Source: Candidatus Thorarchaeota archaeon
GTDB lineage: Archaea > Asgardarchaeota > Thorarchaeia > Thorarchaeales > Thorarchaeaceae
Direction of reading: 5' to 3'
Assembly: GCA_048884965.1 (NCBI GenBank)
Contig: JBHLQH010000002.1
Coordinates: forward strand, 98,239-162,238
Length of the DNA: 64,000 bases
The position numbers and the translations under genes are program-made. Shown piece by piece: positions 1 to 64,000 of the stretch. Numbering within the stretch: the stretch's first letter is position 1; each line of letters opens with the position of its first letter. Below the pieces are notes generated by a model. The model was not told the DNA's origin, searched no databases, and worked only from the letters and a program-made list of their open reading frames with translations.

Positions 1-3
1 CTT

Positions 4-24
4 GGAAGGGGGATTTCCCCTTCC
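4..24 (+). terminator. GC-rich hairpin followed by pyrimidine tract (putative terminator of an upstream gene)
   Basis: GGAAGGGG-gattt-CCCCTTCC then ttctaatttt. Confidence 0.45.
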
Positions 25-205
25 TTCTAATTTTCCTGGATATGGGATGCACAGAGGGGCATTGCTCCATCCATGTCTGTTATATATCATTAAGGGGATA
101 GGGCTTAATACTAACTCACAGGGATTCGCATTGGCAGAATAACTTCGAATTCCAGTTCTTTCATCATAGGAGGTCTATCTTTGTGAGTTTGCAAGGGGTA
201 GAGAA

Positions 206-1510
206 ATGAAAACTGGAATTGCACTACAAAAGGGACTTGTTATTCTCATTTTTGGGATACTTCTTCTGAGTATGACAGGTGGAATTGCTAAAGGAACTTT
301 AGACCAACCCATGAGAACGGAATTGAGTCACACGATTGCTCAAGGATATGAAGAGCATGCGAATATCTGGACAGTGGGGAATCAGGAATTATTAGACCTT
401 GCTACAGCTGAAGGTTGGCAAGGTACTGGTGCCATTGAGGACCCGATAATTATCTCGGGGTACAAGTTCTACGCGACACTGATACAACCAGTACGAATAT
501 GGAACACAGACCTTCATTGGGTCTTCAAAAATAACCTCATTACAACTGATGGTGTCATTTGCGGGGTTTGGCTTGATCATACTTCAGCTGGCATAATGAT
601 GAATAACACATTCGACAGATGCCATAGCGGACTTGTTATAATGAATGCGGGAAATCTACTGGTCGAGAACAATACTTTCATTGGAAATACAGGTAATGGG
701 ATTGACAATGAAGGTCCTTTCTCGGACAGTATTATTCGCTACAATGAGTTCTATGACCTCGGTGCGGATGCAATAACCTGCGATAACGCACAGAGTATAG
801 AGATCTATGAGAATTTCATAGACACTATGCAGTATGATGGAATCGCAATCAATGGTGGGAATGATGTTCATATCTATGACAATACGATCTTGAATACCAG
901 AACTGGAATGCGTATTGGTAGCAATGCAGAAGGTATTGTATTCGAAGATAATGTGATTCGCAACATTGACACCTTTGGTATCAAATGCTCTGGAGATTCA
1001 AACATCATCTCAAACAATATCATACGCAATACTGGGGAGCAAGGTATTCTTTTCACTCAAGTATTAGACATCTATGCGGATAATTGCACGGTAATTGGGA
1101 ATAGTATCATCAACTGTACCGGATACTCAATTGAAATCAAGGATGGCTGCACTGAGATCACTATCACTGAGAATGACTTCTTTGCGACCAATGCATCTTG
1201 TCACATATGTGACCATGGAGCTGATTCTGTGGTCATGGGCAACTTCTATGACGACTGGATAGCACCTGATGCTGATGAGAACGGGATAGTAGATGTCCCC
1301 TATGAACTGTTAGGATCTGCAGGTAGTACTGATGCATCACCAGAAGCTACCCCGGTCAACGATATTCCTGATGATTATGACTATGTCCCGATGACTCCGA
1401 CCCAGACTGAGTTTGGTTTTGATGCGCTGACATTAGGTGGAATATCTCTTGTCGCAGGAATAGGGATTGTAATCTGTGTTATCATCGTTGCTCTTGTTAA
1501 GAAACGATAG
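206..1510 (+). CDS. Secreted, membrane-anchored right-handed beta-helix (NosD/CASH-like) protein
   Basis: Signal peptide, repeated I.I.NN.I / GI.I motifs, NosD-type D.D.NGIVDVPY tail, C-terminal TM plus KKR. Confidence 0.85.
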   Translation: MKTGIALQKGLVILIFGILLLSMTGGIAKGTLDQPMRTELSHTIAQGYEEHANIWTVGNQELLDLATAEGWQGTGAIEDPIIISGYKFYATLIQPVRIWNTDLHWVFKNNLITTDGVICGVWLDHTSAGIMMNNTFDRCHSGLVIMNAGNLLVENNTFIGNTGNGIDNEGPFSDSIIRYNEFYDLGADAITCDNAQSIEIYENFIDTMQYDGIAINGGNDVHIYDNTILNTRTGMRIGSNAEGIVFEDNVIRNIDTFGIKCSGDSNIISNNIIRNTGEQGILFTQVLDIYADNCTVIGNSIINCTGYSIEIKDGCTEITITENDFFATNASCHICDHGADSVVMGNFYDDWIAPDADENGIVDVPYELLGSAGSTDASPEATPVNDIPDDYDYVPMTPTQTEFGFDALTLGGISLVAGIGIVICVIIVALVKKR

Positions 1511-1524
1511 GAACCAATCAAATA

Positions 1525-1553
1525 TGGAAAGAGAGGGATCACCCTCTCTTCCA
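1525..1553 (+). terminator. Hairpin downstream of beta-helix gene
   Basis: GGAA(A)GAGAGGG-atca-CCCTCTCTTCC followed by attcttctc. Confidence 0.55.
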
Positions 1554-1827
1554 ATTCTTCTCATCAAGTTCTTCATACTTGCTAGCTTTAATACTGCACC
1601 AATCAAAGAAGTCTCTGGTGGTAAGGAGTGTCGCGCTAGTCAACAAAGAGTGTCGTGATTGCTGTAAAAGCAATACTCATAGTCGTTTTTTCGTGTTTCA
1701 CAATGGACTTCATTACCTTCCTTGCTGTATTCGCAGGGTCACTATAGGTTCGATTTATCTGAGATGCCGTATAAATCTCAAAAACCTGCTGACAATGAGT
1801 ATCAAGCATATATGGCTCCCGTAGGAC

Positions 1828-2034
1828 ATGAGAATTGAGGTTACCATAATGACATGCTACGATAGAGGCACAATTCTGATACTAGTCATCGCCATCATTC
1901 TGCCTATACTGCCGCTCATAACAGAAGGCTTACACTTTGCCCTGAATATCCTAATTGGAGAAACTATCGGCCTAGTTAGTGTATGGTTCTTAAGCAGAAC
2001 GTGGGAACCGAAAAAAGCTCAAGATGAAGCATAA
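1828..2034 (+). CDS. Small two-TM membrane protein (hypothetical)
   Basis: 68-aa ORF with two hydrophobic segments and a charged tail; start uncertain. Confidence 0.4.
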   Translation: MRIEVTIMTCYDRGTILILVIAIILPILPLITEGLHFALNILIGETIGLVSVWFLSRTWEPKKAQDEA

Positions 2035-2141
2035 GCAATACTATGCTCTTTCATTCATCCCCCGTTGTACATGCCAGTAAATACATAAGCACCCTTCCTC
2101 GCGCCTCCTCCTGAAGCTTCTCCCTATAGGTGAGATACATT

Positions 2142-2717
2142 ATGACGCTGGACTTTAGTAAAGGCATTACAGAGTTCCGGTGGCATGGTCGTGGTGGCCA
2201 AGGTGTCGTCACGTCCAACCAGATGCTCGGAAAGGCTGCACTCGCTGAGGGCAACTACATCCAGGCATTCCCCGAATTCGGACCGGAGAGAACAGGAGCC
2301 CCAGTCAGGGCGTTCCTCAGAATTAGTAAGAAGCCCATCCAGCTCTATGCTCAGGTCTACGCACCAGATGTTGTCGTCTGTATCGACCCAACGCTCTTGG
2401 ACGTAGTTAACCCTGCCGAGGGTCTCAAGCCCGAAGGTACACTTGTTGTGAACACTATCAAGGACCCAGCCGATATCAGAAAGAAGTTTGGTTTTGATAC
2501 TGGCAAGGTCGTCACCATCGATGCAAGCAAGATCGCGATGGAGGTCATGGGTAGACCATTCTACAACATGCCGACCATGGCAGCTGCTGTGAAGTTCACA
2601 GGCATCGTCGAGCCTGATACTGTGATCAACGAGGTACTCGGTCGATATCCCGGCAAGGTCGGAGACCTGAACAAGACTGCGATGGAACGAGCAATGACGG
2701 AGGCAAAAGTCGGATGA
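2142..2717 (+). CDS. porC: Pyruvate/2-oxoacid:ferredoxin oxidoreductase gamma subunit
   Basis: EFRWHGRGGQG, FPEFGPERTGAPV motifs; GGTGA SD before ATG 2142. Confidence 0.93.
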   Translation: MTLDFSKGITEFRWHGRGGQGVVTSNQMLGKAALAEGNYIQAFPEFGPERTGAPVRAFLRISKKPIQLYAQVYAPDVVVCIDPTLLDVVNPAEGLKPEGTLVVNTIKDPADIRKKFGFDTGKVVTIDASKIAMEVMGRPFYNMPTMAAAVKFTGIVEPDTVINEVLGRYPGKVGDLNKTAMERAMTEAKVG

Positions 2718-3010
2718 GCGAGAAATACAACGAGATCCCGATGGCTGGTAATATCCTAGTACCGGGCAATTCGAAGAAATACTTGACCGGTGGGTGGCGA
2801 GCACAAAGACCAATCCACAATGACGATACCTGCCTCTGGGTAAAGAACGGTACATGCGGTCTCTGTTGGGTCTACTGCCCTGATAACTCAGTGAAACTCA
2901 TTGAGAAGGATGGAAAGTACTCCTATGAGTACGATTACAATTACTGTAAGGGTTGCGGGATTTGCGCAAACGAGTGCCCGACCAAGAGCATTCACATGGA
3001 GGACGAATAG
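2714..3010 (+). CDS. porD: 2-oxoacid:ferredoxin oxidoreductase delta subunit (2x[4Fe-4S])
   Basis: TGGWR, CGLCWVYCPD, YCKGCGICANECP. Confidence 0.93.
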   Translation: MSEKYNEIPMAGNILVPGNSKKYLTGGWRAQRPIHNDDTCLWVKNGTCGLCWVYCPDNSVKLIEKDGKYSYEYDYNYCKGCGICANECPTKSIHMEDE

Positions 3011-3011
3011 G

Positions 3012-4217
3012 ATGACCAGTGTAGAACGAGTTCCCCAAGACAAGATCGTTATTGAGGGACTGACTGGAGACGCTGCTATCGCCCACGCTCTCAAGCAATG
3101 CGACCTTGATGTCCTTGCAGCATATCCAATCACTCCACAGACCATCATCGTTGAGGACTTCCAGAAGTTCGCCGCAGATGGAGAGGTCAATACTGCAGTT
3201 ATCCCAGTAGAGTCCGAGCACAGCGCGATGTCAGCTTGTGTTGGTGCAGCAGCAGTCGGTGCAAGAGTGGCGACCGCTTCAGCATCAGCTGGACTTGCAT
3301 TGATGTGGGAGATCCTGTACTGCGCATCTGGCATGCGAATGCCTATTGTGTTCACTGTCGCGAATCGTGCCCTTTCCGCACCTATCAACATTCACAATGA
3401 TTGGAGCGACACCTATGGTGCACGAGATAGCGGATTCATTCAGATCTATTGCCAGAGCGGCCAAGAAGCCTATGACACAACGATCATGGCGTTCAAGATC
3501 GCTGAGGATCATGGCGTTCTTCTCCCGATCATCGTGGCTATCGATGGATTCATCCTGAGCCACAATGTCGAGCGTGTAGAGATGCTCCCAACAGAGGCAA
3601 TCCACAAGTTCCTTGGAAAGAGGAAGCCTCTCATAGCACTTGACCCTTCAAAGCCCATGACCATGGGTCCTCTTGCACTCACTGACTACTACTATGAGTT
3701 CAAGCAGCAGCAGGTCGATGCTATGGAAGCTGTCCCAGAGGTCTTCCACAAGGTCGAAGCAGAGTTCGAGAAGATGACCGGACGCAAGTACGGCATGTTC
3801 GAGGCCTACAAGACCGAAGACGCAGAGATCATCCTCCTCACACACAGCAGTCCAGGTGGTACCTCAAAGGCTGTTGTCGATGCGCTCCGTGAGCAGGGCG
3901 AGAAGGTAGGAGTCCTACGACTCAGGATGTTCAGGCCCTTCCCAGCAAAGGAGCTCGCTGAAGCAGTCAAGCATGCAAAGGCAGTGGCTGTGTTCGAGAA
4001 ATGCCTCTCATTTGGATCACCATCCAGTCCTCTTGCGTTAGAAGTCAGGACCGCACTTTATGACTTGGAGAAGCGACCAATGGTGACTGACTTTGTCATT
4101 GGTCTGGGCGGCAGAGATGTCCCACCCGATACGATTGTCGAGGGGTACGAGAAGACGAAAGGCTACGTCGAGAAAGGAAAAGCTCCCTTATTCGAGACCT
4201 TGGGGGTGCGTAAATAA
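3012..4217 (+). CDS. porA: 2-oxoacid:ferredoxin oxidoreductase alpha subunit
   Basis: AAYPITPQT, ESEHSAMS, NRALSAPINI; start moved to ATG 3012 just after the porD stop. Confidence 0.93.
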   Translation: MTSVERVPQDKIVIEGLTGDAAIAHALKQCDLDVLAAYPITPQTIIVEDFQKFAADGEVNTAVIPVESEHSAMSACVGAAAVGARVATASASAGLALMWEILYCASGMRMPIVFTVANRALSAPINIHNDWSDTYGARDSGFIQIYCQSGQEAYDTTIMAFKIAEDHGVLLPIIVAIDGFILSHNVERVEMLPTEAIHKFLGKRKPLIALDPSKPMTMGPLALTDYYYEFKQQQVDAMEAVPEVFHKVEAEFEKMTGRKYGMFEAYKTEDAEIILLTHSSPGGTSKAVVDALREQGEKVGVLRLRMFRPFPAKELAEAVKHAKAVAVFEKCLSFGSPSSPLALEVRTALYDLEKRPMVTDFVIGLGGRDVPPDTIVEGYEKTKGYVEKGKAPLFETLGVRK

Positions 4218-5176
4218 TGGTTGAATATGACAAGCCAGCAGTGGCTATCAAAGATATGCTCAAGCGAGCTCCGATTCTTGCTCCTGGGCATCGAATGTGC
4301 GCAGGATGTGCAGCCCCAACCGTCGTGAAACTCATGGGTATGGCTCTTAGAGGTCCTACTATTGTATGCGAGGCGACAGGATGTCTTGAGGTGGCAACAA
4401 CTATCTATCCCTACACTGCGTGGGAGATCCCATGGATTCACGTTGCCTTCGAGAATGCAGCAGCCGTTGCATCAGGTGTCATTGAAGCAACCAAGGTCAT
4501 GCACAGCAAGGGTACCTATGATCACGAACATGTTGATGTCATTGCCATTGGCGGTGATGGTGGAACCTTTGACATTGGCTTTGGTGCGATCAGTGGTATG
4601 CTTGAGCGAGGTCATGACATGGTCTATATGGTCTACGACAACGGCGCATACCAGAACACAGGTATCCAGAGATCTGGTGGAACACTCCCCGGACAAGAAA
4701 CCACCACTTCGTGGGCGGGTAAGGTCGAACCCGGGAAGAGACAACGTAAGAAGCCTTTGACGGAAATCGTCGCAGCTCATAAGATACCCTATGTAGCTAC
4801 AGTCTCTCCCGGTTACCAACGCGACTTCGTCACCAAGTTCCGCAAGGCGCTTGAGGTCGAAGGTCCAGCGTTCATCCATGCCTACTCTCCATGCCCAAGA
4901 GGTTGGAGGTCAGAAACAGGCAAGAGCATTGAGCTCTCGAGACTTGCAGTCGAAACCGGTATCCATCCCCTCTACGAGGTTATCGATGGAGAGGAGTATA
5001 TCATGTCGGGTCCAAGCAAACGACTGACCGAGCTTAAGCCCATGGAAGAATACTGGAAGACCCAAGGTCAATTCAAGCACCTCTTCAAGCCCGAGTGGGA
5101 GAACTTCCGAAATAAGATTCAGGAAGACATCAACCACGATTGGGAACTCTTGAAGAAGAAGTGTAGTGTTGAATAG
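4217..5176 (+). CDS. porB: 2-oxoacid:ferredoxin oxidoreductase beta subunit (TPP-binding)
   Basis: GHRMCAGC, GGDGGTFDIG, YDNGAYQNTGIQRS, PCPRGW; TAATG overlap with porA. Confidence 0.93.
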   Translation: MVEYDKPAVAIKDMLKRAPILAPGHRMCAGCAAPTVVKLMGMALRGPTIVCEATGCLEVATTIYPYTAWEIPWIHVAFENAAAVASGVIEATKVMHSKGTYDHEHVDVIAIGGDGGTFDIGFGAISGMLERGHDMVYMVYDNGAYQNTGIQRSGGTLPGQETTTSWAGKVEPGKRQRKKPLTEIVAAHKIPYVATVSPGYQRDFVTKFRKALEVEGPAFIHAYSPCPRGWRSETGKSIELSRLAVETGIHPLYEVIDGEEYIMSGPSKRLTELKPMEEYWKTQGQFKHLFKPEWENFRNKIQEDINHDWELLKKKCSVE

Positions 5177-5185
5177 AACCAAGAA

Positions 5186-5210
5186 AACTGGAGCATGTTC
5201 TGCTCCAGTT
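5186..5210 (+). terminator. Hairpin terminating the por operon
   Basis: Perfect 10-bp stem AACTGGAGCA/TGCTCCAGTT followed by cctcatttttcc. Confidence 0.65.
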
Positions 5211-5239
5211 CCTCATTTTTCCTGAAGTTCATTGAGTTA

Positions 5240-6334
5240 CTATCTCCTCTTTCTTAGTAAGACTACTGCAATCAATAGCCCTGCTGGGATAACTAGGAGA
5301 ATGAGATAACCGGATAGATCTGGAGTGCCGGAGTCTGTTATCCTTTCAACCTTCAGAATCTCTAAACCGTCTTCACCATCAGCCAAGTAAATCAAATCCC
5401 CAATCACTTGTACACCGAAAGCACTACCATCATCATCATAGCTCATGGTTTCATTCAAATCGGAAAGGTCACTGGCATCCAAGAATTCCAGACCATCGGA
5501 TCCGTCTGCAACTACAAGGAGATCTTCGTAGAAATCAAGATCTACAGCATTTCCACCATCATAATAGCTACCAATCTCGACGATGGATAGAGGATCAGTG
5601 ATGTCAAAGATTTTGACGCCTCCGTAAGAGCATACCGCATAGGCAGTGGTTCCAACAAAATCAATAGAAAATATCTCGCCATTAATGGAATATTCTGCAA
5701 TCTCCTCGATGTCTGAAAGGTTTGAGATGTTGAGAATCTTCAACTTCGTTTCTGTTGCTGAAACAAAGTCTGACACATAGGCCAAATCATTGTAGATTTC
5801 TGCATTGAAAACGTAGTTGAGATCTGTATACTTACAAATCTCGACTGGATCTGTAGGATCAGAGATATTCACAATCTCAAGACCGTCTACAAAATCAGTT
5901 AGGAATGCGACGTCGTCATAGAAGTTAATCGCACCAATCTCGCCGCCATCATGAAAACTACCAATCAAGGTGGGATTGTCAAGATCTGAAACATCAATTA
6001 TTTTGAGTCCATTAGTGTAATCAGCAAGATAGACAAGATCTCCACGCATTTTCATTTCGTGGACATGATCTATTCCCTCATTGAAGTGGCCTAATTCTGT
6101 AGGATTCTCAGGATTGGAAACATTGATGATTAACAAGCCATTCCCCGAATCTGACACAAATGCAGTATTATCGTGGATATGCAGATTTGCAGCAAATCCA
6201 TCAGTATCCAAGTGTCCAAGCTCTCTAATTTCAAGAGAAGCAAGGGACTGAGCAGTGGCGAACCCTGAATCACTGGAATTCACTATAAAAGCAATCAATA
6301 GAAACACTAAGACTAGAACTGGAATTTTCCTCAT
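5240..6334 (-). CDS. LVIVD-repeat beta-propeller surface protein with C-terminal TM anchor
   Basis: Repeated AYVAD..GL.I.DISDP.NP units, signal peptide, TM plus RKRR. Confidence 0.85.
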   Translation of the reverse strand: MRKIPVLVLVFLLIAFIVNSSDSGFATAQSLASLEIRELGHLDTDGFAANLHIHDNTAFVSDSGNGLLIINVSNPENPTELGHFNEGIDHVHEMKMRGDLVYLADYTNGLKIIDVSDLDNPTLIGSFHDGGEIGAINFYDDVAFLTDFVDGLEIVNISDPTDPVEICKYTDLNYVFNAEIYNDLAYVSDFVSATETKLKILNISNLSDIEEIAEYSINGEIFSIDFVGTTAYAVCSYGGVKIFDITDPLSIVEIGSYYDGGNAVDLDFYEDLLVVADGSDGLEFLDASDLSDLNETMSYDDDGSAFGVQVIGDLIYLADGEDGLEILKVERITDSGTPDLSGYLILLVIPAGLLIAVVLLRKRR

Positions 6335-6601
6335 TTGAATTCACTCCAACCAAGAGGTCATGATGTACATAGAATCCACCACGAACCTATTTTGTGAGGA
6401 AATTGGATGATATTTTCTAAATAAGAGGTCATATTGGCGCTTTGACGACCTAAGATGAAGAAGTTTAGAAGATTTCTAATCCTTTGAAGAACAGCTGTGC
6501 CAAGTTACGTCTGTCACATGAGCCATATCACTCTGGAGTTTCTTTATTTTTCAATCAATCATCTTTTAGCTTTCATCATATTCTGGGTTGCATGCAGGAA
6601 G

Positions 6602-6705
6602 AAAATCCGAGAAGACATCAATTACGACTGGGAACTCTTGAAGAAGAAGTGTGGTGTATAATAGAATCAGTTGACTGGAGCTTCGGCTCCAGCTTCCTTT
6701 TCTTC
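6602..6705 (+). repeat. Diverged direct repeat of the porB 3' end (5114-5176) plus its hairpin
   Basis: 53/63 nt identical to 5114-5176, with a 24-nt exact core TGGGAACTCTTGAAGAAGAAGTGT; followed by CTGGAGC-ttcg-GCTCCAG and a T-rich tract, like 5186-5220. Confidence 0.85.
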
Positions 6706-6924
6706 TTTCCAAGATTCATATTTATCCATGAGAGTATCTAAGACAAGAAGAAATACGAAAATAAAGAACAGATTAGGAATAAACTCCGTCAAATCGTTAT
6801 ATTCATTAAACAAAAAGAGATTCATCCAAGTGACAAAACTAACGATCACATTCGCAATGATCCAAAACACAACTACGAATCCAAGAAAGATTAGGATTTC
6901 CTTCCTAGCAGTCATGATGTTCAA
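6667..6924 (-). CDS. Small two-TM membrane protein
   Basis: 85-aa ORF with two hydrophobic helices; its 3' end overlaps the duplicated hairpin. Confidence 0.5.
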   Translation of the reverse strand: MNIMTARKEILIFLGFVVVFWIIANVIVSFVTWMNLFLFNEYNDLTEFIPNLFFIFVFLLVLDTLMDKYESWKEEKEAGAEAPVN

Positions 6925-7011
6925 TTTCCTCCACGCGATGCAATTCAGTCTTTTAGGATAATGAGCACTGATTTTACCTACGCTTCTGATAAGACTTTGC
7001 CTGAACAGGGA

Positions 7012-8607
7012 TCACTTCTTAGCCTTTAGTACATTTTGAGCGGCATGCCAACCTGTAAGGATCGCAGTAGGTATACCCGCGGGAGTATAAGCCCATTGCC
7101 CTGCTTGGTATACATTGGGAATCGGGGTATTGACCGAGCTAGGCATCTTTCGAAGTTCGTGCACTACAGGAACATCAGATAGATATGTCCAACCCACAAC
7201 GGCGCCTTCTGAAGTCCCTACTGCAGAAGCGATACTGAGGGGGGTCGATGATGATTGAAAGATGACCTTATCCTTCAGCCCTGGGTAGATTGAATTCGAG
7301 ATAACATTCAACATACGATTCTCGACCTCTGTTCGGAACTCATCATACCAACCTGCATCCTTGACTTTTTTGACTAAATCGTATTCAAAGAGCATGCTTA
7401 TTTCAAGACCCGTCTTCCCCTCAGGAACCAAACCAGGGTCTCTAAGTGCAGGAATTGAAAGCTCATAGGTCGTTAACTGACAATATTCATCAACCCACTG
7501 CAGAATTTGCTCCTTTGACATAGCATCGAAATTCTCGATTAGTGAATCGAGCTTGGACCAATGCACGTCACCCAACCCTTTTTTCGATGGCGTGTAGAAG
7601 AAATGTCCTTTTGACTTAGGTGTAAATTCCTCCACAGGCATGTCTACGCCAACGAATAATGAATAAATTGAATCGCATCCTCGGCTTGAGAGTACTTGCT
7701 CTTTCTTCTCTTGGATATTACGAGTATCTTCTTCCGGTAAGCCTTCTGTGTTAAGTATTTGATATAAGGTCTTCAAATCAGCGCTCCAAATGAGTGCGTC
7801 GTAGGAGTACGTATTTCCACCCTTGTCTTTCACTGTTCTCGCAGAGAGATTGACCTCTGCAATTTCAGTTTCATTCTGGATCTTTCCACCCCACTCCGTA
7901 ATCTTCTGGACCATGGCCTTTGGTAACTGTCCAGTACCTCCTCGTGGATACATGTAGTCAGTATATACATAGAAGTAACCCAATGCAAAGGATGTCGGGG
8001 TCTTCTTGAAGAAATGCTGTGCGATAATATCTATGAGAGATTGATTTGAAGTCAGCTTTTCTAAGAAGGATTCGACAGGTTCATCGTCCTTGCCCATGCG
8101 GCGCAATGCAAACATGAACTTCGCAAACCATGGAAGGAGCTCTTTGAACACGTAGCCTGCCTTCATATCTCTAAAATAGGGATTATCAATGCCGTAGAGA
8201 ATCCCCATATCTCTCATTATTCTGTCAATCTTCAAGGTGATCTTATCGATGTCTTCGATGCTTTCAGGATATAATCTCTCTAACAATTGCTTATACTCGT
8301 CCAGACCAGTTTCTGAAGTAAGATTGATAATATCACTCTCAATTCCTATTGAAACGGGACTGTCAAGCAAATCAAGTTCAATTCCGAGTTGCCTCAGCAT
8401 GGGTCGGATTATTCCAGCGTTTAGGATAGATCTTGCACCTGCATCAAACGTGAATCCATCTCGCTGAAATGAATATAGCAATCCACCACATTCTTTGTTC
8501 TTCTCTAGCAGAAGGACATCGTGTCCTGCTCTCGACAAATACGCAGCAGCAGTCAATCCTGACATACCTCCGCCAACAACTATTGTTCTGAAACCATCCT
8601 CACTCAT
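7012..8607 (-). CDS. FAD-dependent oxidoreductase, phytoene desaturase/retinol saturase family
   Basis: VVGGGMSGLTAA, EKN..CGG, FTFDAG, YPRGGTGQL, TPIPNVYQAGQW; start at 8607 coupled to the SDR stop. Confidence 0.85.
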   Translation of the reverse strand: MSEDGFRTIVVGGGMSGLTAAAYLSRAGHDVLLLEKNKECGGLLYSFQRDGFTFDAGARSILNAGIIRPMLRQLGIELDLLDSPVSIGIESDIINLTSETGLDEYKQLLERLYPESIEDIDKITLKIDRIMRDMGILYGIDNPYFRDMKAGYVFKELLPWFAKFMFALRRMGKDDEPVESFLEKLTSNQSLIDIIAQHFFKKTPTSFALGYFYVYTDYMYPRGGTGQLPKAMVQKITEWGGKIQNETEIAEVNLSARTVKDKGGNTYSYDALIWSADLKTLYQILNTEGLPEEDTRNIQEKKEQVLSSRGCDSIYSLFVGVDMPVEEFTPKSKGHFFYTPSKKGLGDVHWSKLDSLIENFDAMSKEQILQWVDEYCQLTTYELSIPALRDPGLVPEGKTGLEISMLFEYDLVKKVKDAGWYDEFRTEVENRMLNVISNSIYPGLKDKVIFQSSSTPLSIASAVGTSEGAVVGWTYLSDVPVVHELRKMPSSVNTPIPNVYQAGQWAYTPAGIPTAILTGWHAAQNVLKAKK

Positions 8608-9548
8608 TATAGACCCGCCATTTCTATTGATTTTGGCCAAAGCTCCTCTGCTACTTCATGGTCTATTGCTGGAGGTGCCGGTTCTTCTTCGGTGGTGAGA
8701 TTGAAGAACTTCCCATTTATTCCCCCCATTTCTTTTGAAACTCCGAGATAATATAGTGCCGCCGCAGACATTTGTGGGTCTCCCGCAGAACGATCGATTA
8801 GATTTCTCTTATACCATCGGTAGATTCTGCCATTTTGCGAACCGCTGTTGGTCTTGACATTTCCCGGGTGCATGGCATTTATTGTTACACCACTACCCTC
8901 GAAATATTCTGCAAATTTAATCATTGAGAGGAGCTGGGCTGTTTTCGCAACACCATAGCTCCCTAACCCAGAATGCCTACGTTTTTCATAGGTGGGGTCA
9001 TGAAGTCCTATGCCCCAAACTGCAAAGCGATGACCTTCTGAATTGACAAAGATTATGCGTGCTTTGCCTTGTGCCTTCAATTTATCCTTTAGTATGTAAT
9101 TCAGGGCAAAGGACGAAAGATAGTCTACTTGAAACACAAGCTCATTACCATCTTCTGTAATTATCTTGGCTGTTGAATATATACCAGCATTATGAATTAG
9201 AACATCTATTTCTGAATCTGATTGTAAAAGGTCATATCCAACTTTACGAACTGTAGACAATTGTGAGAAATCTGCAATCATATAGTCACATTCTACTTGG
9301 AATTCCTGACGAATCTCTTCACATAGGGCAATCGACTTCTCTTCATTTCGATTGATTACAAGGAGGTTCGCACCATGCGAAGCGAACTTTCTTGCAGCTG
9401 CATATCCGATTCCTGATGTTGCACCTGTGATAGCTACCAAGCGCCCTTTGAAATCATCAGTGCATTCCTTTAGATCCCCGCCACCACCTCGCATCATTGC
9501 GGCGATGTTAGACCATTTGTATTTTCTCCAATATTTCCTCTTACTCAA
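8607..9548 (-). CDS. Short-chain dehydrogenase/reductase (retinol-DH-like)
   Basis: TGATSGIG, HNAG, YGVAK catalytic motif, HPGNVKT. Confidence 0.9.
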   Translation of the reverse strand: MSKRKYWRKYKWSNIAAMMRGGGGDLKECTDDFKGRLVAITGATSGIGYAAARKFASHGANLLVINRNEEKSIALCEEIRQEFQVECDYMIADFSQLSTVRKVGYDLLQSDSEIDVLIHNAGIYSTAKIITEDGNELVFQVDYLSSFALNYILKDKLKAQGKARIIFVNSEGHRFAVWGIGLHDPTYEKRRHSGLGSYGVAKTAQLLSMIKFAEYFEGSGVTINAMHPGNVKTNSGSQNGRIYRWYKRNLIDRSAGDPQMSAAALYYLGVSKEMGGINGKFFNLTTEEEPAPPAIDHEVAEELWPKSIEMAGL

Positions 9549-9749
9549 GCCATCTCTCTCCTAGAATCTACCTGATTTATTCAATCATGTCGTATCATCG
9601 TAAAGACGTGGGAACATTTGTATTGCATTGGATATTTTCACACCGATTCATCGGATTGAATTCTTCCTAAAGATATAGGAACAATCGGTCTGAAATATCG
9701 CTATTTAACGTTGCTAAATGAACCAAATTCAGTGTGATTACACTCATAT

Positions 9750-10148
9750 TTAATTTTTCAATTTCCTGAGTGCGTTGTAGTAATAGCTATCCAGTAATAA
9801 GAGGAAGAATCCTTGAATGATCACTCCCATCCCATTTCCCACCATGTATAGATCCTGCAGAAACGACAAGATGACAAGGATTCCAACGACTTGAAAGACA
9901 ATATCCATGCCAATACTCCTGCGAACAGTGCTGGCGATCTTTTCAACTGATTCTTCTTTCTGTTTCGCTATCACATATCTTTCAATGAAAGCATCGATTA
10001 ATCCCCAAATGATTGCCTGAAGACCGACTCCACCAAGAATTGAACCGGGTAAGCCAAGAAATAGGATTGCTCCAACCATGATATTAGCTATGCTCCAAGT
10101 CAACAATATCTTACCAATACGTTGTCTTAGCTCAATTAGATTCGTCAT
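9750..10148 (-). CDS. Four-TM membrane protein
   Basis: Hydrophobic helices, WGLID and GVIIQGFFLLLLD motifs. Confidence 0.7.
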   Translation of the reverse strand: MTNLIELRQRIGKILLTWSIANIMVGAILFLGLPGSILGGVGLQAIIWGLIDAFIERYVIAKQKEESVEKIASTVRRSIGMDIVFQVVGILVILSFLQDLYMVGNGMGVIIQGFFLLLLDSYYYNALRKLKN

Positions 10149-10285
10149 AGTTCTTCCTCATTGCTAGTATTATGAACAGGGCACATAAATAACTCGGAGG
10201 GGCATTTTAATGAGACCATGACCAGTATGGTCAACATATTCAGATATGCTGAAATAGTGATGTAGCTCACTCATCCTACTACAAC

Positions 10286-10867
10286 TTGGGAACAATCGAG
10301 GAGAATGAAATGGGGATGCTAGAGATAACCATAGGTCTAGGCATCACATTTCTTCTTTTTAGAATCTGGATTGTTGAGATTAAGCTTGTTCAGGAGTTAG
10401 ACTTCCGACGAAGATATTTCAGTCGCTTCTTCTCATACTATACTGCCATGGCACTTGCATGTGGCCTTCTGTTCTATCCATTCAATGTAATGGTAATGGT
10501 GGCTTTTCCAATCTTAGTCGTGACATCAATATGGGACATCAATTTCTATAGAAGATTCAATTCGCAAACTTATTGGGAAAAGAATAGACGTTGGCTTCTT
10601 GTGGAACGGATAACACTGCACCCCCCTGTAGTATTGGTTGCCATCTACATGATTCTATCTGGCGCAAGAAATTTCATTGAACCAACAAATCTCCTTTTGA
10701 TGGTTCTGATTGTTGGCATTCTGTTCATTCCATTCTTTCTTCTAGATGTCAGATGGACGAAGAGATACAAATGGCCTGAAGCTCTGATTGTGATTGGGCT
10801 TATGCTGGCTTCAAGTATTTCACTGGTTCTATCTATGTCGATCCTATGGGGTGTTCCGATTTGGTAA
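10286..10867 (+). CDS. Multi-TM membrane protein (hypothetical)
   Basis: About 6 hydrophobic segments; start may be ATG 10310 or 10316. Confidence 0.7.
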   Translation: MGTIEENEMGMLEITIGLGITFLLFRIWIVEIKLVQELDFRRRYFSRFFSYYTAMALACGLLFYPFNVMVMVAFPILVVTSIWDINFYRRFNSQTYWEKNRRWLLVERITLHPPVVLVAIYMILSGARNFIEPTNLLLMVLIVGILFIPFFLLDVRWTKRYKWPEALIVIGLMLASSISLVLSMSILWGVPIW

Positions 10868-10920
10868 TCGAGGATGCGACTTCTTTCAAGTCATTCTGCA
10901 GTTATGTCAAAGGATCACGC

Positions 10921-12171
10921 ATGCTCAAAGCAGGGCTTGCTTTCAGCCTGATGTCATACCTTGTAGTTCTGCTTTTCTTCTTCTACTACTTGTCGCAGGG
11001 GCTGCTAGATGACACTGTCTATACTGTAGACCTTCAGGTCTTCTATGATGCAGGATTGATGTTTCTCTCCTCACCAAGCGATATTTACAGTGTTGCACCA
11101 AATGACTTGCCCTTCAGATACTTCCCATCATTTGCTATGGGCATGGCTCTTTTCTCATTTATTCCGTTACATATGCTCTATGTAATCGCAATTTCTGCAA
11201 TGGTAGTGACCAATGTAGGCATCGTATTTCTTGTCTATCGAGTCAGCCGTCAATTAGGGGTGACAGCCGAAACAAAGAACTTTGAGAAGACGCTCGCAAT
11301 TGCTTTCATAACACCTCCACACATCATCAACCTCATCTTTGGTCAATTCACACATCTTGCCGTATTCCTAGTTCTATCAGTATTGTACCTGCTTCAACTG
11401 AAAGATAATGAAGCATATTCCAAGTTCTTCTTAATTGGCATTCTAATTGGAGTAGCAGCAACTCTCAAACCATTCTTTCTTGTACTTCTCCCATTTCTGG
11501 TTCCAATCACATTCTCTGAAAGATATCGTCCTCGTATCCCTCTTAGGCAGTTAGTCGGTGTTGGGATAGGATTCCTTGTTACCATGGTTCCAAACATTAT
11601 CTATTTCATGCTATATCCAAATTTAGTACAGGAATTCCTCGTAGTGAACTTTTCAGAAGGACTGCACTCACATCATAGTACAAGTGTCACCAAACTTATT
11701 GTGAATCTCGTTCCTCTCATCGATAATCTCCAATTTCTGTTGATACTAATGCTAGTCATTGGAGGCTACATATTCCTGAGAAGCATTATTGAATTCGTTA
11801 GAACTCCCACATACCAGAAGGACTATACTCATCATTTCACAGATATGATATTCTTGGTTCTCATTGTATATCCAGATTCTTGGTTCCTATATCTCGCTGT
11901 CTTATACGCATTCCTTGCTCCCTCTACTCTTCATCTTTACAGCAAAATGGCATCAAAAGAGAGTTCAGATAGTTCTCTAGATTTTCTTTGGTCAGGTTCA
12001 AACAACATACTTGCGTTCTTCTCATTCGGTATTGTGCTACACTACTTAGTTCTTGGATTTGATCCCATTAATCCAATTTGGATAGTGATCCTCTATATCT
12101 TGTATCAGAGAGTGTATTCAAAATTGAAAGAGCAAGAATCATCTTCTCTTATCGATGCGACTCGAATATAG
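10921..12171 (+). CDS. GT-C fold polyprenyl-phosphate-sugar glycosyltransferase (GT87/DUF2029-like)
   Basis: DLQVFYDAG, PFRYFPSFA, NLIFGQ, GVAATLKP motifs; about 11 TM. Confidence 0.75.
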   Translation: MLKAGLAFSLMSYLVVLLFFFYYLSQGLLDDTVYTVDLQVFYDAGLMFLSSPSDIYSVAPNDLPFRYFPSFAMGMALFSFIPLHMLYVIAISAMVVTNVGIVFLVYRVSRQLGVTAETKNFEKTLAIAFITPPHIINLIFGQFTHLAVFLVLSVLYLLQLKDNEAYSKFFLIGILIGVAATLKPFFLVLLPFLVPITFSERYRPRIPLRQLVGVGIGFLVTMVPNIIYFMLYPNLVQEFLVVNFSEGLHSHHSTSVTKLIVNLVPLIDNLQFLLILMLVIGGYIFLRSIIEFVRTPTYQKDYTHHFTDMIFLVLIVYPDSWFLYLAVLYAFLAPSTLHLYSKMASKESSDSSLDFLWSGSNNILAFFSFGIVLHYLVLGFDPINPIWIVILYILYQRVYSKLKEQESSSLIDATRI

Positions 12172-12214
12172 TCAAAACCGATATCGAAAGGCCTTAATCT
12201 TTCGTCTCTCAATT

Positions 12215-13108
12215 TTATCCAAGTGGATGTTCTGAAAGGTATAAAGAAACAATCCTGGCAATTATCTGAGCACCAGCTGAATTCAGGTGAATATGATCTA
12301 TATGGAGAGCCTGTCCCGCGGCATTCGCTATTGCGTCCCAATCCCTTCCAAAGGCGAAGTGACGCACCATCGCTAGAATCATCTGATTCATCGCGCTTCT
12401 GACAGGATATGTTGGACTTGAGGGATGCTCTTGAAGGTACTCAATCATTCGCTCATAGATGGGAAGACATTCTAGTCCCCTTTCAATAGCTAGGTCATGG
12501 ATGATGCGGGAATATGTCTTTGCAACTTCATTTGCCTCAGACCCTACATCTTCTCCAATTGGAGGAATCGAGAGCAAGATAACACGTGCAGAGGTTTCTG
12601 ATGCAAGCCTGTCGAGTACCTTGTTGAGGTTCTCTTTAAACCAATCAACTGAGGGTTTCCGGGGAAGAGATTTTCTTTTCTGTGCTATACGGATGTTGGC
12701 GATAGGAATATCCGCCATTGCATCATTCGTTCCGATGAGAACGAAGATAACATCAGGTTGACACGCGATGATAGCATCCATCCTCTGGAGAAGATTCCAA
12801 CAGAAGTCCCCGTTGATTCCGGCATTGATGTATCGATATCCGCTGAGTTGCTGCTCCTCACACAGGAGATTGAGATAACCAATCCCGATATTCCCATGAG
12901 TGAGGCTATCTCCAGCAAATAGAATCACTGGATTATCGTTTTCATCAACATCTGAACTTTGCAAGAAGGCAGAAGGATTAGAAGGAGGTAGCTTGTCGCC
13001 CTTGAAAAATGAGTACGCGATAAGTATAGGGATTATCGAGATTAATATAGAAACGCCAATGAACAACATCCAGAGCAGGTCCATAGAGAAGACCAAGGGC
13101 AAGAGCAC
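12215..13108 (-). CDS. SGNH/GDSL hydrolase with N-terminal TM
   Basis: FAGDSLTHG, NAGINGD, IGTND, DHIHLN blocks. Confidence 0.88.
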   Translation of the reverse strand: MLLPLVFSMDLLWMLFIGVSILISIIPILIAYSFFKGDKLPPSNPSAFLQSSDVDENDNPVILFAGDSLTHGNIGIGYLNLLCEEQQLSGYRYINAGINGDFCWNLLQRMDAIIACQPDVIFVLIGTNDAMADIPIANIRIAQKRKSLPRKPSVDWFKENLNKVLDRLASETSARVILLSIPPIGEDVGSEANEVAKTYSRIIHDLAIERGLECLPIYERMIEYLQEHPSSPTYPVRSAMNQMILAMVRHFAFGRDWDAIANAAGQALHIDHIHLNSAGAQIIARIVSLYLSEHPLG

Positions 13109-13145
13109 TTAAGAATAGAGGTCATATTCTGTCTTTGAGAGAGAA

Positions 13146-14384
13146 ATGAAGGGAATCTATTACGACCTTAAGATATACAAGGCGGCTCTGAAGAAAGTCG
13201 GATTGGCAAGAACATATTCAATGATCAAGTACAAGGAGGATTGGCTTGATCCTGAGATACGATATCCCCGACAAGTAAAAGTTCGATCCTTGATGAGTGG
13301 CATATGTGCATCAGACTTGCATCAGATAGAGGTCGATATTCCCTATGTTGCTACAATCCTAGCACAGAGGGAGAATCCATTCCCGATGGGACATGAGGTC
13401 GTAGGGATTGTGACCGAGGTTGGAGTTGAAGTCGAGAAGCTCAAGGTAGGGGATAAGGTTGTATTCTCACCAATCGCCAATTGTAAGGCATATGGTTTCG
13501 AGGAGTGTCCTAGTTGTAAAGAGGGGGACTACCAATCATGTCTTACGCTTGCAGGACTTGGGGATGGCTCCGAGCTCGAGGATGAGTATGGAGGTCAGAT
13601 GGCGTTCGGAGGCTTTGGGGGAGGAGGATTCAGTGAGCACTTCCTTGCATTTGAGGGACAACTTACCAAGGTAGATCCTAGTGTTCCCAATGATATTGCA
13701 GTTCTTGCTGAACCTTTCTCAGTTGCACTGCATGCGGTCTTGAAGAGAGTTCCCAGAGATGACGAGACAGCCATTGTTATTGGCGCAGGGATAATTGGTC
13801 TGATGATGATAGCTTCCATACGGGCCCTCGGATCCAAGTGCAAGATAATTACCATGGCGAGACATCCTGCTCAAGTAGAAGCTGCAAAGAGGCTTGGCTC
13901 AGATATCGTGATTATCGACCGATCTGAAGAAGGACTCTATGACAAGATTGCTGATTTGACAGACGGAGCGCTATTCAAGCCAGCGATAGGAAAGCGGGTA
14001 TTATTTGGTAATCGTGGACCTGATGTGATCTTTGATAGCGTAGGCTCAGGAGAAACAATAGATGATGCCCTTCATCTTGTACGAACTAATGGCACAATCG
14101 TCATCGTCGGTATGGCATTTGGAGGGATGAGCAAGATCGAATGGGCACTCCAAATCTACAAAGAGCTCGATGTTCTGGGTTCTATGATGCATGGAAGAGA
14201 AGTCCATGAAGGCAGGGAAATCGATACCTTTGATCTAGCCATAGATTTTCTAAAGGAGTATGGAGATACCTTCAAGGGACTAGTTACTCATAGGTTCCCA
14301 ATTTCAGAGTACAAGAACGCCTTTAGTGTAGCATCAAATAAGGGCAAACATGATGCAATCAAGGTGGTTTTCGACTATACATAA
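13146..14384 (+). CDS. Zn-dependent medium-chain alcohol dehydrogenase
   Basis: GICASD, GHEVVG, CPSC...C, GAGIIG. Confidence 0.9.
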   Translation: MKGIYYDLKIYKAALKKVGLARTYSMIKYKEDWLDPEIRYPRQVKVRSLMSGICASDLHQIEVDIPYVATILAQRENPFPMGHEVVGIVTEVGVEVEKLKVGDKVVFSPIANCKAYGFEECPSCKEGDYQSCLTLAGLGDGSELEDEYGGQMAFGGFGGGGFSEHFLAFEGQLTKVDPSVPNDIAVLAEPFSVALHAVLKRVPRDDETAIVIGAGIIGLMMIASIRALGSKCKIITMARHPAQVEAAKRLGSDIVIIDRSEEGLYDKIADLTDGALFKPAIGKRVLFGNRGPDVIFDSVGSGETIDDALHLVRTNGTIVIVGMAFGGMSKIEWALQIYKELDVLGSMMHGREVHEGREIDTFDLAIDFLKEYGDTFKGLVTHRFPISEYKNAFSVASNKGKHDAIKVVFDYT

Positions 14385-14566
14385 TCACTTCAAAAGCTCA
14401 ATATCCTCAAAGAGAACATACAATCTATGAACCTGAATTGTTGTTACACCATCTCAGCGATATGCCTGATCGTGAAATCAGCATCGTGATTCATACAGAG
14501 CTTGAAGAAGCTCTGACACTCCTTGCATTGATAGGACAGGCTATCCGTCAGAGAACGAAATAAGTA

Positions 14567-15436
14567 TTGGATTTTGCCATCCTCCTAGCGGTGAAGATGA
14601 GCTTCGATAGGAAAGCAGGCGCAGGAATAGTTGCATACTTAGCAATCTACTTCATCGCCTTAGCCCTTTTGACAATAGAGGTCTTTACGCTCTACGGAAC
14701 TATTGACCAATTCTTTATTCAGACACTTCTTGACAATCTAGCAGGTACTGACCCAATTAGGTATTGGCTTGTCCTCGCGATAGTACCAACCTTCTTCCTT
14801 TGGTTCTTCTTTGTAGCATTTTCAAAAGCCCCGCCAGAGGCAAGGAGTCAGTCAATCATGTGTATCTTCGTGCTTGCGATATTTTTGATAGTTGGCTTCT
14901 TTGCCATACTTGCCTTGATTTACATGGCAGTAGTGTTCATAGGAATCTATATGGGCGGAGTGGGTTCTGGTCTCGGAGGCTATGATGATGGAAAGAAAGG
15001 AAGGACGATAACAAAAATACTGCCACTCTTTGGAGTCGTCCTCGGTCTATTCATTGAGCTAAGCTTCTCAGGTATTTTTGATACGATCCTGCCGTTCCTA
15101 AGTACTTTGGAGATACCGATTCCATTGCCATCACAGGATGTTTCTCCGAATCCATCAGGATATGGATTAGGATACTATATCACCATCGTTTCAATCATGT
15201 ATAGCCTCTTCAAGACCCTACGCCATTCACTTGGATTAAGGTCAGACATCTTGGGTTCTGATTCGGGCAGTGGAGGTGCACTCGGTCTTGTCATGAATCC
15301 CTTATTCGTTGTTTTCTGGGTGCTTTCTACAGTATTATTATGGCCTCTACTCCCTTTTGTGTATCTCAATTGGGGATTTGCTCTGCTCTATATCATGGGA
15401 TGGATTACTGGACATAAAGGACTGACTGGAAGCTGA
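14567..15436 (+). CDS. Multi-TM membrane protein (hypothetical)
   Basis: About 7 TM helices; likely start ATG 14597. Confidence 0.7.
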   Translation: MDFAILLAVKMSFDRKAGAGIVAYLAIYFIALALLTIEVFTLYGTIDQFFIQTLLDNLAGTDPIRYWLVLAIVPTFFLWFFFVAFSKAPPEARSQSIMCIFVLAIFLIVGFFAILALIYMAVVFIGIYMGGVGSGLGGYDDGKKGRTITKILPLFGVVLGLFIELSFSGIFDTILPFLSTLEIPIPLPSQDVSPNPSGYGLGYYITIVSIMYSLFKTLRHSLGLRSDILGSDSGSGGALGLVMNPLFVVFWVLSTVLLWPLLPFVYLNWGFALLYIMGWITGHKGLTGS

Positions 15437-15438
15437 AA

Positions 15439-15918
15439 CTAAGAAAGGGATGCTCTCAGGATATCAGCGAGGGCCTCCCTACTATTTCTATACTCAGCAG
15501 CCGCTTTGAGATCCATGAAGTCATCAACGTCCGAGAGATTATCTTGGATGTCCAGCAGTTTTATCCGTCGAGCATCACTAGGACCGGAGAGTAGTTGCTC
15601 TTTGTATATTCGAGTTCTATCCGGAGTGCCTCTTGGAGGCTTACTAAGAGCTTTAACCATCGCACCAACTTGCTCTCCAAACTCTTCAATGATTACTGAC
15701 AGTGAAATATCAGTATCCTCTACGACGTCGTGCAACACAGAAGCAATCACTGCATCTGTCGGCATGCCCAAACTCAACGCGTGCAGGGCTATGCGAATGG
15801 GATGACTGACATAAGGAACCCCATCCCCTCGAAAGCTACCCTCATGAGCTTTGATTGCTAGTATGAAGGCATCTGATATTCGAGTGAGCTCGTCTTGGGT
15901 CAATTCACGCAGGCTCAT
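15439..15918 (-). CDS. Stand-alone RelA/SpoT-type HD hydrolase (Mesh1/SAH-like)
   Basis: AH.G..R..G.PY.SHP, LHDVVEDT, IKLLD..DNL. Confidence 0.82.
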   Translation of the reverse strand: MSLRELTQDELTRISDAFILAIKAHEGSFRGDGVPYVSHPIRIALHALSLGMPTDAVIASVLHDVVEDTDISLSVIIEEFGEQVGAMVKALSKPPRGTPDRTRIYKEQLLSGPSDARRIKLLDIQDNLSDVDDFMDLKAAAEYRNSREALADILRASLS

Positions 15919-15982
15919 GCTGTCATGAATGTCGTGCGAGAACTTAAGGGTAAGTGTGTATCTTCATTGTCTGATACGAAAG

Positions 15983-16786
15983 ATGAAACTTGTAGGTAAT
16001 GACCGACCATTAATTATGGCGCATAGAGGAGACTCAGCCACAACACCAGAGAACACTCTATTGAGCTTGAAGAGCGCTATTGAGGTAGGCGTGGATTTCA
16101 TCGAAACTGATGTCAGGCTCACAAAGGACGACATACCAATTCTGTTTCATGACGATAGCTTAGAGAGAACTACAGGTGAAAGTGGTACCATCAGAGAGAA
16201 GTCTTTCGATGAACTGAAGAGTATTGATCTTGGATACAATTTCACACCGGATGACGGAAAGAGCTATCCCTACCGAGGACAGGGTTTGACAGTCGTATCC
16301 CTCAAAGAGGCGTTCAAAGCTTTTCCAAAGACCTGGTTCAACCTGGACATCAAGGATGAGGATATAGATGCTCCGGAGATTCTTGCCTCTGTCATCAAGG
16401 AATGTGATAGAAAGCATAGAGTCATTGTGGGATCATTCCATGACACTCAGGCATACCGATTTCGAAAGATCATGCCAGAGGTCATTACAAGTGCTTGTCC
16501 TTCAGAGGTTACAAGATTCGTATTTGCGTTGAAGATGAGAGTTCTTCGTCTGTTCAGCAAAGGATGTCCATATGAGGTGTTCCAAGTCCCAATGAAATAT
16601 GGAAGAATCAGCGTAGTAGATGAGCGGTTCATCAAAGCCGCCCATGATCGGAACACTGCAGTGCATGTGTGGACTGTGAATGAAAGAGAACTGATGGAGT
16701 ATCTCATCAATCTTGGAGTCGATGGTATCTTCACAGACCGACCAGCCTTGCTGAAAGATGTTCTAGTTGAGAAAGGATTGGTCTAG
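15983..16786 (+). CDS. Glycerophosphodiester phosphodiesterase
   Basis: AHRGDS..PENT, IETDV..TKD, HD..L.RTT, WTVN, GVDGIFTDRP. Confidence 0.92.
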   Translation: MKLVGNDRPLIMAHRGDSATTPENTLLSLKSAIEVGVDFIETDVRLTKDDIPILFHDDSLERTTGESGTIREKSFDELKSIDLGYNFTPDDGKSYPYRGQGLTVVSLKEAFKAFPKTWFNLDIKDEDIDAPEILASVIKECDRKHRVIVGSFHDTQAYRFRKIMPEVITSACPSEVTRFVFALKMRVLRLFSKGCPYEVFQVPMKYGRISVVDERFIKAAHDRNTAVHVWTVNERELMEYLINLGVDGIFTDRPALLKDVLVEKGLV

Positions 16787-16918
16787 ATTCCAATTTTTTC
16801 AGGCAATTAGCTAAGCCGAAATAGCTTAATATGTTACTTTCGAGCATGCCTTTTTGTGAGCGTGTCCACTCATTAGGGCGGTACATGCCTACAAGTAGAC
16901 CAATGCGGTGTAAAAATC

Positions 16919-17056
16919 ATGACATGTCCAGAATATAACGCGGCCGAAAGCAAATGCGGTGTTGACGGATTCAAATTCTACGAGGGCATGAACAAGCCCT
17001 GTGAGGCCCCTGGCATCAATAAGGACAAGTGTCCTCGATTTGCAATGCAGGGATAG
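16919..17056 (+). CDS. 45-aa four-Cys microprotein (below the ORF-track cutoff)
   Basis: MTCPEYNAAESKCGVDGFKFYEGMNKPCEAPGINKDKCPRFAMQG; GGTG SD upstream, hairpin downstream. Confidence 0.65.
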   Translation: MTCPEYNAAESKCGVDGFKFYEGMNKPCEAPGINKDKCPRFAMQG

Positions 17057-17085
17057 AATTCTAAAACTAAGTGTTTGTGGTTTTT

Positions 17086-17110
17086 ATGGTGCAGCTTCGT
17101 GCTGCACCGT
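17086..17110 (+). terminator. Hairpin plus long T tract after the microprotein
   Basis: ATGGTGCAGC-ttcgt-GCTGCACCGT then gcttttctttttc. Confidence 0.65.
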
Positions 17111-17234
17111 AATCGCTTTTCTTTTTCGTATTTTCAATTCTTTTTCAATAATCTCCTCTTGAAACTAGGTTCCTTTAGCTTTGCAAAATGAAGCCGCAGA
17201 AGAAGAAAGAAACTGAAGAAGGCAGGAGAGTGTC

Positions 17235-17762
17235 CTACCTTCCAATATGCTTCTCTAGTAAGCCCTTTGTTACGACCTGAAATAGCTCCTCAACGCCGTC
17301 TCCGGACTTTGCGGACACTTCTACACAAGGAGCATTATACTTAGAGGCGAATTCTCGAGCTTCTTCCAGGGTGACACCAGAGCCTTCTTCACGCTCATCA
17401 ATCTTATTCCCTACAAATATAAGGTCACACTCAGGAGCGTTCTCCTTCAGACGCTCAATCCAATCATTCAAGCGCTCAAGGGTGAAGTATCGTGTGGCGT
17501 CGTAGACCGCTAGTGCGATTCGTGATCCTCTGAAATACTCTGATACGACATCACGGAATCGAGGTTGACCTCCTAGGTCCCAAAGCATGAGAGTAGCACC
17601 CACTCCTTCTACCTCGACCTTCTTGGTAGCTAGGTTAACACCAATTGTGATCTTCATATCCTCATCGAATCGGTTTTCTGTATATCGTAAAGTGATGCTG
17701 GTCTTCCCAACACCGCCTTCACCTATGAGCACGGTCTTGAATACAGGAGGTCTTGACGACAT
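17235..17762 (-). CDS. Rab/Ras-like small GTPase
   Basis: G1 GEGGVGKTS, G2 TIG, G3 WDLGGQ, G4 NKID, G5 SAK; no CAAX tail. Confidence 0.93.
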   Translation of the reverse strand: MSSRPPVFKTVLIGEGGVGKTSITLRYTENRFDEDMKITIGVNLATKKVEVEGVGATLMLWDLGGQPRFRDVVSEYFRGSRIALAVYDATRYFTLERLNDWIERLKENAPECDLIFVGNKIDEREEGSGVTLEEAREFASKYNAPCVEVSAKSGDGVEELFQVVTKGLLEKHIGR

Positions 17763-17773
17763 TCATTTCACCT

Positions 17774-19132
17774 CTATGCAGTGCCGAGGTATCGATCAGC
17801 CCTGCCTGTCACACCCAGCCACCAGATACAGAAGGCTAAGAACAGTGGAATCGCGCTCTCAATACGTGAGGTCTCGCCACTGTATGAACCCAGTATCAGG
17901 AAGATGATACCTAGTCCTAAGAACGTAGGTCGTAGATATCCCTTTCCCCCAGCTTTCCTAATTCTGTAGCCGAGTCGGAGGTAGAGAATCAAGGGGATAA
18001 TGGTCTGGGTAAAGAGCGTCAATCCCATAACCATGCCTCGACCAGGTGTGAAATCGGGATTCTGTGGATAGAAGAGCCAAGTATAGACAAAGGCTGGCAA
18101 GCCAATGATGACTGGAGCAAGTGCCCAGCTCTTCCAATCGAGAGCAAGGAAAGATCCTATGTTGAGAAGCATCATTGTGAGCATACCTATTGATAGATAG
18201 ATGTAAACGAAGGTGAAATTGCCAATATTCGCAATCTCATCGATGGTTGGCAATAGAAAGCCAAAGGCAGCAAAGACGAAGAAGACAGATAATAGGAGAG
18301 TAGCTCGGTTCCTACTTTTAGTGAATCGTCCATAGGTGTATGCAGCAGTACCTAGACCAATCGCAGTACCCACCGCGATGAGGGTCAAAGCCACGAGAGT
18401 GAGAGAGACGACAGGAGCCCCTGTACTTACAAGATAGGACACCCATAATGCCATCGTGGCGAATGACGCGCCATATCCCCAGAACTCTCCAGATATTCCA
18501 ATCTCAGGCATGGCGAATGCAATCAATAATAGTGCAGGAGCATACATCCTAATAGCAATCAAGAGGAGTGTCAGTAGATAATTGGCCTCAAAGACAAGAA
18601 AGAGGGGGTATAATGGATAGATGATCAGCACGACTGCAAATGAAAGACTGGTAACCCTTCGGGTCGTATAAGTGAGATATAGAAATAGTCCTGCGGGAAT
18701 AAAATAGAGGACCTCAATCATTATTCCAGGGATTGCATAGAGCAAGAATTCTGGAAGACCAAAATAGAGGACCCCAATAGTAGCAGCTAATCCGATTATA
18801 AAAAGAACGCCAGGTATCACATTTAGCTTAGTCCTACCAAGAATCATCAGAGCAGCAATACAAAGTAGGAACGCACCGAACATCGCTGTTGCATAGTATG
18901 CCGCCAAGACCTCTATTGCATCAGTTATGGTCAAGTTCACATGAAGAAGCAGAGAAGCAATTCCAAGGAAGAATATGCCTATTGAGGAAACATATAGAGG
19001 TCGTCCTGCTCCTCTTTCCTCGTCAGGTAGTTGCGCAACTCGATTCCTAGTGTAGTTGACCAGCACAAATGTGGCTGCGATCAGCACTAGTCCTAGAAAG
19101 CCTTCAGATATCCAATATATCGGTACTTGCAT
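17774..19132 (-). CDS. Polytopic (~14 TM) membrane protein
   Basis: Continuous hydrophobic helices; GGGGTG SD before ATG 19132. Confidence 0.8.
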   Translation of the reverse strand: MQVPIYWISEGFLGLVLIAATFVLVNYTRNRVAQLPDEERGAGRPLYVSSIGIFFLGIASLLLHVNLTITDAIEVLAAYYATAMFGAFLLCIAALMILGRTKLNVIPGVLFIIGLAATIGVLYFGLPEFLLYAIPGIMIEVLYFIPAGLFLYLTYTTRRVTSLSFAVVLIIYPLYPLFLVFEANYLLTLLLIAIRMYAPALLLIAFAMPEIGISGEFWGYGASFATMALWVSYLVSTGAPVVSLTLVALTLIAVGTAIGLGTAAYTYGRFTKSRNRATLLLSVFFVFAAFGFLLPTIDEIANIGNFTFVYIYLSIGMLTMMLLNIGSFLALDWKSWALAPVIIGLPAFVYTWLFYPQNPDFTPGRGMVMGLTLFTQTIIPLILYLRLGYRIRKAGGKGYLRPTFLGLGIIFLILGSYSGETSRIESAIPLFLAFCIWWLGVTGRADRYLGTA

Positions 19133-19143
19133 TATTAACACCC

Positions 19144-19533
19144 CTATAACATCTTTGACGCCCAATCAGTAGCAGTCCCTGTTTTCCCATCCGCCTTATC
19201 AGCAGCTTTCTTCAAAGACTCGATAACATCATCTGTGATGATTTCCATGCCCAAATCCGCCAGAATGTCCCGAAGCATGGTGTTTGAGTTGAGGGAGTTC
19301 TTGTCTTCAGAGTCATGTATAGTAACTAGGAATAGCTTTGTTGTGTCTGAAATCACCAATCGATATTCATCTAGTGAGAGCTCCTTCACATTTTTTCCGG
19401 AGATCTTTTGGCTATACATCTGGATAGCTGATAGAAATCCTCCAAAGAGGCTCTCATCCATCTCAAACTTCCCTCTATTAATGGCAGCGAGTGTTTCTCC
19501 GCTTCGATTGATGACATAGATACTGTGAATCAT
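19144..19533 (-). CDS. Longin-fold protein
   Basis: MIHSIYVINRSGETL...LFGGFLSAIQMYS pattern typical of longin/sigma-adaptin-like folds. Confidence 0.75.
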   Translation of the reverse strand: MIHSIYVINRSGETLAAINRGKFEMDESLFGGFLSAIQMYSQKISGKNVKELSLDEYRLVISDTTKLFLVTIHDSEDKNSLNSNTMLRDILADLGMEIITDDVIESLKKAADKADGKTGTATDWASKML

Positions 19534-19549
19534 TAATTAATGCACTTTC

Positions 19550-19810
19550 CTAAAAATCACTCATCCATTTTTGGGCTTTGTCGACAGAGCTTTCAGTATT
19601 ATCCTGTACAACAGCACTTGCTGCCTCGATATCTCGAATCGTGAGGTTCCTATCCACGAAGAGAATGCACGAATGTCCTTGAGAGCATTTGGCAGTGACA
19701 AGAACTGGGACTCGTGAGGCGTTCACAATAGAATCCTCATCTACTTTAACATTCTCAACTAGTGCGCCACATTTAGGGCAGGGCACTGATTTCAAAGTAG
19801 TCAAAGTCAT
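19550..19810 (-). CDS. Small Zn-binding protein (CxxC...CxxxH)
   Basis: CPKCG ... KCSQGHSCILFVDRN; likely start ATG 19810. Confidence 0.7.
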   Translation of the reverse strand: MTLTTLKSVPCPKCGALVENVKVDEDSIVNASRVPVLVTAKCSQGHSCILFVDRNLTIRDIEAASAVVQDNTESSVDKAQKWMSDF

Positions 19811-20066
19811 TTTCGCCACCACATCATGCTGTCTGGAAGAATACTGAAAGAGTGCTTCCATTAAACAATCTAATTGTTAGTAATATATATATTAAGATTC
19901 TCATAACAGACTGTCTATACGATTGTAGGTATCGCAATAGCATTTTGTATTAGTTTGTGGTTTTCGCAATAGTAGAGAGGCTTCGAAATGGCCCCGAAGC
20001 TATCTAAAACTATGGAGTCGAGTTGGGAGTAAGAGTTATCTAGAGTGAGTATCAGGTGCGAACTAG

Positions 20067-20345
20067 TTGGTGCAAGGATTGGTAAAGGCATATGTTCTGA
20101 TAAAGACAGAAAGCGGGAAAGAGGATAGTGTTCTGCGTCATCTCTTAGAACTCTCCTTCACTGAAGAGGCTCACAAAGTGTTTGGACCTTTTGATATAAT
20201 CGCAGAGGTCAGAGGAAGAGATATGGAAACACTTGTAGAGATCATTACCCAGAAGATTAGAATCATTCCAGGTACGACTGACACTCAGTCATTGATGGCT
20301 ATTGATATAGAGATTGATATGACTTCTACAAGTCTGGCAAACTAA
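20067..20345 (+). CDS. Lrp/AsnC ligand-binding-domain protein
   Basis: KAYVLIKTESG, VFGPFDIIAEV, KIRIIPG..DT.S. Confidence 0.85.
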   Translation: MVQGLVKAYVLIKTESGKEDSVLRHLLELSFTEEAHKVFGPFDIIAEVRGRDMETLVEIITQKIRIIPGTTDTQSLMAIDIEIDMTSTSLAN

Positions 20346-20454
20346 TACTGTTAGATCACCTCTTACTCTCAGCTGATATTGTGCTAGATTCTTTTAGTTC
20401 ATCTAAAATTTAGTTAAAAAGGAGTGATAGATAGACAGACTGGGACCATAATTA

Positions 20455-21261
20455 TTGGAGGTAACCCAGTTGAAACCACTTTCAAGAAAACCATTTGTTT
20501 TGATGTTACAGGATGATGCTGGCGAACTTTCACATCTCAGACTCGACCCAGGGATGGTGAATAGTGACACTGCCATTATCGTTCTTGATGAATATAGCGA
20601 CACTTGCTGGGTGTGGATTGGGAGAGACGTAAATATGCCTACTCGAATGCATGCTCTGAGAATGAGTAAGAGTGTTCAGAAATCAGGGTATACTGTGGGA
20701 GCAACCACTATTGGAATGTCGATCGCGAAACTTGTCGAGATGATGGAAAAGGACGATAGCGATCCAGATGTTGCCTCAAACATAACGAGCTTCAAGGAGA
20801 TGATCAGGCGCAAGTGGAGCTTTGATGATGGAGTTCTTGCATTTGATGCATCTCAAGCCAAAGCCTTTGAAGCAAAGCCACCAGACATCGTCGATTCCAT
20901 GAGTTCGTCAAGTCCGGTGCATGTGCAACCAAAGAGACATGAAGCTGTCGAGATCGTGGCTGAAACTGTAGACCACGAGCCAAAACCAGTCCTCACAGTG
21001 ACAACCCCAGGAATCACAGCGGAGAAGAAGGCTGCATTCCTGCTCTATTCAGCCGTGAAGAATGCAGATGTTGTGTATGTCGAGAGATTTGAGCGGAATG
21101 GAATCAAGGGATTGAAACTTGAGGTCCCAGGAAGTCCACCATTGGTCCTAGAAGCCCTCTTGGATGGGAATGATATATCAATAAGTCCAGATACATTCGG
21201 GGACCATGACAGATCTGCAGAGATAAAGAAGACCTACGAAGCATGGGTCAAACGCCTCTAA
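20455..21261 (+). CDS. Gelsolin-like domain protein with extra C-terminal domain
   Basis: VNSDTAIIVLDEYSDTCWVWIG...RMHALRMSKS resembles a gelsolin repeat core. Confidence 0.65.
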   Translation: MEVTQLKPLSRKPFVLMLQDDAGELSHLRLDPGMVNSDTAIIVLDEYSDTCWVWIGRDVNMPTRMHALRMSKSVQKSGYTVGATTIGMSIAKLVEMMEKDDSDPDVASNITSFKEMIRRKWSFDDGVLAFDASQAKAFEAKPPDIVDSMSSSSPVHVQPKRHEAVEIVAETVDHEPKPVLTVTTPGITAEKKAAFLLYSAVKNADVVYVERFERNGIKGLKLEVPGSPPLVLEALLDGNDISISPDTFGDHDRSAEIKKTYEAWVKRL

Positions 21262-21268
21262 GCAAGTT

Positions 21269-21290
21269 CTTGGCGGCCCTCGCCGCCAAG
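21269..21290. terminator. Hairpin between convergent genes
   Basis: CTTGGCGG-ccctcg-CCGCCAAG then gcgtttcatttt. Confidence 0.55.
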
Positions 21291-21300
21291 GCGTTTCATT

Positions 21301-22050
21301 TTATTCTAGATAGCGATACCAATAGGTGTAGCAATACTTGAAGCCCAAGTTCGCATACATTCTTTTTGCCACCTCATTATCAACCTCTACCTGAAGGAAT
21401 GCTTTCTTTGCACCTTGTTCAAAACCCCATTCCAAGAGTGCGTCGCTTAGGCATGAAGCAAATCCCTTGTTTCGGAAATCAGCTAATGTGCTAATTCGAA
21501 ACAGACCTATCCAATTATGTGCTACCATCCCAAGACCAATGGATACAGCTTCATCACCAACACGCACCTGTGCGAATTTCTTTGGTATCTGCGAGCGTAA
21601 CATGAGGGAAACCCGAACTTGAGCTGTGCTGCGATCCCGATTTGAGCTCTTGAAGAAGCACTCCATCCACTCAGATGAAGGAGTGTCAAGTAGTTCAACA
21701 CGACAATGAGAGAACTTCCGTTTGTAATCAAAAATATCCAAAATCTCTGTATCAACCCTAATCCCAGTTTTCCAGTTTCTTTGTCTCAGCTCATCATCCA
21801 AGCCTGAAGGATAGCTAAAGTCGGTAAGCTGAAATCGTGGCTGCAAACCTCTCTCTCGATAGTACTCGGTACAATAGGCAAGAGCGTCCTCTAGAGGAAC
21901 TCCGGGTGAAGATAATGGAAGTATACTGTTTGCTCGCCAAGTGATGTCCTGATTCAGACGTAGCTGCCATCCTCCCAAATCATGGATTTCTTGAGCTAGC
22001 CACATCTCAGAACTGACTTGCTCCAATTCCCGTTCCAAGTCATTATTCAT
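21301..22050 (-). CDS. GNAT N-acetyltransferase
   Basis: RANS N-terminal motif, FRNKGFA, AFLQVEVDN..A..MY..LGF. Confidence 0.88.
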   Translation of the reverse strand: MNNDLERELEQVSSEMWLAQEIHDLGGWQLRLNQDITWRANSILPLSSPGVPLEDALAYCTEYYRERGLQPRFQLTDFSYPSGLDDELRQRNWKTGIRVDTEILDIFDYKRKFSHCRVELLDTPSSEWMECFFKSSNRDRSTAQVRVSLMLRSQIPKKFAQVRVGDEAVSIGLGMVAHNWIGLFRISTLADFRNKGFASCLSDALLEWGFEQGAKKAFLQVEVDNEVAKRMYANLGFKYCYTYWYRYLE

Positions 22051-22146
22051 AGGGATTCATCCATAAAAGTAACTTACAAATCCAAGGACCGATACGTCAC
22101 CTTAATCAACCTGCTTCCCTTTCAAGAAGCAAGACCGGTGGATGAA

Positions 22147-23088
22147 ATGGCAGAACTTAGGTGGAATTCCATGCTTGGTGAATGGGTCATTGTCACACCC
22201 AAAAGAGCTACAAGACCATTTCAAGAGAAGGAACAAGCATGCCCATTCTGTCCAGGACAGGAGGAAACACAAGGGGATTGGCATGTGCTTGCACTTGATA
22301 ACAAGTTCGCATCTTTGCAGCCTGACGAGTTTCCTGTAAGATTGGATTCTGGATTAGTGATTGGAACCAGTGCACATGGGTATTGCAAGGTCATTATAGA
22401 GTCACCAGATCATGAGATGCAACTGGAGAGGATGAATAAAATTCAACTCCTACGAGTCTTCGAGGAGTTCCTGAGTGTCTATAATGATCTGAAGGAAAAG
22501 CAAGGGGTAGAATATATCCTTGAATTTGAGAACCGAGGGAAATCGATCGGGGTCAGCCTGAATCATCCTCATGCACAAGTATATGCATTTCCTTTCATTC
22601 CACCAAGAATTCAGAGAGAGATTGAGCAATTCAAGATATATCGAGAAGAAACAGGAGTATGTTTGGTCTGCGACGCCATAGGGAACGAATTGAAGTCGGG
22701 GGAAAGGATCATCAAAGAAACGGAACACTTCATCTCCCTCATCCCATATGGCGCACGACTTCCCTACGAGGTCCACATATATCCAAGAATCCATGTGCAG
22801 GATCTTCTAGGGTTAGAACCTTATTTGGAGGAGTTTGGGAGCCTCATTGCGGACACGATAAAACGATATGATGTAACTTTTGACGAAACAGCATATGCGA
22901 TGGTCTTCCACACTAGCCCTGCAAAAGGCACTCATGATTATTGGCATTTTCACGTAGAGTTCTATCCCCCTTGGAGAGACCGCTCAAGACTGAAGTACCT
23001 GGCAGGAGTAGAGTCAGGAGCGTGGTCATACACCAACGATTCCTCTCCAGAGGAAAAGGCAAAGGAGCTTCGGGAGGCATTGAAATGA
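22147..23088 (+). CDS. galT: Galactose-1-phosphate uridylyltransferase
   Basis: ELRWN...EWV....R..RP, CPFCPG, FENRG..IGVSLNHPHAQ. Confidence 0.92.
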   Translation: MAELRWNSMLGEWVIVTPKRATRPFQEKEQACPFCPGQEETQGDWHVLALDNKFASLQPDEFPVRLDSGLVIGTSAHGYCKVIIESPDHEMQLERMNKIQLLRVFEEFLSVYNDLKEKQGVEYILEFENRGKSIGVSLNHPHAQVYAFPFIPPRIQREIEQFKIYREETGVCLVCDAIGNELKSGERIIKETEHFISLIPYGARLPYEVHIYPRIHVQDLLGLEPYLEEFGSLIADTIKRYDVTFDETAYAMVFHTSPAKGTHDYWHFHVEFYPPWRDRSRLKYLAGVESGAWSYTNDSSPEEKAKELREALK

Positions 23089-24245
23089 TACAAGTTCCTA
23101 AAGGTATGCTTGAGGAACTTCAAAGACGAGTTGGCACTGATGATGTGACACCCTATCTATCAAAGGCACCGGGTCGCATAGAGGTATTAGGAAATCATAC
23201 AGATTACAACGCAGGATTAGTACTCTCTGCGACAATAAACAAGTATGTATGGTCCCTTGGCGTTCCAAGTGATACTGTTAATCTGGTAGCAATGGACTTG
23301 GGTGAGGATGTCCAGTTCCAAACAACCGGAAATCAGCCAGATATCGAAAGAACATGGAAGGAATATGCAAAAGGGGTCTATTGGGCATTCGAAAGAAGAA
23401 AGCACAGGGTTACTGGAGTCACTGCAGTCATTCATGGCGATGTTCCCAGAGGTGGAGGACTGAGTTCTTCCGCGGCGTTCGAGGTCTCCTTAGCTAGCTT
23501 GGTTCTGAAGATCAGTGGATTGGACTTGAATCCCAAAGCAGCTGCTATGATATCATTCGAGGCGGAGAGACTATTCTGTGGGGTATCATGCGGCATCATG
23601 GACCAATTCACATCCCAATTGGGAGAACCTGATTCCCTATTGAGTATAAACTGCCGCAATTTTGAAACAAGAAATGTTACCATACCCGCAGGGGTGACAT
23701 TCGTTGTGATAGATTCCATGATCTCAAGGTCAGCAGACAATGCATTAGGAGTCCGAAGGACTGAGTGTTTGCAAGCTCTAAAGGAACTACAAGAGACTGA
23801 TTGGGCGATTCAAAATCTGAGCGACCTCGCACCTGCTCATCTTGCAAAGGTTCGGGATGTGCTTGATAATACATTGGCAGATAGAGTAACTCATGTAGTA
23901 CAAGAGAACGATCGAGTACGTAAAGGAATAGAAGCCATCAAAGGAAATGACCTTGATGCCTTTGGAAAGATCATGATCGAATCACATTCTAGCTCGCGAG
24001 ACCTCTACAAGGTCTCCCATCCCAATCTCGACTTTTTGGTGGAAGCATCTATTGCGCAGGAAGGAGTTATGGGAGCCCGTCTTTCAGGGGCAGGGTTTGG
24101 AGGAGCTGTCTTGGCACTGGTCAAGGAGAAAAAGGTCTTCACATTCATGGATGCGATTACCAAGACCTACGAGTCAGAAATGGGAAGGATACCCGACATC
24201 ATTCCAGTAACGATACCGGGTGGTGTGACAGTAGAGAAAATCTGA
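23085..24245 (+). CDS. galK: Galactokinase
   Basis: APGRIEVLGNHTDYN, P.GGGLSSSAA, CGIMDQF, GARLSGAGFGG; ATGA overlap with galT. Confidence 0.92.
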   Translation: MIQVPKGMLEELQRRVGTDDVTPYLSKAPGRIEVLGNHTDYNAGLVLSATINKYVWSLGVPSDTVNLVAMDLGEDVQFQTTGNQPDIERTWKEYAKGVYWAFERRKHRVTGVTAVIHGDVPRGGGLSSSAAFEVSLASLVLKISGLDLNPKAAAMISFEAERLFCGVSCGIMDQFTSQLGEPDSLLSINCRNFETRNVTIPAGVTFVVIDSMISRSADNALGVRRTECLQALKELQETDWAIQNLSDLAPAHLAKVRDVLDNTLADRVTHVVQENDRVRKGIEAIKGNDLDAFGKIMIESHSSSRDLYKVSHPNLDFLVEASIAQEGVMGARLSGAGFGGAVLALVKEKKVFTFMDAITKTYESEMGRIPDIIPVTIPGGVTVEKI

Positions 24246-24296
24246 GTAGACAAGCGAAAAGCAAGTTTAATAGATAGTGTTTTCTGGACCTTCAGA

Positions 24297-24740
24297 ATGA
24301 GTCTAGTTTTGATTATACTTGGAATCTTCCTTCTTTTGGAATTCTCAAACGTGATTGCACTATACCTAAGACCAGGTTCCACTAAAGCCAATGCGGTAGG
24401 AGTGTTCACAGCTTGGGAGAAATCAAAACAGGATCCCGAGATACATAATTTCGTCAAGTATCTTGTATGGTGGGTAGCGGGAACGAAACTTATCTTCCTT
24501 TCCTTGCTGGTCGTCATCCTAGTATTTGCGGATCCCATAACTCAATCATTCGCAATCTTGGCTCTGATTATCTCAACAGCCACATTCTTCTGGAAGCTAT
24601 TCCCTCTGATCAGAACGATTGATAGAGAGTCACAATTGGTAACCAAGGGATACTCCAGAACCCTAGGTATAATGATAGGAATACTCATTCTTGCGTTTGC
24701 ATTGGCATATCTAACCGCGGCAGGATTCATTATCATTTAG
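24297..24740 (+). CDS. Four-TM membrane protein
   Basis: 147-aa hydrophobic ORF. Confidence 0.7.
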   Translation: MSLVLIILGIFLLLEFSNVIALYLRPGSTKANAVGVFTAWEKSKQDPEIHNFVKYLVWWVAGTKLIFLSLLVVILVFADPITQSFAILALIISTATFFWKLFPLIRTIDRESQLVTKGYSRTLGIMIGILILAFALAYLTAAGFIII

Positions 24741-24747
24741 GATTGAC

Positions 24748-24768
24748 TAGAGGGACAAGATCCCTCTA
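24748..24768 (+). terminator. Hairpin plus T tract
   Basis: TAGAGGGA-caaga-TCCCTCTA then ctcttttctatt. Confidence 0.55.
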
Positions 24769-24856
24769 CTCTTTTCTATTACGACTTCTGGGAGGTCGGT
24801 TAAAACGATGCAATTAACTAGATGTTAGTAGGTATGCTGAATAGTCTGCGACATGG

Positions 24857-27796
24857 GTGAAGCCAATGGACAAAGAGCAGTTCAATACGATTATCATCAG
24901 TGAAACCCACTGGGATAGAGCTTGGTATCAAACTTTTGAGCAATTTAGACTTCGGCTAGTAAAACTTGTAGATAAGTTACTCAGAATCCTGGAGGACAAT
25001 CCAGAATTCACCCACTATACATTCGATGGTCAAACCGTTGTATTGGAAGACTATCTGGAAGTAAAGCCCTTTGAGAGGGATAGAATCTCTAAGCTAATTC
25101 GGGATGGACGTATCGATGTAGGTCCTTGGTACATCCTGCCGGATGTGTTCCTCGTATCTGGTGAGAGTCTAATCCGCAATTTCCTTCGGGGTAAGAGAAT
25201 CGCTAAGGAATTTGGTGGATGGATGGATGTCGGATACATTCCTGATCCCTTTGGTCATGTCAGTCAGATGCCTCAAATCCTATCTCAGTTCTCAATCGAT
25301 TCAATCATCTTCGCAAGAGGAACTGGAGAAGAGTCAGAGGAACTTGGCTCTGAGTTCATATGGGAAGCATCCGATGGAAGTGAAGTTCTAGCCCATTGGC
25401 TACCAGGCTCGTATGGGAATGCTGCGAATCTTCCAGATGATGTACAGGATGCAGTGTATGTTCTCGAGGATGTCATTGGAAGGATGAAGCCTTGGTCACG
25501 AATTGGGACCTATCTTCTCATGAATGGGTCTGATCATCTGGAGCCACAAGAGCATCTACCAGAGGTAGTAAAGACATTCAATAAAACCCACGAAGACCAG
25601 ATAGTCATCGGCACTTTGCCAATGTTCGTTGAGAGAATCAGAAAGAAGCGAGAAGTACTGAAGAGGTATAAAGGAGAGTTCCGGCGCTCCAAGTATCACA
25701 ATCTCCTCTCAGGAGTGTACTCCGCAAGAGTCTACATTAAGCAGGCAAACGAATACTCTCAACGCCTGCTTGAAAGAAGTGTAGAACCTTGGTGCTATCT
25801 TGCATCTCTTCATAGTGGAAGATATCCACTCGATGAAATTCGATTGGCATGGAAGTATCTTCTTCTCAATCATCCTCATGATGACATCTGTGGATGCAGC
25901 ATTGATGAGGTCCATGATGATAATATGTACCGAATCAGATGGATTGATGAGATAGCAGAGGCCCTTCTCGATGAGAGTCAACAAAGTATCAGGAAGTATC
26001 TCGAATCTGATACTCATGGTGTCGCTGTGCTGAATCCATCCCCACAGAAACGTTCGGGTATTACATATTTCGAGCTGGCGGCATCGAATTACAGATACTC
26101 ACGCTTAGCAGAGATTCACTTGCACGATCCTTACTTGGAGGCAAAGACACCTCTTGAGGCTGCAAAGAACGAGATCCATATTACCTATGTCAGAAAGAAT
26201 GGTTTCGATCTCCCACCAGTTGCTGAACGCACAATACAGATTGGTTCAGAAACACTGTATGAATACGAGTTCGATTTCACCAGTTTGGCGATGTTGGATC
26301 CACCCTTAAGCCGTGCACTCAGGCATATATCGACTTCCTATATGATACGAGTGAATTCAGAGAACAAGATAGTGGAAGTATGGGCTCGCAAATTCGATGC
26401 GGCTGAGCCTGCAAATTCCGTTCTTGGATTAGTGGATGAATCAGGGAAAACAATCCCGATCCAGCTACTTGACTATGAGATGAAGAAAGATCCCGGGAAT
26501 CATCTGATAGATGATAGGGAGGAGCATCTTCGATTTGCGGTATCTGCCGAGAACGTTCCTGCATTGGGAATGCGTCGTTTTGATATGAGATATTCTAAGG
26601 AGCCTCAGGAATACGATATTGAGCAACCTGTTGTTACTTCAGAAGATACTCTTGACAATGGAATTCTCGCTGTCAAAGTCGAGAAGAATGGGGCAGTAAC
26701 CATCACAGACAAGCGAACATCGCAAATCTATGAAGGATTATTGATATTCGAGGATTCAGCAGATGCTGGTGATTCCTACGACTATTGTCCAATTGAAGAT
26801 GGAACGATTGTCTTTGATGATCTGGAAGTTGATGTGGAGTTAGGATACAGTGGGCCACTGGTGGGCTCATTGATTCTCACAGGAACACTAGACCTTCCTA
26901 TAGGATTGACTCAGAACACACTTGAGAGATTAGAGGAAACAGCGCCATGTGACTTCGTGATGGAGATCACTCTTGAGAAGGAATCACCGACTATGTATGT
27001 GACGACCATCTTCAACAATCTTGTGGATGACCATCGGCTAAGAGTCCTGTTCCCAACGAAATCCAAAGCAAAGGTATGCTCAGCAGATTCAACCTTTGAC
27101 ATTCTGGATAGACCGATAAGACCTGTACAAAGGACAGAATGGGTTCAACCATTGGCTCCAACATATCCTATACGGAGCTTTATGAGCTTGGGTGATAATG
27201 GACGGGGATTGACCATTACCACAAAGGGGCTTCTTGAATTTGAGATTCTGGAAGAACAAGGAGGAACTATAGCTTTGACTTTGGTCAGGTCCGTAGGGTG
27301 GCTATCAAAGATGGGATTCCCGACAAGAGGCGACAGTGCGGGACCGATTGTTGAAGTGCCAGGTGCACAGTGTAGTGGTCCGAATACGGTAGAGTTTGCG
27401 ATAACACCTCACACAGGCTCATGGTTTGATGATAAGACATATGCGGAGTCAGAGGCTTACCTCCTACCTTTGGAATCATTGTTCATTCCAAAGGGTGACT
27501 CAAAGATCCGTAACTATGAGCATGAAGGTATAGAGATCAAACCTGGATGTATGCGACTTTCAGCCCTCAAACAATCAGAGGATGGTAAGTATGGCGTATT
27601 GCGATTTTGGAATATCTCAGATGCCGAAGAGGAGTGTACTATCACCTTTGGATTTGATGTGCAAAAGGTCGTTGGAGGAAGGATGGACGAATCAATTGAT
27701 GAGTCGATAAAGATCGAGAAGGTGAATAGCACCAGCTACAAGGTCTCGGTTCCAGCGAAGAGAGTCTTGACAATTCTCTTCAACCCTGAGAGATGA
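24857..27796 (+). CDS. Glycoside hydrolase family 38 (alpha-mannosidase/mannosylglycerate hydrolase-like)
   Basis: THWDRAWY, FDGQT, PDPFGH, NGSDH, HPHDDICGCSID. Confidence 0.92.
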   Translation: MKPMDKEQFNTIIISETHWDRAWYQTFEQFRLRLVKLVDKLLRILEDNPEFTHYTFDGQTVVLEDYLEVKPFERDRISKLIRDGRIDVGPWYILPDVFLVSGESLIRNFLRGKRIAKEFGGWMDVGYIPDPFGHVSQMPQILSQFSIDSIIFARGTGEESEELGSEFIWEASDGSEVLAHWLPGSYGNAANLPDDVQDAVYVLEDVIGRMKPWSRIGTYLLMNGSDHLEPQEHLPEVVKTFNKTHEDQIVIGTLPMFVERIRKKREVLKRYKGEFRRSKYHNLLSGVYSARVYIKQANEYSQRLLERSVEPWCYLASLHSGRYPLDEIRLAWKYLLLNHPHDDICGCSIDEVHDDNMYRIRWIDEIAEALLDESQQSIRKYLESDTHGVAVLNPSPQKRSGITYFELAASNYRYSRLAEIHLHDPYLEAKTPLEAAKNEIHITYVRKNGFDLPPVAERTIQIGSETLYEYEFDFTSLAMLDPPLSRALRHISTSYMIRVNSENKIVEVWARKFDAAEPANSVLGLVDESGKTIPIQLLDYEMKKDPGNHLIDDREEHLRFAVSAENVPALGMRRFDMRYSKEPQEYDIEQPVVTSEDTLDNGILAVKVEKNGAVTITDKRTSQIYEGLLIFEDSADAGDSYDYCPIEDGTIVFDDLEVDVELGYSGPLVGSLILTGTLDLPIGLTQNTLERLEETAPCDFVMEITLEKESPTMYVTTIFNNLVDDHRLRVLFPTKSKAKVCSADSTFDILDRPIRPVQRTEWVQPLAPTYPIRSFMSLGDNGRGLTITTKGLLEFEILEEQGGTIALTLVRSVGWLSKMGFPTRGDSAGPIVEVPGAQCSGPNTVEFAITPHTGSWFDDKTYAESEAYLLPLESLFIPKGDSKIRNYEHEGIEIKPGCMRLSALKQSEDGKYGVLRFWNISDAEEECTITFGFDVQKVVGGRMDESIDESIKIEKVNSTSYKVSVPAKRVLTILFNPER

Positions 27797-27802
27797 GACT
27801 TA

Positions 27803-28510
27803 ATGACCTCTGACAATATTCCTAATATCGTAAGGGACTATGCGCCAATACTGCATTTCCACCCTGAGGAAGGAGAGTATTGCTGCTTTCCGTCGGATGC
27901 AGAGGAAATCTATTCAAAATACTTTAACAGCTGGGATTCGTTCGAGAAGCAGCTCACTCCAAGAAATCTAGACACGTCCACGCCATGCTACTATGAGATG
28001 TGGACGAGTGAGAGGATGACCCAGCTAAGGTATTGGTTCTGGTACAACTACAATAGATTCCCTCGTGCACCACTTGGTCTAGGAGAGCATCTTGGCGATT
28101 GGGAGCATGTAGAGGTTAGGATTTACACTGAGAATAAAGTCATTTGGCTCTTCTCGAACCATCTCGTTTCTAGACTCCTATCAATTCCTGAGGGATTGAC
28201 ACTTCCGAAATTCAAGGCGGTCACACCAATGCTTGACAAGATGCACGTTCATGCTTGGGTCGCATTGGGATCTCATGCGCTCTATCCGAGTCATGATAGC
28301 AAGCCATACTGTATCGGGGGAGTCTTGTGCGATAAGATATCTGCAGATGGCGAGGTATGGAAGACGATAGATAATCTCGTCGATCTATCAGCAACGAATT
28401 TCTATGAGTTCCAAGGACGATGGGGGGATAGTGGAGCTCCAAGAAGTCCTACGAATGAATACAACAATAGGTGGAGAAATGCTTCAAATACGGGGCCAAT
28501 CACAGGATAA
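27803..28510 (+). CDS. Vps62-like protein
   Basis: YAPILHFHP.E, YWFWYNYN, GEHLGDWEHV, ALGSHALYP, F.GRWG. Confidence 0.75.
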   Translation: MTSDNIPNIVRDYAPILHFHPEEGEYCCFPSDAEEIYSKYFNSWDSFEKQLTPRNLDTSTPCYYEMWTSERMTQLRYWFWYNYNRFPRAPLGLGEHLGDWEHVEVRIYTENKVIWLFSNHLVSRLLSIPEGLTLPKFKAVTPMLDKMHVHAWVALGSHALYPSHDSKPYCIGGVLCDKISADGEVWKTIDNLVDLSATNFYEFQGRWGDSGAPRSPTNEYNNRWRNASNTGPITG

Positions 28511-28727
28511 CACGATTTATTGTGGGGTAAGAGGTATCTGAGTGTTGTGAGATAAGAGGACTTCCTATCTCTCAGCGGGTGCGTGGACTAGTTTTCGAAA
28601 TATTCCCTCAACATTCGAAACTCCCCCTCCTACCTTATGCCCACGAATCCGCCACTATTCATTTTTTGAATTATCTAGGAAACGATAAAAGTGGGTGAGA
28701 TGCTGAATCTTGAGGAGTGGTGTAAGA

Positions 28728-29000
28728 ATGTCAATAACTTGTGAACGATGTGGAACTCCACTTGGTGGAATTATATGTGCCCAATGTGGACGGGTAAGTA
28801 GTACAGCTGGCAGTTGCTCTTATTGCGGATTCTATTTTGCAAGGACACTATGTGCAGATTGTGGGCAAGCTCTAAGTACTACATATAGTGGACCAAGAAG
28901 ATCCTCCGAGATGGACTACGTTTGCCGAAGGGTTGCAATAATCCTGCCAATTGCATTGATCTCACTCATTATTTTATTGATTATACTAGGCGGAATCTGA
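28728..29000 (+). CDS. Multi zinc-ribbon protein with C-terminal TM
   Basis: Four CxxCG motifs followed by a hydrophobic helix. Confidence 0.75.
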   Translation: MSITCERCGTPLGGIICAQCGRVSSTAGSCSYCGFYFARTLCADCGQALSTTYSGPRRSSEMDYVCRRVAIILPIALISLIILLIILGGI

Positions 29001-29128
29001 GAGAGATTTCCAACATAAGAAGCATAGTGATGAGAGCAGTGATTCTATATGAACTTCATAAGCGAATCGCTGGCAACAGTAAACTATGTTCATCAATGTA
29101 CATAGATGGGCATTGATGATTACATGTG

Positions 29129-29142
29129 CGTAAAGTATAAAA
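29129..29142 (+). promoter_or_regulatory. Putative BRE/TATA for RNA element A and trpB2
   Basis: cgtaaa-GTATAAAA about 25 nt upstream of the conserved element start. Confidence 0.5.
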
Positions 29143-29163
29143 GAGGGCTTGAAACGCAAAGGG

Positions 29164-29380
29164 CAACCACCTTCGAGGAATGAAAAACGTGAGATCAGGT
29201 GAATTTGGCCAATGGCATTGGGGTCCAAATGGACCCGTTCAGCTCGTTCTCTATACTGCTCACGTATAGCCCGCGAAGCACTTCCTCACAGCAGCATTTT
29301 GGACTCGGGGGAAACCAAGTCTTCTCTTTCTAGAAATCTGCGTGCAGCTGTCTGTGAGGAGTTTTCCATCGAAGGTGGTA
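29164..29380 (+). ncRNA. Structured RNA element, copy A (trpB2 5' leader); family not recognised
   Basis: Closing stem 29166-29180/29364-29379, inner stem 29281-29291/29352-29361, hairpin 29302-29321; shares sequence blocks with copy B. Confidence 0.7.
29180..29269 (+). CDS. Putative Trp-containing leader peptide (29 aa)
   Basis: MKNVRSGEFGQWHWGPNGPVQLVLYTAHV*, inside element A upstream of trpB2. Confidence 0.35.
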   Translation: MKNVRSGEFGQWHWGPNGPVQLVLYTAHV

Positions 29381-29408
29381 CACCAATTTTGTCTGGAGAA
29401 AAGATACT

Positions 29409-30785
29409 ATGAATAAGAACACAACCAGAATCCTACTGGATATTGAGGATATGCCTCGACAGTACGTGAACATCTTGCCATACCTGCAGGAACCACTTCC
29501 GCCACCAATCAATCCAGCGAACAATGAGCCGTTGCCGCCAGAGGCGCTGGAGATGATATTCGTACGGGAATGTGTACGCCAAGAGGTCTCGGACAAGAAG
29601 CGATTGGACATTCCTGACGAGATCCGAGAAGGATTGATCCGGTATGGAAGACCCTCGCCACTACAGAGAGCAATCGGATTGGAGAGATTCCTCAAGACCC
29701 CAGCTAAGATATACTACAAACGAGAAGATGTGACACCTACGGGGAGTCATAAACTCAACACTGCCCTTGCACAAGCATACTATGCCCAGAAGGAAGGCGT
29801 CGAACGCCTTGCGACTGAGACTGGAGCAGGTCAGTGGGGAAGCGCTGTCGCACTTTCATGTGCTCACTTCGATATCGAGGCCATGATATACATGGTTAGG
29901 GTAAGCTACGAACAGAAGAAGTATCGGGGAACATTGATGCGGTCCTTTGGAGCGAAGGTCGTTCCTAGTCCATCTGATCTGACAGAGTTCGGAAGGAAAC
30001 TCAATGCGGAGAATCCTGATCACCCTGGGACCCTTGGCATCGCTATTAGCGAGGCTCTTGAGGATACGCTATCGAATAATAGTACAAAGTACACCCTTGG
30101 CTCTGTTCTGAATCATGTACTGCTACATCAGTCAATCATCGGACAAGAGGCGATGGCACAGTTCAATAGCATTGATACAAGCCCTGACGTCATCATTGGT
30201 TGCGTAGGGGGAGGAAGCAACTTTGGCGGAACTGTCATACCCTTTATCGCTGATAAGAAGTATCAGGATACGAAATTCATTGCCGCTGAGCCTACAGCAT
30301 GCCCAAGTCTGACGAAGGGAGAGTACTGCTATGACTTTGGTGACACTGCAGGTCTTACACCAAAGGTCAAGATGCACAGTCTTGGTGCGACATTCACTCC
30401 ACCAAAAATCCATGCAGGAGGACTAAGGTATCACGGAGTGGCACCCATCATTAGTGCCTTACTGAATGAAGGCAGAATTAGTGCAAGATCGTTCGAACAA
30501 ACTGACACCCTCAGTGCAGGATTGATCTTCGCTCGTACAGAAGGCATTATCCCAGCACCTGAGTCTGCACATGCACTCAAGGCCGCCATGGATGAAGCAA
30601 TACTGGCTAAGAAGACAAATGAGGAGAAGGTCATTCTCGTTACACTGTCAGGTCACGGTCACTTTGACATGGAAGCATATGCCGCTCTCATGAGTGGCGA
30701 ACTTGGCGAGGTGCCTGCACTAGATGCAATGGAAACCAGTGCCAGCGAGCCCGTAGAAGTCTCTGCAGGAGCGGGACATAAGTGA
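29409..30785 (+). CDS. trpB2: Tryptophan synthase beta chain type 2 (stand-alone TrpB-like PLP enzyme)
   Basis: TGSHKLNTA, ETGAGQWG, GSVLNHV, CVGGGSNF, YDFGD, HAGGLRYHG, LSGHGHFD; no trpA nearby. Confidence 0.93.
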   Translation: MNKNTTRILLDIEDMPRQYVNILPYLQEPLPPPINPANNEPLPPEALEMIFVRECVRQEVSDKKRLDIPDEIREGLIRYGRPSPLQRAIGLERFLKTPAKIYYKREDVTPTGSHKLNTALAQAYYAQKEGVERLATETGAGQWGSAVALSCAHFDIEAMIYMVRVSYEQKKYRGTLMRSFGAKVVPSPSDLTEFGRKLNAENPDHPGTLGIAISEALEDTLSNNSTKYTLGSVLNHVLLHQSIIGQEAMAQFNSIDTSPDVIIGCVGGGSNFGGTVIPFIADKKYQDTKFIAAEPTACPSLTKGEYCYDFGDTAGLTPKVKMHSLGATFTPPKIHAGGLRYHGVAPIISALLNEGRISARSFEQTDTLSAGLIFARTEGIIPAPESAHALKAAMDEAILAKKTNEEKVILVTLSGHGHFDMEAYAALMSGELGEVPALDAMETSASEPVEVSAGAGHK

Positions 30786-30882
30786 AGACAGTTCCTGTAA
30801 TAATTCAAACTCACCGTATATGGCGGGATCCAGACATGAAATGGTGGTAAGAACTACCTTGGTAGGAGGGGGCACACCATCG

Positions 30883-30907
30883 TGTTCAGAAATGTACATT
30901 CTGAACA
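30883..30907. promoter_or_regulatory. Inverted repeat (operator or hairpin) upstream of the element B promoter
   Basis: TGTTCAGAA-atgtaca-TTCTGAACA, perfect 9-bp arms. Confidence 0.45.
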
Positions 30908-30921
30908 AAGAATCCAAGTGG

Positions 30922-30930
30922 CTTATATTA
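30922..30930 (+). promoter_or_regulatory. Putative TATA box for RNA element B
   Basis: CTTATATTA about 25 nt upstream of 30951, the same spacing as copy A. Confidence 0.5.
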
Positions 30931-30949
30931 GAACTGACGTTAATCTATA

Positions 30950-31140
30950 CAACCACCTTCGAGGATGTGAAAGCTCACACAGCGTGCAACATGACCAATG
31001 GTATTCAACTCTTCCGGGATTGTACTAATGGCCCGCGAACTCACTCTTCTCCACCTCAAAGCGAACCGGGGGAAACTGTTCAGGTCGCCATTTCCTAACA
31101 TCCTTGCAGCAAGATGGAGGGGATATCCTTGGAGGTGGTT
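30950..31140 (+). ncRNA. Structured RNA element, copy B (free-standing)
   Basis: 15-bp closing stem 30951-30965/31126-31140 with 2 G-U pairs, inner stem 31045-31053/31115-31123, hairpin 31063-31081. Confidence 0.7.
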
Positions 31141-31167
31141 CTTAACCATTGTCCTCAGCATCAGGCA

Positions 31168-31725
31168 TCAAGGAACATTGGAAGGAGGTTCCTTGACATC
31201 CGCGGCTGGAACCCAAGGGGTTCTCCGAGGGATCCAGCGCGGAACATTCTTTTTGTATTCTAAATACTCCTCACCGAACCGTGCTACCAAACCAGGCTCC
31301 TCGGATTTCATGAAATATAGATGATTTCCTAAAAGGAAGAAAAGGCATAGGATAAGAATGGAGAGCGATGGAAGTACGAGAGACTCTCCAAGAAGGATGA
31401 GAAGAACACCAATAATCATCGGATTGCGGACATGACAATAGATGCCAGATACAACTAGCTTTCGTGTTGGGTGGAGAGGTGAGAGGGTCCCTTCCCCTTC
31501 CTTCGCAAACTTCCCGATCGTGATATAGAGAATAAACAACCCGGTGAAGCATGCAATAGCACCAGCTGGAATTCTGAAGACATCCCATGGGGAAGTCATG
31601 TCAAAAGTGAGAGGCCAGATGAACCACAGATCAGTAGATGCAGTGAGATAAATGAGAAGAGATGGAAAGATTATCGTAACAGTGATTGGAAGCATGAAGG
31701 ATAGTGCATGTTGCTTCTTGCTCAT
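31168..31725 (-). CDS. Isoprenylcysteine carboxyl methyltransferase/PEMT-family membrane protein
   Basis: G.GTLSP..PT.KLVVSGIY..VRNPM, EEP.L..RFGEEY.EY...VPRWIP. Confidence 0.85.
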   Translation of the reverse strand: MSKKQHALSFMLPITVTIIFPSLLIYLTASTDLWFIWPLTFDMTSPWDVFRIPAGAIACFTGLFILYITIGKFAKEGEGTLSPLHPTRKLVVSGIYCHVRNPMIIGVLLILLGESLVLPSLSILILCLFFLLGNHLYFMKSEEPGLVARFGEEYLEYKKNVPRWIPRRTPWVPAADVKEPPSNVP

Positions 31726-31740
31726 GTAGTGAACCTCTTC

Positions 31741-33330
31741 CTAGGAACCTGTGGGAAGGTATCCTTTCTTCACAACGGTATCAACTGGATATGTCCAGAG
31801 GTCTGGGAAGTCGATATTGTAGTGAGCGCCACGACACTCTTTTCGCATTCGAGCCATTTTGATAATCAGCTCTGCGACCAACACGATATTGCGCAACTCC
31901 ACCAAGTCTGCAGTCACCTTGAAATCCCAGTAGAATTGATTGATCTCACGAGCTATGAACTCGATTCTGTTCAGAGCACGAATGAGTCTTTTCTGCGAAC
32001 GTACTATTCCCACATAGTGAGCCATTAGTCTGCGAATCTCATCCCAAGTTGCTGAGATGATCACAAGCTCATCAGCATCTGTTGCCTCGCCAGGGTCCCA
32101 AGATGGAACCTCATTGACTACACGGTCCACTTCTAATTCCTGCATAGCTGATTGTGCAGCATTCCTAGCAAGCACAGCAGTCTCAAGAAGCGAATTTGAT
32201 GCCATCCTATTTGCCCCATGAAATCCAGTACTCGCTGTTTCTCCGATAGCATATAGGCCACGAACGTCAGTCCTTCCATGAGTGTCTACCTTGATGCCGC
32301 CCATGAGATAGTGGGCAGCTGGAACTACTGGTATTGGCTCTTTTGTCATATCGATACCAGCCCTCATACAAGTTGCATAGATGGCTGGAAAGCGTTCCTT
32401 GATATATTCAGAATCTTTGAAAGAGATGTCAAGCCAGACATGATCAGCTCCCGTTCTTTTTAGTTCATGGTCAATGGCTCGAGCAACGACATCACGAGGC
32501 GCCAGTTCAGCATCTGGGTGGTATCTATCCATAAAACGCAAGCCATCAGTTCCAAGAAGTATCGCCCCTTCTCCTCGGAGAGCCTCTGAGATCAGTTCTG
32601 AGCGCACCTTAGGATGATAAAGAAGAGTAGGATGGAACTGCACCATTTCCATGTTCATAACCGTCGCTCCCGCTCTATAGGCCATGGCGATCCCATCACC
32701 TGTAGCAACATCCGGATTAGATGTATAGAGAAATACTCGACCAGCACCGCCTGTCGCAAGAACGGTTACTTTTGCTGCGAAACGTTCGACCTCACCTGTA
32801 TTGATATCTAGAACATGTGCACCTTCGACTTGATTGTTCTTTACGTATAGGTTGACTGCGATATGGTTCTCATAGATCGTGATCTTCTTGGATTCTCTCA
32901 CACGATCTGACAATGCTAATTCGATATCTTTGCCAGTGTGGTCCTTAACGTGCAAAACCCGGCGAGCGCTGTGCCCGCCTTCAAGACCAAGATCATACTC
33001 CCCGCAGGAATCATCGATACAGAATTTCACGCCTGCTTTCTCAAGGTCTGAGATTACTTCTGGGCCAGCTTGAATGAACTCTCGCACTACTTCCTCATGA
33101 CAAAGACCTGCTCCAACTCGAATCGTATCCTGGATATGCTTCTCAAAGGAATCCTCCTGTGATACAACAGCGGCTATTCCTCCTTGGGCGCGATATGTAG
33201 CTGAGTCAGTAAGGGACCTCTTTGTTACAAGATTGACAGTCCCTTTCTCTGCTACCTTAAGGGCAAATAGCTGTCCAGAGAGACCACTCCCTATCACAAG
33301 AAAATCAGAGGTGAAGATTTTGTTTGCCAT
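31741..33330 (-). CDS. nadB: L-aspartate oxidase
   Basis: GSGLSG, AQGGIAAV, EGGHSARR, QFHPT, SEALRGEGA, HGANRMASNSL; start MANK at 33330 has a GGTG SD. Confidence 0.93.
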   Translation of the reverse strand: MANKIFTSDFLVIGSGLSGQLFALKVAEKGTVNLVTKRSLTDSATYRAQGGIAAVVSQEDSFEKHIQDTIRVGAGLCHEEVVREFIQAGPEVISDLEKAGVKFCIDDSCGEYDLGLEGGHSARRVLHVKDHTGKDIELALSDRVRESKKITIYENHIAVNLYVKNNQVEGAHVLDINTGEVERFAAKVTVLATGGAGRVFLYTSNPDVATGDGIAMAYRAGATVMNMEMVQFHPTLLYHPKVRSELISEALRGEGAILLGTDGLRFMDRYHPDAELAPRDVVARAIDHELKRTGADHVWLDISFKDSEYIKERFPAIYATCMRAGIDMTKEPIPVVPAAHYLMGGIKVDTHGRTDVRGLYAIGETASTGFHGANRMASNSLLETAVLARNAAQSAMQELEVDRVVNEVPSWDPGEATDADELVIISATWDEIRRLMAHYVGIVRSQKRLIRALNRIEFIAREINQFYWDFKVTADLVELRNIVLVAELIIKMARMRKECRGAHYNIDFPDLWTYPVDTVVKKGYLPTGS

Positions 33331-33440
33331 GGATTGAACCCACCTGACCAATCTAATTCCAACATATACAGGTTGCGCTAAGTTGCTAGTCGAAAGAGAT
33401 AATCGTTGGAGTGTTCTATGGAAGCTGGGAAGATTTGCAC

Positions 33441-34130
33441 ATGAGCGAATGTCCAGATTGCGATATCATGAGAAAGAAGAGCACAGAGAAGGAACTATAC
33501 CCATGTGCTTTGTGTGGCGAAAAGCGATGTGCTGACCATACCATTTGGGTACCTGCACATGAGCTGGATAAGTATAGTGAAGAAGTAACAAGGATTAGAG
33601 AGATGCTCAGAGAAAAACCCCATGCAGGATGGTATGCTTTTTGTGGAAAGGGCACGCATATCCCCAGAGGACTTTCGATTAGGCATGGCAGAAATAGAGA
33701 GGGCGGGAGGATGGTTCAAATGATTCCCAATGATCAGAAGAAAGAGGGACTGGAATTCTTTAATTGGTGGGAAGTCGGAATTATCGAAAACGCGATGGAG
33801 AAATGGTGGGACGTGAGTCATTATGCGCTTTCATGCTCACTGGCACCAGTCATGGTAATAATGGCATATCTTCTACGAGTTGAAACCAACATCAATACTG
33901 CCAAGATGCAGATGTACGAGAAGGGGATTGTGGGAATGGCTTCAAAGAAGGAGTTCTTTATGATACCATCAAAGGATACATTCCTTAAAATGACATCCAC
34001 TGCTTCGAGTGCGAAGGAATTTGTAGACATTATTTGTTTATTATGCGGAATCGTCCCCTGCTTGAATCGGCAGACCGCCTACCATGATGAGAAGAAGTTC
34101 AAAAAGATGCAAAGAGACCCTACTATTTAG
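33441..34130 (+). CDS. Cys/His-rich (Zn-binding) hypothetical protein
   Basis: CPDC, CALC..CADH, CLLC..PC motifs. Confidence 0.7.
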   Translation: MSECPDCDIMRKKSTEKELYPCALCGEKRCADHTIWVPAHELDKYSEEVTRIREMLREKPHAGWYAFCGKGTHIPRGLSIRHGRNREGGRMVQMIPNDQKKEGLEFFNWWEVGIIENAMEKWWDVSHYALSCSLAPVMVIMAYLLRVETNINTAKMQMYEKGIVGMASKKEFFMIPSKDTFLKMTSTASSAKEFVDIICLLCGIVPCLNRQTAYHDEKKFKKMQRDPTI

Positions 34131-34232
34131 GTTCTGTAAGCAACTAATCTAATTGAAACGACTTTTGCAGTTTAGATAAAGGTTTAATAGATACGTAAAT
34201 CGCGGGCCTCATTCGAAAGGGGCCTTATACGA

Positions 34233-35132
34233 ATGGATATAGAAGGTGTCGTGATATTCGACTTGAAATCCGGGATCCCCCTGTTCTCACGTTTGACTAA
34301 GGGGATGGACTCATCACTCTTCTCCAGTTTTGTTGCTGCAATTGGACACTTCTCTAGAGAACTAAAGCTCGGATCCTTGGCGTCCTTCACAACAGAAGAG
34401 AAAATGATTTTCCTTGCGACACAAGCCAATACCATAACAGCATTGATCACACCGACCAGGAAAGAGTGGCAAGAGGCAAATGCTTTGGCAAACGATCTTG
34501 GAAAGCAGTTTGAGGATGGTTTCTATATCCCAGGATGTCTCCAACCGGAAGAGTATGCACCATTTCAAGGGGTCGCTGAGGAGTTCCTTCGGAAGGTCAA
34601 GAACCCCTTCCAAAGCAATGTGGCAAGCTTCATCCATGAGAAATACGGTGGTAGTATCGCTTTCAAGCCACGGCTTATGAAGGAGAACGGCAGCGAAGGG
34701 ACAGTCGATTTGTTGGTTAACCTTGGTATCCGATACGATGATGATTACGAAGCTGCTAAGAATGGAAAAGGGACTCAAGACATCTATTCAGATGCCTATA
34801 TTTTCTGTAAGGTTAGTGAAGGAAGAGTAACCAGAGGCGAAGTCATGGAATTCATAGATTCCCTTGATGGCTTTGGAGTACAAACGATGAAGAAGGATAA
34901 TCTTGAATTCGTCCCATACTTTCCTACTAGGGCAGTCATCATCGCAAGAGAGTTTACGGATCCAGTATTCGACTATTTGAGAAAGTTGCCACGAGAGAAT
35001 GGTTCCATCTTTGTTGATGGTAGCCATGTCTTTGCAGGGCGGAGAATCAAACAGGCGCCAAAGAATGCCAGATGCGTCGTAGAGGTCTATAGATGGCAAG
35101 AGAACGGAGAGCCAGAACCGCTAGAATTCTGA
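34233..35132 (+). CDS. Longin-fold N-terminus fused to a putative PD-(D/E)XK-like domain
   Basis: IEGVVIFDLKSGIPLF...LFSSFVAAIGHFS; C-terminal VDLLV...IFCK...AVIIAREFT. Confidence 0.65.
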   Translation: MDIEGVVIFDLKSGIPLFSRLTKGMDSSLFSSFVAAIGHFSRELKLGSLASFTTEEKMIFLATQANTITALITPTRKEWQEANALANDLGKQFEDGFYIPGCLQPEEYAPFQGVAEEFLRKVKNPFQSNVASFIHEKYGGSIAFKPRLMKENGSEGTVDLLVNLGIRYDDDYEAAKNGKGTQDIYSDAYIFCKVSEGRVTRGEVMEFIDSLDGFGVQTMKKDNLEFVPYFPTRAVIIAREFTDPVFDYLRKLPRENGSIFVDGSHVFAGRRIKQAPKNARCVVEVYRWQENGEPEPLEF

Positions 35133-35134
35133 TA

Positions 35135-35800
35135 TCACCCAATTGTTGTTCCACAGTATGAGCAAGTCACAACCTTGCCTTTCTTGATAAGCTCAGTTTC
35201 AGACGTGCCAAACTTGGAACCACACATGGGACAAAGCCAAATCTTCACATCTGCAGGTAAGGTTTCAACTCTTTCGCCACCAATCTCTTTCAATGCCCGT
35301 TCAGCCCAAGAAGCTAACGCGGCCTGATCCATCCCTTGGAATGCTTCTATTGCTTCATTATAGTAGGGCTTGGCATCTGCCAAGTGACCCATACCTCTGG
35401 TGGCATTACCGATGCCAAAGGCATTCCACCCAGTATACCACTTGTCTGCTATCTTTCGGGCGGCAGTCAATCCTGCAGCAAATGCTTTTGCCGCTTCTTG
35501 ATAGTTCATTTGATGTGAATAGACCTGTCCGATACCCCAGTATGCCGCTGCCTCATAGAAGGAATTCGACACACTACGGGCTTCATTCAAGAGGAGTTCA
35601 TACAATCCTTTTGCCTTCTTCAGATCGCGGGCATTTATCGTACAATCAGCCATGACTCTAAGTGCCTCTGTAGCTCTTGCAGGATTACGCTCCTTGAGAA
35701 ACTGCTTTCTTGCCTTCTCTGCTGAATTGATCCCCTTTTTGAATTCTGAGGATTGATGAAATCTTACTGCTTCTCGCAGAAGTTCTTCTGAGGTCGCCAA
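35135..35800 (-). CDS. TPR protein with C-terminal Zn ribbon
   Basis: TPR-like helices; CPMCG...CSYCG. Confidence 0.8.
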   Translation of the reverse strand: MATSEELLREAVRFHQSSEFKKGINSAEKARKQFLKERNPARATEALRVMADCTINARDLKKAKGLYELLLNEARSVSNSFYEAAAYWGIGQVYSHQMNYQEAAKAFAAGLTAARKIADKWYTGWNAFGIGNATRGMGHLADAKPYYNEAIEAFQGMDQAALASWAERALKEIGGERVETLPADVKIWLCPMCGSKFGTSETELIKKGKVVTCSYCGTTIG

Positions 35801-35862
35801 AGTATCTTCAATCTCCTAGAACATCCGATAACTAAGGAGGATATAAGTCACGCGTCATTGTT

Positions 35863-36750
35863 TCAGGTAGCCGCTGCTTCCCTTTCATCGGATTGCGTTT
35901 CCTCATAAGCCTCGGGCTTGTATTCGAACATTTTGAATCTGGGTAGCTCCAAACTAAGCGTGATGACACCGACCAAGATGAGGACAAATGCTAATGAGGT
36001 CGTTATATCAAAAAGGAGTAAGAATAATTCAGGTGTTATGCCAAAGACAAAGAGTACTGAGGATGCAAATGCAATGAGAATGGATATTACGCTGGTGACA
36101 AAGAGAAGTCTGCTTTTCCTCTTCGGAAGAGATTCCTCTATGAGATAAACCTCGAGGTCGTGAAAAAGATCTGGGTCCATATCAAACAGTAGACGTCGTG
36201 TAACTCGGCCTAATTCAAATCTATGATTGAATAATCGTTGGATAGTTAGAAATGCCCTATGGGGATCATTAGTTCCATTTTGCGCCTCCTCAATGAGATT
36301 CTCAAGGATAGGACTGAGATACCGTGATTTTCCATGGAAGCTATCGAATCTGAAGGAGATAATGAACGCATCCCACCACGAAAGGCCATTGTCCGTCATC
36401 GAAACATAAGTCAATCCAAGAAGAATCAGTGGAAAGAAGACAACGCCGGACACAAAAAGAATAGCTGGCTGAGTTCGTAGGATATCAAAACGAAGTGAAA
36501 GCATCAGAATATAATACCTGAGCCCAAAAAACCCGATAATGCAAGAGCAAACAAGTATTGCACTGATATAGAGGATGGAGAAGCGCATGCTCCGCCCCAT
36601 GGCGTACTTCTCTCCAAGAAATGCCATATTTGAGTGAGGTGAAGCTTCTTCGGTTTTGTAGATTTCAATCGCATGATACTTGTAGAAGACAATTGCAATC
36701 AATAGAACGAATATGAAGAATAGGCTAATTATTGGATGTGCCTGTTGCAT
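35863..36750 (-). CDS. Membrane protein (hypothetical)
   Basis: About 5 TM helices with a soluble middle region. Confidence 0.65.
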   Translation of the reverse strand: MQQAHPIISLFFIFVLLIAIVFYKYHAIEIYKTEEASPHSNMAFLGEKYAMGRSMRFSILYISAILVCSCIIGFFGLRYYILMLSLRFDILRTQPAILFVSGVVFFPLILLGLTYVSMTDNGLSWWDAFIISFRFDSFHGKSRYLSPILENLIEEAQNGTNDPHRAFLTIQRLFNHRFELGRVTRRLLFDMDPDLFHDLEVYLIEESLPKRKSRLLFVTSVISILIAFASSVLFVFGITPELFLLLFDITTSLAFVLILVGVITLSLELPRFKMFEYKPEAYEETQSDEREAAAT

Positions 36751-36814
36751 ACTATCTCCCCAGCCTTATCTCCTCAATGTGAGATATAAGAATATGCACG
36801 AAGTAGGGAATGTA

Positions 36815-37729
36815 CTACGGATTATTTTCTCTAGGAGTCAGGTCTGAGAGTCTAACAAGCGCAACGCCAATAATCGCTACAATTCCTGCTATCAATGCGA
36901 GTAGATAGGGCGGTTCACCTAAAACGAAATCGCCAATCAGGCTGACAAAAGGCACTAAGAAGAGAAATGATGATGCTTTTGGTGCACCTATGACCTCAAT
37001 GGCAGTGAAGTATAAGACATATGCGAGCCCTGAAGCAAGGACTCCTCCAAAGAACAGCCCAAGAATAGTCCAGATATCGAGGATAAATATCAATGTCCCT
37101 CCCTCAATGACAAAGAGAAGAATGAAAGGCAATATCATGAATGAGGAAGACACATGCTTGATCGTCATCACGATATATCGATCCGCTCCCTCTAAGTAAT
37201 GCAATGTGATAGTATATGCTGCCCACGATAGCATGCCTATGATAGCCAATGTGACCCCAAATTCTACACCAGAAGATGAGTTTAATGTGTTCCAGAGGAA
37301 GAGAAATCCAGCCACCAACCCCAAGATGAATCCAGCTACCTTCTTGACAGATAACGACTCTCCCAGGTATATCACGCCAAAGATAAGAACAACAATAGGA
37401 CAGAGATTAACTATAATCGAGGTCGTACCAGATGAAATGAACTCAGCACTCATATGAGTTGAAATCACGAAGATTGCTGAGAAGAAAGCACTGATGAGGA
37501 GAATTCTGGCATACGGTGCTATGTGATTTCGCATTTCGTGAAGTGACCTTCGTTGAGCCCCTAGGACAAAAATCATTGTCATGGCTCCAAGAACATATCT
37601 AAAGAATCCATAGAGAATACCGGACACATGTATCGGATCGAACCCTGATAGCAAACGGGCTATGATGAAATTTATTCCCCACAGCGCAATGATGATTGCA
37701 AGTAAGATATATGGTCTAGAGCTCCTCAC
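36815..37729 (-). CDS. DMT/EamA-family transporter
   Basis: WGINF, 10 TM, YLGESLS, SGLAYVLY...IGA.KAS. Confidence 0.88.
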   Translation of the reverse strand: MRSSRPYILLAIIIALWGINFIIARLLSGFDPIHVSGILYGFFRYVLGAMTMIFVLGAQRRSLHEMRNHIAPYARILLISAFFSAIFVISTHMSAEFISSGTTSIIVNLCPIVVLIFGVIYLGESLSVKKVAGFILGLVAGFLFLWNTLNSSSGVEFGVTLAIIGMLSWAAYTITLHYLEGADRYIVMTIKHVSSSFMILPFILLFVIEGGTLIFILDIWTILGLFFGGVLASGLAYVLYFTAIEVIGAPKASSFLFLVPFVSLIGDFVLGEPPYLLALIAGIVAIIGVALVRLSDLTPRENNP

Positions 37730-37766
37730 ATGCGCGGCGGAATCTCAGCGATACTTAGAGTTTGCG

Positions 37767-40139
37767 CTATAACCTGTGGAAGGTTATCGCAATCTGATCA
37801 GAAAGCGGAATCAAACGTATTCGATTACTGGGAGACTCTATCCGAGAGATGACAGTACCTCCAAAGACCTTGACCATGTGCAGTGGAATATGCTCAGGGA
37901 GGGAAACCTCCATTTCTTCAGGCAGTTGCTCCATAATTATCTCAATCTGATGTTGATTAGCTGAAACACCTGTCGCTAGGGAAATATCTCCCAACCTACT
38001 AGGCAGGTTCGTTATTGAGAGTGCTCGCTCGGAAGTAAACCAATCCTCAGGAATTCCAGAGAAGATATGTAAATTAGTACCGAATTCGTAAATCATCATA
38101 TCCCTTAGTAACAGCTTGAGATCCGCAGCTGCATTGATACTACAACCACTTCCATGAGTGCCTCCTTTCGTCTTTGGGTCAATCCAATCAGGAAGATAAT
38201 AGAAATTCGAAAGGTAATCGGACATCCTTGCAAGGATGAGCTCCGATTCGTGTCGCATCCCAAGCAATACGAAAGCATGAGCGATTCGTAGGGCATGGTG
38301 ACTTGAGATTCTACCATCTTTCCCCGGATATCTTATTAGACCTCTGAAGAATCGTTTTTCGCGGATTCCATTTACAAGAGTCTCAAAGAGATCGTAGCCA
38401 ATATCAAAGTTCTTTGAAAGAGTGCATGCGCTTATTAGATTCAGGATCGTTTCAATATCTTCGGTTGATTCATAGTCCCATGGCTTTGTTTTAAGAATTG
38501 AATTGCAATCTTCCTGAAACATTTCGAGATAGCACTCAATGGATCTTGCAAATTCCTCGGATTTGTCACGAATTCTTGTTGTTGAGATGTAGACCCAATA
38601 CCGCTCAAGCAATTCCCCAAGTGTTACCTTCCTTTTGGAAGGAACTTGAGAAACCACCACTTCCCTTTGTATGGATTCAATTGAAGGAATATCCTCAAAA
38701 TCAGGGTTTACATCAACAGAGGGGGCTCTTGGCACTGAGAGTGATTTCGAAGCATCTTCTCTATTGTTGCACGCATCTATAATCTCCTTGATGATCCTAT
38801 GCATAATATTCTTGAAGCTTGTAATCTCTTCAGACAGTTTGATGTCGGGCCAAAGAAGCTCCATTTCATTGATGACCCACAAAAGCGGTGTGAGTCTGAG
38901 TGAGTGTGCGACAATCTCATCCTCATTTCTAAACTTGGAAACGAATTCAGAAAGAGCAGTATGTGAGATTTCTTCATAGCCACTCTGAGCGATAGCAAGA
39001 AGTATCCTTGATACCTCTCCGGACTGTAGAACGATGTCTTCAAGTGTTAGAGTACTGATTACTCGACGAATCTGAATCACCATCGAAACTACAGCCTGCG
39101 CAGCAGCATTCCCAAGTTCCTCATCAGGGTATTCCCCAAAAGGATTCTCATCAGTGAAGTCGAACCATTTTGAGAGTGCGTTGTCCCGCTCACCGTAGAA
39201 TGAAGTGGGCTCGAGTAAGGGATTGTCACTTGTGGTATGGAACAGAGGTGAAACGAAGATGAGCTTCTCGCGTCCAGCGGGTCTAAGCTTGATATCATAT
39301 CTGGCAATGGCGGTACCAGTTCCCCTTGCAGAGCTATAATCTCCATCAATCCGATTATTCTGATGAATCGTCTGTTCAAGGTTAGGATCGTCAAATGTGC
39401 TCATTGCAAGTGTACTAGGAGAACGATCAAGCTTGATTGCAAGATATTCGTTGGAGTAGAGACATAAAGTGGAAGGGTCGTAGACGAGGCTGCTGATCGG
39501 CAGTACACCATTCACCGATGTGGGACGCAGCGCGGCAAAAAAAGTGAAGTCAACAGGTTCGAGAGCAGCATTTTGAATATTAATCTCATTAATGATGAAT
39601 TCCTGGTCGCCCTTTGCTGCATGGTAGACTAAACGTTGGAATGTGACAGGTCCAATTGCTATTATCCATTCATACATCTGGTCTTCCAGTGATACGAGCT
39701 TGAATAGAGAATCTTTGCCTTCCAATAACGCAGGATAGATGATTTCAGAGCTCTCTGGCCAGAATTCGATGGATCCGCAGCTCTCTAGGATTGTCGTGAG
39801 TCCATGTGAATCTGAGATAGCGAAGTTCTGACCTCCAGGAGCGCCTATCAATGCCCAGTTTCGAAGAGTGTCATTTGGAAAGTAACTTGGAACCTTCTCC
39901 TTTCGTCCACCTTCCCAGATTCGTGAAATTACCCAATTTGGGAGCATAGGTTTCTCCACATTCGAAAACAAGACCCCATTTAGGCCGGCTCGAATTGCTG
40001 CGATCATTTCCCTAATGGGCATCTCCTTGCCTGAAGGTATCTCAATCCTATTTCGCAAAGCGACTTCCTTCATTCTATCTAGTACACTTCGGTCATCAAG
40101 TATCAAGAGAAACACTCCTGGCAGGTGGTCAGGACACAT
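37767..40139 (-). CDS. Large protein resembling (alpha/alpha)6 glycoside hydrolase/phosphorylase families
   Basis: RNW..IG N-terminus, P.T.GG..G.G motif, LRDM...E...LHIFSGIPEDW, LPSRLG C-terminal sandwich. Confidence 0.55.
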   Translation of the reverse strand: MCPDHLPGVFLLILDDRSVLDRMKEVALRNRIEIPSGKEMPIREMIAAIRAGLNGVLFSNVEKPMLPNWVISRIWEGGRKEKVPSYFPNDTLRNWALIGAPGGQNFAISDSHGLTTILESCGSIEFWPESSEIIYPALLEGKDSLFKLVSLEDQMYEWIIAIGPVTFQRLVYHAAKGDQEFIINEINIQNAALEPVDFTFFAALRPTSVNGVLPISSLVYDPSTLCLYSNEYLAIKLDRSPSTLAMSTFDDPNLEQTIHQNNRIDGDYSSARGTGTAIARYDIKLRPAGREKLIFVSPLFHTTSDNPLLEPTSFYGERDNALSKWFDFTDENPFGEYPDEELGNAAAQAVVSMVIQIRRVISTLTLEDIVLQSGEVSRILLAIAQSGYEEISHTALSEFVSKFRNEDEIVAHSLRLTPLLWVINEMELLWPDIKLSEEITSFKNIMHRIIKEIIDACNNREDASKSLSVPRAPSVDVNPDFEDIPSIESIQREVVVSQVPSKRKVTLGELLERYWVYISTTRIRDKSEEFARSIECYLEMFQEDCNSILKTKPWDYESTEDIETILNLISACTLSKNFDIGYDLFETLVNGIREKRFFRGLIRYPGKDGRISSHHALRIAHAFVLLGMRHESELILARMSDYLSNFYYLPDWIDPKTKGGTHGSGCSINAAADLKLLLRDMMIYEFGTNLHIFSGIPEDWFTSERALSITNLPSRLGDISLATGVSANQHQIEIIMEQLPEEMEVSLPEHIPLHMVKVFGGTVISRIESPSNRIRLIPLSDQIAITFHRL

Positions 40140-40269
40140 CCTAGGGTTTCTACGTGATTGTATTTATGTTTCATTTGGATGTCATAGGCATTGATGGATG
40201 GTGAGAGAACGTAGAAGATGACAATTCGTTAAACCTCAGATTCGTAGGCGAATAGACTAAAATAACTAG

Positions 40270-42039
40270 ATGCGACTCATATCTTTGGGATGGGATATGA
40301 GTGAGAAGGAAGCAGCCATCGATGAATTACGAAAAGGCGATGTAGTAGGATTCAGAATCGCTGTGGAAGACTTACTAAGGAATCAAGGATGGGGAGGTGT
40401 GCATGAAACTCTCTCTCTGATACAGAGGGAATCGGGTCTTTTCCGCCAAGCAGTCGCTGAGCTTCTAGATCTCAAGCCACTGACAGGCATTGAGGTCTTC
40501 CCAATTAGATGTGTATTTGGTTTCAAAGGACAGACCCTAGAGGAGTTGAGAGAATACAGCTACCCTATTATTACGAAGTCAATAGAGGAGCAAATAGCAA
40601 GTGGGAATACTTTCTTCCTCGATGTAGATAGACTACTAACTTCACCCTATGCATATCTAATTCCTGACATCGTAATGAAGAGGAAAGAGGAAATCGAGAA
40701 CCTACAAGATGGCTTTTCGATTGACGATGTGATAAGGACCTACTATGGGTTTAATCTGCTATTTCATGTACGTCTCATCAACAAAGAACCTGAGGTACCT
40801 TCTGGAATCAGTGGCAGCTCGTTTGAGAATATGATTAGCAAAGTTCATGAGATTTGCATGAAACCACCACCTCGGGAACATGAGGGAGAAATATTCCCCA
40901 ACTGCGCGGTAGACACAAATCTACTGCTACTGAAATTAATGAGCTTGTCATTCAGTTTCGAACCGTGGATCCAGCATCATGCTATTTCAGGCTTGAGAGA
41001 ACAGGGAGACCCGAGGTCTATAGGATACTTGAATGAAGTCCTTCGTTCACCCGATAATCATATTGTCACAGCGGTTGTTAGTGCTATGGCATCCTGTGGA
41101 GAGCCAGTATCTCGATTGGTCACAATTCCTGAGATGAGAAACTCTTCAAACATTACCAAGATATTCTCCAGAATGGATAGCTATGAGAAGAAGATAGGAG
41201 AGAATGTAATAGAATCTGTTCTTAATAGAGGCAATTTCGGAAGCCTGATTGAGTTGCAGCTTGTAGAAAAAACATCGATTCTTGATGAATTTCAACCATC
41301 GGATATTAAAGAAGTCATTGAGAGAAGAGCTAGTGAAATGGGATTTAATCCCGATATACTCTCATTAATCTCCTCTGAAGAGGGTAATCGAGACAGAGTG
41401 ATAAGTAAGGTCAATGACCTGATATTTGAAAAGAATGTAGGTGTTACCTATGCAAGGGTAAATGCACAATTTGGCCGAGGAGTCCTTCCTGAAAGAAAAT
41501 ACTCGCCTCTGAATGCCGAACATATCGTGTGGTCCCCTACTCTGATGTCAATTCCAGAACTGCGGACAAATATCTTGGCAATCCTACAGGAAGCACAACC
41601 TCCAGATCGGCTCTTGGCATTTGTGCTCGTACAGCCAAGATTTGAGGCAGCAAGAATCGAAACCGTGTTGGCGCACATCCTGTCTTCTGCAAGTCCTTTT
41701 GAGGAGGAAAGAAAGATTATAGCAAATTGCGGGTTAGGTACAGTGAGTACAAGCAGTTCTTTCCCATTTCTAGATCTTGCTCAATTCAGGTCGGTGTCAG
41801 GACACCCACTTGGCCTAATTGGAGTAATAACTCAATATGCCAAAACTGCAAATGTATCAGATAGCTGTGTCGATCAACTACAAAGACTCTTTGATACAAT
41901 CGTGTCATTCCTTCAACATCCTGACACTCTTGATATCCTTGAATGGCTAAAGTTCGAGATGAGCTGGTTCAGGTCGTCTATTGGATACAGGCATCGACCA
42001 TTCAGAAAATCGCCTGAACCTCCTGATTATTTCATTTGA
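40270..42039 (+). CDS. HEAT-repeat-containing hypothetical protein
   Basis: AISGLREQGDPRSIGYLNEVL....V...VVSAM HEAT/PBS-like repeat. Confidence 0.65.
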   Translation: MRLISLGWDMSEKEAAIDELRKGDVVGFRIAVEDLLRNQGWGGVHETLSLIQRESGLFRQAVAELLDLKPLTGIEVFPIRCVFGFKGQTLEELREYSYPIITKSIEEQIASGNTFFLDVDRLLTSPYAYLIPDIVMKRKEEIENLQDGFSIDDVIRTYYGFNLLFHVRLINKEPEVPSGISGSSFENMISKVHEICMKPPPREHEGEIFPNCAVDTNLLLLKLMSLSFSFEPWIQHHAISGLREQGDPRSIGYLNEVLRSPDNHIVTAVVSAMASCGEPVSRLVTIPEMRNSSNITKIFSRMDSYEKKIGENVIESVLNRGNFGSLIELQLVEKTSILDEFQPSDIKEVIERRASEMGFNPDILSLISSEEGNRDRVISKVNDLIFEKNVGVTYARVNAQFGRGVLPERKYSPLNAEHIVWSPTLMSIPELRTNILAILQEAQPPDRLLAFVLVQPRFEAARIETVLAHILSSASPFEEERKIIANCGLGTVSTSSSFPFLDLAQFRSVSGHPLGLIGVITQYAKTANVSDSCVDQLQRLFDTIVSFLQHPDTLDILEWLKFEMSWFRSSIGYRHRPFRKSPEPPDYFI

Positions 42040-42175
42040 CTTTCTGATATAGATACGGCGTTCACCGATGCGGTTGCCAAACCTTAATAGCATATCCTAG
42101 GCGATTTGGTACATAAGCGAAAGCTTGTAGTATCAGATAATCCTAGTTCGAATCCGCGTCACATGAGGGATTTCT

Positions 42176-43402
42176 ATGGCAGAAGTCTTCACAAAGCCTT
42201 CCCGGCGTATCACAAATATGGTAGCAAAGGAACTACGACTCATAGTTAAAGATAAGGTAGCTCTGATGTTGATATTCTTGTTACCTGCAGTACTCATAGG
42301 GATGCTCTACTGGGTCACAAATGAAAGTGATATGGGGGGCATTGACATGGGAGGCGGAGGATTTGGTGGTGGTGGTGGTGGGGGCACCGGAGACACAACA
42401 AATGTTACAGATATTACTGATGTAGCCACCAACACGACAGAGGAGGAAGACGGTCTAAAAATTGGACTAGTAGACCTAGACACGACACGTACGTATGATG
42501 GACCAGATCTGTCTGAGAACTTTACGTCTTCGTTAGAGAGTTTCGTTGATGAATTGATCATCTACGAAACTGAGGACGAAGCATATCGCGATCTGTATGA
42601 GAAGAAGATAGCAGGCTATGTCGTGATTCCAGACGGATTCGAGCAAAACCTCACATTGAACGTGCCAACCTATATCGAAGTGCATGTTGACGCATCGGAC
42701 TTCATCGGGGAATCAACAGTCCAAGGAATTGTATCTGGAGCCACGATTCTCTTCAGAGTAAGCAAGCTCTGGATTCGATCGGAGGTGTTCCCCAATATGG
42801 TGATAGAGTTCTCTCCAGAGGGCGGCTACTTAGAGAGCGTCTTTGGTAGCTTTATTATTGTGTTCTCAGCATACCTGGGAATTGCCATGACTGCAGCGCA
42901 GTCGATTGTTGGAGATATTCCGTTGCGACGAATGTTATTGACCCCAACAAACAGACTGGAGGTTATTGTCGCAAAGGTGCTAGGATATGTCATCATTGGC
43001 TTCTTTCAATCATTACTACTGATCACATTGTGGATCATTGTCTTTGGACTGAACCTCAATACAAGCTTCATGACTTTGGTAATCATTATGAGCCTAATCG
43101 CGCTCACAGGATCGACAACAGGACTCCTCATATCATCAATATCAGGAACTAGACTGCAGGCGAACCAAATCTTCCTTTTTGTGCTATTTGGGTCGATCAT
43201 CCTTGCTGGCTTCTTTATCGATGTTGGGGTCCTTGACGAGATACTGCCGCTGAATCAGGGAATGAAATTACTCGTGGATACGGCATTCAAAGGATTGTCA
43301 CTGTTCGATGTGTGGCTCCCAACTGCGAAACTTCTCGGTTTCTCAGTTATCGCGGTACTGGCATCTTCATTCATCTTTGGAAAGAAACCGACTCTGGGGT
43401 AG
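42176..43402 (+). CDS. ABC-2 type permease
   Basis: KELR...D, large extracytoplasmic loop (VVIPDGFE), LRRMLLTP, 6 TM. Confidence 0.9.
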   Translation: MAEVFTKPSRRITNMVAKELRLIVKDKVALMLIFLLPAVLIGMLYWVTNESDMGGIDMGGGGFGGGGGGGTGDTTNVTDITDVATNTTEEEDGLKIGLVDLDTTRTYDGPDLSENFTSSLESFVDELIIYETEDEAYRDLYEKKIAGYVVIPDGFEQNLTLNVPTYIEVHVDASDFIGESTVQGIVSGATILFRVSKLWIRSEVFPNMVIEFSPEGGYLESVFGSFIIVFSAYLGIAMTAAQSIVGDIPLRRMLLTPTNRLEVIVAKVLGYVIIGFFQSLLLITLWIIVFGLNLNTSFMTLVIIMSLIALTGSTTGLLISSISGTRLQANQIFLFVLFGSIILAGFFIDVGVLDEILPLNQGMKLLVDTAFKGLSLFDVWLPTAKLLGFSVIAVLASSFIFGKKPTLG

Positions 43403-43411
43403 GTAGTTATC

Positions 43412-45106
43412 ATGACACAACGCATTGAAGAATCAATAGAAAAGGGCGAAGAAACGCCAGCCTTTGTCGAGGAAGCATACTATTCAGGTGCAAGAATCGG
43501 TGAAGCTATTGACTGGTGCCTATTGCGGAAGGATAGAGAGCTGCACTGCGAAATAGAAGGAAAGCTTACAGATTCAGATGAACAGGTCAAGTTTAGAGGG
43601 CGCATCATCAGCGTCAAGAAGGGAGTTCTACTCAGAAGGCTCTCTGTTGTCGTCGAGGAGGACCTGCGAAAGCGGAGGAAAGCAGACCTCGATAAAGTAC
43701 TTACAGTTGGAGGAAGAGGGTCCACAACCGAAGATGTAGCTGCCACGCAGATCACGGTGCAAAACTACCTCAAACGGAATATGTCAGACGATATGTTCTT
43801 CGATGGAAAGGAGTTACAGCAAGCCCATAAAGATATCATGAAAATGAGAGAGAACAGGCTGATTAAGTGCACAGTCTGGGGAAGGCGTGCATCGGATCGG
43901 CTGCCTATCGTGATTTCGGGAATCATCATATCAACCAACATTAGTCCACTTGAGCCATTCTTGCCAGAAGGATACCTCGAGGTGAGGGTAGAACCTGAGG
44001 AAGGTGTTGGAGATCCGAGAATATTCACAATAGCTCAACCTCAACTCCTAGTGGGACCAATTCGCTTTCGATCAGATCCGAATCTGATGATTTTTGCAAA
44101 TAAGGTATATGTCCAACCATCTTCTTGGATGGAAGCACCAGTCTATAGAGATGTATTAGAATGCAGAAATCTCACAGTGACTCTCAAGAATGGAAAGAAA
44201 CTGATAGAGAACGTTTCATTCTCAATCAAAGAGGGAGAAATGCTTGCGGTCATAGGTGAGTCAGGTGCTGGCAAGTCCACGACTGTCAAAGCGCTCATCG
44301 GTGACATCCCAAGCACTGGGGTTGCACGGATAGCTGGCATCGATTCTAGGAACGCTCAGAAAGTACGCTACTTCTTTGGATACTGCCCGCAAGACCTGAA
44401 CTATATGTATGAAACTTTTACTCCATTAGAGAATATCATCGCTTTCGGCAAACAGTATGATATCCCAGAATGGCAACTCACCCAAGAAGGAAAGACCCTC
44501 CTCCGTGACTTCAACATGCTCGAGAAGGGTAATAATCTAACCAAGGAGCTGAGTGGGGGTCAGCAGCGAAGGGTTTCTATCGCGATGGCACTGGTGCATA
44601 GACCCAAGGTCCTGCTCATGGATGAGCCCACTTCAGGACTGGATCCTGATAACAGAAACGAACTTTGGCAGTTCCTGAACCACATCAACCAAGAATATGG
44701 AACCTCCATGGTGGTCATCACTCATTACCCAATAGAAGCTGAGTTTTGTGACAAGGTTGCAGTATTTATGCGCGGGAAGAGCTTGGTAGCTTTCGGGTCT
44801 CCTGCAAAGCTCAAGGAATCAATGCCATCTCGAGGTTTCTCAGTTGGTATCGTCCTAGAGGAAGTAGACCCTCGAGCCCGAAAAGCTCTGGAGTCAGTCC
44901 CTGGTGTAATGTTCGTACTTCAACGAGGTGAGCTCTTGAAGGTCTTCACTGAGGAACCGCTACAAACCATCGCAGAACGGTGCGTCACGGAATTGAATGA
45001 GCGAGAGATAGCAGTCAAGATTGTGAAGACAAAAGCAGTCGCAGATCTGGTGGACTACTACATCGCTATTACTAGAGGACTCATCACTGGTATCATTGAG
45101 AAATAA
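43412..45106 (+). CDS. ABC ATPase with N-terminal tandem TrmB-effector-like barrels
   Basis: GESGAGKST, LSGGQQRR, LMDEPTSGLD; about 240-aa N-terminal extension with TVGGRGSTTEDV. Confidence 0.88.
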   Translation: MTQRIEESIEKGEETPAFVEEAYYSGARIGEAIDWCLLRKDRELHCEIEGKLTDSDEQVKFRGRIISVKKGVLLRRLSVVVEEDLRKRRKADLDKVLTVGGRGSTTEDVAATQITVQNYLKRNMSDDMFFDGKELQQAHKDIMKMRENRLIKCTVWGRRASDRLPIVISGIIISTNISPLEPFLPEGYLEVRVEPEEGVGDPRIFTIAQPQLLVGPIRFRSDPNLMIFANKVYVQPSSWMEAPVYRDVLECRNLTVTLKNGKKLIENVSFSIKEGEMLAVIGESGAGKSTTVKALIGDIPSTGVARIAGIDSRNAQKVRYFFGYCPQDLNYMYETFTPLENIIAFGKQYDIPEWQLTQEGKTLLRDFNMLEKGNNLTKELSGGQQRRVSIAMALVHRPKVLLMDEPTSGLDPDNRNELWQFLNHINQEYGTSMVVITHYPIEAEFCDKVAVFMRGKSLVAFGSPAKLKESMPSRGFSVGIVLEEVDPRARKALESVPGVMFVLQRGELLKVFTEEPLQTIAERCVTELNEREIAVKIVKTKAVADLVDYYIAITRGLITGIIEK

Positions 45107-45130
45107 TCCAACTAGCGCGGAGGAAAGGGA

Positions 45131-48100
45131 ATGTCACTACCACGAACGACAGCAATGTTCCTAATTATCATCATGTTATGCAGTTCCTTCACAACATTTA
45201 CTCCAATCCTTTCAGATTCCGATGATATCGTACGACCTGAAGAGAAACTAGAGCAATCCCTTGTCGGCAAGACAACCAGTTCTGAGGAAATTGATGCTGT
45301 TGTGAGCTATAATGAAGAAATGACTGAATATAAGATGGGTCAAGCTCGTTCGTTTACAGAGAATATCGCTAAGGTCGTGGAAGTATATGATGATCTCAAT
45401 ATGATCAGGATAAAGATAATTGGAACAGAACTTCTTCGTCTTGCCAAGGCTAGTTTTGTGTCACATATCTCTCCGAATGAGGTCCTACAAGTCAAGCAAA
45501 CAGATGCCTACTCCAGTAAAGCCCTAGCAGAAGATGAATACACATCCTTTGCAGAGCTTATCGGAGCCACTGATCTTTGGGAACGAGGCTATAATGGAAG
45601 CGGAGTCATCATCGCGGTCCTCGATACGGGCATTGATAGCTCTCATCCAGACCTTGACAATTTTGATGATAATTCCAGTACATCCAAGGTCGCAGCCTAT
45701 GCCTCTTTTGTAGAAGCGGACTCTCTGCCAACAGATATCCTTGGACCAGGGTCATATGCTGCATCTATTGCTGCGGGTACTGGTAATGCGTCTGAAGGTC
45801 GATACTCGGGCATCGCTCCCGGTGCGATCCTCCTTGCAGGAAAGGTGACACTGGGAGGTATTCTAGCACTACCGAGCTGGATCGTATCAGGAATAGAATG
45901 GGCATCCACCAATGGGGCAGATATCATACTGCTTCCGTTCAACACCTTTGGAGCACCTAATGATGCCGTGGCACAAGCGATCGCTAAAGTTGTGAACAAG
46001 GGGATCTTCGTTGTTGCAGCAGCGGGAGATGATGGTCCTGACTATCTTACTATAATGTCCCCAGGAGGAGGACTCGAGTGCTTTACAGTAGGAGCATATG
46101 ATCATGTGAACGGGGAGGTTCCTTCGTTCTCAGGAAGAGGCCCTTCATTATCATTGAACACCAAACCAGACCTGGTCGCACCGGGAGTAGGGATTGTTGG
46201 TGCGAGGATTGGTGGTGCCCTATCAGGACTCGGTCTTGGAGATTTCGATCTAGGTGGACTTGGTGGCCTTGGAGGACTCTTAGGTGGTTCTACTGGGGAG
46301 AATATCGATGATTATTACAAGGTCGCTGATACGACCGCAGCATCAGCGGCCATTGTAGCTGGTGCAGCTGCAATTCTTATGGGAGCCTTTGATAGAGCTA
46401 CGCCAATCGTTATTGGTAACGTCCTTAGAGATACTGCGACAAAGCTAGCGTATGGTGCGAATGACGCGGGAGCAGGTCTTCTGAACCTACGGGCGGCCTT
46501 CAACTATCTAAGTCAACGACAATCACCAATCGACCCACTTGCCAGAACAACAGGATCGGCATTGCTGTCCTTTGGATTCCTATCGGCAGCGGGAAATAAC
46601 GCCTCATCAATTCTGATGATGAGCAGCTTTGGCACATCTACCTTGGTCATGGATTCTAGGAATGGCAATATGGACATCCACATGCTGATGGGAACTCTCT
46701 CCCTCAAATGGAACGATATGGACCCGACAAGTCTAATGAACTTCAAGGTAAAGCGCGAACTACACAGTGTCACGCTTGAAGGTCTAACTGGACTTCTCAG
46801 CGGCCTTCTAGGAGGTGCTGGAGCTGGTGATCTCGGAGACCTAGGAGGACTCGGTGGGCTCGGGGGACTTGGAGGATTGGGAGGAGGTGATTCCAAGGGC
46901 TATGGTCGGTACGTTGGAGTTCTTTCGTATGAAGACGAGCTATTCGTCACACTCGTTGTCGAGTCATATAACTTCACAACGAATAGCACGCTTCCACTAA
47001 CGGCATTCAAGATAACTCCCTTCATCCTCAATGTGGGGAACATCCCAATAGATAACGTGAGCCTCTATCTAGGATACTCTCTGGATCTCTTTGGTGATGG
47101 AGAAGATGATCATGGAAAATATTCCCTTTCTAATCATCAGTTATTTGCCTATGGAATATCAGAGGATTATCGTGACTTCTATATTGGCATCAACTCAAGC
47201 AGGAAGATGGACGCCTTCGAAGTAGGGAATGCATCGGAGGTATCGTCACACATAACGAATGATAACTTGACAGGCTCCACGAATTTTGATGGAGAAGTAG
47301 GTCTTGGGATGAAGTGGGACTTTGGAAGAATCTATCCTAGGACTCCTGTTAACATTAGTATAGCAATGGGATTCGGTGAGAACAGAACTGTTCTAGATGC
47401 GTCTATTGATGCCATGTGGACAGCCGAACCACCCTCCAGCTACACCGATCAAGGAGACTTCCTGATTATCGAGGCAGATATCCCGCGAACTGCAAAAGCT
47501 GGAGAAACATATGAGTCACGTGCAATTATAATGAATATTGGAACTCAGCCCTCAGATGCTCTTGCTGCCCTTGCTATCATCAAGGACAACAATGGCTCAG
47601 GAACGGCATTTGTGCAGTACTTCACCTTTGATGAGATCAAGCCGTTCCATATCCAAGTACTAGAGGCTGAATGGCGACCTGAAACGAATACTATGCATAA
47701 TGTTGTATGGATATCAACTATTGGGCTTGAATCCTTGAACAGTATTATCTCAGACATCACGACTCTGGCAGGAGGAATCACATCGCTGGCAATCAGCATT
47801 CTCGATGACTTCATCCAACGTGATGTATTCGTAGTGAATCCTATCTCATCGGCATCTATCTTTCCAAAGGTCCTACCTTTTGGTCCGTTCGATGTACGAT
47901 TCCCTATCGATTTTGGTATGTATACAATTTCACTAGCAACGACTTTGGAGCTTGGGAACATGACTGTCAAGAACGTTGGCAATGCCGCAGATTGGGGCAA
48001 TGCAACGTTGAATTCAGTAGATAGTGTTACTGGGTTCTATAATTTCTCTATCTTCGTCCTCGTGCCGCCTGTAACAGTAGATGGGTATCATCGATGTGAT

Positions 48101-64000: not shown

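What the first reader, a model, noticed from the sequence alone, without database searches (positions are those of the whole stretch)
29164..31140. Twin ~200-nt structured RNA elements with covarying stems flank trpB2: candidate new archaeal RNA regulator
Seen: two diverged, same-strand copies, A (29164-29380) and B (30950-31140). They share an identical 5' 16-mer CAACCACCTTCGAGGA and then, in the same order, CCAATGGyATT (same 30-nt spacing), TCArCTC, GCCCGCGAA, CGGGGGAAAC, TTTC, TGCAGC and a 3' AGGTGGT. Both fold alike using different sequences. Closing stem: A ACCACCTTCGA-GGAA/TTCC-a-TCGAAGGTGGT; B 15 bp with two G-U pairs, which favours a + strand RNA. Inner stem: A TCCTCACAG/CTGTGAGGA; B TCTTCTCCA/TGGAGGGGA. 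Hairpin around GGGGGAAAC: A GACT/AGTC; B GAAC/GTTC. A has one extra hairpin (GGGTCCA/TGGACCC). Each copy has a TATA-like box about 25 nt upstream. A ends 29 nt before the trpB2 ATG, whereas B has no downstream sense gene. Conserved CCCG/CGGG or GGAAA/TTTC pairings could form a pseudoknot. Inference: a riboswitch- or attenuator-like leader with a free-standing paralog (decoy or sRNA), or a ribozyme. I recognise no known family.
Basis: partly seen in the sequence, partly recalled or inferred. Interest (0 to 1): 0.9.

Follow-up and report, generated by a model that had tools for sequence, protein, structure and literature searches.

The report
Duplicated tryptophan-sensing trpB2 leader RNA
The upstream copy is a folded RNA leader, kept across a whole family of Asgard (Thor) archaea in front of their only detected tryptophan-making gene, and it carries a tiny reading frame with a tryptophan codon, so the ribosome most likely gauges tryptophan supply there, a control known from bacteria that I found no report of in archaea; the downstream copy is a duplicate seen in this genome only, of unknown use.

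Summary
There are two same-strand copies with an identical 16-nt 5' end, a long closing stem and an inner stem. Neither matches Rfam, and the genome has only these two copies, so this is not a MITE.

Copy A is one member of a conserved 5' leader of trpB2. It occurs in about 50 Thorarchaeaceae genomes, always directly before trpB2, and was not found in 125 other Asgard genomes. Four helices (P1, P2a, P2b, P3) covary.

The leader is not purely non-coding. A 13-29-codon uORF (mostly 16-18) holds a near-invariant Trp codon (48 of 49). That codon overlaps the AUG of a second frame, which stays open for 44-103 codons and stops within 20 nt of the trpB2 start in 42 of 49 leaders. That frame's peptide is not conserved.

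The genome lacks trpA and trpC, so trpB2 is its only detected trp gene.

Best reading: a ribosome-read Trp sensor embedded in an RNA fold, behind a promoter with TGTACA boxes. How pausing at UGG turns trpB2 on is inferred, not shown.

Copy B is a roughly 290-nt duplicate of promoter plus leader, found only in this genome. It keeps P1, P3 and the promoter boxes but has lost the hairpin and the uORF's AUG. Its role is unknown.

Earlier notes of this scan report the same class of leader on other DNA.

The parts
29086..29143 (+). Promoter of copy A. Four ATGnnCA boxes in 10-bp phase (ATGTTCA 29086, ATGTACA 29096, ATGGGCA 29106, ATGATTACA 29116), then the TATA box TATAAAAG at 29136-29143. The inferred transcription start is about 29165.
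   Evidence: Read. The same box array precedes the TATA box in all Thorarchaeaceae trpB2 promoters examined and precedes Methanobacterium trpB2. The start site is inferred from TATA spacing and was not mapped.
29166..29180 (+). P1 5' strand of A (ACCACCTTCGAGGAA). It begins at the inferred 5' end of the transcript and contains the SD-like GAGGA of the short uORF.
   Evidence: Pairs listed. P1 is present with different sequences in all lineages. Cognate duplexes average -20.7 kcal/mol against -13.1 for non-cognate ones, matched by 0 of 20000 permutations.
29180..29269 (+). uORF-W of A: 29 codons plus stop, reading MKNVRSGEFGQWHW... Its Trp codons are at 29213-29215 and 29219-29221.
   Evidence: A short in-frame uORF through the UGG occurs in 49 of 49 leaders (46 start with AUG, 3 with GUG). 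It has 1-3 Trp codons, and the stop lies 27 nt after the UGG in 37 of 49.
29187..29265 (+). P2a of A (ACGTGAG 29187-29193 with CTCACGT 29259-29265). It encloses the conserved junction and P2b.
   Evidence: On the core alignment A7, P2a and P2b together are 77% paired against 32-47% for slid registers, and 0 of 500 shuffles reach the observed value.
29209..29215 (+). Core motif CCAATGG, invariant in 47 of 49 leaders. It reads C-CAA-UGG (Gln-Trp) in the short frame and CCA-AUG-G in the long frame.
   Evidence: The only variants are the two leaders of genome G019, CCACUGU and CCACUGG.
29212..29412 (+). Long overlapping frame (frame a) of A: 66 codons. Its TGA stop overlaps the trpB2 ATG (ATGA).
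   Evidence: The frame is open 44-103 codons in 49 of 49 leaders and stops within -20 to +20 nt of the trpB2 start in 42 of 49. The other two frames carry 3.4 and 3.2 stops on average. There is no codon-position periodicity.
29221..29236 (+). P2b hairpin of A (GGGTCC AAAT GGACCC). It starts 5 nt after the UGG.
   Evidence: It covaries: GCGUCC/GGACGC, GGCUCC/GGAGCC, and a 9-bp GGUCCUUCU/AGAAGGACC form. It starts at the same offset in 36 of 45 leaders. U-G pairs occur in 16 sequences, which fits a + strand RNA.
29283..29360 (+). P3 domain of A. The inner stem is TCCTCACAG 29283-29291 with CTGTGAGGA 29352-29360. It encloses a hairpin with the G-rich loop CGGGGGAAAC.
   Evidence: For P3, cognate duplexes average -15.8 kcal/mol against -11.9 for non-cognate ones, matched by 0 of 20000 permutations. 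Five P3 pairs show changes on both sides within the majority group.
29363..29379 (+). P1 3' strand of A (TTCCATCGAAGGTGGT). It ends 29 nt before the trpB2 ATG and lies inside frame a.
29409..30785 (+). trpB2 (458 aa), a TrpB-like PLP enzyme.
   Evidence: NCBIfam NF009057 scores 658.7 bits against a cut-off of 366, and TIGR01415 scores 612 against 518.85. Pfam finds PALP.
30883..30930 (+). Promoter of copy B. The palindrome TGTTCAGAA-ATGTACA-TTCTGAACA lies at 30883-30907 and the TATA box TTATATTA at 30923-30930. The inferred start is about 30951.
   Evidence: Read. The start site was not mapped.
30950..31141 (+). Copy B. P1 is 30950-30969 with 31122-31141. CCAATGG is at 30995-31001. P3 is 31045-31053 with 31115-31123. 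There is no P2b hairpin, no AUG for the short uORF (only GUG), and AA replaces the invariant AG of GUUYAG.
   Evidence: B is closest to A in both halves of the element. Model R2 finds it in G000 only, among 41 family genomes.
30998..31324 (+). Frame a of copy B: 108 codons open. It runs past the element and antisense into the 3' end of the convergent PEMT-like gene (31168-31725, - strand).

Best explanation
Copy A is the 5' leader of the trpB2 mRNA and works as a ribosome-read tryptophan sensor set in an RNA fold.

Shown:
- The leader folds as a three-way junction. P1 pairs the 5' end of the transcript with a stretch about 30 nt before the trpB2 start. P2a encloses a conserved junction and the P2b hairpin. 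P3 closes a variable domain.
- It holds a short uORF (uORF-W) with a Trp codon that is invariant in 48 of 49 leaders; the exception keeps a Trp codon two codons later.
- It holds a second frame (frame a) whose AUG overlaps that Trp codon and which stays open up to the trpB2 start.

Inferred:
- The promoter's TGTACA boxes give Trp-dependent repression of transcription.
- When charged tRNA-Trp is short, the ribosome pauses with UGG in its A site, with the P2b hairpin at the mRNA entry 5 nt downstream.
- The paused ribosome then continues in frame a, either by slipping back one base or by restarting on the overlapping AUG. It melts P3 and the 3' strand of P1 and hands over to trpB2 by termination-reinitiation.
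- With ample Trp it stays in the short frame and stops, mostly 9 codons later (37 of 49 leaders). The leader then closes: P1 covers the uORF-W ribosome-binding site and P2a covers the SD-like stretch before frame a. trpB2 is then translated poorly.

Copy B is a duplicate of promoter plus leader made in this lineage. It is kept as a structured RNA, but it no longer serves a gene.

The confidence given (0.6) is for the general claim that A is a ribosome-read Trp-sensing leader and B its duplicate. The frame-switch step alone I hold at about 0.3.
For: Distribution:
- Model R1 finds one copy per genome in 45 of 87 genomes of the order.
- In the phylum sample, 13 of 26 genomes of the same family match and 0 of 125 genomes of other Asgard families do.
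- Every locus with enough downstream DNA has trpB2 right after the element.
- Family members without a match either lack trpB2 or carry a divergent leader that the model missed.

Structure:
- The core alignment is 77% paired against 32-47% for slid registers, with 0 of 500 shuffles as good.
- The majority group is 80.5% paired against 35-44% slid, with 15 pairs changed on both sides.
- Across 13 lineages, cognate P1, P3 and P2a strands pair better than non-cognate ones (0, 0 and 14 of 20000 permutations).
- The minus strand scores far lower (22 against 213 bits).

Reading frames (49 unique leaders):
- uORF-W starts with AUG in 46 and GUG in 3, 21-33 nt before the UGG, and has 1-3 Trp codons.
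- Frame a is open 44-103 codons and stops within -20 to +20 nt of the trpB2 start in 42 of 49. Eleven of these are ATGA overlaps.
- The other two frames have 3.4 and 3.2 stops on average.
- Frame a shows no third-position periodicity, so openness is selected and the peptide is not.

Layout around the pause site:
- SD-like complementarity precedes all three starts (-6.6, -6.1 and -4.9 kcal/mol, against -2.4 for background).
- The spacer from UGG to P2b is fixed at 5 nt in 36 of 45 leaders.
- In the folded leader the two uORF starts are less accessible (0.31 and 0.35 unpaired) than the trpB2 start (0.55).

Physiology:
- No TrpA and no IGPS were found in a 95.7% complete genome, while all 14 control genomes matched. 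trpB2 is therefore the only trp gene detected.

Promoter:
- TGTACA arrays occur in all leaders examined, in B, and in Methanobacterium. TrpY and its TRP boxes are the one known archaeal trp regulator (PMC6737238).

Precedents (Atkins et al. 2016, PMC5009743):
- Hungry-codon frameshifting.
- Ketolide-induced frameshifting in ermCL, which opens ermC.

Copy B:
- It is nearest to A.
- It sits in a gap that is only about 80 nt long in same-genus genomes.
- Substitutions in its P1 and P3 keep the pairing.
Against: - No transcript, start site or ribosome data could be obtained.
- The sign of the switch is not derivable from sequence. A ribosome paused at UGG sits on the frame-a AUG, so ordinary initiation there would be blocked by starvation.
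- The would-be slip site is poor. C-CAA to CCA-A re-pairs only 2 of 3 positions, and it is not an X-XXY-YYZ heptamer.
- The review read says a slow A-site codon matters more for +1 than for -1 shifts.
- The two G019 leaders lack the AUG (CUG instead) and have CAC-UGG or CAU-UGG, which re-pair worse still. Frame a is nevertheless open there. A UUG overlapping the next UGG could serve as a start.
- Most leaders have a single Trp codon (37 of 49), a weaker gauge than the tandem Trp codons of bacterial trpL.
- trpB2 has its own SD-like GGAG, and its accessibility does not change when the uORF-W footprint is forced open (8 leaders). Dependence on coupling is therefore inferred only from where frame a stops.
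- The invariant junction nucleotides (CCAAUGG, the AG of GUUYAG, CCAUAU) could equally form a binding pocket.
- The TGTACA consensus for TrpY is from memory, and no TrpY homologue was sought here.
Confidence: 0.6

Rival explanations
1. Riboswitch-like sensor. The conserved junction closed by P2a (UUGGCCAAUGGC, GUUYAG, CCAUAU) binds free Trp, tRNA-Trp or a protein. Binding stabilises P2a and P2b and hides the SD-like stretch and the AUG of frame a. Frame a is the expression platform, coupled to trpB2. The short uORF is secondary or serves only to unfold the RNA.
For: - Long single-stranded junction strands are nearly invariant between covarying helices.
- The AG of GUUYAG is invariant even where UAG becomes CAG, so it is not kept merely as a stop codon.
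- The frame-a AUG has SD-like complementarity that lies within P2a.
- The AUG region is only 0.35 unpaired in the folded leader.
Against: - The in-frame AUG or GUG 21-33 nt before the UGG is kept through indels of 3 nt in every lineage. A pure aptamer would not require that.
- CAA-UGG is read as Gln-Trp in all but one leader.
- No known aptamer class matches.
- Ligand binding cannot be tested with these tools.
Confidence: 0.18
2. Double-negative uORF logic. Frame a is initiated normally at its AUG and is inhibitory, because its ribosomes end on and occlude the trpB2 ribosome-binding site. A ribosome starved at the overlapping UGG blocks that AUG, which relieves the occlusion, and trpB2 is then translated from its own SD.
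For: - The AUG is kept in 47 of 49 leaders, with an SD-like stretch upstream.
- trpB2 has its own GGAG, and its start is the most accessible of the three (0.55).
- Frame a often overlaps the trpB2 start out of frame (stops at +4 to +38 in 22 leaders, +116 in 2).
Against: - Stops at or just before a start codon, including 11 ATGA overlaps, normally promote reinitiation in prokaryote-type translation. This rests on established knowledge of translational coupling.
- In the folded leader frame a would be poorly initiated anyway, so there would be little repression to relieve.
Confidence: 0.14
3. Classical transcription attenuation as in E. coli trpL. Ribosome position on the leader peptide selects between a terminator and an antiterminator fold.
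For: A Trp-codon leader ORF lies inside alternative-capable RNA structure upstream of a trp gene.
Against: - No T-run of 5 or more is conserved anywhere in the leaders.
- No conserved mutually exclusive pairing was found.
- This model does not explain why frame a is kept open to the trpB2 start.
- Rfam Trp_leader does not match.
Confidence: 0.05
4. The two copies are a mobile element (a MITE with terminal inverted repeats), or direct repeats left by insertion of a trpB2 cassette.
For: The ends of each copy are inverted repeats of about 15 nt, and the two copies flank one gene in direct orientation.
Against: - The genome has only two copies.
- Other genomes have one copy, always before trpB2 and in conserved synteny with the upstream 235-aa gene.
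- The 'inverted repeat' covaries as an RNA helix, with G-U pairs on the + strand only.
Confidence: 0.01
5. Copy B is a decaying relic of a tandem duplication and has no function.
For: - B lost P2b, the AUG of uORF-W and the invariant AG.
- It has no downstream sense gene.
- It is absent from all other genomes searched.
Against: - P1 is the strongest in the set (-29.6 kcal/mol), and both substitutions in its 3' strand give G-U pairs.
- P3 keeps 9 pairs through three double changes.
- The promoter boxes and the TATA box are intact.
- Frame a is still open through the element, although B has diverged from A much more than A has from its G004 orthologue.
Confidence: 0.3

Closest known systems
Enterobacterial trp operon leader (trpL; Rfam RF00513 Trp_leader)
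   Same: A short leader ORF with Trp codon(s) sits inside structured RNA, directly upstream of a tryptophan biosynthesis gene. The ribosome presumably reads charged tRNA-Trp supply there.
   Different: - There is no match to the Rfam model.
- There is no terminator hairpin with a U tract.
- Most leaders have one Trp codon, not two in tandem.
- A second long frame overlaps the Trp codon and runs to the gene start.
- The fold is a three-way junction closed by pairing of the 5' end.
- The host is an archaeon.
ermCL leader with ketolide-induced regulatory frameshifting (as reviewed in PMC5009743)
   Same: In the leading model, a ribosome in a leader uORF changes frame, translates on through structured RNA towards the main gene, and so permits its initiation.
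   Different: - The trigger here would be a hungry Trp codon, not a drug.
- The alternative frame here is kept open for about 60 codons and ends on the start codon.
- No frameshift has been shown here.
dnaX-type -1 programmed frameshift signal (internal SD, slippery heptamer, downstream hairpin; recalled from established literature)
   Same: The layout has three parts: an SD-like stretch 8-10 nt upstream, the shift site, then a 5-nt spacer and a GC-rich hairpin. A trans-frame ORF follows.
   Different: C-CAA-UGG is not a slippery X-XXY-YYZ heptamer, because re-pairing fails at the middle position. The product would be a non-conserved peptide whose translation, not its sequence, matters.
Mycobacterial poly-Cys leaderless uORF attenuators (bioRxiv 10.1101/834739)
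   Same: These are translational (not terminator-based) amino-acid-responsive control by cognate codons in a short uORF upstream of biosynthetic genes.
   Different: - Those uORFs are leaderless and rich in the cognate codon.
- They have no overlapping second frame.
- They have no junction closed by 5'-end pairing.
- They are bacterial.
Sinorhizobium rnTrpL, an sRNA derived from the trp attenuator (PMC7968998)
   Same: This is a precedent for a trp leader RNA that has a life of its own in trans. It is the kind of role that the free-standing copy B could have.
   Different: rnTrpL is the released attenuator of the same locus, not a separate duplicated copy with its own promoter. No target of B is known.
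TrpY and TRP-box repression in Methanothermobacter (named in PMC6737238)
   Same: TGTACA-type boxes lie next to the TATA box of trp genes, including trpB2 of Methanobacterium loci fetched here.
   Different: This concerns the promoter layer only. The Thorarchaeal regulator was not identified, and the box consensus is from memory.

Membership tests
Rfam Trp_leader (RF00513) and any other Rfam family | Score at or above the family's gathering threshold | tested here: not met
   There were 0 matches in the window. The only hit in the region at E up to 10 was a chance ToxI match at 17 bits. There were 0 matches in 8 orthologous loci.
Leader-peptide attenuator (bacterial trpL type) | A short ORF with codons for the regulated amino acid, upstream of the biosynthetic gene | tested here: met
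   49 of 49 leaders have a 13-29-codon ORF with 1-3 Trp codons before trpB2.
Leader-peptide attenuator (bacterial trpL type) | An intrinsic terminator (hairpin plus U tract) with a competing antiterminator | tested here: not met
   No T-run of 5 or more is conserved in the leaders. Forcing open the ribosome footprint does not change downstream accessibility.
Riboswitch | An aptamer that binds a small ligand and changes the expression platform | not testable with these tools
   Conserved junction strands lie between covarying helices. No known aptamer class matches.
T-box leader | A specifier loop, the T-box sequence and an antiterminator, detected by the Rfam T-box model | tested here: not met
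   There is no Rfam match at the gathering threshold or at E up to 10.
-1 programmed ribosomal frameshift site | A slippery heptamer X-XXY-YYZ that lets the tRNAs re-pair in the -1 frame | tested here: not met
   The site is C-CAA-UGG. tRNA-Gln would re-pair with CCA at 2 of 3 positions. The G019 variants CAC-UGG and CAU-UGG re-pair worse.
-1 programmed ribosomal frameshift site | A stimulatory structure 5-9 nt downstream, and an open -1 frame | tested here: met
   P2b starts 5 nt after the UGG in 36 of 45 leaders and covaries. The -1 frame is open 44-103 codons in 49 of 49.
Translationally coupled ORF pair | The upstream ORF's stop lies at or near the downstream start codon | tested here: met
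   Frame a stops within -20 to +20 nt of the trpB2 start in 42 of 49 leaders, including 11 ATGA overlaps. Coupling itself has not been shown.
MITE or other mobile repeat | Many dispersed copies with terminal inverted repeats and target-site duplications | tested here: not met
   This genome has two copies and other genomes have one per trpB2 gene (two in G019 and G085, which carry two trpB2), always before trpB2.
Self-cleaving ribozyme | A match to a known ribozyme fold, or cleavage activity | tested here: not met
   No Rfam ribozyme family matches. Activity cannot be tested here.

The most novel reading that the evidence does not exclude
The leader is a natural starvation-triggered frame switch. 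A ribosome waiting for Trp-tRNA at the invariant UGG is held by the hairpin 5 nt downstream. It leaves the short frame for the overlapping one, either by a -1 slip or by restarting on the AUG it is sitting on. It then translates about 60 codons of meaningless but stop-free sequence through the RNA fold and delivers itself to the trpB2 start. That would make it an amino-acid sensor that works by recoding, in the archaeal lineage closest to eukaryotes. The review read states that no natural example of productive hungry-codon frameshifting is known.
Probability: 0.3. Interest if true: 0.92.

Novelty: new variant of a known kind. Interest (0 to 1): 0.78.

Why it matters
- A 2019 paper on archaeal trp regulation says that little is known about how archaea regulate Trp biosynthesis, apart from the repressor TrpY (PMC6737238). 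My literature searches found ribosome-mediated amino-acid sensing described only for bacteria.
- This is a family-wide, covariation-supported leader in Asgard archaea that combines an RNA fold with two conserved overlapping reading frames at a Trp codon.
- If confirmed, it shows that leader-ORF sensing exists in archaea. It would do so with an architecture different from the bacterial terminator switch: a long stop-free relay frame that ends on the gene's start.
- It gives a compact, mutable test system, because three single-codon changes separate the rival mechanisms.
- It bears on annotation. Gene callers will either miss these frames or call the 44-103-codon relay frame a hypothetical protein.
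- Copy B offers a natural case of a leader set free from its gene.

Tried and rejected
- MITE: rejected. BLAST and two covariance models find two copies in this genome and otherwise one per trpB2 gene.
- Known RNA family: none found at the gathering threshold or at E up to 10.
- B orthologue in the sister genome G004: the 28-nt BLAST hit (L035) lies inside a coding gene and is spurious.
- Intrinsic-terminator attenuation: no conserved T-runs.
- ermC-style unmasking of the trpB2 ribosome-binding site by a stalled ribosome: accessibility was unchanged in constrained folds. The script stopped after 8 leaders.
- An outer helix pairing the trpB2 SD with sequence upstream of P1: that sequence lies between the TATA box and the inferred start, so it is probably not transcribed.
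- TnaC-like arrest peptide sensing free Trp: the C-terminal half and the stop position of uORF-W vary between lineages, so only the codons Gln-Trp are kept.
- Frame a as a conserved small protein: there is no third-position periodicity and no alignable peptide beyond the part encoded by P2b.
- Genome-wide search for further TGTACA-array promoters: a strict pattern found nothing convincing and did not even recover A and B, so it was uninformative.
- RNAalifold on plain MAFFT alignments recovered only P2b. The helices had to be set by hand and tested with counts and cross-pairing.
- A 16S rRNA 3' end was not found in the assembly. The canonical archaeal anti-SD was used instead.


Full report
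**1. The observation**

Copies A (29164-29380) and B (30950-31140) are real and lie on the + strand.
- They share an identical 16-mer at the 5' end. It occurs twice exactly, and only 4 sites match with up to 3 mismatches, against 0.51 expected.
- Both close with a 15-bp helix between their two ends. B differs from A there by two changes to G-U and one A-U to U-A swap.
- The inner stem differs at five positions, and three of them are double compensatory changes.
- A folds much better than shuffled sequence (z -4.58). B does so less clearly (z -2.37).
- No Rfam family matches.
- BLAST of the whole 4.09-Mb assembly finds no further copy, so the MITE reading fails.

**2. Copy A is a family-wide trpB2 leader**

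The downstream gene is a TrpB-like PLP enzyme, trpB2 (NCBIfam NF009057, 658.7 bits). Record titles of its closest relatives name Thorarchaeota.
- BLAST and two covariance models find the element in one copy per genome.
- R1 matches 45 of 87 genomes of the order.
- In a phylum-wide sample, 13 of 26 genomes of the same family match and 0 of 125 genomes of other Asgard families do.
- Every locus with enough downstream sequence has trpB2 directly after it.
- Three family members without a match lack trpB2. Two others have trpB2 with a divergent leader that R1 missed. R2 adds genera g10 and g13.
- It is absent upstream of trpB2 in Lokiarchaeia-type, Bathyarchaeia and Methanobacterium loci.
- G019 and G085 carry two trpB2 genes, each with its own leader.

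**3. The fold**

All lineages share four helices, with different sequences.
- P1 pairs the first nucleotides after the inferred transcription start with a stretch ending about 20-30 nt before the trpB2 start. Examples are ACCACCUUCGAGGAA in A, CCCAUAGAGUGUGGC in L029, AACCGUUUCUGAGUGUGGA in the majority group and AACCCUUUCC in the L109 group, each with its own complement.
- P2a encloses a conserved junction and the P2b hairpin. P2b reads GGGUCC/GGACCC, GCGUCC/GGACGC, GGCUCC/GGAGCC, or a 9-bp form.

Counts support these helices.
- On the core alignment, 77.1% of cells pair against 32-47% in slid registers, and the covariation score is 0.274 against at most 0.12. No shuffle of 500 does as well.
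- In the majority group, 80.5% pair against 35-44% slid, and 15 pairs change on both sides. That alignment is fitted to the model, so it leans towards the structure.
- Across 13 lineage representatives, cognate strands pair better than non-cognate ones. P1 gives -20.7 against -13.1 kcal/mol, with 0 of 20000 permutations as good. P3 gives 0 of 20000 and P2a gives 14 of 20000.
- G-U pairs (16 U-G in P2b alone) and a tenfold lower score on the minus strand place the RNA on the + strand.

**4. The leader is read by ribosomes, or at least built to be**

The conserved core CCAAUGG has two readings.

In one frame it is C-CAA-UGG, the Gln-Trp of a short uORF (uORF-W).
- The uORF starts with AUG in 46 leaders and GUG in 3, 21-33 nt upstream of the UGG.
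- It is 13-29 codons long, mostly 16-18, and has 1-3 Trp codons.
- The stop lies 27 nt after the UGG in 37 of 49.
- In A it spans 29180-29269 and reads ...GQWHW...
- Only Gln-Trp is kept at the peptide level. The C-terminal half follows the P2b hairpin, and the stop position varies. This argues for codon sensing, not a TnaC-like arrest peptide.

In the -1 frame the same letters are CCA-AUG-G. This frame (frame a; A: 29212-29412) has these properties.
- It is open for 44-103 codons in 49 of 49 leaders.
- It stops within -20 to +20 nt of the trpB2 start in 42 of 49. Eleven of these are ATGA overlaps.
- The other two frames carry 3.4 and 3.2 stops on average over the same span.
- Its phase relative to trpB2 varies, and its sequence shows no third-position periodicity.
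- Selection therefore keeps the frame open and ending at trpB2, not its peptide. That is the signature of a relay or coupling frame.

**5. Context**

- The genome is 95.7% complete and has no TrpA and no IGPS, whereas all 14 control genomes matched. trpB2 is thus the only trp gene detected, probably for indole salvage. Control by Trp supply makes sense for it.
- Both promoters, and all orthologous ones, carry TGTACA-type boxes in 10-bp phase next to the TATA box.
- Methanobacterium trpB2 loci carry such boxes too. They recall the TRP boxes of TrpY, the only archaeal trp regulator described (PMC6737238). The box consensus is from my memory.
- There are therefore probably two layers of control: a repressor on the DNA and a ribosome-read leader on the RNA.

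**6. Mechanism: what is shown and what is inferred**

Shown:
- The fold.
- The two frames and their geometry.
- SD-like complementarity before all three starts (-6.6, -6.1 and -4.9 kcal/mol against a background of -2.4).
- A fixed 5-nt spacer between the UGG and P2b (36 of 45 leaders).
- Lower accessibility of the two uORF starts (0.31 and 0.35) than of the trpB2 start (0.55) in the folded leader.
- No conserved U tract.
- No change in trpB2 site accessibility when the uORF-W footprint is opened.

Inferred:
- P1 covers the SD and start of uORF-W, and its 3' strand is made about 190 nt later. uORF-W can therefore be read mainly during transcription, or after frame-a ribosomes have melted P1.
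- A ribosome starved at UGG sits exactly on the frame-a AUG. Plain initiation there would be blocked by starvation, which is the wrong sign for a biosynthetic gene.
- The reading that gives the right sign with ordinary prokaryote-type coupling is that the paused ribosome itself moves into frame a and runs to trpB2.
- The layout fits this reading: an SD-like stretch, the site, a 5-nt spacer and a GC hairpin.
- There are precedents in hungry-codon frameshifting and in the ketolide-induced frameshift of ermCL that opens ermC (PMC5009743).

Weak points:
- C-CAA re-pairs with CCA at only two of three positions.
- The two G019 leaders have lost the AUG (CUG) and have CAC-UGG or CAU-UGG, yet they keep frame a open. 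A UUG overlapping the next UGG could serve as a start.
- I therefore hold the general claim (a ribosome-read Trp-sensing leader) at about 0.6 and the frame-switch step at about 0.3.
- The rivals are a ligand- or tRNA-binding junction that gates the frame-a AUG, an inhibitory frame a relieved by the stall, and, least likely, classical termination.

**7. Copy B**

B is closest to A in both halves of the element.
- It lies between trpB2 and a convergent PEMT-like gene, in a gap of 382 nt. The same gap is about 80 nt in same-genus genomes.
- Model R2, built from A, B and the G004 leader, finds two copies only in this genome among 41 family genomes.
- B is therefore a duplicate of promoter plus leader, about 290 nt long, made in this lineage.
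- It has lost the P2b hairpin, the AUG of uORF-W (a GUG remains) and the invariant AG.
- It keeps the promoter boxes (now a 9-7-9 palindrome at 30883-30907), the TATA box, the strongest P1 of the set, P3 through compensatory changes, and an open frame a of 108 codons that runs antisense into the PEMT gene.
- That pattern favours a retained structured RNA (about 0.6) over free decay (about 0.3).
- A trans-acting role, as for the Sinorhizobium attenuator sRNA rnTrpL (PMC7968998), antisense interference with PEMT, or an operator decoy are all possible and untested.
- No terminator signal separates trpB2 from B, so read-through mRNAs could also pair A's 5' strand with B's 3' strand. This is speculation.

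**8. Comparison and novelty**

- Functionally the nearest thing is the bacterial trp leader. The element fails membership, because it has no Rfam match and no terminator.
- It shares features with -1 frameshift signals but lacks a slippery heptamer.
- Searches of the paper library found leader-peptide sensing described only in bacteria.
- Earlier AI notes of this scan describe the same class before trpB2 in other Asgard genomes, including Thorarchaeota, and some propose the frame switch. I used them as leads only.
- The overlap of the two frames, the statistics and the G019 counter-examples were worked out here on this family.
- I rate it a new variant of a known kind, namely ribosome-read amino-acid-sensing leaders. 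The frame-switch reading, if true, would be categorically new.

Noticed in passing
window 29086-29143 and 30883-30930; loci L028-L125 upstream regions; L049, L053: Arrays of 2-4 TGTACA-like boxes in roughly 10-bp phase abut the TATA box of every Thorarchaeaceae trpB2 promoter examined, of copy B (as a 9-7-9 palindrome), and of Methanobacterium trpB2. This suggests a TrpY-like repressor site shared across distant archaea.
   Followed up: partly
whole genome G000: No TrpA (PF00290) and no IGPS (PF00218) were found in a 95.7% complete assembly, while all 14 control genomes matched. trpB2 seems to be the only trp gene, which points to Trp auxotrophy with indole salvage.
   Followed up: partly
L122 (G019:C6 about 22280) and L137 (G019:C6 about 11470): One genome has two trpB2 genes. 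Both leaders have lost the AUG of the long frame (CCACUGU, CCACUGG), yet they keep that frame open to the trpB2 start and keep a UUG overlapping the next Trp codon. This is a natural test case for the mechanism.
   Followed up: partly
L036 (G004) 2255-2300: A 1-nt insertion puts the upstream AUG into the long frame. This creates a 7-codon mini-uORF that ends ...Trp-stop (AAC UGG UGA), 9 nt before the long frame's AUG. The usual short frame is still enterable from a GUG.
   Followed up: no
window 28710-29000 (+): A 96-aa ORF with a weak double-zinc-ribbon match (below the Pfam cut-off) lies between the conserved upstream 235-aa gene and the A promoter. tblastn finds it in none of the relatives' loci, so it may be lineage-specific or not a gene.
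   Followed up: no
window 29269-29320 and 31033-31075; L036: GCCCGCGAA and CGGGGGAAAC are shared by A and B, with variant forms (CCAGCGAA, ACGGGGGAAC) in the G004 leader. CGGGGGAAAC lies in different reading frames in A and B, so its conservation is at the RNA level; GCCCGCGAA is read in the same frame in both. A loop-to-junction CCCG/CGGG pseudoknot is possible but untestable with three sequences.
   Followed up: partly
window 31168-31725 (-) and 31741-33351 (-): The genes convergent with copy B are a PEMT/ICMT-like methyltransferase and a 536-aa FAD flavoprotein of the aspartate oxidase / fumarate reductase type. B's open frame and any read-through transcript run antisense into the first of them.
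   Followed up: no
G085 (L095 and L114): A second genome also has two trpB2 genes, each behind its own leader of a different subtype. This could be a true paralogue pair or a mixed bin.
   Followed up: no
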